Sequence record: PX393108.1
Source of the DNA: a phage
Length of the DNA: 64,000 nucleotides
Direction: 5' to 3' (one strand)
Position 1 is the stretch's first letter. Each line of letters starts with the position of its first letter. Below are positions 1 to 64,000 of this stretch, in pieces. Made by a program: the position numbers and the translations under genes. Under the pieces are notes generated by a model that made no database searches, was not told the origin of the DNA, and worked only from the letters and a program-made list of their open reading frames with translations.

Positions 1-1491
1 ATTTTCAATATTATGACGTAAAGTTTTAAAGGTAACTTCTTGTCCACGGTAAAGTGTAGTTCCCGGAGGAAGAACTGATCCTTTGGCGAATGCAGAATCC
101 AGCGTCTCGATGTGTTTAATAGCTCGTTCCATGTATTCTTCACGGGTAGAATCTGGTTTACCCAAGAGGAACGAGTTCATTTCAACATATGAATCTGCAC
201 AATAATCTTCGATTACATCAGACTCAGCCTGAGTCAGTCCTTTTGGAGTTACTTCGGTGCTTGCGTATTCATATGCCTGAGCAGCAGATTCATTAATCAA
301 TTTATAAATGCCATTCATGACAAATTGAATAATAGCTACCTTTTCGTCTGGCGTGGCTTTAGAACCTTTAACTAAATCATTGATAATTTTCTTAATAACA
401 TCAAAGCTATTAGAAATATTAATGTCAGCGAGATCGCTTAAAATTTTATCGGTTTTATAATCAAAGAATTCTTTATTCTTTAAATATTCTTGAGAACCTT
501 GATATGTTATATCGCTCTGCAGCTTGATAGATGGATCACGTAAACGTGCATGGGCCAATGCAATATGATTTCGGAAGCTTTCTAGTTCATAATCATTAGA
601 TTTAAAACGAGAAGCACTTCTCATACCACCGATAGCTCCTTTGCCGAAGTTTGAACCAATCTGAATAACGCCAGAGTTCATTGGTCCTTCTGCTTTATAT
701 ACCGGAACTTTAGATTCAAACTCTTGATATTTTTTAGCGGCGAAGCTATCACCCTGAAGTGAAGCATCGACAGTAGAATATTGAGCTTGTGCTGCTAATC
801 GACGACTAATTTTAGTTTTCTGAATAACAGCTTGATCCGTACGCTTATCATTTTCTAGAGCAATAGAAGCGGCAACAGCAACAGCTTTAGGAACAGCATT
901 ACCTGTTTTAACGTCTACATAAACATCACCAACCTTTGATTCAACTTTTGTGAATAACTCAGTTGAAATAGGAGGTACACCTGGAATGTCTTCTAAATTG
1001 GCATTTTTACGGTAAACCATAATATATGCATACTTTTTATCGTAATCCCAGATTTCCTTTAAAAGAACATATCGACCTGCTCCTTTAGTACGTACTAAAC
1101 GGTCAGCAATAACTTGCATTTGACGAGCTGCACCGTTTGTTTTACTTTTTAGTACGCGGAATAGGCATGCGTCAATTTTATACTGTTTCATTGTTTGAAG
1201 AGCAGTATCAAAAACCGCATTAATGACACCAATTGGATTTCCACCCAAGTTTTTAAGTTTAACGAGCGATAGTTTCTCATTGACACCTATCATTACGATA
1301 TGCATCATTTTATCGCCTGGCTTAACGTTTTTATTTGTATCACCGCCAGAGGTGTATGTACAAAATCTAAATCCAGGAAGCACACTTTCTTCACCGGCTT
1401 GAATAGCAAAAATTTGAGGTATTTTATGCTTAGGATTTAAGTTAACAACCGGGGCCGAAGCGCCGTCAAATAATTCTGTAATAAGTTCCAT
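1..1491 (-). CDS. Alt-like ADP-ribosyltransferase paralogue; C-terminus runs off the window start
   Basis: Open minus-strand frame from ATG 1489-1491 to position 1 (absent from ORF track, no stop in window). N-terminus MELITELFD and long stretches align by eye with the adjacent alt product; DNA 1000-1490 resembles 3100-3590. LYRGQ Arg motif at window edge; SD AAGGA upstream. Confidence 0.7.
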   Translation of the reverse strand, partial: MELITELFDGASAPVVNLNPKHKIPQIFAIQAGEESVLPGFRFCTYTSGGDTNKNVKPGDKMMHIVMIGVNEKLSLVKLKNLGGNPIGVINAVFDTALQTMKQYKIDACLFRVLKSKTNGAARQMQVIADRLVRTKGAGRYVLLKEIWDYDKKYAYIMVYRKNANLEDIPGVPPISTELFTKVESKVGDVYVDVKTGNAVPKAVAVAASIALENDKRTDQAVIQKTKISRRLAAQAQYSTVDASLQGDSFAAKKYQEFESKVPVYKAEGPMNSGVIQIGSNFGKGAIGGMRSASRFKSNDYELESFRNHIALAHARLRDPSIKLQSDITYQGSQEYLKNKEFFDYKTDKILSDLADINISNSFDVIKKIINDLVKGSKATPDEKVAIIQFVMNGIYKLINESAAQAYEYASTEVTPKGLTQAESDVIEDYCADSYVEMNSFLLGKPDSTREEYMERAIKHIETLDSAFAKGSVLPPGTTLYRGQEVTFKTLRHNIEN

Positions 1492-1494
1492 GAT

Positions 1495-3588
1495 TTATCC
1501 TTGAACGAACTTGTAAGGTATGTTTGCAATATCTATGCAAGATGCAATAATTCCAAGAGATGATTCTACTTTTTGTTTAACATTTGATGAAACAAATGAT
1601 GCAAAGTCAACTCTGTCTCCTATTTCAATATCACCTGTCATTGCAACTACTTCACCAGTTTCCATTAGACGGTCACCGTCATAAATTACTGATTCGGTGA
1701 GTTCTTCCGTAGTCATAACTTCAGCTTGAATGAGTTTTGTATTATTAGATGTTGTTCCGTCATTATTAGAAGCATCAGTTATTTTATTAACTTTGACCAT
1801 CAATCCTCGTGGTAGAATAACTTCAGCTTCTGTTGCTATTCCGAGACTTCCTGGATATACAACATTAACTTTATGAGCTCCATCAATTGCCCATCCTATT
1901 TGAACTTTAACGTATTCAGGATTTTCTTTATACGCTCTTATTTCGCTTGGATTAATAGTTATTCCTTCTTCATTTTTATCAACTGTCAATTCATTACGAG
2001 CTTCTGGTTCTAAAAGACCAATACCAGCATGCGTAATTCCAAAACGCCCAAAAATGATAGGAGTTAAAGAAGTAGATACAAAATTTCTGAAATAGAACAC
2101 TTTATTTTTAACTAGCGCTTCGTATATAGGAGCAGTCATACTTTGAGCACGATAAACTGTAATGCCTTCTGGTATACGGTCACCGTTTTCAAAAGCTGAA
2201 TCTAAGTTATTTATAGCAGATTCAATTTCTTTTTCACTCATTACATCATATCGTTCTGGATTGTAGCGTCCTAAAAGAAGATTATTGATGTCAGTATATC
2301 CTGAACCACAATACTCTCTAATGCCGCGCTTTTGTGATGGAGTATATTTAGAACCATCACGGGCAATAGTAATATCAATCATTGGACCTGCACCAATTCC
2401 AGAAAAGCTATAAATCATTCTTTTGAGGAATTTAGTTTTTGCTGCGTTCCAGGAATTTTTAGTCATTTCTTCCCAGACTTCATCTGGCTGTCCTTTACGT
2501 GTTTTATTATGTTTATCAAGCCATTTATCTTTGTATTCTTCAAAGAATTTATTAACAGCTGCTGCGTATTTCTCTAAACATTTTATTGAAGTAGTTGGTT
2601 CATTTTTAATCGCATTAAGAATTACATCTTTAATTTTTTCAGAAACTTCATTAACCTCACTTTTTGAAAAGAATTTATAATCATAGTGAAGTTCATCTGC
2701 GGTTCCTTCGGCAATAATTTTTGCTGCCTTAGTTTTAGAAGCCAATGAATTAATTCCAAGTTTCATTTCTTCTGCTTCGGGAATTAAAGGAGCAGTAGCA
2801 GGTTTATTGAAATTAGCTGCGGTAGATTCATACTTCTGGAATAATTCACTTTCAAATCTAGAAGATTCTAATGATTGACTTTGCGCAATTGCTCTACGGG
2901 AAATTTTAACTTTAACGATTACAGCTTGGTCAGAACGCTTATCATTTTCTTGTGCAATAGATGCTGCAATTGCCTCATTTTTAGTTACTTGAGCTCCAGT
3001 ATCTTTATTGATATAAACATCGCCGACTTTCGATTCAACTTTAGTAAAGAGCTCGGTACTAATTTCCGGAACTCCTGGAATGTCTTCTAGTGATACATTT
3101 TTGCGATGTATAAGAATATATGCATACTTTTTATCGTAATCCCAGAGTTCCTTAAGAAGGACGTATCTGCCACCTGAACGACTACGGATAAGTCTATCAG
3201 CAATAAGTTGAATTTGACGAGCTTGACCAGCAGTTTTAGACTTAAGAATACGGAGCATACAGGCATCAATTTTATACTGACGCATCGTCTGCATCGCAAC
3301 AGTAAAAACTGAATTGATGTAATTAATTGGGCTTGGACCAAGACCTTTTAATTTAGCAATTGAACCTTTAGCAGTTAATGTAAAAGGAACAATATGCATC
3401 ATTTTATCGCCCATCTTTAAATCGCGATTAGTATCACCTCCAGATGTATAGGTACATAAACGAAAGCCTGGTTGTTCAATTGCGTCATCAACATGAACTG
3501 AAAAAATTTGTGGTATTTTCTTCTTTGGATTTAAGTTTGTAATCGGAAGAGTAGTATCTTCGTCAAATAATTCTGTAATGAGTTCCAT
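1495..3588 (-). CDS. alt: Alt, capsid-packaged ADP-ribosyltransferase
   Basis: ~697 aa directly downstream of the gene 30 region as in T4. ART-like R/S/E motifs (VYRAQ, STS, EAEV). Second ATG chosen because SD GAGAGGA abuts the first. TATAAATA late promoter upstream. Confidence 0.85.
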   Translation of the reverse strand: MELITELFDEDTTLPITNLNPKKKIPQIFSVHVDDAIEQPGFRLCTYTSGGDTNRDLKMGDKMMHIVPFTLTAKGSIAKLKGLGPSPINYINSVFTVAMQTMRQYKIDACMLRILKSKTAGQARQIQLIADRLIRSRSGGRYVLLKELWDYDKKYAYILIHRKNVSLEDIPGVPEISTELFTKVESKVGDVYINKDTGAQVTKNEAIAASIAQENDKRSDQAVIVKVKISRRAIAQSQSLESSRFESELFQKYESTAANFNKPATAPLIPEAEEMKLGINSLASKTKAAKIIAEGTADELHYDYKFFSKSEVNEVSEKIKDVILNAIKNEPTTSIKCLEKYAAAVNKFFEEYKDKWLDKHNKTRKGQPDEVWEEMTKNSWNAAKTKFLKRMIYSFSGIGAGPMIDITIARDGSKYTPSQKRGIREYCGSGYTDINNLLLGRYNPERYDVMSEKEIESAINNLDSAFENGDRIPEGITVYRAQSMTAPIYEALVKNKVFYFRNFVSTSLTPIIFGRFGITHAGIGLLEPEARNELTVDKNEEGITINPSEIRAYKENPEYVKVQIGWAIDGAHKVNVVYPGSLGIATEAEVILPRGLMVKVNKITDASNNDGTTSNNTKLIQAEVMTTEELTESVIYDGDRLMETGEVVAMTGDIEIGDRVDFASFVSSNVKQKVESSLGIIASCIDIANIPYKFVQG

Positions 3589-3612
3589 CATATCCTCTCT
3601 AGTGTTTATTCT

Positions 3613-3620
3613 ATTTATAA
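3613..3620 (-). promoter_or_regulatory. T4-type late promoter (TATAAATA) for alt
   Basis: Reverse complement of tatttata sits ~20 nt upstream of the alt start. Confidence 0.6.
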
Positions 3621-3624
3621 AATT

Positions 3625-3642
3625 AAAGGCCCGAAGGCCTTT
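3625..3642 (-). terminator. UUCG-tetraloop hairpin (AAAGGCC-UUCG-GGCCUUU)
   Basis: Perfect 7-bp inverted repeat with a 4-nt loop, followed in transcript orientation by a U-rich tract; lies between the small ORF and the alt promoter. Confidence 0.5.
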
Positions 3643-3829
3643 AATAATCTATTGGTAAGAGAGTACGATATATTTCAAACTTTGGACCTTTTTCATAGGC
3701 ATCAAATGTTTCTGTGAATTTATTATAAGCATATGCATCTATAAATTCAATCATAATTTGTGATACAGAAGTAGAAACATCTCCACCTTCTTTTTGAGCA
3801 ACGACAATTGTTTCTAAGTAAGCTTTCAT
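3641..3829 (-). CDS. hypothetical small protein (62 aa)
   Basis: ORF track; start overlaps the gene 30 stop (ATGA), suggesting translational coupling. Confidence 0.5.
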   Translation of the reverse strand: MKAYLETIVVAQKEGGDVSTSVSQIMIEFIDAYAYNKFTETFDAYEKGPKFEIYRTLLPIDY

Positions 3830-5289
3830 AGACCAGTTACCTCATGAAAATCACCAAATACATCCTCGAATGTATTAGCTTTAGTTTTATCTTCACGTAA
3901 ACGAATCGCAATTGGAAGAAATAATTTTACGTAATCAGTGCGGCCATCAGATTTTAGCCAACCGTTGCATTCGCACTCTAGAATTTTTCCAATATAATAA
4001 TTTTGGTTTTCCATAATGCGAGTACGGTCAAGTTCATGCGATTTTACACCGGCTTTATCTTTTAAGCCTGAACCAGCATTTACTTTAATTTTTCCACATT
4101 CTGATTCAAGAATAAATCCACCCGCTTTAGTAGGGTCTTTACGGTGAGGATAAATTCCTACAATTTTTAAATCAACATCAATTACTTCTTTAAATTTATA
4201 GAGATTTTTTGAACGAGCATTTTCCCACAATCCATCGATATTTTTGAGAATAATACCTTCAAGACCTTGGTCAATATATTTTTTATAAATTACCTTAGCT
4301 TCATCTAGGTTATTTACTACCTGGTTTTCAATTAAAATTACTTTATCATAACCTGATGTCATTTGTTCTAGTTTAGAAAAACGTACATCATATTTCAAAC
4401 GAAATGCAGGAAGACCGTATATTTCTACCAACGGGACATAATCCCAGACCTGAAACTTCATGCATTGAGCTTCTTTTTCAGAAATGGTTCCCTTTAAAGA
4501 TTTATTGGCGATGCCATTAGATGCAGTACGTGATTCAGCTACTTCGGCGAATTCTTTAGCTTTACTAATTTCAGGATAAGCATCAAAAAGAAAATCTAGG
4601 CCTTCTGGTTCCTTTTTAACTTGCTCATGGTATACCAATTCGCCATCAATTAACACACCTTCTGGATGAATCTGGCGGGCTTCAGCAGTCATTTTGATTA
4701 ACTCTTCCTTAAGAAGATCTAATCCTAGATATTCATTACCAGCTCGTGATAAAAGACGAACATCATCTAATTCATCGCCTCGGACTTCAGCAAAACACCG
4801 AGCTCCATCTGCTTTTAACTGCGCAAAGGCTGGAAACTTGATATTCTTACTAATGCCTTTTTCATCATAAGAACTTGCCAGCATTTGAGGTTGTTCAGGA
4901 ATTAAACCTGGCCAAACTTTATTTGCAATAGATACTGAAGCACCGCATTCAAGGTCTCGCATCATAACTCGACGCAAAACTTCAACATCATCCTTTTTAC
5001 CATCGGTGATATATCCAATTAATTCCTCAATTGCCGCATTTCCAGTCAATTTCCGAGTAGCTAACGTGAATTCAATGAAGTCAAGCATATCGGTAATAGT
5101 CAGCATTCCAAAACTCTGGGTAGCAATACCAGGTTTAGGCCATTTCTTGATATAATACTGTAACCCACGAGAATAAGTTAGACGATATACTCGTTTAAGC
5201 AATTCATTATCTTTATTCTTTTCAAGAATTGCTTGCTTCTGCTTAGTTGATCCAATAGATGCTATTTCATTCAGAATTTTAAGAATCAT
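3826..5289 (-). CDS. 30: ATP-dependent DNA ligase gp30
   Basis: 487 aa; MILKILNEIASIGSTKQKQAILEKNK... matches T4 DNA ligase as recalled; adenylation motif KADG (FAQLKADGARC). Confidence 0.97.
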   Translation of the reverse strand: MILKILNEIASIGSTKQKQAILEKNKDNELLKRVYRLTYSRGLQYYIKKWPKPGIATQSFGMLTITDMLDFIEFTLATRKLTGNAAIEELIGYITDGKKDDVEVLRRVMMRDLECGASVSIANKVWPGLIPEQPQMLASSYDEKGISKNIKFPAFAQLKADGARCFAEVRGDELDDVRLLSRAGNEYLGLDLLKEELIKMTAEARQIHPEGVLIDGELVYHEQVKKEPEGLDFLFDAYPEISKAKEFAEVAESRTASNGIANKSLKGTISEKEAQCMKFQVWDYVPLVEIYGLPAFRLKYDVRFSKLEQMTSGYDKVILIENQVVNNLDEAKVIYKKYIDQGLEGIILKNIDGLWENARSKNLYKFKEVIDVDLKIVGIYPHRKDPTKAGGFILESECGKIKVNAGSGLKDKAGVKSHELDRTRIMENQNYYIGKILECECNGWLKSDGRTDYVKLFLPIAIRLREDKTKANTFEDVFGDFHEVTGL

Positions 5290-5555
5290 TGTTCATCCTT
5301 CAGAGTTTGATTTACAGCTCTATTATAAATCAATTCATCATTAAGCTCAGTCAAAGACTTATGATATGTAGTTCTAACTTTATTTCCTTGCATCCAGTGC
5401 TTGATATAAATGAAACCTTGCTCTACGCATTTTTTAAAAATTCGTTCGTCTTTTTGAGCTCGGAATTCTGGATTGCATCTAAAAAATTGATTTACGTGAC
5501 CGTAATCACGCGTAGTATTACCTTCATTTTCATAAATAGTGTGAACGACAAACAT
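5286..5555 (-). CDS. hypothetical protein (30.1 position)
   Basis: ORF track, 89 aa; ATGA overlap with the gene 30 start region; synteny. Confidence 0.6.
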   Translation of the reverse strand: MFVVHTIYENEGNTTRDYGHVNQFFRCNPEFRAQKDERIFKKCVEQGFIYIKHWMQGNKVRTTYHKSLTELNDELIYNRAVNQTLKDEQ

Positions 5556-6403
5556 TAGAATGCTCCTTGGAAAATATTATCACCACAAGTAGGTCTATTA
5601 TACAAATACTCTATTCCACCAGGTTTAATATAGTTCCATGTCTGAAATGGATGTGTCTGATATGGATGATATGGATGATATAGATGATTATAAGGATTAA
5701 CTCCAGGCGTTCTCCAGGTAGTATTCCAAGGAAAAGAATTGTTTTTAACCATCTTCTCAATTACATCTTTTATAGCTTTTTCACTATCAAAACTTTCTTT
5801 ATTTTCCTTTGGTGAAAAAAGCTTATTTTCTACATCATTCCATGTATAAACTCGCTGCGCAGTTTTTGGAATATTGTCACGCTCTCCTCGAGCCATCCAA
5901 TAAACTGGAACATTTAATATTTCACTCGCGTGGTCGCAGTGGTGAGCGAGATCGTCAATATAACAAATTACGTTATATTTCTCTTTTGCCTTTTTGAATA
6001 ACTCTTCTTTTGAAGAATCATGACCACACATCATTACTTCTGAGAAGGCACCAGGAAAAAGAGCATTCAAATTAAATTGACGATTCAGCAGAGCGTCAAT
6101 AGAATCACCCAATGCTGTAACAGCTACAAAATTATAATCTTCTTTTAATTTGTTAATTACACACAGGGCATCTTTATATGGAGACAAGTAACGAATAAAA
6201 TCTGATCGATTGTATTTTTCAATTAGCTTGACGCCAAGTTCTTCATCACAATTAAAGAGTTTACCTGGAGAAATAAATTTCTCATCTTGGATCATTTTTA
6301 AAATATGTTCTAATGGAAGATTATATTTCTGGGCAAAATAAGGAAGGCCTGATTGCCAGCTTAAACATACACCATCAATATCAGTCAAAATAGTTGGCTT
6401 CAT
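5555..6403 (-). CDS. HAD-superfamily hydrolase-like protein with His/Tyr/Pro-rich C-terminal tail (30.2 position)
   Basis: 282 aa; N-terminal LTDIDGV resembles HAD motif I (DxDGV). C-terminal NPYNHLYHPYHPYQTHPFQ encoded by a 9-bp tandem repeat. Confidence 0.6.
   Translation of the reverse strand: MKPTILTDIDGVCLSWQSGLPYFAQKYNLPLEHILKMIQDEKFISPGKLFNCDEELGVKLIEKYNRSDFIRYLSPYKDALCVINKLKEDYNFVAVTALGDSIDALLNRQFNLNALFPGAFSEVMMCGHDSSKEELFKKAKEKYNVICYIDDLAHHCDHASEILNVPVYWMARGERDNIPKTAQRVYTWNDVENKLFSPKENKESFDSEKAIKDVIEKMVKNNSFPWNTTWRTPGVNPYNHLYHPYHPYQTHPFQTWNYIKPGGIEYLYNRPTCGDNIFQGAF
5650..5690 (-). repeat. short tandem repeat (~9-bp unit, ~3-4 copies) inside the 30.2-like ORF
   Basis: gatatggat gatatggat gatatagat seen directly; encodes the HPY repeats. 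Confidence 0.6.
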
Positions 6404-6864
6404 AGAGAGTCTCTTAATAGGTTTAACACATCAATAAATTCAGCTTCGGTTAGTATTGTATCATCTTTTGTTAGACCACTAGCCATGCTGTGCTTCAAAA
6501 CTTTTCCTTTCGAGGCTTGTAATGCATCGCGAAAGCCCTTATTTTGGATCGCTGCTTCAAAATATGCATTTGTGTATAATTCTTTCCAGGCTGGGGAGTA
6601 TCTTGAAAACGGAACTCCAAGCCAGAAGAGGGTCCCACGGTCCTGAGCTCTAGCATAAGACCTTCCAGCTTGTTGGGCGGCAAGCCCGGATAACCCAAAT
6701 ATACGACGTTGTTGTTCAACATTTTTCACCTTACATCCTTGGAGGAATCCTTCGAGACCTCCGAATTGAATACCATCCATGACGAAAGGCCATTGGGCGA
6801 AATTACTTAATGCACATGATGGCCATCTAAAATTGCTTCTTATCTCTAACTCAGACATTTTCAA
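6400..6864 (-). CDS. NADAR/YbiA-like protein (30.3 position)
   Basis: 154 aa; LSNFAQWPFVMDG resembles the FSNF..WP..DG core of YbiA/NADAR proteins as recalled. Not HMM-verified. Confidence 0.5.
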   Translation of the reverse strand: MKMSELEIRSNFRWPSCALSNFAQWPFVMDGIQFGGLEGFLQGCKVKNVEQQRRIFGLSGLAAQQAGRSYARAQDRGTLFWLGVPFSRYSPAWKELYTNAYFEAAIQNKGFRDALQASKGKVLKHSMASGLTKDDTILTEAEFIDVLNLLRDSL

Positions 6865-7057
6865 TACTTATAATTTCAACATCAGCCCAATGACCATAGC
6901 AAGGAAGACGAAATTCAACTGGCCAGTTAGGGTCCTTTTCTAATATAATAGACTCAACTTGTGGTTCTTCATGTTCATCAGTATATGGATTTTTATATGT
7001 TACTTTATATGTGACCTTAATGTACTGAATTCCAAAAATCTTATTAATTATATTCAT
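6851..7057 (-). CDS. hypothetical protein (68 aa)
   Basis: ORF track; tight packing in an operon-like array. Confidence 0.5.
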   Translation of the reverse strand: MNIINKIFGIQYIKVTYKVTYKNPYTDEHEEPQVESIILEKDPNWPVEFRLPCYGHWADVEIISIENV

Positions 7058-7251
7058 ACTAATTCCTTTAATCCGTAGATAGGAGATAATTCATCACCCA
7101 TACGAAGGTCTTCATTTCCATCTACCCAGGAAACAATATAAGCCTCTTTTATTTGAATACCACTCCATTTAAATGGAGGTAGAACCTTAGAAATTAATCC
7201 AGGTATACCAACTCCCTTTAATTCAACAGTTTGACCTAAAAAGAATTTCAT
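7054..7251 (-). CDS. hypothetical protein (65 aa)
   Basis: ORF track; ATGA-type overlap with the neighbour. Confidence 0.5.
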   Translation of the reverse strand: MKFFLGQTVELKGVGIPGLISKVLPPFKWSGIQIKEAYIVSWVDGNEDLRMGDELSPIYGLKELV

Positions 7252-7538
7252 TAGAACCTCATCTGAAAACTATGCGATTTAACATTACCACCACCAATGT
7301 CAGAAATATTAATTTCACGCGCAATTGAAGGGTCAATGTCAATTTCGCGATTGAGTTTAGTGATAGCTAAAGTATCACGCCCATTTACTGTACGGAATTC
7401 TAAAGGACATACTACATTAACATAGTTTTTAATCGATTCACTGGTAGGCTGCAAATGAGCAGGAAGGTCTTTAGGCGCCTTAGAGAAAACTACTTCGCAG
7501 AAGTTTTTACGAGTATCAAAATAAGTAGTCATAAACAT
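7251..7538 (-). CDS. hypothetical protein (95 aa)
   Basis: ORF track; SD GAGGAAAA 7 nt upstream, preceded by a UUCG hairpin. Confidence 0.55.
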   Translation of the reverse strand: MFMTTYFDTRKNFCEVVFSKAPKDLPAHLQPTSESIKNYVNVVCPLEFRTVNGRDTLAITKLNREIDIDPSIAREINISDIGGGNVKSHSFQMRF

Positions 7539-7545
7539 AGTATTT

Positions 7546-7559
7546 TCCTCAGTAAGGGG
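7546..7559 (-). other. UUCG-tetraloop hairpin (GGGGC-UUCG-GCCCC) just 5' of an RBS
   Basis: Perfect 5-bp GC stem; in transcript orientation sits immediately upstream of the SD of ORF 7251-7538. Confidence 0.5.
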
Positions 7560-7579
7560 CCGAAGCCCCTTATTTTATT

Positions 7580-7945
7580 TTAAATATCAAATTCGTTAAG
7601 AACTACATCAAAGATTGCTTCAAGATGCTCAGGTTTAGCTCTGTTACTCAGAATATGACGAATCCAAGTTTTAACCAGAAGCTTACGATTGACGCCATTC
7701 CAGCAAGGATGAGTCCCTAAATCACGTTGACGGAAATCATCATCTAATGCGATTTTAAAAGAAGAACCTTCTTTCGTGATTGAAACCGTAATGCCATTTT
7801 CAAATCGCATATAAACGTAGTTAGGAGTCATATACTGTTCAATTTCGCATACTGATCCATTTTGATGTTTCCAAAGGCAGATAGTATCAATAGAACCTGC
7901 AATACCGTTAGAAACATATTTACGTTCAAAGTTGATGTAGTTCAT
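7580..7945 (-). CDS. hypothetical protein (121 aa)
   Basis: ORF track. Confidence 0.55.
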   Translation of the reverse strand: MNYINFERKYVSNGIAGSIDTICLWKHQNGSVCEIEQYMTPNYVYMRFENGITVSITKEGSSFKIALDDDFRQRDLGTHPCWNGVNRKLLVKTWIRHILSNRAKPEHLEAIFDVVLNEFDI

Positions 7946-8013
7946 TTTTATTCTCCGAGATGTTTAATTGCGGTACAGGTATATAATATCATATCCTGTA
8001 CCAAAGTAAACAA

Positions 8014-8346
8014 TTATTTTACTACTTTCCAGTGCTGCATGTCAAGTTTACCAACTTTTTTCATCTTCTCAATTAAGCGTTCGGCACGTTGGCGAGCTGT
8101 AACATAATACCATTCACCCAATTCATTTTGTTCAATTTTTCCAACGATTACTGTATTCAATTCATAAATCCAACCAGTAAAGAAATTATGAACTTGGATT
8201 GTAAAGGTGAAATCTGTTCCCATACCTTCTGTTGTTTCTACTTCAATAATATCACCTTCAACTGCCATTAAGAACCACATAGTTTCATCATATTTACCAT
8301 TGAAGCATTTAGTTTTAACTGTGGCGTTCAGATTAATCGTTTTCAT
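8014..8346 (-). CDS. hypothetical protein (110 aa)
   Basis: ORF track; early-type promoter upstream. Confidence 0.55.
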   Translation of the reverse strand: MKTINLNATVKTKCFNGKYDETMWFLMAVEGDIIEVETTEGMGTDFTFTIQVHNFFTGWIYELNTVIVGKIEQNELGEWYYVTARQRAERLIEKMKKVGKLDMQHWKVVK

Positions 8347-8373
8347 TTTATTCTCCTTTGTTTGTGTAAGATA

Positions 8374-8403
8374 ATACTATCACAAAGGAACTATACTGTA
8401 AAC
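8374..8403 (-). promoter_or_regulatory. T4 early-type sigma70 promoter (-35 GTTTAC, 18-nt spacer, -10 TAGTAT)
   Basis: Reverse complement of gtaaac at 8398-8403 and atacta at 8374-8379, downstream of a terminator hairpin. Confidence 0.45.
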
Positions 8404-8433
8404 AACTTTATGCAATCTTTGGAAAATAAAAAA

Positions 8434-8451
8434 GGACTCCCGAAGGAGTCC
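8434..8451 (-). terminator. rho-independent terminator (GGACUCC-UUCG-GGAGUCC plus U-tract)
   Basis: Perfect 7-bp stem with UUCG loop, then UUUUUUAUUUU in transcript orientation. Confidence 0.6.
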
Positions 8452-8456
8452 TCAAC

Positions 8457-8633
8457 TTATGCTTTCTGCTTACCAAAACGAGAAGCATCATCTCGAAGAA
8501 CCGCACGTGCTCGGCGCATGATCTTCTCAACAGTTTGATTGATACGAGAGTTCGACCCACGCTTGTAACCAGCGCGTTTAGAATCACCAACTTTCTTTTC
8601 AACTGCTTTCTTTGCTTTAGCTTGTTTTGCCAT
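8457..8633 (-). CDS. small highly basic protein (58 aa from internal ATG)
   Basis: MAKQAKAKKAVEKKVGDSKRAGYKRGSNSRINQ...; the internal ATG has a GAG-type SD whereas the track ATG (8675) has none. Confidence 0.45.
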   Translation of the reverse strand: MAKQAKAKKAVEKKVGDSKRAGYKRGSNSRINQTVEKIMRRARAVLRDDASRFGKQKA

Positions 8634-8827
8634 TATAAATTCTCTTTTAAATGAAAATGCAGGACTTATTGGCATTGCCTGCGAAAGCCCTCAAGGGGTA
8701 CTTAGGTTTTGAATATTTACCGACAGGATAACCATAAACCTCGTCAACATTCAAGAGGTACACCGTAAAACAAAGTTCGACGGCTCCTCGTTTTAACTTC
8801 ACACTAAGGCAGTGACTCTCCAATAAA

Positions 8828-9076
8828 TTACTTCAGTGTTACCACAAAGTGACGAACTGCTTTTCGTGCGGCAGAAGCCAGAGGCTTAGCATATTTAAGT
8901 TCATCTTTTTCCTGGAGCTCAGCAGCTAATGCAGTTTGAGCAGGATTCAGATGTTTGAAATAACGCAGGATTTCAAGAGCTTCGGCTTCAACATCAATAG
9001 ATGCGCCATAGTTTTCGTGACCATTATTCCATGCGTTTCGTTGCAGTTCAAGAGCGTGTTGTAATTGTTTAATCAT
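8828..9076 (-). CDS. rIII: rIII lysis-inhibition accessory protein
   Basis: 82 aa; position next to gene 31; sequence MIKQLQHALELQRNAWNNGHENYG... matches recalled T4 rIII. Confidence 0.8.
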   Translation of the reverse strand: MIKQLQHALELQRNAWNNGHENYGASIDVEAEALEILRYFKHLNPAQTALAAELQEKDELKYAKPLASAARKAVRHFVVTLK

Positions 9077-9215
9077 TTAAAAATTCTCGTTAGAGATTAA
9101 AACTCGGTAGTCACGTTCTTCTGAATTTCATCTTCTTTCGACAGATCTCTCAGTTGTAGACTACCACGTAGAATTGTTCGGTTAACTTATTATTCCGACA
9201 CCCAATTCATATTAT

Positions 9216-9223
9216 TATTTATA
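9216..9223 (-). promoter_or_regulatory. T4-type late promoter (TATAAATA) upstream of rIII
   Basis: Reverse complement of tatttata in the 147-bp spacer between gene 31 and rIII. Confidence 0.45.
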
Positions 9224-9559
9224 TCACTTATAAAGACACGGAATAGCTTTATAGTGACAGGTAACGAATTTTTGTTTAATTTCTTTTGGCTGCTTAAGAC
9301 CCAGAGCTACAAAAGGATGTGGAACGTTTCGAATTTGACCAACTGGAAGAGAAGTCAAATCACCAACTTCACAGAAACCTTCAGGAACATCAGGACCAAC
9401 AGAGTGAATTACACACAGTTCAGGAACTTCACCTTGAACACGTTTACCGATAATAAGTCCTGATTCTGTAACTTCTTCATCACCGGCTTGTGCAGGTTCA
9501 GAAACTAAAATAACATATTCACCGACAGCACGAATTGGTAGCTGTTGTACTTCAGACAT
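9224..9559 (-). CDS. 31: gp31 co-chaperonin (GroES analogue)
   Basis: 111 aa, correct size and position; [29 protein letters not shown]... matches recalled T4 gp31. Confidence 0.9.
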
Positions 9560-9615
9560 CGTTTTTCCTTTTTGTTAACAGATGAATTAATAATAACAAA
9601 TAATTCTTAAAGCAT

Positions 9616-9924
9616 TTATTTACCAATAAATTGAAGCAAATGCTCAACTTTCATACCATTAACGGAAATCAATTTGTCAATAGAAAAACCTCGCCATGCA
9701 CCAAGCTCAACATCAAATACTGGAATCATATCAGTAGATTCTTTCCGAGTAGATTCAGTCAATTTACCGGTTTGCATAGTTGGCATAAAGTCAGCATCAC
9801 GAGTGCCTTTCATAGTACGAATAGTACCATCAGACTTTTCAAAAACCACGTTTGAAATACCCATGGACAATTTAGTTTTCAAAATTTCACGAATTGCTAC
9901 TTTCTGTTCAGTTGTCAGTTTCAT
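9616..9924 (-). CDS. hypothetical protein (31.1 position)
   Basis: ORF track, 102 aa; synteny. Confidence 0.6.
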   Translation of the reverse strand: MKLTTEQKVAIREILKTKLSMGISNVVFEKSDGTIRTMKGTRDADFMPTMQTGKLTESTRKESTDMIPVFDVELGAWRGFSIDKLISVNGMKVEHLLQFIGK

Positions 9925-10161
9925 TTATTTACCTATTACAGTTTTATGATAAATTGTTCCACGTTCTTTAAGAGTGGAAAGTAATTTTTGATATTTTTCT
10001 AAATCAGATTTCCAACTATGCGGTCTATCAATACAAACCCAGTTTGACTTATAATACTGTTTCCACCTAGAGAAAAAATACTTCTTATACTCTACAGCAA
10101 ATGAAATGTTCTCGGTAGAATAAGAACTAATTGCTGTGAGCTGTACCAAACGAAATTTCAT
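9925..10161 (-). CDS. hypothetical protein (31.2 position)
   Basis: ORF track, 78 aa; abuts the cd start. Confidence 0.55.
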   Translation of the reverse strand: MKFRLVQLTAISSYSTENISFAVEYKKYFFSRWKQYYKSNWVCIDRPHSWKSDLEKYQKLLSTLKERGTIYHKTVIGK

Positions 10162-10742
10162 TATTCACCACAGAATTCGTTGATATTTTCCCAGTTTAAC
10201 TTATTCAAGTTTTTCTTAGGAACATTAAACACTTCAATACCCGCATTTCGCAGAATATCATCCCAGCCAGGTTTATTTTTATCATATGTTTCGCAATAAA
10301 CCAGCTTTTTAATTCCAGATTGAGCTATCGCTTTTGCACAATCTGGGCAAGGAGAAAGTGTTACATACATAGTAGCACCTTCAATTGAAGAACCATTTCG
10401 TGCAGCAAACAAAATCGCATTTAGTTCAGCATGAATTTCATTTTTAGACGACCACTCAGAGTGAGCACTACGATGTTCTTTCGCCAAGACAAAACGATCA
10501 GTTGAACCAAATGATACGCATTCAGGCTTATGACCTTGAATGATAGTATGTTTAGGCTTATTCAGCAACCAACCTTGCTCAGCAGCATAATCGCAGCAAT
10601 TCACACCCCCGGCAGGTGAACCATTATATCCGGTAGAAATAATACGTCCATTCTTTTCAATTACTGCTCCTACCTTCCAGGAGCAACATTTTGATTCTTG
10701 TGATACTAAATATGCAATTTGAAGTACTGTACTCGCTTTCAT
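10161..10742 (-). CDS. cd: dCMP deaminase
   Basis: 193 aa; cytidine/dCMP deaminase zinc motifs HAELNA and PCPDC. Confidence 0.95.
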   Translation of the reverse strand: MKASTVLQIAYLVSQESKCCSWKVGAVIEKNGRIISTGYNGSPAGGVNCCDYAAEQGWLLNKPKHTIIQGHKPECVSFGSTDRFVLAKEHRSAHSEWSSKNEIHAELNAILFAARNGSSIEGATMYVTLSPCPDCAKAIAQSGIKKLVYCETYDKNKPGWDDILRNAGIEVFNVPKKNLNKLNWENINEFCGE

Positions 10743-11077
10743 TTCATAATCACCAGATAAGCAGATTTAGCAGTTTCAACACGATAAATTTCGTGACGAA
10801 GTTTAGTTATACTTTTAATAACAGAACTAATTATATTCTGCCCATCTTTAAAGCGGTTTTTCTTATCAATAAAAATTGCACCAGTCATCTTTTTGTGAAG
10901 CTCAACTGGATACTTCGTCACAATAATAGCATCATACACAGAAGGATGAATACTATTCACTAGAGTATCATTCATTAAAGTTATTCTAATGAACTGTGCT
11001 GTTTCAGAGTCAAGCGCTCTATGATCGCCAGTATCATTTTCAAGACAATTATCAATTATATCAGTTAAATTCATCAT
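10739..11077 (-). CDS. hypothetical protein (112 aa)
   Basis: ORF track; ATGA overlap with cd. Confidence 0.55.
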   Translation of the reverse strand: MMNLTDIIDNCLENDTGDHRALDSETAQFIRITLMNDTLVNSIHPSVYDAIIVTKYPVELHKKMTGAIFIDKKNRFKDGQNIISSVIKSITKLRHEIYRVETAKSAYLVIMK

Positions 11078-11310
11078 AGTACGCCATACACCCTTTGTGC
11101 TTCAACTAATCCATCAAAATCCAATTTGAGATGTGTTATTTGGTCACCATCACCTGGATTCACAATTACTAATACTGAACGAGGAGTTTCGGTAATAACA
11201 CGAACCGATGTTTCAGGAAATCGTTCAGAAACCTTATTTACTAATTCCTGAGCAAATAGTTTAACTTTTTCTTGGAATTCTTTAACAGTAATTGGTTTTT
11301 CGCTTAGCAT
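11074..11310 (-). CDS. hypothetical protein (78 aa)
   Basis: ORF track; overlaps neighbours at start/stop. Confidence 0.55.
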   Translation of the reverse strand: MLSEKPITVKEFQEKVKLFAQELVNKVSERFPETSVRVITETPRSVLVIVNPGDGDQITHLKLDFDGLVEAQRVYGVL

Positions 11311-11831
11311 GTTGATCCTAGCTCCTTACTTTCAACGTTTTTAACTAATTTGACAGAAACTAATTCGGCATCTTGGGTAATCATTACCGGGCCTTCTTCA
11401 TACTCTTCAAGATATTCTAGAGCTTTCTTTTTAGCTTCTTCCTTCGTATCAGTTTGAGCATAGATATAAAACATACAACCAGTAATACCTACTACTTTCC
11501 ACTTAATTTCTTTATCAGTTTTAATTTCAAATTTACTGATAGAGTCATCTTTTTGAACTTCTTCGAAAAAATAATATTCTGACATATAAGTAATTGAAAA
11601 TAGCGGGCTATCTTTATAAGATTCGCCCATTACATCAACAGCTTTATACCAGCAATCGTCAATTTCGCGTTTAATGCTAATAACATTTTTCGCAGGATCT
11701 ATTTTTACTTTAAATGAATTTTCCCCAATAAACTGGGCAATTCGTTTATTAGCCCCACAAGTTTCATTAAAAATATCTTTATATCCAGCTTTAAAGCGAT
11801 AAACCTTATCTTCTTCAAACCATTCGCTCAT
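11304..11831 (-). CDS. hypothetical protein (175 aa)
   Basis: ORF track; early-type promoter upstream. Confidence 0.6.
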   Translation of the reverse strand: MSEWFEEDKVYRFKAGYKDIFNETCGANKRIAQFIGENSFKVKIDPAKNVISIKREIDDCWYKAVDVMGESYKDSPLFSITYMSEYYFFEEVQKDDSISKFEIKTDKEIKWKVVGITGCMFYIYAQTDTKEEAKKKALEYLEEYEEGPVMITQDAELVSVKLVKNVESKELGSTC

Positions 11832-11861
11832 TTCAATTTCCTCATTTGTTTTGGTAGAGCT

Positions 11862-11891
11862 ATAATATCACAACTCTACCGTAAAGTAAAC
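11862..11891 (-). promoter_or_regulatory. T4 early-type promoter (-35 GTTTAC, -10 TATTAT)
   Basis: Reverse complement of gtaaac 11886-11891 and ataata 11862-11867, 18-nt spacer. Confidence 0.45.
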
Positions 11892-11893
11892 TG

Positions 11894-12169
11894 TTAAATT
11901 GCCTTGAATTCTGATGTTTGTGATTCAAAACGAATATCGCCTTTGATAACTAACTCAGCATCAAGACCAAATACGACAATGATATGCGCGGAACCTGGAT
12001 ACAGCGTAATTGCAATAGAATCCACTTGGTCTGGAAGCAAAGCGTTCAATACATGAGTCACTTGAGCGTGGATTCGAAGTTCAGCTGCATTATCAAGCTT
12101 TTCAAACATGTTATTAGCGATAATTTGGCTAAACACTACTTCTACGATTTTAGAATAAGTCGGAAACAT
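11894..12169 (-). CDS. hypothetical protein (91 aa)
   Basis: ORF track. Confidence 0.55.
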   Translation of the reverse strand: MFPTYSKIVEVVFSQIIANNMFEKLDNAAELRIHAQVTHVLNALLPDQVDSIAITLYPGSAHIIVVFGLDAELVIKGDIRFESQTSEFKAI

Positions 12170-12171
12170 AT

Positions 12172-12372
12172 TTACCTCACATAATTTTCTTCAAGCCAAT
12201 CAATAACATCCAACGCATTATCAAAAGTTGAACCATCTACTTTGTCTTCTGTTTCATAATCAAGAACATCTAAGCCTACTCTTCCATCAACAATAGGCCA
12301 TAAACAAAATAGATATTTCTTTTCTTTTTCAATTTTATCACAAAGACGATAAATCTTTTCTATATTATTCAT
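12172..12372 (-). CDS. hypothetical protein (66 aa)
   Basis: ORF track. Confidence 0.5.
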   Translation of the reverse strand: MNNIEKIYRLCDKIEKEKKYLFCLWPIVDGRVGLDVLDYETEDKVDGSTFDNALDVIDWLEENYVR

Positions 12373-12561
12373 AAGTTTTCCATGGTAAAGGCAGTTTAGT
12401 TTTCTTTACTGTTAGTTCAATATCAGGATTCTTTTCTCTTAATTTAAGGCATTCCTCCCAAGCTCTGATTTCACTAGTGAATACACAAAACTGCCCATTA
12501 CTAGTACCAACTAAACCACTATTTACAATAACAATAGACCAAGTTTCATGATGCCACGCCA

Positions 12562-12562
<1 letters not shown>
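12365..12562 (-). CDS. hypothetical protein (about 65 aa)
   Basis: ORF track frame; start taken at the ATG forming a TAATG overlap with the pseT stop. Confidence 0.45.
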
Positions 12563-13787
<1,225 letters not shown>

Positions 13788-13790
13788 TTA

Positions 13791-14021
13791 TTATTTCTCA
13801 ACCAATGATTGAATATAATCATGCAAGTCTTTAGATGCTTTACCCCACTTATTTTGGTATTCATTTTTAAGATTAGCCCGAGATTGAGCTAATAAAACAT
13901 CATTAGTTGGAGGTAAAGATTCTAACCGTTGAATCTGGCGTCCATAAATCATTGCAGCCATCTCGGATTCATAAATCAATCCTTTGAGATGTTCAAATTG
14001 ATGCCATGAAATCATTTGCAT
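13791..14021 (-). CDS. hypothetical protein (76 aa)
   Basis: ORF track. Confidence 0.5.
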   Translation of the reverse strand: MQMISWHQFEHLKGLIYESEMAAMIYGRQIQRLESLPPTNDVLLAQSRANLKNEYQNKWGKASKDLHDYIQSLVEK

Positions 14022-14311
14022 TTATCCTCTTTTAACTCTTGACGATAATAACATATCATAGTTTTCTGATCATGTACATATCGTTTTACATCATTAAGCC
14101 AAATGCGAAATTCCTGGGAATCTTCAAATGGCATACCGACCCAAGCTTTACCATCAATAACTTTAACTTGCCAAGATAGTTTAGCTTCATCATATGACTT
14201 TATTTGTACAGGCCAATTAGGATGAACTGTTTCTTTCTTTACTTCTAGAGGCTTTGTCGAACAACCAACTAGAAGACCAATAGATAATATTACTGCTGAT
14301 AGTTTAATCAT
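14012..14311 (-). CDS. putative lipoprotein (99 aa)
   Basis: N-terminal signal peptide with lipobox LLVGC|S. Confidence 0.55.
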   Translation of the reverse strand: MIKLSAVILSIGLLVGCSTKPLEVKKETVHPNWPVQIKSYDEAKLSWQVKVIDGKAWVGMPFEDSQEFRIWLNDVKRYVHDQKTMICYYRQELKEDKCK

Positions 14312-14661
14312 TTAGAAAGGTCCTGGATGTCTTCTGCGAACTTGTTGAAGGAGTTGTTGATTTGTTTTTCAACCAATCCTGGCTTATGAGCCACCACATC
14401 CGCCTTCTTTGCGTCTTTGCGCAGTTTTTCATTTTCACGCTCAATAGCAGCAATTGCCTCACGATTTTTATTATTCATCGCATCAATATAATTATACTGA
14501 ATTCGCAAATTATTTAATGCTAAAGCGTTTTCATTGGCCGTTTTTGTAATTTCTACAACAGACGTTTCTAATCTTTCAATTTTATTTTTTAAAATTAAAG
14601 AAGTTCCGCCCAATGCAATTACAATTAATAGCAAGCCTGCTGTCGTATTACTTAATTGCAT
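14308..14661 (-). CDS. membrane-anchored coiled-coil protein (117 aa)
   Basis: N-terminal hydrophobic helix GLLLIVIALGGTSLIL followed by a charged helical region. Confidence 0.55.
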   Translation of the reverse strand: MQLSNTTAGLLLIVIALGGTSLILKNKIERLETSVVEITKTANENALALNNLRIQYNYIDAMNNKNREAIAAIERENEKLRKDAKKADVVAHKPGLVEKQINNSFNKFAEDIQDLSK

Positions 14662-15158
14662 AAAGTTTTAATAACCTCTATAATATCGTCTTGAGAAAGA
14701 CCGTTAATTAAAATATGATGTTCAGCCGGAGATTTAGAAATTTTAAAGCATGCCTCAACATCTTCTGCCATATCTGATGCGCTACGATTTGGATTACTAA
14801 TTCCAAGACGATGTTTTCCCGTCAAAGGATTAACGATGATATAGCATTTACAGTTGTTAATATGAACATTAGGTTGAGTCTGATTAATGAACACATCACA
14901 ATCATATTTCGCAAGCTGATTTTCTAAAAAGACTTTCATCTCCTCAACTGCATCAGGAAGCATATCACGGGCTTGCTCAAGACGACGATTTCGATATTCT
15001 TTAATGGTCGTTTTCCGCTTGACTTGCTTAGCTAAATCTTTCTTAAGATCGGTGATATATCCAACTCGACGATTTCCTTTAAATACAGAAATCCCATCTG
15101 TAGTATCACCGTATGCTTCAACGACCATTTCAGTAGTAATAAGCTGTAAATCCATCAT
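14652..15158 (-). CDS. alc: Alc, transcription terminator on cytosine-containing DNA
   Basis: 168 aa, size and position between pseT and rnlA as in T4. Confidence 0.8.
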   Translation of the reverse strand: MMDLQLITTEMVVEAYGDTTDGISVFKGNRRVGYITDLKKDLAKQVKRKTTIKEYRNRRLEQARDMLPDAVEEMKVFLENQLAKYDCDVFINQTQPNVHINNCKCYIIVNPLTGKHRLGISNPNRSASDMAEDVEACFKISKSPAEHHILINGLSQDDIIEVIKTLCN

Positions 15159-15219
15159 AAAGTCCTCATGTTATGTCAGTAAGACTACTGTAACACAACA
15201 CGAGGGACTTGTAAACAGC

Positions 15220-16807
<1,588 letters not shown>

Positions 16808-16814
16808 AATAAAA

Positions 16815-16830
16815 TGGGCCTTGCGGCCCA
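16815..16830 (-). other. GNRA-loop hairpin (UGGGCC-GCAA-GGCCCA) between SD and AUG of denA
   Basis: Transcript reads UAAGGAG-hairpin-UUUUAUUAUG; the hairpin would bring the SD to ~8 nt from the start codon. Confidence 0.45.
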
Positions 16831-16834
16831 CTCC

Positions 16835-18013
16835 TTAAAAATATTTTTTAAAACCCATCATAACTTTATCATCAACATCATTATCAATCTGTGCTACAAG
16901 GTAAGATGACAGTTCTACTTCTTGTGGCGCGGATTGAACATTATCAGAATTAAGATATTCACGAATCCAAGGATACGGATGTTTAACCGGAGCATCGGTA
17001 ATTGGACATGGAAGACCACATTGTTTCATACGAGATACAGTTAAGTAATCAATAAAGCTCCACATGCTATTTGTATTTAATCCAGGAACATCGCCATCTT
17101 TAAATAAATGAACTGCCCAATCTTTTTCTTGGCGGTTAACTTCCATGAAAATATCAACTGCTTCTTGTTCACACTCTTGAGCAATTTTAACCCATTCATC
17201 GCCATCAGTACCGGATTGAAGTTGACGAATAATATATTGGGTGCCTTTAAGGTGAAGCTGCTCATCACGTGCAATGAACTTCATAATCTTGGCATTACCT
17301 TCCATGATTTCCATGTTCTTATGGAAGTTAAAGGTACATGCGAAAGATACATAAAAACGAATAGCTTCCAATGCGTTGATTACGTGCAGGCAGAGGTAAA
17401 GAGATTTCATTAGTGCTCGTTTAGCTTCGGCTTCTTGTTTAATAGCTCGATTTAAACGAAAATCAGCATCAGGAGATTCTTTAGCTAGTTCTACAAATTC
17501 TTTAGCATTTTCCCATTCACGGGTCTTCTTAAGAACATCATCGTAATAGCGACCAATGGACTCGGCGCGTTTCATAATATCTTCATCTAATACAATCTCA
17601 TCAAATACCTTTGATGGATCAGTATAAAGATTTCGCATGATATGAGTATATGAACGACTGTGAATAGTTTCACTAAAAGTCCATGTAGCAACCCATGTAT
17701 CAAGACTTGGGTCTGAAATTAACGACATAAGTACAGCAGACGGTGCACGACCCTGAATGCTATCTAGAAGTGATTGATACTTCAGGTTATTAGTAAAAAT
17801 ATCTTGCTGATACTGAGGAAGCTTGTTAAATTGTGCAGCATCCATCATTAAGTTTACTTCTTCAGGACGCCAGAAAAATGATAACTGCTTTTCGGTTAAA
17901 TCTTCAAAAACTTTATGGCGTTGAATATCATAACGTGCAATACCAAGACCTGAACCGAAGAACATAGGTTCTTTTAAAACATCAACTGGATTTGTATTAA
18001 AAACTGTGCTCAT
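16835..18013 (-). CDS. nrdB: ribonucleotide reductase small subunit, uninterrupted
   Basis: 392 aa continuous ORF; diiron/tyrosyl radical family motifs; no intron-like interruption. Confidence 0.95.
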   Translation of the reverse strand: MSTVFNTNPVDVLKEPMFFGSGLGIARYDIQRHKVFEDLTEKQLSFFWRPEEVNLMMDAAQFNKLPQYQQDIFTNNLKYQSLLDSIQGRAPSAVLMSLISDPSLDTWVATWTFSETIHSRSYTHIMRNLYTDPSKVFDEIVLDEDIMKRAESIGRYYDDVLKKTREWENAKEFVELAKESPDADFRLNRAIKQEAEAKRALMKSLYLCLHVINALEAIRFYVSFACTFNFHKNMEIMEGNAKIMKFIARDEQLHLKGTQYIIRQLQSGTDGDEWVKIAQECEQEAVDIFMEVNRQEKDWAVHLFKDGDVPGLNTNSMWSFIDYLTVSRMKQCGLPCPITDAPVKHPYPWIREYLNSDNVQSAPQEVELSSYLVAQIDNDVDDKVMMGFKKYF

Positions 18014-18064
18014 AAATTTTCCGCTTAGTTAATAGATAGTGACTCGTCCGTGAGTCAAATTATA

Positions 18065-20329
18065 TCATAATTTACAGGATGAACAATCTTCAGCTTTTGG
18101 AGTTTCTATTTCATAATCATCAGTACCAGAACCATCGCGGGTATTATGATAATAGAAATTTTTTCCGCCAAAATACCAAAAATACAAAAGGTCATCAATC
18201 ATTATTGACATTGGAACCTTTCCTTTTGGAAAAATCTGCGGGTCATAATATGTATTTGCTGAAGCTGATTGACATACCCATTTAAGCATAATAGCTACTT
18301 GCGTAAGATAAGGTTTATTACCTTTCTTAGCTAATTTCCACGTATAATCATATAGGTCTATGTTATGTTCAATATTGGGCACGACTTGATTAAAGGAACC
18401 CTCTTTTGATTCTTTAACAGAGACTGGTCCACGTGGAGGCTCGATACCGTTTGTACTGTTAGAAACTTGGGAAGATGACTCACATGGCATAAGTGCTGAT
18501 AATGTGCTATTACGGATGCCAAAGAGCTTAAGGTCTTCCCGCAGCGCCGACCAGTCACAAACGTATTTTGGAGCTGCGATTTGGTCAATCTTTTTATTGT
18601 ACCAGTCGATAGGTAATTCGCCTCGAGACCAACGAGTGTCTGAATAATATTCGCAAGGTCCTTTTTCTTTGGCGAGCTTAATGGATGCTTTGATGAGTCC
18701 ATACTGTAATCTCTCAAATAGTTCATGTGTTAAATCGTTAGCATCTTCATAAGAAGCAAAGTTACTTGCCAGCCAAGCTGCATAGTTAGTAACACCTACA
18801 CCAAGATTTCGACGCTTTTTAGCTTTTTCTGCTTCAGGAACTGGATATCCTTGGTAATCCAAAAGATTATCAAGAGCACGAACTTGAACTTCTGCTAATT
18901 CGTTGATTTTATCTTGGTCTTGCCAATCGAAGTTATCCAACACAAATGCAGATAACGTACACAATCCAATTTCAGCATCAGGACTATTCACGTCATTTGT
19001 TGGAATAGCAATTTCACAACACAAGTTACTCTGACGAATAGGTGCCTTTTCACGAATAAATGGAGTATAGTTATTCGTATTATCAATGAACTGTACATAA
19101 ATCCTTGCTGTTCCTGAGCGTTCAGTCATTAGCAATTCAAACAGTTCACGGGCTTTAATACGCTTTTTACGAATATTAGGGTCTTTTTCTGCGGCTTCAT
19201 ATAATTCACGGAAACGGTCTTGGTCTTTAAAATAAGAATAATAAAGCTCACCACCCATTTCATGTGGACTGAACAAAGTAATGTAGTCGTTCTTTCCGAA
19301 TCGTTCCATCATTAGGTCATTCAGTTGAACGCCATAATCCATATGACGAATACGGTTTTCTTCTACGCCTTTGTTATTTTTCAAAACGAGAAGATTTTCA
19401 ACTTCCAAATGCCAAATAGGATAATAAGCAGTAGCAGCGCCGCCACGAATTCCACCCTGTGAGCATGATTTAACAGCAGTCTGAAAATGTTTCCAAAAAG
19501 GAATAACACCAGTATGACGCACTTCACCTGTACCAATCTTAGAACCTTCGGCACGAATCATACCAACGTTAATACCAATTCCAGCGCGTTTGGAGATATA
19601 TTCAACAATTGAAGCGGAAGCCTTATTGATAGACTTTAATGAATCACCTGCCTCAATAACAACGCATGAACTAAACTGTCGAGTCGGAGTACGGCAACCA
19701 GCCATAATAGGAGTTGGTAATGAAATCTGTCGAGTAGATACCGCTTCATAAAAACGAATAACGTGTTTTAGTCTATCAACAGGTTCATCTTGATGCAATG
19801 CCATTCCAATAGTCATAAATGCAAACTGCGGAGTTTCATAAATTTGACCAGTGGTTTTATCTTTAACTAGATATTTTTCTTTTAATTGCATCGCCCCAGA
19901 ATAAGTAAATTCCATATCCCGCTCATGCTTAATTTTTGATTCTAAAAATGTAATTTCTTCGGCAGAATATTTTGACAACAATTCAGGGTCATATTTACCT
20001 TCATTTACACAGTAAGAAATATGGTCAATAAATGAACGTGGTTCATATTGTCCGTAAACATGCTTACGAAGAGCAAACATTAAACAGCGTGCAGCTACAT
20101 ATTGATAATCAGGCTCTTCAACTGAAATAGAATTCGCAGCAGCCTTAATGACAATAGTCTGAATGTCATCAGTGGTCATTCCATCACGGAGATATGATTT
20201 AATATTTTCATATAATTCATAAGGATCTACAGATGTTCCTTCAGCTGCCCAAGATAAAACTTTAATAATTTTTTGCGGGTCAAAGCTCTGAGAAACACCA
20301 CTACTTTTGATAACATTAATTAATTGCAT
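18065..20329 (-). CDS. nrdA: ribonucleotide reductase large subunit
   Basis: 754 aa; class Ia RNR large-subunit length and motifs (C-terminal CSSCKL-type redox tail). Confidence 0.95.
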   Translation of the reverse strand: MQLINVIKSSGVSQSFDPQKIIKVLSWAAEGTSVDPYELYENIKSYLRDGMTTDDIQTIVIKAAANSISVEEPDYQYVAARCLMFALRKHVYGQYEPRSFIDHISYCVNEGKYDPELLSKYSAEEITFLESKIKHERDMEFTYSGAMQLKEKYLVKDKTTGQIYETPQFAFMTIGMALHQDEPVDRLKHVIRFYEAVSTRQISLPTPIMAGCRTPTRQFSSCVVIEAGDSLKSINKASASIVEYISKRAGIGINVGMIRAEGSKIGTGEVRHTGVIPFWKHFQTAVKSCSQGGIRGGAATAYYPIWHLEVENLLVLKNNKGVEENRIRHMDYGVQLNDLMMERFGKNDYITLFSPHEMGGELYYSYFKDQDRFRELYEAAEKDPNIRKKRIKARELFELLMTERSGTARIYVQFIDNTNNYTPFIREKAPIRQSNLCCEIAIPTNDVNSPDAEIGLCTLSAFVLDNFDWQDQDKINELAEVQVRALDNLLDYQGYPVPEAEKAKKRRNLGVGVTNYAAWLASNFASYEDANDLTHELFERLQYGLIKASIKLAKEKGPCEYYSDTRWSRGELPIDWYNKKIDQIAAPKYVCDWSALREDLKLFGIRNSTLSALMPCESSSQVSNSTNGIEPPRGPVSVKESKEGSFNQVVPNIEHNIDLYDYTWKLAKKGNKPYLTQVAIMLKWVCQSASANTYYDPQIFPKGKVPMSIMIDDLLYFWYFGGKNFYYHNTRDGSGTDDYEIETPKAEDCSSCKL

Positions 20330-20646
20330 AAGTCCTCAACTTGAAAATCGTCTTTAAACAATCGGTTAACTATATGAGCTATTATATCACCATGACACGG
20401 CTTTGGTTTACATGTGCATCCTAGCCTCATTCCACGTAAAGGCTCTAAATGTGCTTTAGTTATTTCTCCGGATTTAATTCGACGTATAAAATCTTTTTTG
20501 AATAATTCAATGGCAGCCTCCCGGCTGCCAGCATCTTTACCGACGTAATTTCCCCAAAATGTACCACGGTGAATATTAACATCAAAGTCGGATTTATATT
20601 TATTCACTACCCGGCATAGACGGCCCGCGTGGTAATAATTCGTCAT
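20320..20646 (-). CDS. hypothetical Cys/His-containing protein (108 aa)
   Basis: ORF track; contains [11 protein letters not shown]. Confidence 0.55.
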
Positions 20647-20875
20647 ATTGTTTTTCCGTTAAAACAGTAATATCATAATAACAATCAGAAGAAGTTTTAA
20701 CTGTAGAAATTTTATTATCAAAATACTCACGAGTCATTTTATGAGTATAATATTTTTTACCATAAATTATAATAGGCTGTTCTGGTCCTGGAACTTCTAA
20801 CTCGCTTGGATTAGGAAGTGTAAAAAGAACGACACCAGAAGTATCCTTAAATCGTAAAATCATATATCCTCTCAA
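20600..20875 (-). CDS. hypothetical protein (91 aa)
   Basis: ORF track; overlaps the downstream ORF by 47 nt. Confidence 0.5.
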
Positions 20876-20886
20876 TTAAATTAAAA

Positions 20887-21747
20887 TTACACCGCCATCT
20901 TTCCTTTAATTGGCGGGTGAGATACATAGTTGTTAAGAACAAAATTATGCGGCTTTGCGAATTGACTCAACCAAAATACCTGCGATTCTGTGTCCCATTC
21001 ATCAAATTCATCTGGAAATTTTAATTGTAATTCGCATAAATCCATAGGTTCACGACGCAAAATTTCTTTACATTGTTCTACGTGATTCATATAGATATGA
21101 GTATTACCACCAGAAAATATCAAATCTCCTGGAATAAGATTACACATCTTAGCTACAATATGAACTAACGTAGCATATGATGCAATATTAAATGGAAGAC
21201 CGAGGAAAACATCTACCGAACGTTGATACCACTGCAGATCCAAATAGCCATTACGCACATTAAACTGATAGAACATATGACAAGGCGGTAATGCCATTTG
21301 CTTAAGTTCTGCCGGATTCCATGCTGAAACAATTTGACGTCTATCATTTGGCAGTTTTTTAATACGTTCAACAACTTCTATAATTTGATCTACGCCACCA
21401 AAATCGCGCCACTGTTTTCCATAAATTGGACCAAGTTCACCGCTATGGTATCCTAAATCTTTTGCTTGATTTTCGTAATTTTCATCCCAGACTGTTTTGC
21501 CTTGAATTAATGAATCATGTTGAATTAATCGCAAATCATTGACATTTGTGCTTCCCGATAAAAACCATATTAGCTCAGCAATACAGGCTTTCCATGCTAA
21601 TTTTTTAGTTGTTACCGCAGGAAAACCTTTAGTTAAATCCCAGCGTAATTTAGTACCGAACAAAGCAATTGTTCCTGTGCCTGTTCGGTCATCAGTTTCA
21701 TAGCCATTTTCAAAAATGTCTTTAATTAAATCTTGGTATTGTTTCAT
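20887..21747 (-). CDS. td: thymidylate synthase, uninterrupted
   Basis: 286 aa continuous; ThyA active-site region (ALPPCH) present; no intron. Confidence 0.95.
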   Translation of the reverse strand: MKQYQDLIKDIFENGYETDDRTGTGTIALFGTKLRWDLTKGFPAVTTKKLAWKACIAELIWFLSGSTNVNDLRLIQHDSLIQGKTVWDENYENQAKDLGYHSGELGPIYGKQWRDFGGVDQIIEVVERIKKLPNDRRQIVSAWNPAELKQMALPPCHMFYQFNVRNGYLDLQWYQRSVDVFLGLPFNIASYATLVHIVAKMCNLIPGDLIFSGGNTHIYMNHVEQCKEILRREPMDLCELQLKFPDEFDEWDTESQVFWLSQFAKPHNFVLNNYVSHPPIKGKMAV

Positions 21748-21791
21748 TTAGTACCTTATATAAATTATAATACATTTTATGAAGCTAATAA

Positions 21792-22151
21792 TCAATACGG
21801 TTTAGCATCAAATTTTCTTTCGATTTCAGGAGTGAAATATAATTCTTTACCACGTTTGGAAAAACGACCAATAATATGATAATTATTCTCATCAAACGTG
21901 ATATTACCAATATCCATAGCTTTCAACCAAATATCGATATTTCTATCTAGTTTTATATCAAAATTCCAATACGGAGAACTATTACCAAAAATACTACAAG
22001 CGGATTCAGTGAAACAACTGCTATAAATCTTGTCTTTAGGAACTACTAATTGATAGACGCCTTTAATAAACTGAGGACCCTGCCATTTTGGTTGTTTCGC
22101 GTCTTTTTCTAATAGAATAGGGTAATAATTAAAATTCATATTTTCCGCCAC
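21792..22151 (-). CDS. hypothetical protein (119 aa) inserted between frd and td
   Basis: ORF track; fills the frd-td junction with its own short spacers. Confidence 0.55.
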   Translation of the reverse strand: MAENMNFNYYPILLEKDAKQPKWQGPQFIKGVYQLVVPKDKIYSSCFTESACSIFGNSSPYWNFDIKLDRNIDIWLKAMDIGNITFDENNYHIIGRFSKRGKELYFTPEIERKFDAKPY

Positions 22152-22159
22152 GTGTTATT

Positions 22160-22986
<827 letters not shown>

Positions 22987-22997
22987 ATTATCTCCTA

Positions 22998-23330
22998 TTA
23001 AAAAGGATCAGGAACATATCCACTAGCTTTAATCATTTTAACTAATGTTACCATTCCTTTGTTAACTGCTTGTGAGATTTCATCAAAAACTTCATCATTA
23101 AAAAGTTCTAGCACACCCTTCTGAACTTTTAATTTACAGCCAACAATTTCGTCATCGCCTATAGTAAATTCATTACCGCCAATTCCACCGAAAAACTTAA
23201 TTACCCCAGTTAACTGTCTTCCACGAGAATATGGGTCATGTGATAAAGTAATATGAGTCACCCCAGGTACAGTTTTAAATTGACAGCGAATGTTTACTTG
23301 AGAAATTCCAGTTACATGAATGTCAGACAT
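22998..23330 (-). CDS. hypothetical protein (110 aa)
   Basis: ORF track. Confidence 0.55.
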   Translation of the reverse strand: MSDIHVTGISQVNIRCQFKTVPGVTHITLSHDPYSRGRQLTGVIKFFGGIGGNEFTIGDDEIVGCKLKVQKGVLELFNDEVFDEISQAVNKGMVTLVKMIKASGYVPDPF

Positions 23331-23340
23331 AATATTTTCC

Positions 23341-23583
23341 TCAAACAGACTTTTTCACAGTTTTCCAATCAGCTTTAAACTGATCAACATCAGAATGGTA
23401 AATCCAGAATCCTGCGCTTTCTCCATCCTCATAAAGAGGGCATCCATCGCATTCATCTTCCCATCCCATATCACGCAAAAGACGTTCAGCTTTTTCAACG
23501 AGTTCAGAATCTTTACCGATGATATTAAAATACCATTTACCTCTAACTTCTGAATCTTTGATGCTCTGGCGTTGTAATCTCAT
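23341..23583 (-). CDS. hypothetical protein (80 aa)
   Basis: ORF track; early-type promoter upstream. Confidence 0.55.
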   Translation of the reverse strand: MRLQRQSIKDSEVRGKWYFNIIGKDSELVEKAERLLRDMGWEDECDGCPLYEDGESAGFWIYHSDVDQFKADWKTVKKSV

Positions 23584-23608
23584 TTTATTCTCCTTAGTTG
23601 ATAGGGTA

Positions 23609-23638
23609 ATAGTATCACACTACTACCCTTCTGTAAAC
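23609..23638 (-). promoter_or_regulatory. T4 early-type promoter (-35 GTTTAC, -10 TACTAT)
   Basis: Reverse complement of gtaaac 23633-23638 and atagta 23609-23614, 18-nt spacer. Confidence 0.45.
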
Positions 23639-24018
23639 TACTTTTTGAAAGTTTTTCGCAAAAGTTCAATGATTTCATCTACATTGTTTTCGTCAACAAT
23701 GCAGTGAATTTTTGTTACGCCAGAAACCTTGTCTTCGACTTCATCTTCTTCAGAAGTCGATTCTTTATACTCGCGGAAACAATGAAATTCGTCTTCGCAA
23801 ATTTCTGAAAGTCTATCACAAAGGTAAAAATGCTTTCCATTAGCGCATTCAATGTGTTTTACAGCTTTAAATCCATTAGCAAAGAAAACTTCTTTAACTT
23901 CAAACCATCCGCCATTTTCTCGAATAATTTTAACTATTGACGCATTAGATCGTGGGCTATAATTAATAAATGCATCAATAAGTCTTGGAACAAGTTCATA
24001 CTTTTTGCCAATATACAT
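23638..24018 (-). CDS. hypothetical protein (126 aa)
   Basis: ORF track. Confidence 0.55.
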   Translation of the reverse strand: MYIGKKYELVPRLIDAFINYSPRSNASIVKIIRENGGWFEVKEVFFANGFKAVKHIECANGKHFYLCDRLSEICEDEFHCFREYKESTSEEDEVEDKVSGVTKIHCIVDENNVDEIIELLRKTFKK

Positions 24019-24062
24019 TGTGTTTTCCTCATTTTAATAGGGGCTTGATAGCCCCTTGATAA

Positions 24063-24314
24063 TTATTGTTCAATTAGTCCCATGTAAAATTCTGCGTCTT
24101 CAGAATCCATGCCGTCACAATACTCATTAGCCATAAAGCGGGTGAGGTCTTCAAGAGGACCTTCAATAACAATAGAAAAATTGCAATAATTGGGATCATC
24201 GTGAATACTTGTGATACTAAGCTCAGGATAACGATTACGAATAATTTCTTCAATATATTCAAAATCAACGATGTCAATATCAACTTTAGCCATATTATTT
24301 TCCTCTTTAATCAT
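24063..24314 (-). CDS. hypothetical acidic protein (83 aa)
   Basis: ORF track; early promoter cassette upstream. Confidence 0.5.
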
Positions 24315-24336
24315 CAGCAGTATTGCCGATAGTTGT

Positions 24337-24366
24337 ATAGTACCACAGTCCTTGTGGTATGTAAAC
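24337..24366 (-). promoter_or_regulatory. T4 early-type promoter, copy of a repeated ~50-bp cassette
   Basis: Reverse complement of gtaaac 24361-24366 and atagta 24337-24342; the surrounding ~50 bp recurs at 45536-45588 and partly at 41675-41716. Confidence 0.5.
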
Positions 24367-24397
24367 CGTTTTGTGAAAAAATTTTTGAAATAAAAAA

Positions 24398-24416
24398 GGG
24401 GACCTCTAGGGTCCCC
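24398..24416 (-). terminator. rho-independent terminator downstream of gene 32
   Basis: GGGGACC / GGTCCCC stem then UUUUUUAUUU in transcript orientation. Confidence 0.6.
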
Positions 24417-24438
24417 AATTAATTAGTAATATAATCTA

Positions 24439-25347
24439 TTAAAGGTCATTCAAAAGGTCATCCAGGTCCGTGTCATCAGCACTAGATGAACTGCCAGAGC
24501 TTGAGCTCATAAAATCATCTTCAGTTTTTGTTTTGAAGTCATCAACATTAAATGCATCCAAATCATCAGCAACTTTATCAGCTTTCTTAGCGGCAGTCGC
24601 TGCGGCACCACCCATAGCAGCAGTTCCCATAACTTGACTGAACTTAGTGCTCAGTTCTTCAAACGATTTGAATTTATCTTTAGAAGTCATTTCAGAAAGG
24701 TCAACCATTTGTTCGAACAGTTCTTTCTGGAAAGATTCATCATCAATGTTTGGAATCGCAGATTGATTCAGGAATTTAGATTCGTCGTAGTTACTAAAAC
24801 CAGAAACTTGTTTAACTTTCAGTACAAAGTTAGCACCTTCCCACGGACAAGTTACATCAACCGGAGTTTCACCCATTTCAACATCAACTGCAATCATTGC
24901 ATTGATTTTATCCCAGATTTTCTTACCGAAACGGTATTTAAATACTTTACCTTCATTTTCTGGAGCAGCTGGGTCTTTTACTACAAGAATGTTAGCCCAG
25001 TAAGAAGTTTTACGTTTAACAAGACCATATTCTTTATTGTCAGTGTTGTACAAATCATTTTTATTGATGTACTGACATACTGGACAAGAATCGTAATCAC
25101 CGTGGGTAGATGAACAGTTTTCAATATACCATTTACCATTTTTCTTGAAACCGTGATTTACAAGAATTGCGAATGGTGCTTGTTCATCATTTTTAGACGG
25201 AAGAAAACGAATTACTGCTTGACCGTTACCCGCATTGTCGAGTTTCAGTTTCCACTCGCCTTTATCTTCAGAAGAAAAACCACCTTTATTTCCAGCCAGT
25301 TTAGCCATTTGTGCAGCGAGTTCAGCAGTAGATTTACGTTTAAACAT
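24439..25347 (-). CDS. 32: gp32 single-stranded DNA-binding protein
   Basis: 302 aa; [50 protein letters not shown]... matches recalled T4 gp32; acidic C-terminal tail. Confidence 0.97.
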
Positions 25348-25414
25348 TTTTATTTCCTTTTTAATTTAATTAACAGTTGGTGCTATGACGATGTATGACC
25401 TCATAGCTGGTCAG
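25348..25414 (-). promoter_or_regulatory. gene 32 translational operator (5' pseudoknot plus unstructured A/U-rich leader)
   Basis: Leader reads ...GCUAUGAGGUCAUACAUCGUCAUAGCACCAACUGUUAAUUAAAUUAAAAAGGAAAUAAAAAUG, matching the known autoregulatory site of T4 gene 32. Confidence 0.7.
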
Positions 25415-25430
25415 TGAGATAATTATAATC

Positions 25431-25438
25431 TATTTATA
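25431..25438 (-). promoter_or_regulatory. T4-type late promoter (TATAAATA) upstream of gene 32
   Basis: Reverse complement of tatttata. Confidence 0.45.
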
Positions 25439-25446
25439 ATAAGCAA

Positions 25447-26100
25447 TTAATACTTACAAGATTTCACAGTTTCAATGAAAACACTTTTGGCTTTCTGTGA
25501 ATCAATATTTAAAATTTTTCTATAAGCTTTTAACTTTATAGAATAATTATTCCAGACTAAATTATCAGTCTGTTCATCATGTTTATCAATTATATTTAAA
25601 AACGAATCAAGCAAGATAAACGTCTCAAACGAAATTATATTCGATTGAAGTAGTTTAAAAATATAACTTGATTGAACTTTTGGATTATATTCAAAAATTT
25701 CTTTAAAAGCAGAAACTTCAACTTTTTTACTAAAATAATAAATGTTGCGAATATCTTCTTCAAACTTAAATTTAATTTGCTTTAAGCGTCCGATATATTC
25801 ACGATAAAACACAAGTGCATCAGCGTCAGAGATGTCACCAATCCAAGCATCTTGGTTAGCAACAAGATTGCTTATAAAGATTAAAGCAAGTTCCTTTAAT
25901 TTATATTTTTCTGATAACTTCTGGAAAAAATACTTATCCCTTCGCTTTTGATAAGCGGCATCAGACACCCGCATGCACCAATTATACTTAATTACATCAT
26001 ACTTTCCATTCATATGTTGTTTTATCATTAAGTATAATTTATAAACTGATTTACCATCAATGTATCTTTCACCACCAGCAGGCATGCGGAGTTTAATCAT
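25447..26100 (-). CDS. 59: gp59 helicase-loading protein
   Basis: 217 aa; size and position between 33 and 32 as in T4. Confidence 0.9.
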   Translation of the reverse strand: MIKLRMPAGGERYIDGKSVYKLYLMIKQHMNGKYDVIKYNWCMRVSDAAYQKRRDKYFFQKLSEKYKLKELALIFISNLVANQDAWIGDISDADALVFYREYIGRLKQIKFKFEEDIRNIYYFSKKVEVSAFKEIFEYNPKVQSSYIFKLLQSNIISFETFILLDSFLNIIDKHDEQTDNLVWNNYSIKLKAYRKILNIDSQKAKSVFIETVKSCKY

Positions 26101-26435
26101 AGTAGAAAATCTAATGTATTAGTTTTTTCACAACGAACAACAGAAGGACGTAAAAGATTTTCGTCAATAGCTTCTGACTGAATTTTTTCAATTATACCCG
26201 AAGGAATAAATTTAGCAAATTGAGTTTCAGGAATAGAATTTTCTTCCAAGAATGCTGTTGTAGCTTCAAGATAACTCATTCCAAACTCTTCTACCATTTT
26301 TTCAATAATAAATCCATTTTCTTGGCGGTCAAGAAGCTTTGCAATTTCATCCTTTTCTTTCTTAATTGAAAGTTCTTTTTCTGAAAGACCGGTCTCATCG
26401 ACCGGACGAATATCATTTAGAGAAAACTGTGTCAT
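26097..26435 (-). CDS. 33: gp33 late-transcription co-activator
   Basis: 112 aa from MTQFSLNDIRPVDETGLSEKELSIKK...; the track's upstream ATG adds 3 codons. Confidence 0.85.
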   Translation of the reverse strand: MTQFSLNDIRPVDETGLSEKELSIKKEKDEIAKLLDRQENGFIIEKMVEEFGMSYLEATTAFLEENSIPETQFAKFIPSGIIEKIQSEAIDENLLRPSVVRCEKTNTLDFLL

Positions 26436-26682
26436 AAAGTTCAACTACCTCTTCAGTTTCAGCTTCAAACACATCACGGTTATCTTTATGATACAAAGCT
26501 AATAGACGATTAAACATCTTGCCATCAACGCCAAGTTCATCTTTGGCACGAATTCGAATGTCTTTAATCAATTCATTATAACCAGAAATTTTCAGTTTAT
26601 GATCAGATGCTTCTTTAATAAATTTAGCCAAGTCTTCGCCATGGATAGCTTCATCAAATTCAACCATTTCTTTTTTAGCCAT
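26413..26682 (-). CDS. dsbA: DsbA double-stranded DNA-binding protein
   Basis: 89 aa; position between rnh and 33. Confidence 0.85.
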   Translation of the reverse strand: MAKKEMVEFDEAIHGEDLAKFIKEASDHKLKISGYNELIKDIRIRAKDELGVDGKMFNRLLALYHKDNRDVFEAETEEVVELYDTVFSK

Positions 26683-26690
26683 TATTCACC

Positions 26691-27608
26691 TCAAAATTCA
26701 TTAATGCTATTAGTTAATTTAGAAAGACCCGCTTTTACAAAATATGAATAAATTTTGCCACGCGGTGGTAATTTATATGAATTATAGTAATTCACAATGT
26801 TTGAAGCAATATTATCAGGAATATAATCAAAATCAATTAGAACTAAATTTTCTTTATACCGATTATATTCAGATTCAGTGAGAAGCACCTTAGCTTGCTC
26901 ACGGTCATTAGCAATAGCTTCAACAATAGAGGTTTTCATTGAAGGAGTTCGTTCACCTTCAACTCTGGTAAACCAAAAGTCAGATCGTACTTTAACTGAA
27001 GCAACGTTATCCTTTTTGTCACCTTTAAGGATTTTAGTCATACAGTCAATTTCAGCAGAACCGCTTTTAATTTTAACCCATTTCTTGTGCATCGGTGACC
27101 ATTGCTTAACATTTGGGTATTTGTGAAGTTGAGTAAAGTCACCATCCGATGAAATGATTAAAATCTTATGTCCTTCTAAAGAGAACTTTTTAACAAGAAC
27201 AGCAATATGGTCATCTGCTTCATACTTATCAATATCCATAACAATGTATGGCATATAAGCTTTCAATTCATCTATAACTTTATGACTGGATTCAAAATAA
27301 CCTTCCCAGTCCCAAGTAGATTCTTCTCGTGCTTTTCCACGGTTTTTCTTATAATAATAAGCAAAATCACGACGCCAGTATCCAGATTTCGCGTTATCAA
27401 TACACAGTACAATTTTAGTGTATCCAAGAGCTTTTGCTTTTTTGACATTAAACTTAATTGAGTTCAATATCAAATGACGAACCATTGATAAATTAATTTT
27501 TTCTTTATCTGGGAAGTTTACCAAAGCAGTTGAAAGCGCAATTTGACTAAAGTCAATTAAGCAGATTCCTTCTTTGTAATCTTCATCCAGCATCATTTCT
27601 AAATCCAT
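26691..27608 (-). CDS. rnh: RNase H (5'-3' exonuclease, FEN family)
   Basis: 305 aa from MDLEMMLDEDYKEGICLIDFSQIA...; position next to gene 34. Confidence 0.9.
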   Translation of the reverse strand: MDLEMMLDEDYKEGICLIDFSQIALSTALVNFPDKEKINLSMVRHLILNSIKFNVKKAKALGYTKIVLCIDNAKSGYWRRDFAYYYKKNRGKAREESTWDWEGYFESSHKVIDELKAYMPYIVMDIDKYEADDHIAVLVKKFSLEGHKILIISSDGDFTQLHKYPNVKQWSPMHKKWVKIKSGSAEIDCMTKILKGDKKDNVASVKVRSDFWFTRVEGERTPSMKTSIVEAIANDREQAKVLLTESEYNRYKENLVLIDFDYIPDNIASNIVNYYNSYKLPPRGKIYSYFVKAGLSKLTNSINEF

Positions 27609-27670
27609 ATGAACCTCGTTCAATTAGTGAGATTTCTATTATATACCATCCGAATCTTAAAGTAAACAAG

Positions 27671-27678
27671 TATAAATA
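27671..27678 (+). promoter_or_regulatory. T4-type late promoter (TATAAATA) for gene 34
   Basis: Exact TATAAATA about 35 nt upstream of the gene 34 ATG, followed by SD AGGAG. Confidence 0.7.
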
Positions 27679-27712
27679 CTTATTATTGAAAACACAATAG
27701 GAGCCCGGGAGA

Positions 27713-30700
27713 ATGGCCGAGATTAAAAGAAAGTTCAGAGCAGAAGATGGTCTGGACGCAGGTGGCGATAAAATAATCAACGTAGCTTTAGCTGATCGTA
27801 CCGTAGGAACTGACGGTGTTAACGTTGATTACCTAATTCAAGAAAACACAGTTCAACAATACGATCCAACTCGTGGATATTTAAAAGATTTTGTAATCAT
27901 TTATGATAACCGCTTTTGGGCTGCTATAAATGATATTCCAAAACCGGCAGGAGCTTTTAATAGCGGGCGCTGGAGAGCATTACGTACTGATGCTAACTGG
28001 ATTACAGTTTCATCTGGTTCATATCAATTAAAATCCGGTGAAGCTATTTCGGTTAACACTGCAGCTGGTAATGATATTACATTTACTTTACCATCTACTC
28101 CAATTGACGGTGATACTATCGTTCTCCAAGACATTGGAGGAAAACCTGGAGTTAACCAAGTTTTAATTGTAGCTCCAGTGCAAAGTATTGTAAACTTCAG
28201 AGGTCAGCAAGTACGTTCAGTACTAATGACTCATCCAAAATCACAGTTGGTTTTAATTTTTAGTAATCGTCTGTGGCAAATGTATGTTGCTGATTATAGT
28301 AGAGAAGCTGTAATTGCAACACCAGCGAATACTTATCAAGCGCAATCTAACGATTTTATCGTACGTAGATTTACTTCTGCTGCACCGATTAATATTAAAC
28401 TTCCGAGATTTGCCAATCACGGCGATATTATTAATTTCGTCGATTTGGATAAATTAAATCCGCTTTATCATACAATTGTTACAACATATGATGAAACCAC
28501 TTCAGTACAAGAAGTTGGAACTCATTCTATTGAAGGCCGTACATCTATTGACGGTTTCTTGATGTATGACGATAATGAGAAATTATGGAGATTATTTGAC
28601 GGGGACAGTAAAGCACGTTTACGTATCATAACAACTAATTCAAACATTCGTCCAAATGAAGAAGTTATGGTATTTGGTGCGAATAATGGAACAACTCAAA
28701 CGATTGAGCTTCAGCTTCCAACTAATATTTCTGTTGGTGATACTGTTAAAATTTCCATGAATTACATGAGAAAAGGACAAACAGTTAAAATCAAAGCTGC
28801 CGGTGAAGATAAAATTGCTTCTTCAGTTCAATTGCTGCAATTCCCAAAACGTTCAGAATATCCGCCTGAAGCTGAATGGGTAACTGTTCAAGAATTAGTT
28901 TTTAACGGTGAAACTAATTATGTTCCAGTTTTACAACTTGCTTATATAGAAGATTCTGACGGAAAATACTGGGTTGTACAGCAAAACGTTCCAACTGTAG
29001 AAAGAGTTGATTCTTTGAATGATTCTACTAGAGCAAGATTAGGCGTAATTGCTTTAGCTACACAAGCTCAAGCTAATGCCGATTTAGAAAATTCTCCACA
29101 AAAAGAATTAGCAATTACTCCAGAAACATTAGCTAACCGTACTGCTACAGAAACTCGTAGAGGTATCGCAAGAATAGCAACAACTGCTCAAGTGAATCAG
29201 AACACCACATTCTCTTTTGCTGATGATATTATCATCACTCCTAAAAAGCTGAATGAAAGAACTGCTACAGAAACTCGTAGAGGTGTTGCTGAAATTGCTA
29301 CGCAACAGGAAACTAATGCAGGTACTGATGATACTACAATCATTACTCCTAAAAAGCTTCAAGCTCGACAAGGTTCTGAATCATTATCAGGTATTGTAAC
29401 CTTTGTATCTACCGCAGGAGCTACTCCAGCTTCTAGTCGTGAATTAAATGGTACAAATGTTTATAATAAAAACACTAATAATTTAGTTGTTTCGCCTAAA
29501 GCTCTGGATCAGTATAAAGCTACTCCAACACAGCAAGGTGCAGTAATTTTAGCAGTTGAAAGTGAAGTAATTGCTGGACAAAGCCAAGAAGGATGGGCAA
29601 ATGCGGTTGTAACACCAGAAACGTTACATAAAAAGACATCAACTGATGGAAGAATTGGTTTAATTGAAATTGCTACGCAAAGTGAAGTTAATACAGGAAC
29701 TGATTATACTCGTGCAGTCACTCCTAAAACTTTAAATGACCGTATAGCAACTGAAAGTTTAAGTGGTATAGCTGAAATTGCTACACAAGTTGAATTCGAC
29801 GCAGGCGTCGACGATACTCGTATCTCTACACCATTAAAAATTAAAACTAGATTTAATAGTACTGATCGTACTTCTGTTGTTGCTCTATCTGGATTAGTTG
29901 AATCAGGAACTCTCTGGGACCATTATACCCTTAATATTCTTGAAGCAAATGAGACACAGCGTGGTACACTTCGTGTAGCTACACAAGTTGAAGCTGCTGC
30001 AGGAACATTAGATAATGTTTTAATAACTCCTAAAAAGCTTTTAGGTACTAAATCTACTGAAGCACAGGAAGGTGTTATTAAAGTTGCAACTCAGTCTGAA
30101 ACTGTGACTGGAACGTCAGCAAATACTGCTGTATCTCCAAAAAATTTAAAATGGATTGTGCAGAGTGAACCTACTTGGGCAGCTACTACTGCGATAAGAG
30201 GCTTTGTTAAAACTTCATCTGGTTCAATTACATTCGTTGGTAATGATACAGTTGGTTCAACACAGTCGTTAGAATTATACGAGAAAAATAGCTATGCAGT
30301 ATCACCATATGAATTAAACCGTGTATTAGCAAATTATTTACCGTTAAAAGCAAAAGCTGCTGATACAAATTTATTGGATGGTCTAGATTCATCTCAGTTC
30401 ATTCGTAGGGATATTGCACAGACGGTTAATGGTTCACTAACCTTAACCCAACAAACGAATCTGAGTGCCCCTCTTGTATCATCTAGTACTGCTACGTTTG
30501 GTGGTTCAGTTTCGGCAAATAGTACATTAACTATTTCTAATACTGGAACGGCAACTCGTCTGATTTTTGAGAAAGGACCTCAAACTGGAACTAACCCAGC
30601 ACAGACGATGACTATCAGAGTTTGGGGAAATCAGTTCGGTGGCGGTTCAGATACAACACGTTCTACTGTATTTGAAGTTGGTGATGAAACGTCTAATCAC

Positions 30701-31582
30701 TTTTATTCTCAACGTAATAAAGCTGGGAATATAACGTTTAGTATCAATGGTACTGTAATGCCAATAAATGTTAATGCTTCGGGTTCTTTGAATGCGAACG
30801 GCGTTGCAACATTTGGTAGTTCAGTTACAGCCAATGGTGAATTCATCAGCAAGTCTGCAAATGCTTTCAGAGCAATAAATGGCGACTATGGATTCTTTAT
30901 TCGTAATGATGCTGCTAACACCTATTTTATGCTTACTGCATCGGGTGATCAGACTGGCGGATTTAATGGATTACGTCCTTTAGCTATTAACAATGCATCC
31001 GGTCAAGTAACGATTGGTGAAAGCTTAATCATTGCCAAAGGTGCTACTATAAATTCAGGTGGTTTAACTGTTAACTCGAGAATTCGTTCTCAGGGTACTA
31101 AAACCGCTGATTTATACACCCGTGCACCGACATCTGATACTGTAGGATTCTGGTCAATTGACATTAATGATTCAGCTACTTATAACCAGTTCCCGGGTTA
31201 TTTTGAAATGGTTGAAAAAACTAATGAAGTGACTGGACTTCCATACTTAGAACGTGGCGAAGAGGTTAAATCTCCTGGTACGTTGACTCAGTTTGGTAAC
31301 ACACTTGATTCGCTTTACCAAGATTGGATTACTTATCCAACGACTCCAGAAGCACGTACCACTCGCTGGACCCGTACATGGCAGAAAACCAAAAACTCTT
31401 GGTCGAGTTTTGTTCAGGTATTTGATGGCGGTAACCCTCCTCAGCCGTCTGATATCGGTGCTTTGCCATCTGATAATGCTACAATGGGGAATCTTACTAT
31501 TCGTGATTTCTTACGAATTGGTAATGTTCGCATTATTCCTGACCCAGTGAATAAATCTGTTAAATTTGAATGGATTGAATAA
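27713..31582 (+). CDS. 34: gp34 long tail fibre proximal subunit
   Basis: 1289 aa, same length as T4 gp34; repeated fibre motifs (TATETRRG..IATQ, ITPKKL); first gene of the fibre operon. Confidence 0.97.
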   Translation: MAEIKRKFRAEDGLDAGGDKIINVALADRTVGTDGVNVDYLIQENTVQQYDPTRGYLKDFVIIYDNRFWAAINDIPKPAGAFNSGRWRALRTDANWITVSSGSYQLKSGEAISVNTAAGNDITFTLPSTPIDGDTIVLQDIGGKPGVNQVLIVAPVQSIVNFRGQQVRSVLMTHPKSQLVLIFSNRLWQMYVADYSREAVIATPANTYQAQSNDFIVRRFTSAAPINIKLPRFANHGDIINFVDLDKLNPLYHTIVTTYDETTSVQEVGTHSIEGRTSIDGFLMYDDNEKLWRLFDGDSKARLRIITTNSNIRPNEEVMVFGANNGTTQTIELQLPTNISVGDTVKISMNYMRKGQTVKIKAAGEDKIASSVQLLQFPKRSEYPPEAEWVTVQELVFNGETNYVPVLQLAYIEDSDGKYWVVQQNVPTVERVDSLNDSTRARLGVIALATQAQANADLENSPQKELAITPETLANRTATETRRGIARIATTAQVNQNTTFSFADDIIITPKKLNERTATETRRGVAEIATQQETNAGTDDTTIITPKKLQARQGSESLSGIVTFVSTAGATPASSRELNGTNVYNKNTNNLVVSPKALDQYKATPTQQGAVILAVESEVIAGQSQEGWANAVVTPETLHKKTSTDGRIGLIEIATQSEVNTGTDYTRAVTPKTLNDRIATESLSGIAEIATQVEFDAGVDDTRISTPLKIKTRFNSTDRTSVVALSGLVESGTLWDHYTLNILEANETQRGTLRVATQVEAAAGTLDNVLITPKKLLGTKSTEAQEGVIKVATQSETVTGTSANTAVSPKNLKWIVQSEPTWAATTAIRGFVKTSSGSITFVGNDTVGSTQSLELYEKNSYAVSPYELNRVLANYLPLKAKAADTNLLDGLDSSQFIRRDIAQTVNGSLTLTQQTNLSAPLVSSSTATFGGSVSANSTLTISNTGTATRLIFEKGPQTGTNPAQTMTIRVWGNQFGGGSDTTRSTVFEVGDETSNHFYSQRNKAGNITFSINGTVMPINVNASGSLNANGVATFGSSVTANGEFISKSANAFRAINGDYGFFIRNDAANTYFMLTASGDQTGGFNGLRPLAINNASGQVTIGESLIIAKGATINSGGLTVNSRIRSQGTKTADLYTRAPTSDTVGFWSIDINDSATYNQFPGYFEMVEKTNEVTGLPYLERGEEVKSPGTLTQFGNTLDSLYQDWITYPTTPEARTTRWTRTWQKTKNSWSSFVQVFDGGNPPQPSDIGALPSDNATMGNLTIRDFLRIGNVRIIPDPVNKSVKFEWIE
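29141..29284 (+). repeat. direct repeats inside gene 34 (24-bp exact copies 120 bp apart)
   Basis: actgctacagaaactcgtagaggt at 29141-29164 and 29261-29284; related cctaaaaagct units recur downstream. Confidence 0.6.
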
Positions 31583-31590
31583 GAGGTATT

Positions 31591-32706
31591 ATGGAAAAAT
31601 TTATGGCAGAGTTTGGACAAGGATATGTCCAAACGCCATTTTTATCGGAAAGTAATTCAGTAAGATACAAAATAAGTATAGCGGGTTCTTGCCCGCTTTC
31701 TACTGCAGGACCATACGTTAAATTTCAAGATAATCCTGTTGGAAGTCAAACATTTAGCGCAGGACTTCATTTAAGAGTTTTTGACCCTTCCACCGGAGCA
31801 TTAGTTGATAGTAAGTCATATGCTTTTTCAACTTCAAATGATACTACATCAGCTGCTTTTGTTAGTTTCATGAATTCTTTGACGAATAACAGACTTGTTG
31901 CTATATTAACTAGCGGAAAGGTTAATTTTCCTCCTGAAGTAGTATCTTGGTTAAGAACCGCAGGAACGTCTGCTTTTCCATCTGATTCTATATTGTCAAG
32001 ATTTGACGTATCATATGCTGCTTTTTATACTTCTTCTAAAAGAGCTATTGCATTAGAGCATGTTAAACTAAGTAATAGAAAAAGCACAGATGATTATCAA
32101 ACTATTTTAGATGTTGTATTTGACAGTTTAGAAGACGTTGGAGCTACGGGATTTCCTAAAAGAACATACGAAAGCGTTGAGCAATTTATGTCAGCAGTCG
32201 GTGGAACTAATAACGAAATTGCGCGTCTACCAACTTCAGCTGCTATAAGTAAACTCTCTGATTATAATTTAATTCCTGGCGATGTTCTTTATCTTAAAGC
32301 TCAGTTATATGCCGATGCCGATTTACTCGCGCTTGGAACTACAAATATATCTATCCGTTTTTATAATGCATCGAATGGATATATTTCTTCAACACAAGCT
32401 GAGTTTACCGGGCAAGCTGGGTCTTGGGAATTAAAAGAAGATTATGTGGTTGTTCCAGAAAACGCTGTCGGATTTACGATATATGCACAAAGAACAGCAC
32501 AAGCTGGTCAAGGTGGCATGAGAAATTTAAGCTTTTCTGAAGTGTCAAGAAATGGAGGTATTTCGAAACCTGCTGAATTTGGCGTCAATGGTATTCGTGT
32601 TAATTATATCTGTGAATCTGCTTCACCTCCGGATATAATGGTACTTCCTACGCAAGCATCGTCTAAAACTGGTAAAGTGTTTGGGCAAGAATTTAGAGAA
32701 GTTTAA
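31591..32706 (+). CDS. 35: gp35 long tail fibre hinge protein
   Basis: 371 aa; follows gene 34 with an 8-nt spacer. Confidence 0.9.
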   Translation: MEKFMAEFGQGYVQTPFLSESNSVRYKISIAGSCPLSTAGPYVKFQDNPVGSQTFSAGLHLRVFDPSTGALVDSKSYAFSTSNDTTSAAFVSFMNSLTNNRLVAILTSGKVNFPPEVVSWLRTAGTSAFPSDSILSRFDVSYAAFYTSSKRAIALEHVKLSNRKSTDDYQTILDVVFDSLEDVGATGFPKRTYESVEQFMSAVGGTNNEIARLPTSAAISKLSDYNLIPGDVLYLKAQLYADADLLALGTTNISIRFYNASNGYISSTQAEFTGQAGSWELKEDYVVVPENAVGFTIYAQRTAQAGQGGMRNLSFSEVSRNGGISKPAEFGVNGIRVNYICESASPPDIMVLPTQASSKTGKVFGQEFREV

Positions 32707-32711
32707 ATTGA

Positions 32712-32729
32712 GGGAGCCTTCGGGTTCCC
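32712..32729 (+). terminator. UUCG hairpin terminator after gene 35
   Basis: GGGAGCC-UUCG-GGUUCCC followed by UUUUUCUUU. Confidence 0.55.
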
Positions 32730-32737
32730 TTTTTCTT

Positions 32738-32745
32738 TATAAATA
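32738..32745 (+). promoter_or_regulatory. T4-type late promoter (TATAAATA) for genes 36-37-38
   Basis: Exact TATAAATA 24 nt upstream of the gene 36 ATG. Confidence 0.65.
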
Positions 32746-32768
32746 CTATTAAAATAAAGGGGCATACA

Positions 32769-33428
32769 ATGGCTGATTTAAAAGTAGGTTCAACAACCGG
32801 AGGCTCTGTCATTTGGCATCAAGGAAATTTTCCATTGAATCCAGCCGGTGACGATGTACTCTATAAATCATTTAAAATATATTCAGAATATAATAAACCA
32901 CAAGCTGCTGATAACGATTTCGTTTCTAAAGCTAATGGCGGTATTTATCTAAACCGAGTTACCTTTAACAAGGGTATTCAAGTCCCGGGAGCTGGCAATG
33001 GTCTGACCGGGATGTTTGTTGGGCCAGGTGATGGAGCAACTTATGATAATGTTAACCTTGATATAATATCTTGGTATGGTATAGGATTTAAATCATCTCA
33101 AGGAACAGGACCTAGGACAATTGTTTTTAACGTTCGTGACGGTGAAATTTCGGCCCGTGGTAATATAAATTCACAGCGTCAGGTGCGAGCCGAAGCCGCA
33201 GCGCCCATTGCCGCAAATGATCTTACTAGAAAAGACTATGTTGATGGAGCAATAAATACTGTTACGGCAAATGCGAACTCTAGAGTGTTACGATCTGGCG
33301 ACACTATGACGGGTAACTTAACCGCACCAAACTTTTTTTCACAGAATCCTGCATCTCAACCTTCACACGTTCCACGATTTGACCAAATCGTAATTAAGGA
33401 TTCTGTTCAAGATTTCGGCTATTATTAA
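32769..33428 (+). CDS. 36: gp36 long tail fibre distal connector
   Basis: 219 aa; position between 35 and 37. Confidence 0.9.
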   Translation: MADLKVGSTTGGSVIWHQGNFPLNPAGDDVLYKSFKIYSEYNKPQAADNDFVSKANGGIYLNRVTFNKGIQVPGAGNGLTGMFVGPGDGATYDNVNLDIISWYGIGFKSSQGTGPRTIVFNVRDGEISARGNINSQRQVRAEAAAPIAANDLTRKDYVDGAINTVTANANSRVLRSGDTMTGNLTAPNFFSQNPASQPSHVPRFDQIVIKDSVQDFGYY

Positions 33429-33436
33429 GAGGACTT

Positions 33437-36400
33437 ATGGCTACTTTAAAACAAATACAATTTAAAAGAAGCAAAACCGCAGGTGCACGTCCTGCTGCTT
33501 CAGTATTAGCCGAAGGTGAATTGGCTATAAACTTAAAAGATAGAACAATTTTTACTAAAGATGATTTAGGAAATATCATTGACTTAAGCATTTCTGCTGG
33601 CGGTAGTATCAGTGGAAATATCACTCAAACTGGCGATTATTTACAAAATGGAACATATAATCTTAATGGAAACCAGTTTGTTTATGCAGGAAAATATATT
33701 GAATTTTTACCTAAAACTGCTGGTAATGGTGCTTGGGCAAACCAACATAAAAATAAAGCTCCTATCTTTACAGATTTAAGTTCAACTACTTCTACTTCAG
33801 AATACCATCCGCTAATTAAGCAGCGTTACAAAGATGGGACTTTTTCTGTTGGTACGTTAGTAAATGAAGGAAGTTTTAAAATTCATTATATTAATGAATC
33901 GGGAACTTCAAAATATTGGACATTTCGTAGAGATGGTGGATTTGTTGTTGATACAGGAAGTTTAACAGTAACAGATGGAAATATTTCTGCTTCTGGTAAT
34001 ATTAATTCGGCTACTGGGATAGTTTCTGCTCCGCGCGTCAATACAAAAAATATTAACCTGAGTTCTAAAACCTTTATACCGAATAATGACACGGGTTATG
34101 ACATTGTTTCTTTACCTACTTGGATTTATAATCCACCAGCAGATGGTTCTGACCGTGATACAAACGGATTGAACTACATGCGTAAAATGCGGGCTTCAAA
34201 TACTTCTAGCATTTTCCATGAAATAGTTGACTGTCGTTCGGGAAAACCACAAGAAATTTCTTGGTGGACCGGCGTAGGACCTTCATCTTTCCAGTGGGCG
34301 TTTGATACCTCTGGACGTATTACCGCAGGTAAATCTATTTCAGTAGGTCTTCCTGATAGTGGTACAAATGGTCGTTATCCTTTAGATTCTGCAATTTCTA
34401 TTGGTATTGCGATTGGCGATAACGATACCGGTATTAAATGGGTCCGCGATGGCGTTTATGACCTGATGGCTAACGGTATTTCATCCGCTACCATTTTGAA
34501 TAATGGTATTAATAGTACTAAAAAATTGATGGTTGGTTATAGTCGAGATTCCGGTTCTACTTGGGATTTCCCAAATAACAACCAAGCAATGTTTACTGCG
34601 CGTACAGATATTGATGGTAATAATAACGGCGATGGTCAGACTCATATTGGTTATAGCAGCAATTCTAAAATGTATCACTATTTCCGTGGCACGGGTCGTA
34701 TGTCTGTTAGCATGGGCGATGGACTTCTTGTTGAGCCAGGTATTTTAGACATTAAAACTGGGTCTAATAGAGTTGCTATTAGAGCAGATGGTACATTTGA
34801 CTCAACCCAACGTATTTCAATGCGTACTGGATTATTTTTATCAGGTGATGATAATACCAATGCTTTGTCATTTAAAGCGCCTACAGGTGTTGACGGGACA
34901 AAAACCATTAACTGGGATGCAGGCACTCGTAATGGTCAGAATAAAAATACTGTAACCATTAAAGCGTGGGGTAACTCATTTAACTCAACTCCAGGTAATA
35001 GAGAAACTGTATTCGAAGTTTCAGATTCACAAGGTTATTATTTCTACGCTCAACGTACTAATCCTGCGTCAGGTCAAACAGTAGGTCCTATTAATTTTAA
35101 ATTTAATGGTACTGTAGAAACTGGACATATTGTCGGGCTCGGAAATATAAGTGCCTCTGGTACAGGTTCTTTTGGTGGCAATGTTACTATGTCTAACGGT
35201 TTGTTTGTCCAAGGTGGTTCTTCTATTACTGGACAAGTTAAAATCGGCGGAACTGTTGATGCATTAAGAATTTGGAATGCTGAATACGGTGCTATTTTCC
35301 GTCGTTCAGAAGCATCTTTGCATATTATCCCGACTCCTAAAGATGCCGGTGAAAGTGGTGGAATAAGTAATCTTCGTCCGCTTAGTATCAGCCTTAATAA
35401 TGGTATGGTACAAATGCGTCATTCTGTCACGTTAGGCGATGACAGCAGAGGTGGCAATATGATTACTGTAGACAACGATAATAAACTTGTTGTTATTACT
35501 AGTCATAGTCGCATTTCTCCTAATTACCGTATGCAGTTAGGTCAGGCTGCGTACATTGATGCAGAATGTACTGATGCTGTTCGCCCTGCTGGTGCAGGTT
35601 CATTCGCTTCACAAAATAATGAAAACGTTCGTGCTCCGTTCTACATGAATATAGATAGAACCGATACAAGCACTTATGTTCCTATTTTGAAGCAACGTTA
35701 TGTCCAAGGTAATGGTTGCTATTCATTAGGAACTTTAATTAATAATGGTAACTTCAGGGTTCATTATCATGGTGGCGGAGATAACGGTTCTTCAGGACCA
35801 CAAACAGCTGATTTTGGATGGGAATTTATTAAAAACGGTGATTTTATTTCACCTCGCGATTTAATAGCAGGCAAAGTCAGATTTGATAGAACTGGTAATA
35901 TTACCGGTGGTTCTGGTAATTTTGCTAACTTAGATACGACTTTAAACCGTAAAGTAACTACCGGCTGGATTAACTATTCTTCTGTGAGTGGTTGGTATAA
36001 ATTGGCAACAGTAACTATGCCTCAAGGTGTAGCTACGGTCCAATTTAAAATAACAGGCGGTTCCGGTTTTAACGTTGGTATTTTCAAACAAGCAACAATT
36101 AATGAAATTGTATTACGCTCGGGTAATAATACACCTAAAGGAATTAATGGTGTTTTATGGCAGCGTGAAACAGATGCTATTAAAGATATTGCGTATATTA
36201 ATACCTCAGGCGATGAGTATGATGTTTATATTAGTTGTGGCACTTATTTAAATAGACTTACCATAGAATATAGCACTTCAGAAAATGCTTCTGTGGTAGT
36301 TCATGGATTATATGGGCCTACGCAATCGCCGGTAGAAGAGCTTCCTGTAGATATTGTTAAAGGTCGTGTTTTTAAACTTCTTAATAATAGCTCAGGCGTT

Positions 36401-37393
36401 TTTGACGCGGGTAGTTCTAATATTTCTACAAATGCAACTTTTGTGGCAAATACTACTATAGGATACCGTCACAAATCTAACGGCGACGAAAGTGGCTCTG
36501 CAGCTGCTCTGTTTTATAATGATGGTACTACGTTCCACATATTATTAACAGATAAAAATACCGATACTGATAAAACTAAAGCCTCGGGTTCTTATAATAG
36601 CTTGAGACCTTTTTCTATCAATATCGCTTCAGGTAAAGTAACTATTTCAAACTCTATGAGCGTTTCTGGGGTATCAGAGTTTTGGAATGGCCTTAACATC
36701 AAAAATAATGGAAGCATTAACTTTGATAAGTCTGGTGCTAACCCGAGAAATATGAGAATATTTCATGCTGGCGATGCTTCTCGCGGTAACCGCATTGAAA
36801 TTGCAGATGAAACTAACTATATTGCTTACTTTGAAAAAACTCCAGGTGGAGCTAACCGCTTTGTAGTAAATAATGCTACTGTAGCTGGTGTTAACCAAAT
36901 GAATTCATTTGGTATTAATATCAATAACGCACTTGGTGGAAATAGTATAGCATTTGGTGATAATGATACTGGAATTAAACAATCCGGTGACGGAATTCTT
37001 GATATCATTACTAACGCCGCACGCCGAATGAGATTCCAATCGGGTGACACTTATTCTGACATGAATATAAATGCACCAAACGTTTATATTCGTTCTGATA
37101 TTCGTTTGAAATCTAATTTCAGACCTATTGAAAATGCTCTTGAAAAGGTTGAACAGCTTGATGGTTTAATCTATGATAAAGCTGACTATATAGGCGGTGA
37201 AATTGTTCAGACTGAAGCGGGTATTGTGGCTCAAACACTGCAAGATGTTTTACCAGAAGCAGTTCGTGAAGTTGAAGATATTAAGGGTAATAAAATACTC
37301 ACTGTTTCTTCTCAATCCCAGATTGCTCTTCTAGTTGAAGCTGTGAAAACACTTTCTGCTCGTGTAAAAGAACTTGAATATAAACTTATGTAA
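33437..37393 (+). CDS. 37: gp37 long tail fibre distal subunit with C-terminal intramolecular-chaperone-like domain
   Basis: 1318 aa; N-terminus MATLKQIQFKRSK... matches recalled T4 gp37; C-terminal ~100 aa begin with SDIRLK (residue ~1220, nt 37094), resembling the autoproteolytic motif of endosialidase/T5-type chaperone domains. Confidence 0.95.
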   Translation: MATLKQIQFKRSKTAGARPAASVLAEGELAINLKDRTIFTKDDLGNIIDLSISAGGSISGNITQTGDYLQNGTYNLNGNQFVYAGKYIEFLPKTAGNGAWANQHKNKAPIFTDLSSTTSTSEYHPLIKQRYKDGTFSVGTLVNEGSFKIHYINESGTSKYWTFRRDGGFVVDTGSLTVTDGNISASGNINSATGIVSAPRVNTKNINLSSKTFIPNNDTGYDIVSLPTWIYNPPADGSDRDTNGLNYMRKMRASNTSSIFHEIVDCRSGKPQEISWWTGVGPSSFQWAFDTSGRITAGKSISVGLPDSGTNGRYPLDSAISIGIAIGDNDTGIKWVRDGVYDLMANGISSATILNNGINSTKKLMVGYSRDSGSTWDFPNNNQAMFTARTDIDGNNNGDGQTHIGYSSNSKMYHYFRGTGRMSVSMGDGLLVEPGILDIKTGSNRVAIRADGTFDSTQRISMRTGLFLSGDDNTNALSFKAPTGVDGTKTINWDAGTRNGQNKNTVTIKAWGNSFNSTPGNRETVFEVSDSQGYYFYAQRTNPASGQTVGPINFKFNGTVETGHIVGLGNISASGTGSFGGNVTMSNGLFVQGGSSITGQVKIGGTVDALRIWNAEYGAIFRRSEASLHIIPTPKDAGESGGISNLRPLSISLNNGMVQMRHSVTLGDDSRGGNMITVDNDNKLVVITSHSRISPNYRMQLGQAAYIDAECTDAVRPAGAGSFASQNNENVRAPFYMNIDRTDTSTYVPILKQRYVQGNGCYSLGTLINNGNFRVHYHGGGDNGSSGPQTADFGWEFIKNGDFISPRDLIAGKVRFDRTGNITGGSGNFANLDTTLNRKVTTGWINYSSVSGWYKLATVTMPQGVATVQFKITGGSGFNVGIFKQATINEIVLRSGNNTPKGINGVLWQRETDAIKDIAYINTSGDEYDVYISCGTYLNRLTIEYSTSENASVVVHGLYGPTQSPVEELPVDIVKGRVFKLLNNSSGVFDAGSSNISTNATFVANTTIGYRHKSNGDESGSAAALFYNDGTTFHILLTDKNTDTDKTKASGSYNSLRPFSINIASGKVTISNSMSVSGVSEFWNGLNIKNNGSINFDKSGANPRNMRIFHAGDASRGNRIEIADETNYIAYFEKTPGGANRFVVNNATVAGVNQMNSFGININNALGGNSIAFGDNDTGIKQSGDGILDIITNAARRMRFQSGDTYSDMNINAPNVYIRSDIRLKSNFRPIENALEKVEQLDGLIYDKADYIGGEIVQTEAGIVAQTLQDVLPEAVREVEDIKGNKILTVSSQSQIALLVEAVKTLSARVKELEYKLM

Positions 37394-37394
37394 A

Positions 37395-37412
37395 AGAGGG
37401 CTTCGGCCCTCT
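37395..37412 (+). other. UUCG hairpin between genes 37 and 38
   Basis: AGAGGGC-UUCG-GCCCUCU immediately before the gene 38 SD (AAGGA). Confidence 0.5.
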
Positions 37413-37423
37413 AAGGATTTTTA

Positions 37424-38209
37424 ATGGCAATTGTAGGTGTTCCTGGCTGGATTGGTGAATCTGCCGTGAATGAAACTGGACAACGTTGGATGGATGCTGC
37501 AATGAAAGCAGTTCGTGTTTCAGTTCCCGGTTGGATGAGCTCAATGGCTGGACAATCTAAAGAAGTATATTATAGCATTGGTGCTAGCAATTCTTATAAT
37601 AAAGACACACTAATAAATTGGATAAAAGCCCAAGGAAGTACTCCTGTTGTTATTACAATTACAGGCAATATCGTTTCTTCATCGACAGGTCAACCATGCT
37701 TAGATTTTCCTAGCTCATTAACTAATGCGTACGTGACACTTAATATCAATTCAGGTGTGCATGTTTGGGGTCGTGGAGGGAATGGTGGAAATAACTCTGC
37801 TGGTGGAGCAGGAGGAACTGCAATAAATAACGGAATTGGAACTAGATTACGTATTAACAACAACGGTGTTATCGCAGGAGGCGGTGGCGGCGGTGGCGGC
37901 GGATACTACTCTCCTTTTTCACAAATGAAATTGACTTTTGGCGGTGGCGGCGGTCGTCCATTTGGTGCTGCTGGCGGCTCTGCTAATATGGAACAAGGTG
38001 CTACCGCTGGTACTATTTCTGCACCCGGTAAAGGGTCTGTTAACGGTATCTATAATGGCGGGAATGGTGGTGATGCCGGAGCTGCAGGAGGTAAATGTAA
38101 TATTCGCGGCCAAGGATCAGAATATAACGGCGGCGCAGCAGGTAAAGCTGTTACTGGTAATGCTCCAACTTGGACTAAAGTTGGTACAATATACGGTTCA
38201 AGAGTATAA
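37424..38209 (+). CDS. 38: gp38 receptor-recognising adhesin (T2-type, glycine-rich motifs)
   Basis: 261 aa; several poly-Gly tracts (GGGGGGGGGYY, FGGGGGRPFG, NGGNGGDAGAAGG) separated by variable segments. Confidence 0.9.
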   Translation: MAIVGVPGWIGESAVNETGQRWMDAAMKAVRVSVPGWMSSMAGQSKEVYYSIGASNSYNKDTLINWIKAQGSTPVVITITGNIVSSSTGQPCLDFPSSLTNAYVTLNINSGVHVWGRGGNGGNNSAGGAGGTAINNGIGTRLRINNNGVIAGGGGGGGGGYYSPFSQMKLTFGGGGGRPFGAAGGSANMEQGATAGTISAPGKGSVNGIYNGGNGGDAGAAGGKCNIRGQGSEYNGGAAGKAVTGNAPTWTKVGTIYGSRV

Positions 38210-38239
38210 TTTGAATAAATATCCTTAAAAGGAGGGTCT

Positions 38240-38896
38240 ATGGCAGCACCTAGAATATCATTTTCGCCCTCTGATATTCTGTTGGGTGTTCTAGATCGCT
38301 TGTTCAAAGATAATGCTACCGGGAAAGTTCTTGCTTCCCGGGTAGCTGTCGTAATTCTTTTGTTTATAATGGCGATTGTTTGGTATAGGGGAGATAGTTT
38401 CTTTGAGTACTATAAGCAATCAAAGTATGAAACATACAGTGAAATTATTGAAAAGGAAAGAAATGCACGCTTTGAATCTGTCGCCCTGGAACAACTCCAG
38501 ATAGTTCATATATCATCTGAGGCAGACTTTAGTGCGGTGTATTCTTTCCGCCCTAAAAACTTAAACTATTTTGTTGATATTATAGCATATGAAGGAAGAC
38601 TACCTTCAACAATAACCGAAAAATCACTTGGAGGATATCCTGTTGATAAAACTATGGATGAATATACCGTTCATTTAAATGGACGTCATTATTATTCCAA
38701 CTCAAAATTTGCTTTTTTACCGACTAAAAAGCCTACTCCCGAAATAAATTACATGTACAGTTGTCCATATTTTAATTTGGATAATATCTATGCTGGAACA
38801 ATAACCATGTACTGGTATAGAAATGATCATATAAGTAATGACCGCCTTGAATCAATATGTTCTCAGGCGGCCAGAATATTAGGAAGGGCTAAATAA
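38240..38896 (+). CDS. t: holin
   Basis: 218 aa; MAAPRISFSPSDIL...VAVVILLFIMAIVWYRGDSFFEYYK matches recalled T4 holin T with one TM helix. Confidence 0.95.
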   Translation: MAAPRISFSPSDILLGVLDRLFKDNATGKVLASRVAVVILLFIMAIVWYRGDSFFEYYKQSKYETYSEIIEKERNARFESVALEQLQIVHISSEADFSAVYSFRPKNLNYFVDIIAYEGRLPSTITEKSLGGYPVDKTMDEYTVHLNGRHYYSNSKFAFLPTKKPTPEINYMYSCPYFNLDNIYAGTITMYWYRNDHISNDRLESICSQAARILGRAK

Positions 38897-39169
38897 TTAT
38901 TTGTTTGTATACATCTCTAGATATCGATATACACCCTCAAAACCCTCGTTGAATTCGTCGATGAGGGTTTTCTTATCTTCTTGGGTTAATTCAGAAACAA
39001 TTTTACGGAATGAATTCTGATTTAATTTTCTACCTTCATGCGTTACTCCAATCTCATTCAGAAATGCAATAAAATTAGCACGATTCTCAACAATATCTTC
39101 TCTGGAAAATTTAATCAAAATGGACGCAACAGTAATAATTTCACGAACTGTATCAATGTTTTTATTCAT
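38897..39169 (-). CDS. asiA: anti-sigma70 factor AsiA
   Basis: 90 aa; MNKNIDTVREIITVASILIKFSREDIVENRANFIAFLNEIG... matches recalled T4 AsiA. Confidence 0.95.
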   Translation of the reverse strand: MNKNIDTVREIITVASILIKFSREDIVENRANFIAFLNEIGVTHEGRKLNQNSFRKIVSELTQEDKKTLIDEFNEGFEGVYRYLEMYTNK

Positions 39170-39181
39170 TAACTATACCAC

Positions 39182-39334
39182 TCAATTAGTTGACTTTATT
39201 ATAATATCATCAGACGCTTGATTTGTAAACTGGTCTGTGTTATTTTCTTCAAAAATTTTTTCTACGAATTCCTTGAACGACTTACGTTCCTGAGCTACAT
39301 TATGCTCGATTACCTTTTCAAGATTATGACTCAT
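39182..39334 (-). CDS. small acidic protein (50 aa), not in ORF track
   Basis: Hand-translated MSHNLEKVIEHNVAQERKSFKEFVEKIFEENNTDQFTNQASDDIIIKSTN; its ATG overlaps the arn stop (ATGA). Confidence 0.4.
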   Translation of the reverse strand: MSHNLEKVIEHNVAQERKSFKEFVEKIFEENNTDQFTNQASDDIIIKSTN

Positions 39335-39609
39335 TCGAAATAATCTTCAATTTCGTAATCATGGACATAAATCATTATAGTTTTTAATACATCATCAATA
39401 CTTTTTCCTGGAGCTGGAATTACGTAAAAATATCCCGCCTTTGAGTTATCTTTATAAGTTCCAATCAAGAAATCATTATTCTCGAGATGCAGTTCTTCAA
39501 CTAATTCATTAACAATTGAGTGGTATAAATTTGGTAGAAACTTATATAGCTTTTCTAGAATATCAATTTTGATTGTATATTGAACCACAGATTGAGAATC
39601 AATAATCAT
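39331..39609 (-). CDS. arn: anti-restriction nuclease Arn
   Basis: 92 aa; position between asiA and motA as in T4. Confidence 0.8.
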   Translation of the reverse strand: MIIDSQSVVQYTIKIDILEKLYKFLPNLYHSIVNELVEELHLENNDFLIGTYKDNSKAGYFYVIPAPGKSIDDVLKTIMIYVHDYEIEDYFE

Positions 39610-39692
39610 AGACCTTCCCCTTATGTTTCTGTTTGCGATTAGATTCTTTAAACGCTTTCTTCTTATCCTTATGAACAGAAGCTTTATTAAAA

Positions 39693-39911
39693 TTATGTTT
39701 TGCGACTAAATTGTTCATAGTGCTGAATTACCTCTCTTAAACATTTGCATGTGAATGAAAACTTTTTAGCTACACCACATTCAAATATATGTTCTCTTAA
39801 ATCACGTGTATCAGTATATCCCATCTCAACGATAAAATGCCGTATTAGATTTTTATCTTTATCATTAAGAGAATTAAAATAATCGGATTTTGAATTAATT
39901 TCCCTGGCCAA
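39693..39911 (-). CDS. hypothetical protein (72 aa)
   Basis: ORF track; one of four ORFs between arn and motA. Confidence 0.5.
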   Translation of the reverse strand: MAREINSKSDYFNSLNDKDKNLIRHFIVEMGYTDTRDLREHIFECGVAKKFSFTCKCLREVIQHYEQFSRKT

Positions 39912-40191
39912 ATTGAATCACCTTCAGTTGACGTTTTAGTTCTTTTATCATCTCTTCGTTCATCGCAATATAAAGATCGCGTAAAGCAGGCTTTAGCATT
40001 CCATTTACTGGAGAACTAAATGGGCATACATAATCTTTTCCTACGAGCTTTTTAGTGAATTCCATATTACAGAACTGAAATGCCGGTTCATTGGCATAAA
40101 TTCCCCATTTGGTTGACATCATTTTATTGGCATATTCTAATGCCTGGATTTGATTCATAATTCCATCAATTTGAAACTTTTTAATATTCAT
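39895..40191 (-). CDS. hypothetical protein (98 aa)
   Basis: ORF track. Confidence 0.5.
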   Translation of the reverse strand: MNIKKFQIDGIMNQIQALEYANKMMSTKWGIYANEPAFQFCNMEFTKKLVGKDYVCPFSSPVNGMLKPALRDLYIAMNEEMIKELKRQLKVIQFGQGN

Positions 40192-40652
40192 TAGTAAAGG
40201 TCCTCAGAGTAAAGTTCTTTTTCACTACCACCACGTTCAATACGCACTTGTCCAGCATAAGTTGCAATAATCATTGCTTCTTCACGTGTCCAATAATTAC
40301 TATATTGGTCAATAAACCCTTGGTCATCATCACAAACTTGTTGAGTAACTAATTGAGGTTTAACTGCATCTAAAACTGCTGCCATATCTTTAGAATAATG
40401 ACGAGCACCTGGAATAACAAGAGTTCGTCCATCTTTTAATTTAAAACGGTTGGCTGCGCAAACAATTCGTCGTTGATACTTTTGGTTTTCATCCCAGTAT
40501 GCAGTCTGCCAACAGATTTCAGGAACTTCATCTAAAACATTTTGTTCTGTGTATTCACCACTGTAAGAAGCTAATTTAGCCGCCAAACTTTCTGGAGTCT
40601 CACGTGACAAAGCTTTATCTAACAGAGCTAAACGTTCTTTAAAAGTTTTCAT
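40191..40652 (-). CDS. hypothetical protein (153 aa)
   Basis: ORF track. Confidence 0.55.
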
Positions 40653-40993
40653 TTAAACCATCCTTTAATACGCTGCCACAAAGTTTTCTGTTGAGCTTTG
40701 TTAACACCAATTGAGCGAATAACTGGTTGAGATTCCTGGAATTCTTTATAATCAGCAAGGTAAATTTCGTAAGCTGCATCCGTAAATGAACTTATCGCTG
40801 CCATGAAGTTTTTACGTACACCGCCAGGAGCTACTCCGTTGGGTAATTCAGAATTTTCACGAATAATTAAATATAACCCAGCTCTAACCTTAACAATAGT
40901 TCCAAGATAAGCTCCATGGTACCAGATATCCCACCCCTCTTGAGTGGGTTCTGCACAACGACGAAGTTCATTGATAATTTCTAACTTGTTCAT
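40649..40993 (-). CDS. hypothetical protein (114 aa)
   Basis: ORF track; ATGA overlap with the upstream ORF. Confidence 0.55.
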
Positions 40994-41003
40994 TATTTAT
41001 TCC

Positions 41004-41639
41004 TCACAGTTCAGATGCTACGGTGATTACTGCTTCAATGTTTTCTGCCGAGCGTTTAATGTCAAGATACACATTACCATTTTTAGCGATTTTACATGAC
41101 ATTCCGATATCAGTAAATTTCTGAATATGATGTTCCATCATTTTGTATCCAAAAATTCGCATATTTCCATTGTTGTTAATTTCAAAATTACGAATTCCGT
41201 GAGTGCGTTTTTCTAAAATAGCGAGATAGTTACTACGATAAGTTTCAACCTTTTTAAGAACAAATCCATTTTCATCTAAAAGTTTTAACATGAAGTCTTT
41301 ATCTTCTTCCATATCAGAAGTAATCTCACGAGCTTTACGAGTTGCTCGTTTTTTCAGTAGTTCCGGAGCATTTTCCTGTGCGTATAAAGTTGCTGCATTT
41401 GAAATAATATCCTGAGCTTCACCAGTAATGATTAATCCATCACCAGATTTCTCCACCAGGCCTTTTTTAATCAATACCCCAATATTACTATTAACTACTG
41501 CATTACCTAAATCTGGATGCACCTCACGAACTTCTGCAGCTGTAATGAAATCTTTCTTAGCAATGGTAATTAAAATCGCAGCAGTTTTTTCATTCAGAAC
41601 ATCGTTAGAAGCTTTGATGATGTAAGTTACTTTAGACAT
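41004..41639 (-). CDS. motA: MotA middle-transcription activator
   Basis: 211 aa; MSKVTYIIKASNDVLNEKTAAILITIAKKDFITAAEVREV... matches recalled T4 MotA. Confidence 0.95.
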   Translation of the reverse strand: MSKVTYIIKASNDVLNEKTAAILITIAKKDFITAAEVREVHPDLGNAVVNSNIGVLIKKGLVEKSGDGLIITGEAQDIISNAATLYAQENAPELLKKRATRKAREITSDMEEDKDFMLKLLDENGFVLKKVETYRSNYLAILEKRTHGIRNFEINNNGNMRIFGYKMMEHHIQKFTDIGMSCKIAKNGNVYLDIKRSAENIEAVITVASEL

Positions 41640-41680
41640 TTTCTAATCTCCGTAATTCTGTATCAGTAGTTGATAGTTGT

Positions 41681-41710
41681 ATAGTACCACAGTATGCTTT
41701 GGTTGTAAAC
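41681..41710 (-). promoter_or_regulatory. T4 early-type promoter upstream of motA
   Basis: Reverse complement of gtaaac 41705-41710 and atagta 41681-41686; shares the tagttgtatagtaccacag module with two other copies. Confidence 0.5.
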
Positions 41711-41741
41711 CGTTTTGTGAAAAAAATTTTGAAATAAAAAA

Positions 41742-41761
41742 GGGAGAGCCTCGGCTCTCCC
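41742..41761 (-). terminator. rho-independent terminator after the gene 52 / small ORF unit
   Basis: GAGAGC / GCUCUC stem followed by UUUUUUAUUUC in transcript orientation. Confidence 0.55.
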
Positions 41762-41767
41762 TAAAAT

Positions 41768-41917
41768 TTACTGCATGACTGTGATAACTGTCATGATAAC
41801 ACGTTGAATTCCGAACGCAAGAAGACCTCCTGCTACGGCTGGAACAACACCTAAACCCGCCAGTAAAATGCAACCGGATACTAATGCAGCGCCTGTAATA
41901 CCTATGAATGGACTCAT
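41768..41917 (-). CDS. small hydrophobic membrane peptide (49 aa), coupled to gene 52
   Basis: Hand-translated MSPFIGITGAALVSGCILLAGLGVVPAVAGGLLAFGIQRVIMTVITVMQ; ATG overlaps the gene 52 stop (ATGA). Replaces the implausible track ORF 41643-41873. Confidence 0.45.
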   Translation of the reverse strand: MSPFIGITGAALVSGCILLAGLGVVPAVAGGLLAFGIQRVIMTVITVMQ

Positions 41918-43242
41918 TTGATTTCCTCTAAATCTTTGGTGTATTCTGTAACTACATCAGTAGTTTTCCAATATTCGTTTTCTTCTTTTTTAGCTTTAGC
42001 TTCTTCAGCAAGTTTCTTTGCTTCGTCGGAAGTCATATGAAAAATATTCATTCCGACTAGTTTATCAACATAAGAAGAATACATATCAATTTTAGAAAGT
42101 TCTTCAGTCAGTTCTTTGCGAGTTTTACCCTGTACAACGATTTCACCTGAAATTACTTTCTTAATGAAATGTGCCTTGGCAAAGGCTAAACGAAATGCCG
42201 ATTCAGTTTCTTTGATTTTGTTATCAATTCGTTTTTGGACATAAGTTTTACGAACTTCAACGAAGTCTTTAATTAAATCAACTACGTTATCGTAAACTTG
42301 TAGTTTTCCTTTCTCATTAATAACGGTAATATTCTGGGAACGACGCTCAATCAACCCGAAGTCTTTCATGATTTTTGCATGGCGTTCTTCTTCGTTATCG
42401 CTCAAGGAATATTCTTTACGGAATTTAACTTTGAAGCCAAAACCATGCTCACCGCAAGCATCATCCCACGTAATGAAGCCTTTATCTTCAAGCGGGTCTA
42501 AGATTTTACTCACATAAGTTTCACGATCATACTTATACGGAATCTCAGTGATATTCATTTGAGTTCGTGAGGTAAACTTGTACGTTCCACGAATTTCATA
42601 TTGACCGTCAATTTCAACGACTTCACCGCGAAATTCTGGGAATTCTACCTTCGGTTTAGTTACTTTCTTTCCTTGAAGAGCTTGTAGTACAGCTTTCTTG
42701 ACAGAAGAAACGCTATGAGGAAGAATGTAAGTTGCATAACCAGTTGCAATACCGGAAACACCATTAAGAAGAACGGTAGGAATAATAGGCAAATAGAAAG
42801 CAGGCGGAATGTGTTCTTTATCTTGATGTACCGGAGCATATTCAGTATCTTTATATACGTTATAGAAATTTTTACTTACACGAGCAAAAATATAACGACT
42901 TGCCGCTGCTTTTTGAACAGTACGAGAACCAAAGTTTCCTTGACCATCTAACAAAGGAAAGTTATTATTCCAAGTATTAGCCATCAAAGCCCCCGCATCT
43001 TGCGCAGAGTTTTCGCCATGATGATATCCAAGGTCCGCTACACCGCCTGCAATAGAAGCGAGTTTGTGAAACTTATCTTTATTTCCTCGTGCCAAATCAA
43101 GAGCTCGAGCGATAACAAATCGTTGAACTGGCTTAAATCCATCAATCATATTTGGAATAGCACGATTTTCAACCGTGTACATAGCATAAGCCAGTGCTTC
43201 ATTATCAATGATACTTTTTAAATCGCGATTATTCAGTTGCAT
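41914..43242 (-). CDS. 52: gp52 topoisomerase II medium subunit (GyrA-like)
   Basis: 442 aa; size and position as in T4; putative active-site Tyr region present. Confidence 0.95.
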   Translation of the reverse strand: MQLNNRDLKSIIDNEALAYAMYTVENRAIPNMIDGFKPVQRFVIARALDLARGNKDKFHKLASIAGGVADLGYHHGENSAQDAGALMANTWNNNFPLLDGQGNFGSRTVQKAAASRYIFARVSKNFYNVYKDTEYAPVHQDKEHIPPAFYLPIIPTVLLNGVSGIATGYATYILPHSVSSVKKAVLQALQGKKVTKPKVEFPEFRGEVVEIDGQYEIRGTYKFTSRTQMNITEIPYKYDRETYVSKILDPLEDKGFITWDDACGEHGFGFKVKFRKEYSLSDNEEERHAKIMKDFGLIERRSQNITVINEKGKLQVYDNVVDLIKDFVEVRKTYVQKRIDNKIKETESAFRLAFAKAHFIKKVISGEIVVQGKTRKELTEELSKIDMYSSYVDKLVGMNIFHMTSDEAKKLAEEAKAKKEENEYWKTTDVVTEYTKDLEEIK

Positions 43243-43379
43243 AAATTTACCATACTAGTGAATGTAGTGCCATAATAACATCAGAAATGAAAAGCACGAC
43301 TTGAATTAATCCGAACATTACTCCATAATATAGTGCTATCAATAAAATAGCAAGGGCTAATAAATAGCCCAAGATTTTC

Positions 43380-43538
43380 TTAATCATTAGTAGATAACAA
43401 CACAAATGTTAAATATGCACACATACCCTGAGCTAAAGCTTGTGAAAACACACTGCTAGCATCGATGCAGATAGTTAAAACACATGCTACTATCCAACAA
43501 ATAAATGAAATAACTCCTAATAATTTTGCAATATTCAT
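43380..43538 (-). CDS. ac: Ac (acridine-sensitivity) small membrane protein
   Basis: Hand-translated 52 aa MNIAKLLGVISFICWIVACVLTICIDASSVF...; hydrophobic; position between stp and 52. Confidence 0.55.
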   Translation of the reverse strand: MNIAKLLGVISFICWIVACVLTICIDASSVFSQALAQGMCAYLTFVLLSTND

Positions 43539-43545
43539 ATTTTCC

Positions 43546-43626
43546 TCACTGGCGTCCGAAGACGCCTTTAGTTTTAAGATTGTTACGATAGAACTGCATC
43601 ACGTGTTCGTTATGGAAATTACTCAT
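43546..43626 (-). CDS. stp: Stp peptide (activator of host anticodon nuclease)
   Basis: Hand-translated 26 aa [26 protein letters not shown] matching recalled T4 Stp; TAATG overlap with the ndd stop. Confidence 0.7.
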
Positions 43627-44084
43627 TAGTATGCCTGCAAAACAAATTTAAAGTTATCAGCCAACATACGGTTCATTTCTTCAAGCGTTTGATACTCAGA
43701 ATGATGATTACGAGTAAACGCCAAAGCTAACTGACCTTTTCCAAATCCCGTCGTCAGAGGTTTCATCTTAGAAGCAGGTAAATAAAATACCGTGTATGTA
43801 ACATTGTTATTTGCAATAGTACGCGCAAGCTGAGACCGACGCTGGCGAATATGACTTAGAACTGCACTGAATCCTTGCTTAGAACGCTGATTACCTACAT
43901 AAAATCGTGCAGACACACATGGATTACTAAATAGACGACCATCTAATTTACTTACTAAAAAGTAAAATCCAGGGTTAGACAAAATGTCTTTATGCGGAGT
44001 TCCAAAAACCCATTCACCGCCCTTGATTGTACCAATAACAGTTGCGCCTGCATTATTCAGATCAGTAACAGTCATATATTTCAT
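43626..44084 (-). CDS. ndd: Ndd nucleoid-disruption protein
   Basis: 152 aa from [18 protein letters not shown]... with SD GAGGAAA; the track's upstream ATG lacks an SD. Confidence 0.85.
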
Positions 44085-44144
44085 TTTAATTTCCTCTAAA
44101 TTATTTTCTACTCCAAGGCCGCATGAATACACACGGCCGATAAA

Positions 44145-44360
44145 TTAATCGTCGCAGTCGACGCTCAATTCCCAGAACTCTTCTACGGTATAAGTTTCAG
44201 TATCATTTTCAATACAGAAACGTTCATTGCTGTTATTTGCTAAAGTAGCGTTAACTGTCATTTTCTCGCTAGTGCTCTTAAGAGGTGAAATACGAATTAA
44301 CTGATCACCATTATCTAAACAGAAAATTTCACCAACTTTTACATCTTTAAAAATTTTCAT
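44145..44360 (-). CDS. hypothetical protein (71 aa)
   Basis: ORF track. Confidence 0.5.
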   Translation of the reverse strand: MKIFKDVKVGEIFCLDNGDQLIRISPLKSTSEKMTVNATLANNSNERFCIENDTETYTVEEFWELSVDCDD

Positions 44361-44368
44361 AATTCACC

Positions 44369-44479
44369 TCAAGGAGTATAAAATCCAAATGCAGTTGTTG
44401 ACCATCCCATCCAATATGGGAAATTTGCGCCAATATAAAACATAAGAATATAAAACCAACCGCTCAGCAAATTCATCAT
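44369..44479 (-). CDS. small hydrophobic peptide (36 aa), not in track
   Basis: Hand-translated MMNLLSGWFYILMFYIGANFPYWMGWSTTAFGFYTP; ATGA overlap with the upstream ORF. Confidence 0.35.
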   Translation of the reverse strand: MMNLLSGWFYILMFYIGANFPYWMGWSTTAFGFYTP

Positions 44480-44694
44480 TTTACACCATTCCAAATTGTT
44501 TCAACCACAGATTTTAAGCCATTTTGGTGAATATCCATTCCGACAACTGCCATCAAATAGATTCCAACTACAACTGAACCTAAGGCGAAAATCAACATGA
44601 AAATGAATAAAGCTGGAAAAATATTATCGAAAAACCATTCAATAAATGTAAAAGCACTACGTTTACGCTTCATATTTTCCTCACATAAATCCAA
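44476..44694 (-). CDS. small membrane protein (72 aa)
   Basis: ORF track; hydrophobic helix FPALFIFMLIFALGSVVVGIYLMAVVG. Confidence 0.5.
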   Translation of the reverse strand: MDLCEENMKRKRSAFTFIEWFFDNIFPALFIFMLIFALGSVVVGIYLMAVVGMDIHQNGLKSVVETIWNGVK

Positions 44695-44794
44695 AGTAAG
44701 CGTTTAATACATCAATCATTAAAACGATTGGGAATATACTCAAAACTACTAATATTATAACTACATTCCATATAGCTTTAACAATCTTTTTCAT
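44681..44794 (-). CDS. small membrane peptide (37 aa)
   Basis: MKKIVKAIWNVVIILVVLSIFPIVLMIDVLNAYFGFM from the internal ATG with strong SD GGAGG; the longer track ORF would overlap the promoter. Confidence 0.4.
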   Translation of the reverse strand: MKKIVKAIWNVVIILVVLSIFPIVLMIDVLNAYFGFM

Positions 44795-44822
44795 TTTCTG
44801 TTCCTCCGTAGTTGATAGGGTA

Positions 44823-44852
44823 ATAATACCACAGAGGAACAGTCTTGTAAAC
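44823..44852 (-). promoter_or_regulatory. T4 early-type promoter (-35 GTTTAC, -10 TATTAT)
   Basis: Reverse complement of gtaaac 44847-44852 and ataata 44823-44828. Confidence 0.45.
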
Positions 44853-44859
44853 AACTTTT

Positions 44860-44958
44860 TTAAAAATATTCGTAATAAATGTGAATACCAACTACTACCG
44901 CTGAAACTTGTGCAACCCACCACGCACAAGCAATAAGTACAGAATTCAAAATTTTCAT
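44860..44958 (-). CDS. small hydrophobic peptide (32 aa), not in track
   Basis: Hand-translated MKILNSVLIACAWWVAQVSAVVVGIHIYYEYF; SD GAGGT. Confidence 0.35.
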   Translation of the reverse strand: MKILNSVLIACAWWVAQVSAVVVGIHIYYEYF

Positions 44959-45041
44959 AATAACCTCATCACAAAAGTAAATACTAAACAAATCAATGGA
45001 ATACTAATTAACCAAACAAAACACCACCACAATGAACTCAT
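44955..45041 (-). CDS. small hydrophobic peptide (28 aa), not in track
   Basis: Hand-translated MSSLWWCFVWLISIPLICLVFTFVMRLL; ATGA overlaps at both ends. Confidence 0.3.
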   Translation of the reverse strand: MSSLWWCFVWLISIPLICLVFTFVMRLL

Positions 45042-45310
45042 AGTTCAATCTCAGCGATTTTCATTTCATTACTATTAATAGCCGCTTTAAGACTATCTGA
45101 AAGAATTACATTCCAGTGGTCATTCATATGACCATTAACTAAACGTGTAATTTCTTCGGGAGTTGAAAAATAAGGCGTATCAGACTCCCAATGCGATAGT
45201 CCCAAGCGAGTATAAATCATACCTTCATCATCGCTAGAATATTCAACTGACACAAACTCATCAGTTATTTTATGTTTAGCGTAATAAAATTTAAATTTCA
45301 TTTTACTCAA
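45038..45310 (-). CDS. hypothetical protein (90 aa)
   Basis: ORF track. Confidence 0.5.
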   Translation of the reverse strand: MSKMKFKFYYAKHKITDEFVSVEYSSDDEGMIYTRLGLSHWESDTPYFSTPEEITRLVNGHMNDHWNVILSDSLKAAINSNEMKIAEIEL

Positions 45311-45513
45311 TAATCCGCTAAAAGATCGACGATTGCATCACGAAGACACTTATTCGCAATACGCTTAAGAGCAATTTCAGTTTCTGGAGCATTTTGAATA
45401 ATCATTGAATTCAATTCAGCCTCAGCAAACTGAAGTTCTTTAACTAATTCAGCTTTATATTTTCCTTGCCCTTTCTTAGCTTTTGCTCGTTTTAATTCAG
45501 CTGTAGTAAACAT
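45307..45513 (-). CDS. hypothetical protein (68 aa from internal ATG)
   Basis: MFTTAELKRAKAKKGQGKYK... with SD GGAGAA; the upstream part of the track ORF overlaps the promoter cassette. Confidence 0.45.
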   Translation of the reverse strand: MFTTAELKRAKAKKGQGKYKAELVKELQFAEAELNSMIIQNAPETEIALKRIANKCLRDAIVDLLADY

Positions 45514-45547
45514 TTTGTTCTCCAAATCCGTATCAGTTGATAGTTGT

Positions 45548-45577
45548 ATAGTACCACAGTCCTTGTGGTATGTAAAC
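45548..45577 (-). promoter_or_regulatory. T4 early-type promoter, near-identical cassette copy
   Basis: gatagttgtatagtaccacagtccttgtggtatgtaaaccgttttgtgaaaa is shared with the copy at 24328-24380. Confidence 0.5.
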
Positions 45578-45593
45578 CGTTTTGTGAAAATTT

Positions 45594-46151
45594 TTAAATG
45601 GAAAGATACCATCCGTTGTAGTTGCTTTTTCTTACAACCTTACGAAGGTCTTCTCTATCACCGATGAACTTCGGAGTGTACTGGATGACACCTGGATGAA
45701 TTTCTTTAGTGTTGAATATAATTATACAGTCAGCGACCTGATGATTCAGAATGGGCCCTAGATTTATTCCAGAACCGTATGGATACTCTCCGCTGCATCC
45801 GGTTGTTACCGAAATCCAGCGTGAGTCAGTTTGGTGTGTTTTGACTTCTACACGAAGCCCGCAATATCTTGGATGCGCCAATACATCCCATGCATATGTA
45901 TACGGGTCATTAACATCCTCTTGGCCTTTGTTAACATACCCGCTCAACCAATCTGCTACAAAAAACTCTGCATACACAGCGATACGGCATCTTTCGATGA
46001 CTTCTGCTTTATCCTGATTAGGATTTTGTTTTAAAGAGTATCTTGCTGTATCAGCAATTTTGACCTTCATTTCACTAGTCAAGTCATTGTTCGATAGGGT
46101 AAATGTCGGAATCTGAAATAGTCTCTGTAAACCCGGATTCGTTTTCTGCAT
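45594..46151 (-). CDS. denB: endonuclease IV
   Basis: 185 aa; size and position next to rIIB as in T4. Confidence 0.85.
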   Translation of the reverse strand: MQKTNPGLQRLFQIPTFTLSNNDLTSEMKVKIADTARYSLKQNPNQDKAEVIERCRIAVYAEFFVADWLSGYVNKGQEDVNDPYTYAWDVLAHPRYCGLRVEVKTHQTDSRWISVTTGCSGEYPYGSGINLGPILNHQVADCIIIFNTKEIHPGVIQYTPKFIGDREDLRKVVRKSNYNGWYLSI

Positions 46152-46217
46152 TGAACTTTCCTTTTACGTCGGAATCACTGATATTCATACAATAAATCAT
46201 AGTTTCCCTTAAAACAA

Positions 46218-46233
46218 AAGGGCCGAAGCCCTT
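46218..46233 (-). other. UUCG hairpin (AAGGGC-UUCG-GCCCUU)
   Basis: Perfect stem/loop between denB and the 64-aa ORF. Confidence 0.45.
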
Positions 46234-46237
46234 TATT

Positions 46238-46432
46238 TTATTTGAACTGTGCAATTCTTTTCTCTAAACAATCCGCGTAAGATTTCATTGAGATGAACTG
46301 CGAAAGCAACAGTTCTTGCTCAACTGCATTAACCGTTGAAAACTTTTCACTTTCTAAAAATTTGCTCAGTGCATTAATTTTGAGCATTAATTGATCGTAT
46401 TCTTCTTTTACTCGTGCTTGATAACCTAACAT
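46238..46432 (-). CDS. hypothetical protein (64 aa)
   Basis: ORF track; SD AAGGAAAA follows an upstream hairpin. Confidence 0.5.
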   Translation of the reverse strand: MLGYQARVKEEYDQLMLKINALSKFLESEKFSTVNAVEQELLLSQFISMKSYADCLEKRIAQFK

Positions 46433-46446
46433 AATTTTCCTTAGTT

Positions 46447-46462
46447 AAGGGCCGAAGCCCTT
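46447..46462 (-). other. UUCG hairpin (AAGGGC-UUCG-GCCCUU) at the rIIB 3' end
   Basis: Second near-identical copy of the 46218 hairpin, immediately 5' of the next SD. Confidence 0.45.
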
Positions 46463-47399
46463 ATTTAAATTGTTCAGTAACGTCTTCAACTACTTCGTAT
46501 TGGCAGGTACGCATTTTAGCATCGTTGTAATCAATCGGAATTGATACTACATCGCGAGGATGTACTTTAACTTTTACAACTCGGCTGGTTGAACTGCCAA
46601 AGTGACGAATATAAGATTTAGAACACACGTGCAGACCGCGAGAACAAGTTTGTGTATCATCGTCATTCACACGAGTACGTGGCATTTTAACTACTTTACC
46701 AGGGCTGTTATCAAAGGTATTTGAGTGACAGTCAAAGTAATTGCTGCGAACTACTTTCCAAGCATAGAAGTAGCCGTCTTCTGTAATTTCAATATCGTTT
46801 GCTACCAAGAAATCAAAGAGTCGAGATACCGCTTTTTGGCTCGGGTTTTCCAACAGATTTTCCAAGAACGGAAAATAAAATTCAAAGTTTTCGCCTTTTT
46901 CCATCGAATCGAGAATACGATCAACTAAACCAGACCGCAATTCAATATTTTGATAGAACAAGCTTCCACCTTCAATTCGAACATCACCGGAAATATATTT
47001 TTCAACAGCGCGCCGAACGTTAATTTTTTGCGCTGCTTCTTCCAATTTATCTGCAACAAGCAGATTAAGAATTTCTTGGAAGTTTGAATGAGTATTAGGA
47101 GTTGCGTTATAAGTTACGCCGTCAACGGTAATTGAAATGAATTTTTTAGATGCATTCCAAATAATGTCAGATTTAGCAACTGGAGCAATAGCTGCATCGC
47201 TCTTAACTGTAACTGTAATGTCACCGCTAATGGTAACTTTGGAACGCTCAGCTTCTTCAGCATTTTTCAAAACACGACGGATTGTGTCAACCGATACACC
47301 TTGCCAATCAGCCAATTCCTGTTGAGTGTAATTACCACTTGAATACAGTTTGACAATTTCAGCTTGTTCGTTTTTGGTCAGGCATTTAATATTGTACAT
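46461..47399 (-). CDS. rIIB: rIIB membrane-associated protein
   Basis: 312 aa; MYNIKCLTKNEQAEIVKLYSSGNYTQQELADWQGVSVDTIRR... matches recalled T4 rIIB. Confidence 0.95.
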   Translation of the reverse strand: MYNIKCLTKNEQAEIVKLYSSGNYTQQELADWQGVSVDTIRRVLKNAEEAERSKVTISGDITVTVKSDAAIAPVAKSDIIWNASKKFISITVDGVTYNATPNTHSNFQEILNLLVADKLEEAAQKINVRRAVEKYISGDVRIEGGSLFYQNIELRSGLVDRILDSMEKGENFEFYFPFLENLLENPSQKAVSRLFDFLVANDIEITEDGYFYAWKVVRSNYFDCHSNTFDNSPGKVVKMPRTRVNDDDTQTCSRGLHVCSKSYIRHFGSSTSRVVKVKVHPRDVVSIPIDYNDAKMRTCQYEVVEDVTEQFK

Positions 47400-47410
47400 A
47401 ATTTTCCTTA

Positions 47411-49588
47411 TTAGGCCGCAAGGGCCTTCATAGTTTTAGCGATTTGGGAAACTTCATCATCACTTAAAGAGTTGCGATAACCGATGAAGTCGGAAACAAT
47501 ACGGAATTTCTTGGTAAACTCAGCAACCATTTTATCACTGTTTTTTGAAGCATTATTTGATAGTACATCAAAAAGATTAGTTACTGTCCAGATGTCATGA
47601 CCGATGGTACCTTTTCCACCGTTGAAATATATGCCCTGCAATGAACTAACCATATTACCAAGGCGAGTATATTCTTCAGAAACTTCATCTACACTGAAGT
47701 ACTTCATCATAAAATCTAGTTCAGGATACTTGATAATTTTATCAATATATCGTTTAGCTGAACTTGAATAACCTACATACTTATCATAATCTACAGCATC
47801 AAAAGCATCTACATATAAATCACGTAGAGTTTCAAAAATACATTGACACTGACCGAGTTCTTTTACCTTTTTCTGCAAAAGCGGACGAATAACATAAAAT
47901 TCATTAATGCCAATAAGATTAGCCATACGAGTCAAAATACTCGTAGATGGATGACAAAGCGATGTAGTACCATCCATAGAGAAAATATCAGAACGATGCA
48001 TGTATGCTACGTAACCAGTAATTTCATCTGCTTCTGACGTAAGTGTAAACAATTCCTCTTTTTCCCAGCGCCCGTCTTTAATTTCAAACTTAAACGCAGT
48101 AGCAGCTTTAGGACGAGGAGCTTTACTTTTAACTGCCTTCGGAATATAACTTTTAACTAAAGCTTCAATTTCTGACAAATAATGAATGTTAACTTCATCA
48201 CTTTCAAACATTGCCATAATATCAGGGAGTAAATCAATCTGTGATTCTACTTCCGGATTAATAAACAGAAGCCGCTCATTGTGATGAATATTCAAAGTGT
48301 TATTAAATTCACTATCATCTAACGCGCGTGCTAATCCACGGACAATATTAACACGATTTTTAGTATTATCAATAACAATATTAATTTTTGTCGTATTAAT
48401 ACCAAACAGACGATAGCTTGATGCAACGGCTGAAGTTTCATGACTTTGCTTAATGCGTTTCAGTCGAGGATCAAGATTTACTTCATACACAACCCCTGCA
48501 TTGCATAACTTACTGTCAGGTTCAAACATGCTCTGCATCTTTTTATATGACAGATTTTTAGTCGTGAATTTGACTGAATTGCTAATCATATAATCTCGAG
48601 CAGAATATCCCATCTTCATCAATTCACGGTATGTATGACGAGGAGATGTAGATTCTTTAAATCGTTTTACATCTTCATTGAATGCCTTCTCACTAAGCTC
48701 TTTAACACGCTCAATAATATTTTTACGAGTACGATCATCCAGCGAAAGAGCCTCACGCGATGGAGCAATATCAAGTGAACCCATCGGAAACTTAATATAA
48801 TTCACTTCATTGCGAATGCTTAACCAGTTACGGTCTCTAATAACACCGTCAATAGGATAAACAATACCGCCATAGATAGCATACAATCCACCACGATCTG
48901 GCCAGTATCTTTCTGGATTTACGCCGTAATAATCATCAAAATCCGGAAAATAATCAATTTCACGGTCAAGACCATTAATGATAGCCAAATCTTTGAATGG
49001 TCGCATGATATAAGAAACTTCATAAGCAAAGTTTCTAAAGTCTTTTTCTTCAACTGGAACTACGATTTCAATGCCAGTTTTATCATCTGGACCCATTTCT
49101 TTTACGAATGTAGGTTTAATCTGTGGACCATCACCATCCATGTAAGCTACATAACCACGAATTTCACCTTTATGATATGAAGTAATACTAAATGTATCAG
49201 TATAACTAAACGGAGATTTAGAACCTAAACCAAATCCACCAATGAAATCATTAGATTCAGCCTTAGATGAACTGAAGTATGAATTATACAACCCAGGAGA
49301 ATTATCATCACCTTGAATATCAAAATCGCTCATACCTGGACCAAAATCTCGACAAACAAATCGCGGATCTAATCGTCCTGGAACTTGAATGATAAATTTT
49401 TCAGGATTTCCATTGAGAGCATGAGCATCAATCATGTTGGTAATCAATTCACGGACTACTGCGCGAATCTTGTTTGTATACAAATCAGATGACAGAATTT
49501 TAAATACTTTAAGAGACGCTGTGATGCTAAATGCTTTTGATTTAGAACCATTACCAAGAATTGTTTCTTTTTCAGTGGTGATAATCAT
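47411..49588 (-). CDS. rIIA: rIIA protein (GHKL-type ATPase fold)
   Basis: 725 aa, same length as T4 rIIA; N-terminal ATPase-like region. Confidence 0.95.
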
Positions 49589-49598
49589 AATTTCCTCA

Positions 49599-49802
49599 TT
49601 AATTCATATTGCGTTTAATAACTTCAGCAACTTCTAGTAGTTCATCTTTAGTTGCGGTGTCGGATTGAATTTTATCTCTAATATCCTTAAAGCGGTTTTT
49701 AAACTCTTCGGCTTCTCCCATATCGAAAAAGCGTTGAATGATTCTATATTCTCGATGAACTGCTTTATCAAAAAGTTCTAAATTTACTTTATATGATTTC
49801 AT
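49599..49802 (-). CDS. hypothetical protein (rIIA.1 position)
   Basis: ORF track, 67 aa; good early promoter upstream. Confidence 0.6.
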
Positions 49803-49827
49803 TTCAATATCCTCATTTGCCCAATTA

Positions 49828-49857
49828 ATTATACCACATCCTTGTGGTAAAGTAAAC
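49828..49857 (-). promoter_or_regulatory. T4 early-type promoter (-35 GTTTAC, -10 TATAAT)
   Basis: Reverse complement of gtaaac 49852-49857 and attata 49828-49833, 18-nt spacer. Confidence 0.55.
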
Positions 49858-51677
49858 TATTGGCTCATCCATTCTTTACGAAGGTCAGCATTATCTCCCA
49901 TGAGCATTTCAAAAAGCTCTTTCCAGTTCTCAGGAAGTTTAACAACATCATATACTGGGTTTTGAATCATCTCACGATATTCAGATTTTTCCAAAGAGCC
50001 AAGTCCCTTAATATAACGGATGCTATGTTTAGGTAGAGCATCTTTAGCACTCTCATATTCAGCGACTGTATAAAACCATTCTTGTTTTTTACCGACCTGA
50101 GCGATGATTACAGGAGTTTTGACAAAGCGAATTCTTCCTTGTTCAAACAGTTCTGGCCAATTACTAAAAAATCCGAGCAGAGAAGGATAAATGCTTCCTA
50201 GACCATCATGGTCAGCATCGGTCATAATAGCAATATTATGATAATTCAAGTTTTCGGCTTTTTCACCAAGAACTAATCCAGTGATTGCGCAAATATCAAA
50301 CAGTTCTTTGTTTTTAAGCATATCAGCATATGACATACCCCAACTGTTGAGAACTTTACCACGTAATGGATAACCACCATGAAGTTCTTTATCACGAACA
50401 TCAATAAGATACCCAATAGCCGAATCACCCTCAGTCAAGAAAAGAGTAGTGTCAGCATCTTTACCACAAAGATTCGCTTTAATATGTTTATGAACCTTAG
50501 CTTTAGAAGCCTTTTTAGCTGCTTTAGTTTCTGCTGCTTTTTCTGCCGCCAATTTACGAGCCAAAGCAGCTTCAATGATTGGCATTAAAATTGCTTCATT
50601 ATTTAAAATAGCACGTGAAATCTTTTTAGCATCAAGCTGAATATGACTACGAATTTCACCAAATGGAGAAGTCAAACGCTCTTTAGTTTGAGAATCAAAT
50701 CGCATGTTTTTCATATCACGGACAAACATAACGATAGTCAAACATTCTTTAACACGTGCTTTAGTTACATCAATTTTGAACTTACGTTTGATTTGTGGAA
50801 TAAGGTCTTCACAAATATCATCCATAACACAGTCAATGTGATGACCACCATTCTTAGTATGAATGTTATTGACGTATGTTAATTGACGAAAACCATCCGG
50901 TGAACGACCAACCGCAATAGAGCAATTTTCCTGTTCTTGAACGATAGCATGCTCATCATATTGGCGTGCATATTTCTTAAAATTACCTTGAACCTTTTTG
51001 CCATTAAAGGTAAATTGAATATCAGGATAAACTACTGCAAGTGTCTGGAGACGATCTAGTGTAATGTCAAGATAAACTTGAGATAGCTCATTAGTTTCAA
51101 ATGACATAAAATCAGGAATGAAAGTAACGCGAGTTCCTTTCCATTTTCCAGGAATAGTTTCCCATGATTTATTTTCCATGCCGTTTGAACAACGAACTAC
51201 AATATTATTTTGACCGTCGCCAGTTTCACCGACAAACATCACAGAAAAAATGTTAGTTAAACTAGAGCCAACACCGTTCATACCGCCAGTGACGCGTTCT
51301 TTGTCATCGCCGAAGTTACCACCTGCTTTTGGAATAGTCCAGGCAGCAACAGGACCAGGAATTTCTTCACCGGTAGGTGTTTTAACCATCGCCTGTGGAA
51401 TACCACGACCGTTATCTTCAACTGTTACTTGATTGTTTTTGATAGTAACATTAATTTTATTCGCGAATTTAAACTTAGTACGAATACCTTCATCTACTGA
51501 GTTATCGATAATTTCATCAATAAGCTTAACAAGACCAGGTACATACTGAACACTTTCCCATTTACCAAACAGAAAGCGCTCATGCATTTCATTAGCAGAA
51601 GAGCCAATATACATGCCGCTACGCTTTTTGATATGTTCAATATCGCTCAGAATTTTAATTTCATTCTTAATCATCAC
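49857..51677 (-). CDS. 39: gp39 topoisomerase II large subunit (GyrB-like), uninterrupted
   Basis: 606 aa single ORF with ATPase N-terminal region and TOPRIM-like C-terminal part (EGDSA ... DxDG). Confidence 0.95.
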   Translation of the reverse strand: MMIKNEIKILSDIEHIKKRSGMYIGSSANEMHERFLFGKWESVQYVPGLVKLIDEIIDNSVDEGIRTKFKFANKINVTIKNNQVTVEDNGRGIPQAMVKTPTGEEIPGPVAAWTIPKAGGNFGDDKERVTGGMNGVGSSLTNIFSVMFVGETGDGQNNIVVRCSNGMENKSWETIPGKWKGTRVTFIPDFMSFETNELSQVYLDITLDRLQTLAVVYPDIQFTFNGKKVQGNFKKYARQYDEHAIVQEQENCSIAVGRSPDGFRQLTYVNNIHTKNGGHHIDCVMDDICEDLIPQIKRKFKIDVTKARVKECLTIVMFVRDMKNMRFDSQTKERLTSPFGEIRSHIQLDAKKISRAILNNEAILMPIIEAALARKLAAEKAAETKAAKKASKAKVHKHIKANLCGKDADTTLFLTEGDSAIGYLIDVRDKELHGGYPLRGKVLNSWGMSYADMLKNKELFDICAITGLVLGEKAENLNYHNIAIMTDADHDGLGSIYPSLLGFFSNWPELFEQGRIRFVKTPVIIAQVGKKQEWFYTVAEYESAKDALPKHSIRYIKGLGSLEKSEYREMIQNPVYDVVKLPENWKELFEMLMGDNADLRKEWMSQ

Positions 51678-51726
51678 TTATCCTCGTTTGGTTTCGGAAA
51701 TATTATACTCCAGTAATCATAAAGCT

Positions 51727-51744
51727 AAAGGCCCGAAGGCCTTT
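51727..51744 (-). other. UUCG hairpin (AAAGGCC-UUCG-GGCCUUU)
   Basis: Same sequence as the hairpin at 3625-3642; lies between the lipoprotein ORF and gene 39. Confidence 0.45.
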
Positions 51745-52016
51745 TATTTAAAGCGGATAGTCGAATCCTTGAAGAATAGACCAGAACATACGGTTCCTTC
51801 TACTTTCTGCCCGGTAGGTCCAATAGCACGAAATCCAGTATGTTGGAAATCATTTTCAGAGCAACCGAACCAATTATATCCAGTGATTTCAATATTAGTA
51901 AAACCACTTGAAGACAAAACTTTGGTTGCATTATCAGCATCAGTACATCCTACTAAAGATACTGCTAATACTAATGCCGCGATAGAACGATTAACATATT
52001 TCATAATTTCACTCAA
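51744..52016 (-). CDS. putative lipoprotein (90 aa)
   Basis: Signal peptide with lipobox LVGC|T. Confidence 0.55.
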   Translation of the reverse strand: MSEIMKYVNRSIAALVLAVSLVGCTDADNATKVLSSSGFTNIEITGYNWFGCSENDFQHTGFRAIGPTGQKVEGTVCSGLFFKDSTIRFK

Positions 52017-52380
52017 ATTTAATGGCTTGAAGGAGACTAATAATTCTCAAGCGACTTCTTTCATCTTTAACTGTAAAAGAAAGAGGGTCACCAGATTTCA
52101 TAGTGATGGTGCATCCAAAATCAAAATCTTCTGTAACTTCTTCGAATAGGTCAAACTCTTCATCATAAATTAGAACATTACTCTGAAAACTGTGAAGAAT
52201 TTTTCCATCATTTCCAGATGCTGTACTAATCATTGTAACATTATGGCCTTTCATATCTTCAACGGTAAATTCGCTTGTAGATATTACGGCATTAATAGAA
52301 CCATTCCTATAAATAGAAGAAAGCAGATATTTCTTTTCTTCACCTTCGCGAACACGATATTTCTTACCAATTTTAAACAT
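52009..52380 (-). CDS. hypothetical protein (123 aa)
   Basis: ORF track frame; ATG at 52380 preferred over the GTG the track treats as start. Confidence 0.55.
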   Translation of the reverse strand: MFKIGKKYRVREGEEKKYLLSSIYRNGSINAVISTSEFTVEDMKGHNVTMISTASGNDGKILHSFQSNVLIYDEEFDLFEEVTEDFDFGCTITMKSGDPLSFTVKDERSRLRIISLLQAIKFE

Positions 52381-52382
52381 AA

Positions 52383-52559
52383 TCACCCTTTAAGTAAGTC
52401 GTAAAATCCACCATTCACATGCTTAGGAGCAGAAGGCCGACGAGTAGACAAACGATGACATTTAGGGCAAACATCATTTTCTCGTTCAGAAATCTTTTTA
52501 ATTTTTTCATATTCATGCCCGCAATCTTCGGATTGGCATTTATAATCATACATTGGCAT
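52383..52559 (-). CDS. FmdB-like zinc-ribbon protein (58 aa), not in track
   Basis: Hand-translated MPMYDYKCQSEDCGHEYEKIKKISERENDVCPKCHRLSTRRPSAPKHVNGGFYDLLKG; two CxxC-type pairs in the pattern of FmdB/regulatory zinc ribbons. Confidence 0.45.
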   Translation of the reverse strand: MPMYDYKCQSEDCGHEYEKIKKISERENDVCPKCHRLSTRRPSAPKHVNGGFYDLLKG

Positions 52560-52561
52560 AA

Positions 52562-52855
52562 TTATTCCTTAAAATGTGCTTTCAACATCTGATACAAGGA
52601 CCACGCATGTTCATTATTTTCAATAGTAACTTTCATTACCGGGAATTCTGTGAAATCTTCTATCTGTTCTTGCTCTTCAGAAGCTTGGTATGGATTTTCC
52701 ACTTCATCAAAGAACTCAGCTTCGTTAGTAGAGAGCCAGATAAAGTTTTCGTCAAGGATATCAGCGCCGGCACAACGTTTGAGTACACCTGTGGATGTCA
52801 CAATTTTAGTAGGACGACTGAGATGGTCAACATCTAAAATTTTAAAAGGTTCCAT
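52562..52855 (-). CDS. hypothetical acidic protein (97 aa)
   Basis: ORF track. Confidence 0.5.
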
Positions 52856-52965
52856 ACCTAAACGTCGTGCGTAGATTCCGTTATCAGTATGGTCTTTAAT
52901 AAAAGCTTCTTAAGCTTGTTTATTTTTAAATTGATACCATTTATTAACTTCAAATCTAATAGCCA

Positions 52966-53181
52966 TTAATAAATTTCCTTCCAGTAAGTTGTACCGTCTT
53001 CAGTGATTTCACGGAATACACCATAAATCGGTTGTTTATCACCAACCTTTTCATACACATAAACTGAAGTCAAGTGAGTAAACTTAACGGTATGTTCTTT
53101 TTGAACTACTACCAAATCTGGATCAAATAATACATCTTCAAATTCGTCATTAGTGCAATTCTGAACAATTTTACGTTTCAT
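52966..53181 (-). CDS. hypothetical protein (71 aa)
   Basis: ORF track. Confidence 0.5.
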   Translation of the reverse strand: MKRKIVQNCTNDEFEDVLFDPDLVVVQKEHTVKFTHLTSVYVYEKVGDKQPIYGVFREITEDGTTYWKEIY

Positions 53182-53194
53182 TACAATATCCTCA

Positions 53195-53476
53195 TTAATT
53201 AAACAGTGGAGCGATGCGTTTCAGAAGAGTAGCAGCACCTTTGGCAAATTTTACATCATGAAAAACAGTTTCTTCTTCCGTTACAACACGAACTTTAATG
53301 TTTTCACAATCCCAATTTTTACGAACAATCTTCAAAAGCTGCAGTAAATCTTTACATTCAGCAATATCGATAACACATCCACGAGAATCTTCCATTATCG
53401 CACGATAACCATAAGCCATACCATAATCGTTGAAAGATTGTTCGATGATAATTAAGTTTTCCATTTTATTCTCCAA
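53195..53476 (-). CDS. hypothetical protein (93 aa)
   Basis: ORF track. Confidence 0.5.
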   Translation of the reverse strand: MENKMENLIIIEQSFNDYGMAYGYRAIMEDSRGCVIDIAECKDLLQLLKIVRKNWDCENIKVRVVTEEETVFHDVKFAKGAATLLKRIAPLFN

Positions 53477-53561
53477 GTTGTTTTCTGTATCAGTAGTTGA
53501 TATTGATATAATACCATAATCAACTACTGATGTATATAGTTTTATGAAAAAAATTTAAACT

Positions 53562-54059
53562 TTATGCACAGCGAGCTTTGCTATAATGTTTAATCCAACT
53601 TTCAGGAATGACTTTGTATGTTCCTAAAAATACCGCGTTGTACAGCTTAACACCATCTTCTACCCACTGATCGGTAATGTACGCGCACATAGCACGAGTA
53701 CGGCGTTTTTGAACAACCCCTTCCTCATCTTCAGTAAATTCGAATTCATAAGGAGCAACGAACTTAATAGCTTGACCGAGTTTCCACTTAAAGTCTACAC
53801 CTACATGTGAAGTATCAATCGTTTCAATTCCTTTAGCAGGAACAGCTTTCAAAAACGCAGACTCAAGAAATTTCGCACGAACATAGCCAAACTGAGGTTT
53901 AGACTTTCCATCTTTAGGAATGATACGCACTTTTACTTCAGAATCTTCATCTTTAACGCCATGTTTAAGCTGAATGCTTACAATTTCGACCAATTTTCCT
54001 GCTGCTTTAGAGCGGGATTTATCAGATACACGAGCTAATTCACCAATATTAATAATCAT
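53562..54059 (-). CDS. motB: MotB-like protein
   Basis: 165 aa; position upstream of dexA; the C-terminal segment YITDQWVEDGVKLYNAVFLGTYKVIPESW is paralogous to the next ORF. Assignment by synteny and size only. Confidence 0.55.
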   Translation of the reverse strand: MIINIGELARVSDKSRSKAAGKLVEIVSIQLKHGVKDEDSEVKVRIIPKDGKSKPQFGYVRAKFLESAFLKAVPAKGIETIDTSHVGVDFKWKLGQAIKFVAPYEFEFTEDEEGVVQKRRTRAMCAYITDQWVEDGVKLYNAVFLGTYKVIPESWIKHYSKARCA

Positions 54060-54103
54060 AGTTATTTCTCACTTGTTAAAAAGATTTTATACTCCGCGGG
54101 ACC

Positions 54104-54133
54104 ATTATACTCTGGTCCCAAGAGTTTGTAAAC
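54104..54133 (-). promoter_or_regulatory. T4 early-type promoter (-35 GTTTAC, -10 TATAAT) upstream of motB
   Basis: Reverse complement of gtaaac 54128-54133 and attata 54104-54109; the -10 lies inside an inverted repeat (gggaccA..Tggtccc). Confidence 0.5.
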
Positions 54134-54567
54134 TAGCTTACACGAACATTAATCACTGCGCTGCGAGGAACGACAGAATACTCTCCAGCATGAACTACAT
54201 TAAGAAGTTCAACGCCATCTTCAATCCACTGGTCAGTTACCCAACCGCCAATCGGATTCGCGAATGGACGACGAATATAAACTGCCTTACACAACAAATC
54301 AGTCGGGTCTTCAGGTTTTTCAATTTCTGTCAATAGATTAAAATCTTCTTCATAGATGATGAATGATGATACCCTTCCATAATAGTTTCTAATTTCCATG
54401 TACACTGTACCAATGAGAATTCCGCTATTAACACTAATAACAGTAAAAGGATATCCGCCAGTTGTACCAAGAAGTTCCCAAAACTTGCTATCAGTCGTAT
54501 TCGACATTGTCTGAAAATCAATTTCAGACGGTTTTTTCATTTGATACGTAGTATTAATTTTAATCAT
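54133..54567 (-). CDS. MotB-related paralogue (144 aa)
   Basis: C-terminal WVTDQWIEDGVELLNVVHAGEYSVVPRSA aligns with the C-terminus of the adjacent MotB-like ORF. Confidence 0.5.
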   Translation of the reverse strand: MIKINTTYQMKKPSEIDFQTMSNTTDSKFWELLGTTGGYPFTVISVNSGILIGTVYMEIRNYYGRVSSFIIYEEDFNLLTEIEKPEDPTDLLCKAVYIRRPFANPIGGWVTDQWIEDGVELLNVVHAGEYSVVPRSAVINVRVS

Positions 54568-54577
54568 AATTTTCTCT

Positions 54578-55081
54578 TTAGTCTAAGGTAATAAAGCCTT
54601 TTAATTCAGCATGCGATTTGCGGAACATTACTTGGTGCCCGCCAATGATAACTTCATCTTCAGGAACTTCGTATACAGCAAGATAAAATCCTTTAGAAGC
54701 TAATTCTTCACGCTCTTCTCGTGTGAACCATCTCATCATATCATATTCACTAGCGAAAGCAAAATGATAAAGAGCTATAAACCATCCTGGAATATAGTGA
54801 TCTACGCCTACATATTCCTCTTTCTCAAATTTAGTATTAATTGCTATATTAGCATTTTTAACTAATAATTTGTCTTCGCGCGGAAGAGGAATTCTTTTGT
54901 TATCATTACTATGATGTGTAAAATTAGGTCTATCATAACCTACGTGTAATAACCACTCTTCGCTCCATGAATCTATTATACTCCTGTATGGCGTTATTTG
55001 AACACAAAGATTTCGACGTATTGTTATAGCATCTTCACAATTAAGAATACTAAACGATGATTCAACACGATAAATTTTCAT
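54578..55081 (-). CDS. hypothetical protein (167 aa)
   Basis: ORF track. Confidence 0.55.
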   Translation of the reverse strand: MKIYRVESSFSILNCEDAITIRRNLCVQITPYRSIIDSWSEEWLLHVGYDRPNFTHHSNDNKRIPLPREDKLLVKNANIAINTKFEKEEYVGVDHYIPGWFIALYHFAFASEYDMMRWFTREEREELASKGFYLAVYEVPEDEVIIGGHQVMFRKSHAELKGFITLD

Positions 55082-55108
55082 TTTATTATCCTCAGTAGCT
55101 ATGGTGTT

Positions 55109-55138
55109 ATAATACCATAACTAACCGAGGAAGTAAAC
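55109..55138 (-). promoter_or_regulatory. T4 early-type promoter (-35 GTTTAC, -10 TATTAT)
   Basis: Reverse complement of gtaaac 55133-55138 and ataata 55109-55114. Confidence 0.45.
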
Positions 55139-55144
55139 AACTTT

Positions 55145-55828
55145 TTATCGTTTTGTTGGAAGGGATAGAGGATCGCAATCTTCCTCTGACGGAGCATCTT
55201 CAAGACCCATAGCATATCGCAAAGCATACTTCATCATCAGGATGTCTTTCGCACAGTCATGAATAGAATCATGTGCAACGAATCCATCTAAAGTTCCCTT
55301 TGGAAGAGGACATGTGGTCATATCACGAACAAGCAAAAGTGCTTCAATTCTAGTACGAATATCACGTTGATTCCAGAATTTACATGGTTCTAACTTAAAT
55401 GTATCAAGCTCATTCTCAGAAACGCCATTAAGACGTTGAATATCGCGAATGAGATCGACTAAAATTGGAAAATCAAACGACATTCCACGGCACCAGCCTT
55501 GAGATTTCCAAGGATCGATGTTATGTGCATTGATGTAATCATTAAATTTTGCAATACCATCGATAGTGCTTACATCTTCATCTGATGGCGCAATATTTTT
55601 TCGAGCTTCAGGAGACTGATTTTTCCACCATTCGATGGTGCTTTTAGTAAAAAGACGATGTCCTTTTTGGCTTTTTAAATCAAACTTGATTTTAATGCCG
55701 CGTGAAACTAATTCATCAAATGTTTCAACTACTTCTGGATTAGGGTCAAAGGCAATAACAGCTAAGTCAATAACAGCTGCCTTTTCACCGCTTCCCATTG
55801 TTTCAAAATCTATAATAAAATCAAACAT
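55145..55828 (-). CDS. dexA: exonuclease A (DEDDh 3'-5' exonuclease)
   Basis: 227 aa; N-terminal DFETMG and C-terminal HDSIHD exonuclease motifs; position before dda. Confidence 0.9.
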   Translation of the reverse strand: MFDFIIDFETMGSGEKAAVIDLAVIAFDPNPEVVETFDELVSRGIKIKFDLKSQKGHRLFTKSTIEWWKNQSPEARKNIAPSDEDVSTIDGIAKFNDYINAHNIDPWKSQGWCRGMSFDFPILVDLIRDIQRLNGVSENELDTFKLEPCKFWNQRDIRTRIEALLLVRDMTTCPLPKGTLDGFVAHDSIHDCAKDILMMKYALRYAMGLEDAPSEEDCDPLSLPTKR

Positions 55829-56103
55829 TAAATTTTCCTCGCTAAATCGCGAATTTGACCTACAGTATAATCTTGGATATAAACTTTATTAATGGGCTCA
55901 TCAATAAATTTTGCCATAGATTCAATATCTTTTTGTATCTCTTCAAGACTGTATACTATCTTTAAAGCTTTTTCGCGAATAGTAACATTATCAGGTCCTG
56001 AATTTTCTTGAATGACAGCTTTAACATTTGTCATAAGAGATTTAAACTGTTGCAAACTTAATTCAATCATTAATAACCGCCTTATAAAGATGGCTAATTT
56101 CAC
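55828..56103 (-). CDS. hypothetical protein (91 aa)
   Basis: ORF track. Confidence 0.5.
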   Translation of the reverse strand: MKLAIFIRRLLMIELSLQQFKSLMTNVKAVIQENSGPDNVTIREKALKIVYSLEEIQKDIESMAKFIDEPINKVYIQDYTVGQIRDLARKI

Positions 56104-56323
56104 CTAAAACATAATCACTGATTGTAACAGTTTTCACTTCACCGCAAAAGAATTCTAACGCAATCAAATCTCGTTCAATTTCTTCCAATTGAAGCATTAA
56201 CTTGCCTGATTCAATTTTCACGTTTTTGCGATTTTTACTATAAGCTATTTCATAAATTTCGCTCACTTTATCTTGGAGCAGATAAAACTGGTCTTTGGTT
56301 ATTTCCACGAATAGCTTCCTCAA
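56063..56323 (-). CDS. hypothetical protein (86 aa)
   Basis: ORF track. Confidence 0.5.
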   Translation of the reverse strand: MRKLFVEITKDQFYLLQDKVSEIYEIAYSKNRKNVKIESGKLMLQLEEIERDLIALEFFCGEVKTVTISDYVLGEISHLYKAVIND

Positions 56324-56329
56324 ATTTAA

Positions 56330-57649
56330 TCATACATAAAACACATCATAACGACCACGTGTTACACCAACATAAAGAAGCTGCTGAGCCAATTCAGCGT
56401 CTGCATAATGAATACAAGGCGTATAGATGAAAGCACGGTCTACAGACATACCCTGTGCTTTATGGAATGTTGATGCAGGAAGTGCTTTCACTTTACTAAA
56501 CTGTGATTTAGCATCCCAAAAATCACTCCACGGAGCTTTTCCACCTTTATTCCAATTTTTATAAGTTTCTGCCGTTTTACCTAAAAATAAGTTAAACTTA
56601 TACAGCTCTTCATCAGATGAAATTATTTTAATCTTTTCACGATAATATTCATCATCGCCGTAAGTTTCTACTGTTAAATCCCAATGACGAATTAGATATT
56701 CTCCAGAAACACCACGAGCTTTAACAAATGTTGATGTATACTCTGCTTCTATAATACGAACTAATTGTCCGTTATTAAAAATAATTTCTGACACAGGCTT
56801 TCCATCAATTTTATATGTTTTAATTAATGGTTCCTGCATTACAATAATTTCACCGACAATAAAATCTTTATCAGTTTCAAAAATCTTTTTGCGAATAATG
56901 CTGTTTAACTTGTCAACAGATTTATTCGTAAATGCCATTACACGATTTTCAAACAAATCATCCAGTGATTTTACGATTGAAAAATAATTTACCATAAAAT
57001 CGCGTAAAGCGGTATCACCAGTAAATCCACGTACTCCATGTCCGTCAACAATTTTATCATAAATCCACTTACCATTACGAACATCAGTAGCTACATCAAT
57101 AATAGGAGCATTACTACGTTTAACTTCAGTGAGTTCACACTGATAAAAATCTTTGTGTGTAAAGAATGGACTGATATAAGCAGTGTTTTCTCCTGGGTCA
57201 ACAGGTCTAATTTGCTTATTATCGCCTATTCCAATTATAGTACACCACGGCGGGATAGTTGAAAGCAGAATTTTAAATAGCTTTCTATCATACATTGATA
57301 CTTCATCGCAGATTAATACCCTGCATTTAGCTAAATCCGGTACTTCTTTTTGTTCAAAAAGAACGTTTTCTTCATATGTTACCGGGTTAATTTTGAGAAT
57401 ACTGTGAATAGTACTCGCTTCTTTCCCTGACAGTTTTGAAAGAATCTTTTTAGCTGCATGAGTAGGAGCTGCTAAAATAATGCCAGTTTCGCCCGTAGAT
57501 ATTAAGGCTTCAATGATGAACTTGGTAAGAGTAGTCTTACCAGTACCAGCAGGTCCATTAATAGTTACATGATGTTTCTTTTCTTTAATAGCCCTCATAA
57601 CGATGTTAAAGGCATTTTTCTGGCCTTCGGTCAAATCATCAAATGTCAT
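56330..57649 (-). CDS. dda: Dda SF1B DNA helicase
   Basis: 439 aa; Walker A GPAGTGKT; MTFDDLTEGQKNAFNIVMRAIKEKKHHVTING... matches recalled T4 Dda. Confidence 0.95.
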   Translation of the reverse strand: MTFDDLTEGQKNAFNIVMRAIKEKKHHVTINGPAGTGKTTLTKFIIEALISTGETGIILAAPTHAAKKILSKLSGKEASTIHSILKINPVTYEENVLFEQKEVPDLAKCRVLICDEVSMYDRKLFKILLSTIPPWCTIIGIGDNKQIRPVDPGENTAYISPFFTHKDFYQCELTEVKRSNAPIIDVATDVRNGKWIYDKIVDGHGVRGFTGDTALRDFMVNYFSIVKSLDDLFENRVMAFTNKSVDKLNSIIRKKIFETDKDFIVGEIIVMQEPLIKTYKIDGKPVSEIIFNNGQLVRIIEAEYTSTFVKARGVSGEYLIRHWDLTVETYGDDEYYREKIKIISSDEELYKFNLFLGKTAETYKNWNKGGKAPWSDFWDAKSQFSKVKALPASTFHKAQGMSVDRAFIYTPCIHYADAELAQQLLYVGVTRGRYDVFYV

Positions 57650-57957
57650 CGTAAATTCCCTGCAATTGGTATACTAACAATACGCCCAGTATCTAAAATT
57701 CGCCGATATAATCTTTGTGTGTCTACATCAGGCTTAACATGTTTAACTTCTATTTTATTAAACCAAAACTTGCGTGGAGTCTCAACTAATCTCGGAATTC
57801 CCATACCTAAAGCTAGTCGATACTGCTCTTTAAGAGTTGTAAAAACTTTATCGGCAATCTCCCTTTCAAAAAATACAGCAGGACGATGTTCATCAAGAGG
57901 AACAGGCACCGCAAATCCATCTTTATCTCTATACACTATCGCATATACATAAAACAT
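57646..57957 (-). CDS. hypothetical protein (103 aa)
   Basis: ORF track; ATGA overlap with dda. Confidence 0.55.
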   Translation of the reverse strand: MFYVYAIVYRDKDGFAVPVPLDEHRPAVFFEREIADKVFTTLKEQYRLALGMGIPRLVETPRKFWFNKIEVKHVKPDVDTQRLYRRILDTGRIVSIPIAGNLR

Positions 57958-57958
57958 A

Positions 57959-58705
57959 TTATCCTCGGATAAGTTTAAAAATTGAACAATTTAGCGGGTA
58001 TCCTCTTTTCAGTTTAAGTTTATCAATAAAAGACAAGTTTTGATACCGCTCTACACCTTGAATAATTTTATCACACATATCATATTGCATTTCTGCTTCT
58101 GACAACTTTTTCACAGTTTTCCAATCAGAGCCTTTAAGAAGAACGTTCAATTTAACAACTTCAGCGCCTTCTGCTATACGAGAACCATCAATACGAGCTT
58201 TGAGTGCTATAATCGTTAGCTTAACGTCAGAAGTTTGTTTTGATTTAGAAAGCTGAGAAATGTGCTCAATTCGGTTTTCACGTTTTTTCTGTATAGCTTT
58301 AATTTGATTATAAGTCTTTTTGATTTTAGCCCATTTCTTTTCATCTAAATTTAGTTTATGAACTTTTTTCGCAGATGAACGACCAATTCGCAAAGCAAAT
58401 AAATCACGCTTTTCAATCAACTCTTCTAAAGTATAATCAGAACGAAATGTATTGTACTTTTTCTTTACTGCAATAACATTCCCTTTAATGTATCCAACGT
58501 TATTATCAAAACGTTCTAATGATAATTTCTCTCCTTCAATACGATTATCAAAAGGTTCTCCTGAGTAAGCGCAAACTTTCTGATCTAAAATGTTCTTAAT
58601 GTAATTGAAGTCTAAGTTAAAATCTTTAGAACGTCTTTTAGCTGATGCCTGAGTATGCTCTAGACGACGTGTAATTTTACGAATTTGATTTTTAGACAGT
58701 TTCAT
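57959..58705 (-). CDS. srd: Srd-like protein (sigma-factor-related decoy)
   Basis: 248 aa basic protein in the T4 srd position between dda and the mod genes. Confidence 0.75.
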   Translation of the reverse strand: MKLSKNQIRKITRRLEHTQASAKRRSKDFNLDFNYIKNILDQKVCAYSGEPFDNRIEGEKLSLERFDNNVGYIKGNVIAVKKKYNTFRSDYTLEELIEKRDLFALRIGRSSAKKVHKLNLDEKKWAKIKKTYNQIKAIQKKRENRIEHISQLSKSKQTSDVKLTIIALKARIDGSRIAEGAEVVKLNVLLKGSDWKTVKKLSEAEMQYDMCDKIIQGVERYQNLSFIDKLKLKRGYPLNCSIFKLIRG

Positions 58706-58735
58706 ATTTTTCTCACGGACGGGTTAACTACTTAT

Positions 58736-58765
58736 ACTATAACATTTTTACTTCAGCTTGTAAAC
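58736..58765 (-). promoter_or_regulatory. T4 early-type promoter (-35 GTTTAC, -10 TATAGT)
   Basis: Reverse complement of gtaaac 58760-58765 and actata 58736-58741. Confidence 0.45.
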
Positions 58766-58821
58766 AACTTTATGAAAAATGCTTTAAAACTTTCATGGTA
58801 TAATGAATCTAAGTCCTTCCA

Positions 58822-59424
58822 TTATAGATTAAATCCTTCAAAATCAAGAGTATAGATAGTGTATGTTGAATACTTTTTATACTCGTATCTATCCGCAATT
58901 CTAAATACACTTCCAGCTGGTATCATTACTTCTTGTTCATCTGAAACTAATTCCATATTACGATAACGATGGCTATCCGGAAATTTAAAACTCGGACTAT
59001 ATTCTTTACAACGTAGAGCTTTTATAGCATACTCCTGAAAATTAAATACCATAGGAGCTTTGAATTCAAAAATAACTTGCGTGTTGTATTCTAATCCAGA
59101 AGCAAAATGCAGAGCTATATTTTTATCATATGAAGCTGATACTACTTTATCGAATGTAATAATATCAATTCCTTGATTTAACACCTGTTTAGTCTCAACT
59201 GGAACACCTCTCCAAAGAGGTTTATCGTTTGGAACCAAACGAGATTTGATTATTTCATTTAACCAAGAATGATCGTCTGGCTTATTAGTAATACAATGAA
59301 TTAAAAGTTCAATTTCTGATAAATTAAATCCTTCAGAAAGTAATTCTTCGCGAATAGAAGCACGCACAGATGCATCCATTGATTTGATTTTAAAATCTTT
59401 TAATTGCATTGCTGAATATTTCAT
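58822..59424 (-). CDS. modB: Mod-family ADP-ribosyltransferase (200 aa; downstream copy)
   Basis: LWRG (Arg), SASY (Ser-x-Ser) and EQEVMIP (ExE) ART motifs. modA versus modB assigned only by gene order, and the lengths do not fit that order cleanly. Confidence 0.7.
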   Translation of the reverse strand: MKYSAMQLKDFKIKSMDASVRASIREELLSEGFNLSEIELLIHCITNKPDDHSWLNEIIKSRLVPNDKPLWRGVPVETKQVLNQGIDIITFDKVVSASYDKNIALHFASGLEYNTQVIFEFKAPMVFNFQEYAIKALRCKEYSPSFKFPDSHRYRNMELVSDEQEVMIPAGSVFRIADRYEYKKYSTYTIYTLDFEGFNL

Positions 59425-60056
59425 TCAACTACCTCAATATCATACACTTTAAATGTTCCAAATGAATCGTGTAATTTTTCTTTTGAAATAGAAGTTATTT
59501 TATACTTTCCAATTGGAATCATCCATTCTTGTTCACGCACAATCATCATTAAGTTATCAGTACGTTCTGAATCTAATCCATCAGTATCTTCATATGTATA
59601 CTTAAACTCAGTATTAGGAGAAGAAAGTATAATATCGCTGATATGGTCAGAGTAATTAAAAGCTTTATCAGTTTTTAAGCGAAGTACTATTTCAGTGAAA
59701 TATTCAGCATAAGAAAAAGAACACGCTGTATGCAAACTAGTAGTAAATGAATCTACTCTGTTCGTTGAAAACACTTCTCCGACTTGTAAATCTTTAATGA
59801 GTTCTTTTGTCGATTTTGATATACCACGATATAACTGATAAGGTGATTCAGTTAAATGCTTTTTAATGATTTTATTCAACTGCCGATGAAGAGCTTCATT
59901 CTTTTTGGCTTCCATACATTGCCAAAGAACTGACTGTTCAAAGTCAGTAAATTTTTCACAGACCTTTTTATACATATCATATTGAAAATCGACACTTTCA
60001 GCTTTTATAGATAACTGTTCAACATCTGCGAGATTAATAATCATGATAGCCTCCAT
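59421..60056 (-). CDS. modA: Mod-family ADP-ribosyltransferase (211 aa; upstream copy)
   Basis: LYRG, STN and EQEWMIP ART motifs; early promoter upstream. Symbol tentative. Confidence 0.7.
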   Translation of the reverse strand: MEAIMIINLADVEQLSIKAESVDFQYDMYKKVCEKFTDFEQSVLWQCMEAKKNEALHRQLNKIIKKHLTESPYQLYRGISKSTKELIKDLQVGEVFSTNRVDSFTTSLHTACSFSYAEYFTEIVLRLKTDKAFNYSDHISDIILSSPNTEFKYTYEDTDGLDSERTDNLMMIVREQEWMIPIGKYKITSISKEKLHDSFGTFKVYDIEVVE

Positions 60057-60070
60057 ATACTTCAGAAGCT

Positions 60071-60100
60071 ATCATATCATTGTTAGGAAGGAAAGTAAAC
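60071..60100 (-). promoter_or_regulatory. T4 early-type promoter upstream of the mod genes
   Basis: Reverse complement of gtaaac 60095-60100 and atcata 60071-60076. Confidence 0.45.
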
Positions 60101-60111
60101 AACTTTTTGAA

Positions 60112-60294
60112 TTATTTTGCCCAGGGAGCCCAGGGCGGAGGGTCAAGATGGTATGAAGCTAGTTCTTCTAGAAGAGCATCTGGGGCTTCAATTCCATAAT
60201 TCTGTAATACTATACGGTACTCTTTCTTATAATCACTAGAATCATTCTGGATATTCGTAGAATGATTATCTTCTAACATCTCAAATAAATCCAT
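60112..60294 (-). CDS. hypothetical acidic protein (60 aa)
   Basis: ORF track. Confidence 0.45.
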   Translation of the reverse strand: MDLFEMLEDNHSTNIQNDSSDYKKEYRIVLQNYGIEAPDALLEELASYHLDPPPWAPWAK

Positions 60295-60302
60295 ATTAAT
60301 TC

Positions 60303-60773
60303 CTAGCGATAAAAACCAAATTGACGATTAGCTTCAATAATCTTTCTTTCTTCTTCGGACATTCTCCAGCGTAGTCCAACATCAAAATGAGCCCAGACCA
60401 TCTTAACGAATGCATTTATATCTTTAATATCTTCAATAATGAATGTTTTACTTTTAGAAGGTTGACTCGCTAATTTAACTTTATCGTCTTCAAACAGGTC
60501 AAAAAGACCATATTCATGAGCTCTTTTATAGCCTTTAATAGTTAAAGCTTCAGAAGAAGAAAATGGTGAATCAGTATTCTGCAAAATATCTTCAGTATGC
60601 TTTATAATTAGAATAACATTTTCTGGATATTTTCTTTCTTTTATATCTTTAATTAAAATATCCGGATTTTCTGCTAAAGGAATAATTAATGAGCACTTTT
60701 TATCAAGTGTATTTACTGATTTACCTTCTTTAGACATAAATTCTATTGAATAATGTTTTGCTACTTCAATCAT
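60303..60773 (-). CDS. hypothetical protein (156 aa)
   Basis: ORF track. Confidence 0.55.
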
Positions 60774-60918
60774 GTGATTTCCTCTTGCCTACTAATGGGC
60801 CGTCAGGAATTTTGTTTTCCTGGATATATTTCTCATTTTCTTCCATCATTTTACTGCCAATTTTAAGAAGCAAATCCAATGCTTCATTTGCTTTAGCCTT
60901 GGCCTCTTCTAGCGTCAT
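60766..60918 (-). CDS. small helical protein (50 aa), not in track
   Basis: Hand-translated [36 protein letters not shown]...; its 3' end overlaps the next ATG (ATGATTGA). Weak SD. Confidence 0.35.
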
Positions 60919-60926
60919 ATCTCTGT

Positions 60927-61130
60927 TCACGATTTATCCCCATAGATGTCTCTCATCAATTTAAGCGCTGAGCGTTCTAATTTCTTTTCTTTCTCAACGC
61001 TAATCATTGATTTCATCCATTCTTCTGATTCGTTCTGCATTTCTTTATTTGCTTGTTCAACCCAACCATCATCAATGTACATTGAGTTTGGTCTATTGAA
61101 CCATTCAAACATTTTCTTCAGAACTTTCAT
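60927..61130 (-). CDS. hypothetical protein (67 aa)
   Basis: ORF track. Confidence 0.45.
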
Positions 61131-61590
61131 TTGTTTTACCTAAAACAACAGTAGGAGCATCATCAAATTCATGAATTTTTAGCAAATTTGGATGTAAACT
61201 ATTCCACACAGAAGAAATAAAGTATGATAAAGCATCTTCACTCACAATTATAAATTTATTTCCTTTATCTATTTTCCAACTATATAGTGAATCGTACGAA
61301 TAAAAAGATAAAGGATTATCATTATATTGTTCTGCGCTAACATTAATGTATTCGGATTTAGTAAATGCTTCAATTGCTCTAAATGGAATATTTGGTACAG
61401 TTTCAATGATACCAATCTTTTTAAGCTTTATTTCAGCATCTTCTGGAACTGGCATTGAAACGAAATTTTCTACGAGATACATTGGGTCACAATAACCCTT
61501 ATCAATCATTACTGCTACGGTAATTGGAACGTCTTTAGCAAACGACATGCTATTACTGCTAATATACATTTCAAACAAAATCGCTTCCAT
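61105..61590 (-). CDS. hypothetical protein (about 161 aa)
   Basis: ORF track frame; start set at the ATG preceded by SD GAGGAAAA. Confidence 0.5.
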
Positions 61591-61598
61591 AATTTTCC

Positions 61599-61940
61599 TC
61601 AATCGCAAGATGTAGATGAACAACTAGAATCACAAGAACTTCCACACGAATCGCCCGTCCATACATGAACAGGAACATTAGTGTCATATGAATCAGAACT
61701 AGACTGTGTATTCTGTGTATTAGATGATGTAGTAGGTGTTGACCAGCGCCAAGGATTTTTATAATATTCTTGGGCTTCTTCATAAGTCATAGTAACTGCT
61801 TCTACTGTTCCATCTCCCATATAAACATATTCAACTACAGTTAAAGGAAGGTAGTCATTTGAAATAGGAACTACACCTTCTCCGGGAGTCGTAGAGAAAA
61901 AATCCGTAAAGAAGCTTTTAAACCAATTAAAGATAAACAT
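61599..61940 (-). CDS. hypothetical protein with Ser/Thr- and Cys-rich C-terminal tail (113 aa)
   Basis: C-terminus ...[15 protein letters not shown]...[15 protein letters not shown]. Confidence 0.5.
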
Positions 61941-62146
61941 TACAAAAAGCCTCTCTTGAATTCGACTTGCTTCTCGCCATAATCATATCGAATCTCTGAA
62001 TTAAATTCGACAGAACCATCTGCGTACATCATAAATGAATGCACAACAACTTCTGTAGACCATGGCTGTAGTTCATATTTCTTCATTACATGCCGTGAAA
62101 TGATAATATCTAAATCTTCATTTGGTTTAATCCAGCGATTTAACAT
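61940..62146 (-). CDS. hypothetical protein (68 aa)
   Basis: ORF track; consensus-like early promoter upstream. Confidence 0.5.
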   Translation of the reverse strand: MLNRWIKPNEDLDIIISRHVMKKYELQPWSTEVVVHSFMMYADGSVEFNSEIRYDYGEKQVEFKRGFL

Positions 62147-62172
62147 AGTGCTCTCCTCTATAAGATAATTCT

Positions 62173-62202
62173 ATTATACCATACTCATTTTAGAAAGTAA
62201 AC
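62173..62202 (-). promoter_or_regulatory. T4 early-type promoter (-35 GTTTAC, -10 TATAAT)
   Basis: Reverse complement of gtaaac 62197-62202 and attata 62173-62178. Confidence 0.5.
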
Positions 62203-62218
62203 CGGTAAAATGAAAAAA

Positions 62219-62236
62219 GGACTCCCGGAGGAGTCC
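62219..62236 (-). terminator. rho-independent terminator after soc
   Basis: GGACUCC / GGAGUCC stem followed by UUUUUUCAUUU in transcript orientation. Confidence 0.6.
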
Positions 62237-62242
62237 TTGAAA

Positions 62243-62488
62243 TTATTCACCAGTTACTTTCCACAAATCTTCGTTTGCAGTAATCCATTCAGTACGTTGA
62301 TTTTCTTCATATACTGTAGAATATGCTGCTTTTTCTGAAGGGAATGTCTGGTAATGAGAGCCAGAAATTTTGTGAACGTCAGAATAAAGAGGGAAAGCTA
62401 CAGAAATTTCCTTTCCTTCAATTTTCTTATTTCCATCTAATTTCTGCTCAAACGTTTTGATATTAACATAACCGCGAGTACTAGCCAT
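62243..62488 (-). CDS. soc: Soc small outer capsid protein
   Basis: 81 aa; MASTRGYVNIKTFEQKLDGNKKIEG... matches recalled T4 Soc; late promoter upstream. Confidence 0.9.
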   Translation of the reverse strand: MASTRGYVNIKTFEQKLDGNKKIEGKEISVAFPLYSDVHKISGSHYQTFPSEKAAYSTVYEENQRTEWITANEDLWKVTGE

Positions 62489-62504
62489 GTAATTCTCCTT
62501 TTAT

Positions 62505-62714
62505 TTAAATTACATGATTATTTATAATAAATTCTCGTGGAACGCTAAAATATCCAATTTTAGTTAATATAACAACATCACCGTTAATAACTACCGGAGA
62601 ATAATCGTCTGGAGCATTAAACTTCCAATGAGCTCTAATATTATATCCATCAGAACCAAATGCTCGACTAGCCGGTCTCCCGGCTTTTTGCCATGCATAA
62701 AAATCAAATTTCAT
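62505..62714 (-). CDS. hypothetical protein (69 aa)
   Basis: ORF track. Confidence 0.5.
   Translation of the reverse strand: MKFDFYAWQKAGRPASRAFGSDGYNIRAHWKFNAPDDYSPVVINGDVVILTKIGYFSVPREFIINNHVI
62520..62527 (-). promoter_or_regulatory. T4-type late promoter (TATAAATA) for soc
   Basis: Reverse complement of tatttata about 30 nt upstream of the soc ATG, inside the 3' end of the preceding ORF. Confidence 0.55.
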
Positions 62715-62911
62715 TTTGAATGCTCTATAATTAATTTTAAGGCTTCTTCATGCACCTTACCTAATTGTATATGTCCAGTTTTAATTGTGTAAGCTTTGTG
62801 GAGCTGATTAGATAAGAGCTCACATACGAGCTCCTTGTCATAATTTTTAAATAGCTGGTCAATACGTTTCTTGTGGGCTTTCTTAAGCTGGCGTTTATTT
62901 AAACGAGCCAT
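62711..62911 (-). CDS. hypothetical basic protein (66 aa)
   Basis: ORF track; ATGA overlaps. Confidence 0.5.
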   Translation of the reverse strand: MARLNKRQLKKAHKKRIDQLFKNYDKELVCELLSNQLHKAYTIKTGHIQLGKVHEEALKLIIEHSK

Positions 62912-63429
62912 TAATAACCTCGGTCTTGACGAGCGAAGTTTTCAGCATTTTTCAGATAATAAAGTTTAAAGATTTCTTCAGCAGTAAGGCCGAGACCTTG
63001 GAACATGTTCAGAACGAAATGAAGAATATCAATCATTTCGAATTTAATTTCCAACTGGTCTTGAGGAGACAAATCAGTAATTAGAGTTTCACGACGTTCA
63101 CCATGCTGCGACTTCCAAGGCTTCCATACAGCAGATGCATCTTTTTCACCATTGCTCATACCACCAAGAGAAGTCAGAAGTTCACGGAATTCATCATCAA
63201 TGTAATCTTTCTGATTACGCAGCCAATCGACAACTTCGCCTGCAGTAGCCAAATCATCAGGATGACGGTTATATTCAGGTTTATCTTTAGCTAAACGAAC
63301 CTGCAAAGATTTCTGCATATCAAGCATAACTTGCAGTGGGTCTTTTTCGTCACCGAGAATATCCCAGTATTCATTTTGAGCTTTATCAGCGCCTTCGATC
63401 AGTTGCGAACATTCATTAAAGTAAGCCAT
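62911..63429 (-). CDS. 56: gp56 dCTPase/dUTPase (MazG-like pyrophosphatase)
   Basis: 172 aa from MAYFNECSQLIEG... with SD GGAAAA; the track's longer N-terminus is hydrophobic and lacks an SD. Confidence 0.85.
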   Translation of the reverse strand: MAYFNECSQLIEGADKAQNEYWDILGDEKDPLQVMLDMQKSLQVRLAKDKPEYNRHPDDLATAGEVVDWLRNQKDYIDDEFRELLTSLGGMSNGEKDASAVWKPWKSQHGERRETLITDLSPQDQLEIKFEMIDILHFVLNMFQGLGLTAEEIFKLYYLKNAENFARQDRGY

Positions 63430-63500
63430 TATTTTTCCTTTCAATTCATGGGTTAGTAGATTAATTATACAATAAATATATAAAGCAATAAGGAGGACAT

Positions 63501-63701
63501 ATGGTACAAAAATTAATGGCACTTGTTAATGCCATAAAAGGTAATAAAAAACGTATAGCTTTTACTATTTCTGCTATGGTAGGAATTTTACTTTGGAATT
63601 TTGTTTTATCACCAATTGCTATTGCTCATGGTGTTAATATTCCAGTAATTACTCTTGATACATTCGTAGATTTAGCATTTGCTTTAGTTGGGTTAATTTA
63701 A
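63501..63701 (+). CDS. small two-helix membrane protein (66 aa) on the opposite strand
   Basis: ATG preceded by AAGGAGGA; hydrophobic segments IAFTISAMVGILLWNFVLSPIAIA and IPVITLDTFVDLAFALVGLI; lies between genes 56 and 61. Confidence 0.4.
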   Translation: MVQKLMALVNAIKGNKKRIAFTISAMVGILLWNFVLSPIAIAHGVNIPVITLDTFVDLAFALVGLI

Positions 63702-64000
63702 ATCTTAGCATATTTAGATAGCCGCATTTTAGCCATCAACCCCTGGGCAATATTATTTTTCATATATTCCATAATTTGTTCAGGGGTTGCACCTTCCTTT
63801 CTAATCATATCATTAACATCTTTTGATTTCCAGGGAGATTTGTCCCAAAACATAACCCTTTCTCCTGCATCAACTAATTTAGTCATTCGTTTAATAGTGT
63901 CAGGATGACGAGGTTCATTATCTAAAACCCACACACGTCTATCTTTAAATGGAACAATTTCTAGGTCTAATTGACCACCTGTAATAGCTATACCATTTTC
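63698..64000 (-). CDS. 61: gp61 DNA primase, C-terminal part (N-terminus beyond window end)
   Basis: Open frame continues to the window edge; assignment by position next to gene 56 and by reading the C-terminal peptide. Confidence 0.55.
   Translation of the reverse strand, partial: ENGIAITGGQLDLEIVPFKDRRVWVLDNEPRHPDTIKRMTKLVDAGERVMFWDKSPWKSKDVNDMIRKEGATPEQIMEYMKNNIAQGLMAKMRLSKYAKI

Follow-up and report, generated by a model that had tools for sequence, protein, structure and literature searches.

The window analysed here is a 64,000-nucleotide stretch of Tequatrovirus DNA (record PX393108.1), which over 501 bp at this locus matches Shigella phage SH-1 and Escherichia virus KFS-EC3 with 100% identity. 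Gene 56 (minus strand, 62911..63429), which matches the Pfam family dUTPase_2 (dCTPase/dUTPase) and whose product is labelled dCTP pyrophosphatase in relatives, is separated from the 3′ part of the DNA primase gene 61 (minus strand, 63698..64000, assigned from relatives' annotation) by a gap of 268 bp (63430..63697; 28% GC), in agreement with the roughly 270 bp between two minus-strand genes given in a preliminary description of this DNA. That description had also reported a 66-codon plus-strand frame with a strong Shine-Dalgarno (SD) sequence in the gap, and we confirmed it: the small ORF occupies 63501..63701 (plus strand, stop included), from an ATG at 63501 to a TAA at 63699-63701, with the SD sequence AAGGAGGA at 63490-63497 and 4 nt between GGAGG and the ATG. 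It is present in the ORF list, has an exact protein match at NCBI, and matches phrog_2024. The small ORF converges on gene 61, and the two TAA stop codons share bases within TTAAA, the small ORF's stop codon being its sole overlap with other coding sequence. We found no paralogue of the small ORF elsewhere in the window. The mechanical ORF list gives gene 56 as 62911..63522 (minus strand), 31 codons longer with a GTG start at 63522, an extension that would cross the promoter region and enter the small ORF; according to the annotation of relatives, the true start of gene 56 is the ATG at 63429 (MAYFNEC...).

When the interval was modelled by first-order Markov surrogates, 1.0% of them contained an ATG-initiated ORF of at least 65 codons, and only 0.02% contained one accompanied by an SD-like motif. 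Measured against these surrogates, the length of the frame is unlikely to have arisen by chance but is not decisive, and it is the comparison with relatives that settles the question. Conservation of the frame, which the preliminary description had named as a check, was examined by tblastn, and the small ORF proved full-length in 687 of the 693 matching phage records, with protein identities that lie at 90-100% within Tequatrovirus and fall to about 50% for Mosigvirus and Gaprivervirus. Within Tequatrovirus, dN/dS was 0.07-0.23 (Nei-Gojobori); between genera, synonymous differences were saturated (pS about 0.75) at a pN of 0.25-0.35, and the protein was still 50-68% identical. Variable sites were distributed over codon positions 1, 2 and 3 as 6/2/11 in Tequatrovirus and 3/1/9 in Mosigvirus, and the single length variant among complete genomes is an in-frame loss of three codons (P0025). 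Although the upstream DNA is unalignable across genera, the SD sequence, the start codon and the length (63-74 aa) are kept, with AAGGAGG, TAAGGAG, CAGGAGG or TGGAGG 4-8 nt 5′ of the ATG in all lineages examined. Because purifying selection acts at the amino-acid level, the peptide itself is what is selected, and on this comparative evidence the small ORF is a genuine, conserved protein-coding gene of T4-like phages and not a chance frame.

The interval also carries signals on the minus strand. A putative gene 56 middle promoter, orthologous to T4 P56/69 and matching the consensus in sequence and spacing, lies at 63464..63489 (minus strand), with a MotA box ATTGCTTTA at 63481-63489, an 11-nt spacer and a -10 element TATAAT at 63464-63469; the published consensus places (a/t)(a/t)(a/t)TGCTTtA 12±1 bp from TAtaaT (PMC2988021). 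In T4, P56/69 starts at 16813, 28 nt before the gene 56 ATG (PMC2988021), which lies at 16785. The position of the -10 element predicts a 28-nt gene 56 leader in the window, equal to that from T4 P56/69, and we infer that the promoter functions in this phage as well. P56/69 is the oriA-associated promoter of T4.

Further into the interval, a terminator-like hairpin at 63506..63535 (minus strand) consists of an 8-bp stem, ATGGCATT/AGTGCCAT, followed by TAATTTTTGT; it falls within codons 2-12 of the small ORF, some 165 nt downstream of where gene 61 ends. Its predicted folding energy is -8.9 kcal/mol (z -2.2), and the single hairpin found compares with 0.8-1.4 expected from shuffled sequences. 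The annotation of Yersinia phage fPS-2 calls the hairpin a terminator; Mosigvirus does not conserve it. It is possible that this statistically unremarkable, Tequatrovirus-specific structure terminates gene 61 transcripts. A search of the interval against Rfam returned no known structured RNA, the one sub-threshold miRNA match being meaningless.

The preliminary description had also allowed for a regulatory interval in which the ORF is fortuitous; conservation would then reflect only the gene 56 middle promoter and a gene 61 terminator. The consensus MotA-box promoter and the terminator-like hairpin fit such a reading, as do the roughly 1% of random surrogates that hold an ORF this long and the lack of annotation in the T4 RefSeq record, JS98 and PEi26. 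Of the 201 bp of the ORF, however, the regulatory signals take up fewer than 60, and the hairpin is not kept in Mosigvirus, whereas substitutions fall mostly at third codon positions with dN/dS far below 1, and motif and length are kept in at least eight genera with otherwise unalignable DNA, the SD sequence and start being kept everywhere. The regulatory half of the suggestion thus stands and the fortuitous half does not; we assign a vanishingly small probability to the interval being purely regulatory.

As a conserved gene, the small ORF is already known, and its family is not a new one. It matches phrog_2024, a PHROG family catalogued as of unknown function, with E 5.4e-31 (residues 2-66 on profile positions 1-65 of 65), and it is named 'dam.1' in phage T4T and RB32ORF030w in RB14/RB32. 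The T4T gene is 95.5% identical and has the same strand, length and convergent gene 61 overlap as in the window, and the RB14 gene is 93.9% identical. Other records call the product 'hypothetical protein' or 'putative membrane protein', and the exact 66-aa protein occurs at NCBI on 100 contigs as 'hypothetical protein'. The ORF is intact but unannotated in T4 RefSeq (NC_000866.4, 17626-17934, a 310-bp dam-61 gap), JS98 (EF469154; locus L016, 701-901), PEi26 (AP014715; locus L020, about 686-868), HY01 and PP01, and the T4-reference version of the protein is present in the protein collection from read assemblies only. Our literature search found no paper naming dam.1 or RB32ORF030w, no T4 ribosome-profiling paper, and no data on a transcript, protein or phenotype of the small ORF.

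Every copy that we examined lies on the plus strand, convergent with the 3′ end of the primase gene 61; the position was checked in the window, T4T, ST0, fPS-2, VR25, LF82-1, L014, JS98 and Marfa, and also in Q7622, CIP9, PEi26, SEA1 and KPV15. This gene-61-adjacent location is common to at least eight genera of Tevenvirinae, the hosts of all family members are Enterobacterales, and a core motif W-N-x4-P-x5-G-x3-P (W32, N33, P38, G44 and P48) is invariant in 11 lineage representatives. Gaprivervirus VR25 (locus L011) bears two tandem plus-strand copies, at 595-792 and 801-1001, one from each of two subfamilies. Subfamily B, which the A1 profile did not reach, was found by tblastn with the second VR25 copy and includes relatives in Dhakavirus (JS98), Marfavirus, Kanagawavirus (Q7622, CIP9 and PEi26), Gelderlandvirus (SEA1) and Jiaodavirus (KPV15). 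The two subfamilies align to each other with an hhalign probability of 96.8% (E 2e-10), and both match phrog_2024, including the subfamily B members JS98, CIP9 and SEA1. The second copy has decayed in TH40 (locus L012), and a partial match to it in phage RZ coincides with an annotated homing endonuclease.

When 1.84 billion representatives were searched exhaustively with an HMM, only six clusters matched, all of them family members or fragments, and an IMG/VR scan returned five loci, all Tequatrovirus. No characterised homologue was found in Pfam, NCBIfam, PADLOC or PDB sequences, and a Foldseek search against BFVD and the PDB yielded no fold match beyond family members. The family appears narrow and phage-specific. 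The polytopic membrane protein NqrE, met in the PDB sequence profile search, scored only 17.7 bits and was judged a compositional match.

The preliminary description had proposed a comparison with the 56-61 interval of T4. In T4, dam lies between gene 56 and the small ORF (in T4T, locus L001, dam occupies 1609-2388), and the small ORF is still attached to gene 61. T4 has dam upstream of the small ORF and a late box of the form GATAAATA, whereas in the window the small ORF abuts the gene 56 promoter and has a box of the form AATAAATA. In the window and in Mosigvirus nothing lies between gene 56 and the small ORF; this slot is filled by dam together with a 186-aa ORF in one Tequatrovirus from IMG/VR (locus L009, 62-1401), by a homing endonuclease in fPS-2 (locus L003, 780-1430), and by a 75-97-aa ORF in Kanagawavirus (loci L018-L020, about 360-680). 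Judged from these layouts the slot is a variable insertion site, and the small ORF stays joined to the end of gene 61 whatever fills it.

The preliminary description had argued that an opposite-strand gene in this region would need its own promoter, and a candidate is present upstream of the SD sequence. A T4 late-promoter -10 box in its A(-13) variant, AATAAATA, lies at 63471-63478 (plus strand; consensus from PMC2988020). Among the T4 late sites listed, 32 of 50 are perfect and nine of 50 carry A(-13), the commonest variant; T4 late transcripts may have either polarity, and how strong the variant promoters are in vivo, one against another, is not known (Geiduschek and Kassavetis, PMC2988020). 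The arrangement at 63471-63478, a TATAAATA-type box with no -35 element and about one helical turn ahead of the putative start site, is that of T4 late genes, whose transcripts appear once DNA replication has begun and depend on gp55, gp33 and gp45; with the box at -13 to -6 transcription would start at about 63484 and leave a leader of about 17 nt. This late -10 box sits within the spacer of the minus-strand middle promoter, so that the two form a divergent, interleaved middle/late pair, which illustrates the tight packing of signals in T4-type genomes.

The late box recurs across the family: of 12 lineage contexts examined, 10 have ATAAATA ending 12-22 nt 5′ of the ATG, at a position kept within otherwise unalignable DNA. 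Lineages with the box are Tequatrovirus (in three upstream contexts), Mosigvirus, Gaprivervirus, Dhakavirus, Marfavirus, Kanagawavirus and Jiaodavirus. Its form is the perfect TATAAATA in Marfa, Q7622 and CIP9, AATAAATA in the window, Mosigvirus and JS98, GATAAATA in T4 and L009, and CATAAATA in VR25 and KPV15; only forms with one mismatch at another place in the box were present in L014 and SEA1, and the second VR25 copy has no late box of its own. The consensus T at -13 is never present in the late boxes of Tequatrovirus, Mosigvirus or Gaprivervirus. Because ATAAATA is rare in the window (17 occurrences on both strands, or 128 kb; 1.3e-4 per position), this recurrence is not chance. The holin gene t of this phage (Pfam Phage_holin_T; 38240..38896 in the window) has AATAAATA at 38214, followed by 18 nt with AAAGGAGGG and then its ATG; the small ORF shows the same order of AATAAATA, SD sequence and ATG. 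These data suggest that the small ORF is probably switched on late in infection. The conserved position, length and motif, the purifying selection and a late box at a conserved distance uphold the idea of an opposite-strand gene with its own promoter; the further suggestion that such a gene may be differently timed is supported by the conserved box, from which late timing would follow.

Downstream of the small ORF, a GC-rich hairpin directly 3′ of the stop codon and before the primase gene was seen in two loci (L014, 3196-3225; L022, 1003-1030), the structures being CTAGGG-cttgt-CCCTAG followed by ATTTT, a T-run, in L014, and AAGGGGC-tttg-GCCCCTT in KPV15. In L014 and KPV15 the small ORF does not overlap gene 61, and in SEA1 there is a gap; lineages whose stop codons overlap gene 61 lack the post-stop hairpin. 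We found no terminator-like site on the plus strand within 2.5 kb downstream in T4T, where late RNA would probably continue antisense into gene 61. One could thus propose that the selected product is the late plus-strand RNA, which would shut primase off late by acting antisense to gene 61, with the peptide secondary. The stop codons overlap in Tequatrovirus, Mosigvirus, Dhakavirus, Marfavirus and some Kanagawavirus, as that proposal would have it, and for T4, transcription of both strands, at different times, is known from several sites (PMC2988020). But the purifying selection is at the amino-acid level and so identifies the peptide as selected, and the hairpin right after the ORF in L014 and KPV15, together with the gap in SEA1, indicates that read-through is not a conserved feature. 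We regard an RNA product as the primary object of selection as very improbable, although antisense read-through may be an extra effect beside the peptide.

An AF2 model built from nine family sequences (pLDDT 76.7) has helices at residues 2-12, 16-42 and 52-63. Hydropathy delimits one full membrane-length segment (about residues 19-42) and a short hydrophobic C-terminal stretch (about 52-66, roughly 15 residues), so that of the two hydrophobic helices first read from the sequence, one is full-length and the other is too short to span the membrane. Residues K4, K13, K16, K17 and R18 precede the segment and D53 and D57 follow it, and the charge bias is positive or neutral on the N-terminal side in all lineages, which suggests an N-in/C-out topology. 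Summed values for the transmembrane segment were -0.9 to +3.7 kcal/mol on a rough Hessa-type scale. The segment is thus only marginally hydrophobic, and stable insertion is for this reason not certain. It contains an invariant Asn, joined in subfamily B by an Asp, and a weak segment with an invariant polar residue points to helix-helix association or possibly to a releasable anchor. The protein ends in ...DLAFALVGLI, its last nine residues uncharged.

We infer that the small ORF is best described as encoding a late-acting inner-membrane microprotein. Starting at the gene's own late promoter, the AATAAATA box, gp55-RNA polymerase would transcribe against the direction of the surrounding early/middle genes, giving a transcript with a 5′ leader of about 17 nt and a strong SD sequence, translated into a predicted 66-aa inner-membrane microprotein. 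Its N-terminal helix, which is amphipathic, and a KxxKKR cluster would face the cytoplasm; next would come a single transmembrane helix of marginal hydrophobicity that bears the invariant Trp32-Asn33, Pro38, Gly44 and Pro48, and the periplasmic side would hold a short acidic loop and the roughly 15-residue hydrophobic C-terminal helix. Because the weak transmembrane segment bears invariant polar and helix-breaking residues, we propose that the protein would pack against another membrane helix, either of its own copies or of a partner, and the likely setting would be an envelope event at the end of infection such as lysis timing or inhibition, or protection of the infected cell. This role is speculative and is put forward with low confidence; since the sequence and fold searches gave no similarity to proteins of known function, it is drawn from the anatomy of the protein.

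A small, membrane-active-looking and probably late protein might instead be a holin or pinholin-like lysis protein, as the copy in Escherichia phage OE5505 is labelled ('Holin', a label from one submitter/UniProt). Holins have at least two membrane-spanning helices (class I/II) or one such helix and a large periplasmic domain (T4 class), and they make lethal lesions in the membrane at a programmed time. The promoter variant and layout are those of holin gene t, in that both genes have AATAAATA, a gap of 18-22 nt with AAGGAGG and then the ATG, and both products have a single transmembrane helix; T, however, is a 218-aa protein with a large periplasmic domain (PF11031) and no sequence or fold kinship to the 66-aa protein. 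Class II holins and pinholins resemble the small protein in size (about 65-70 aa) but have two transmembrane helices, whereas the small protein has one full transmembrane helix (24-27 residues) and a second stretch (about 12-15 residues) too short for the bilayer, with no periplasmic domain. Its hydrophobic C-terminus also contrasts with the charged hydrophilic tail of class I/II holins, and it lacks a lysis-cassette context: no endolysin or lysis gene adjoins it, its neighbours being dCTPase, dam or a homing endonuclease, and primase. No holin match was found in Pfam, the BFVD holin matches had E >7, and these phages already encode holin T. A lysis function of this type is scarcely credible for the small protein, and the 'Holin' label of the OE5505 copy finds no support in the helices, C-terminal tail, gene linkage or profile searches.

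We gave somewhat more weight to the transmembrane segment serving as a cleavable or releasable signal (Sec or SAR-type), the active form then being a periplasmic C-terminal peptide of about 24 residues. The protein has a basic n-region, a hydrophobic core and an invariant Pro at -5, and A-I-A precedes H43-G44 in Tequatrovirus. Its marginal hydrophobicity is near that of the SAR domain of the T4 antiholin RI (+0.7 versus +2.2, on the same rough scale), and there is a weak local match to that domain which includes FVLSP (18 bits, E 0.009, in one comparison). On the other hand, a signal of 42 residues whose core measures 19-24 would be atypical, the residues at -3 and -1 are not consistently small elsewhere in the family (L-V-A, A-A-T and A-S-T), A-x-A being confined to some lineages, FVLSP is confined to Tequatrovirus, and the RI match is within expectation for two hydrophobic segments. 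We therefore consider a signal of this kind improbable. In both RI and the small protein, a predicted envelope protein of the same phage group, Pro follows a weakly hydrophobic membrane segment near the N-terminus; both are small, and 8 of 20 residues are identical locally, FVLSP included. In RI, however, the segment leads into a periplasmic globular domain of 70 residues, which binds holin T, in place of which the small protein has about 24 residues after the segment, and RI lacks its 18-residue cytoplasmic N-terminal extension. The match was not taken to indicate homology to RI: at 18 bits it covers the hydrophobic segment only, FVLSP is not family-conserved, and the likeness is one of analogy.

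Returning to the inner-membrane microprotein, we consider it very probable that the locus as a whole is best explained by a genuine gene with a putative late promoter, a predicted inner-membrane product and a speculative envelope role. A bolder version, in which this overlooked late membrane protein is a new player in envelope control, for example as a transmembrane partner of holin T or of the lysis-inhibition machinery, or as a releasable, SAR-like periplasmic peptide, perhaps with an added antisense effect on primase mRNA, seems unlikely to us. The gene is otherwise ordinary, a conserved hypothetical small membrane protein, and its value lies in annotation and as a knockout target, a cheap one at 201 bp with coding overlap at the stop codon only. 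T4 is the best-studied lytic phage, and omics experiments and screens built on the annotation of NC_000866.4, which is without the gene, cannot see the small ORF. Because the frame is under purifying selection, holds its position in at least eight genera and has a conserved late box, the comparative evidence argues for its entry in reference annotations as a late gene. One database relative, P0036, reads like the small-ORF protein in which numerous residues have become F, I, V or L; such a pattern would fit reads converted from C to T (bisulfite-type data), not a real variant.
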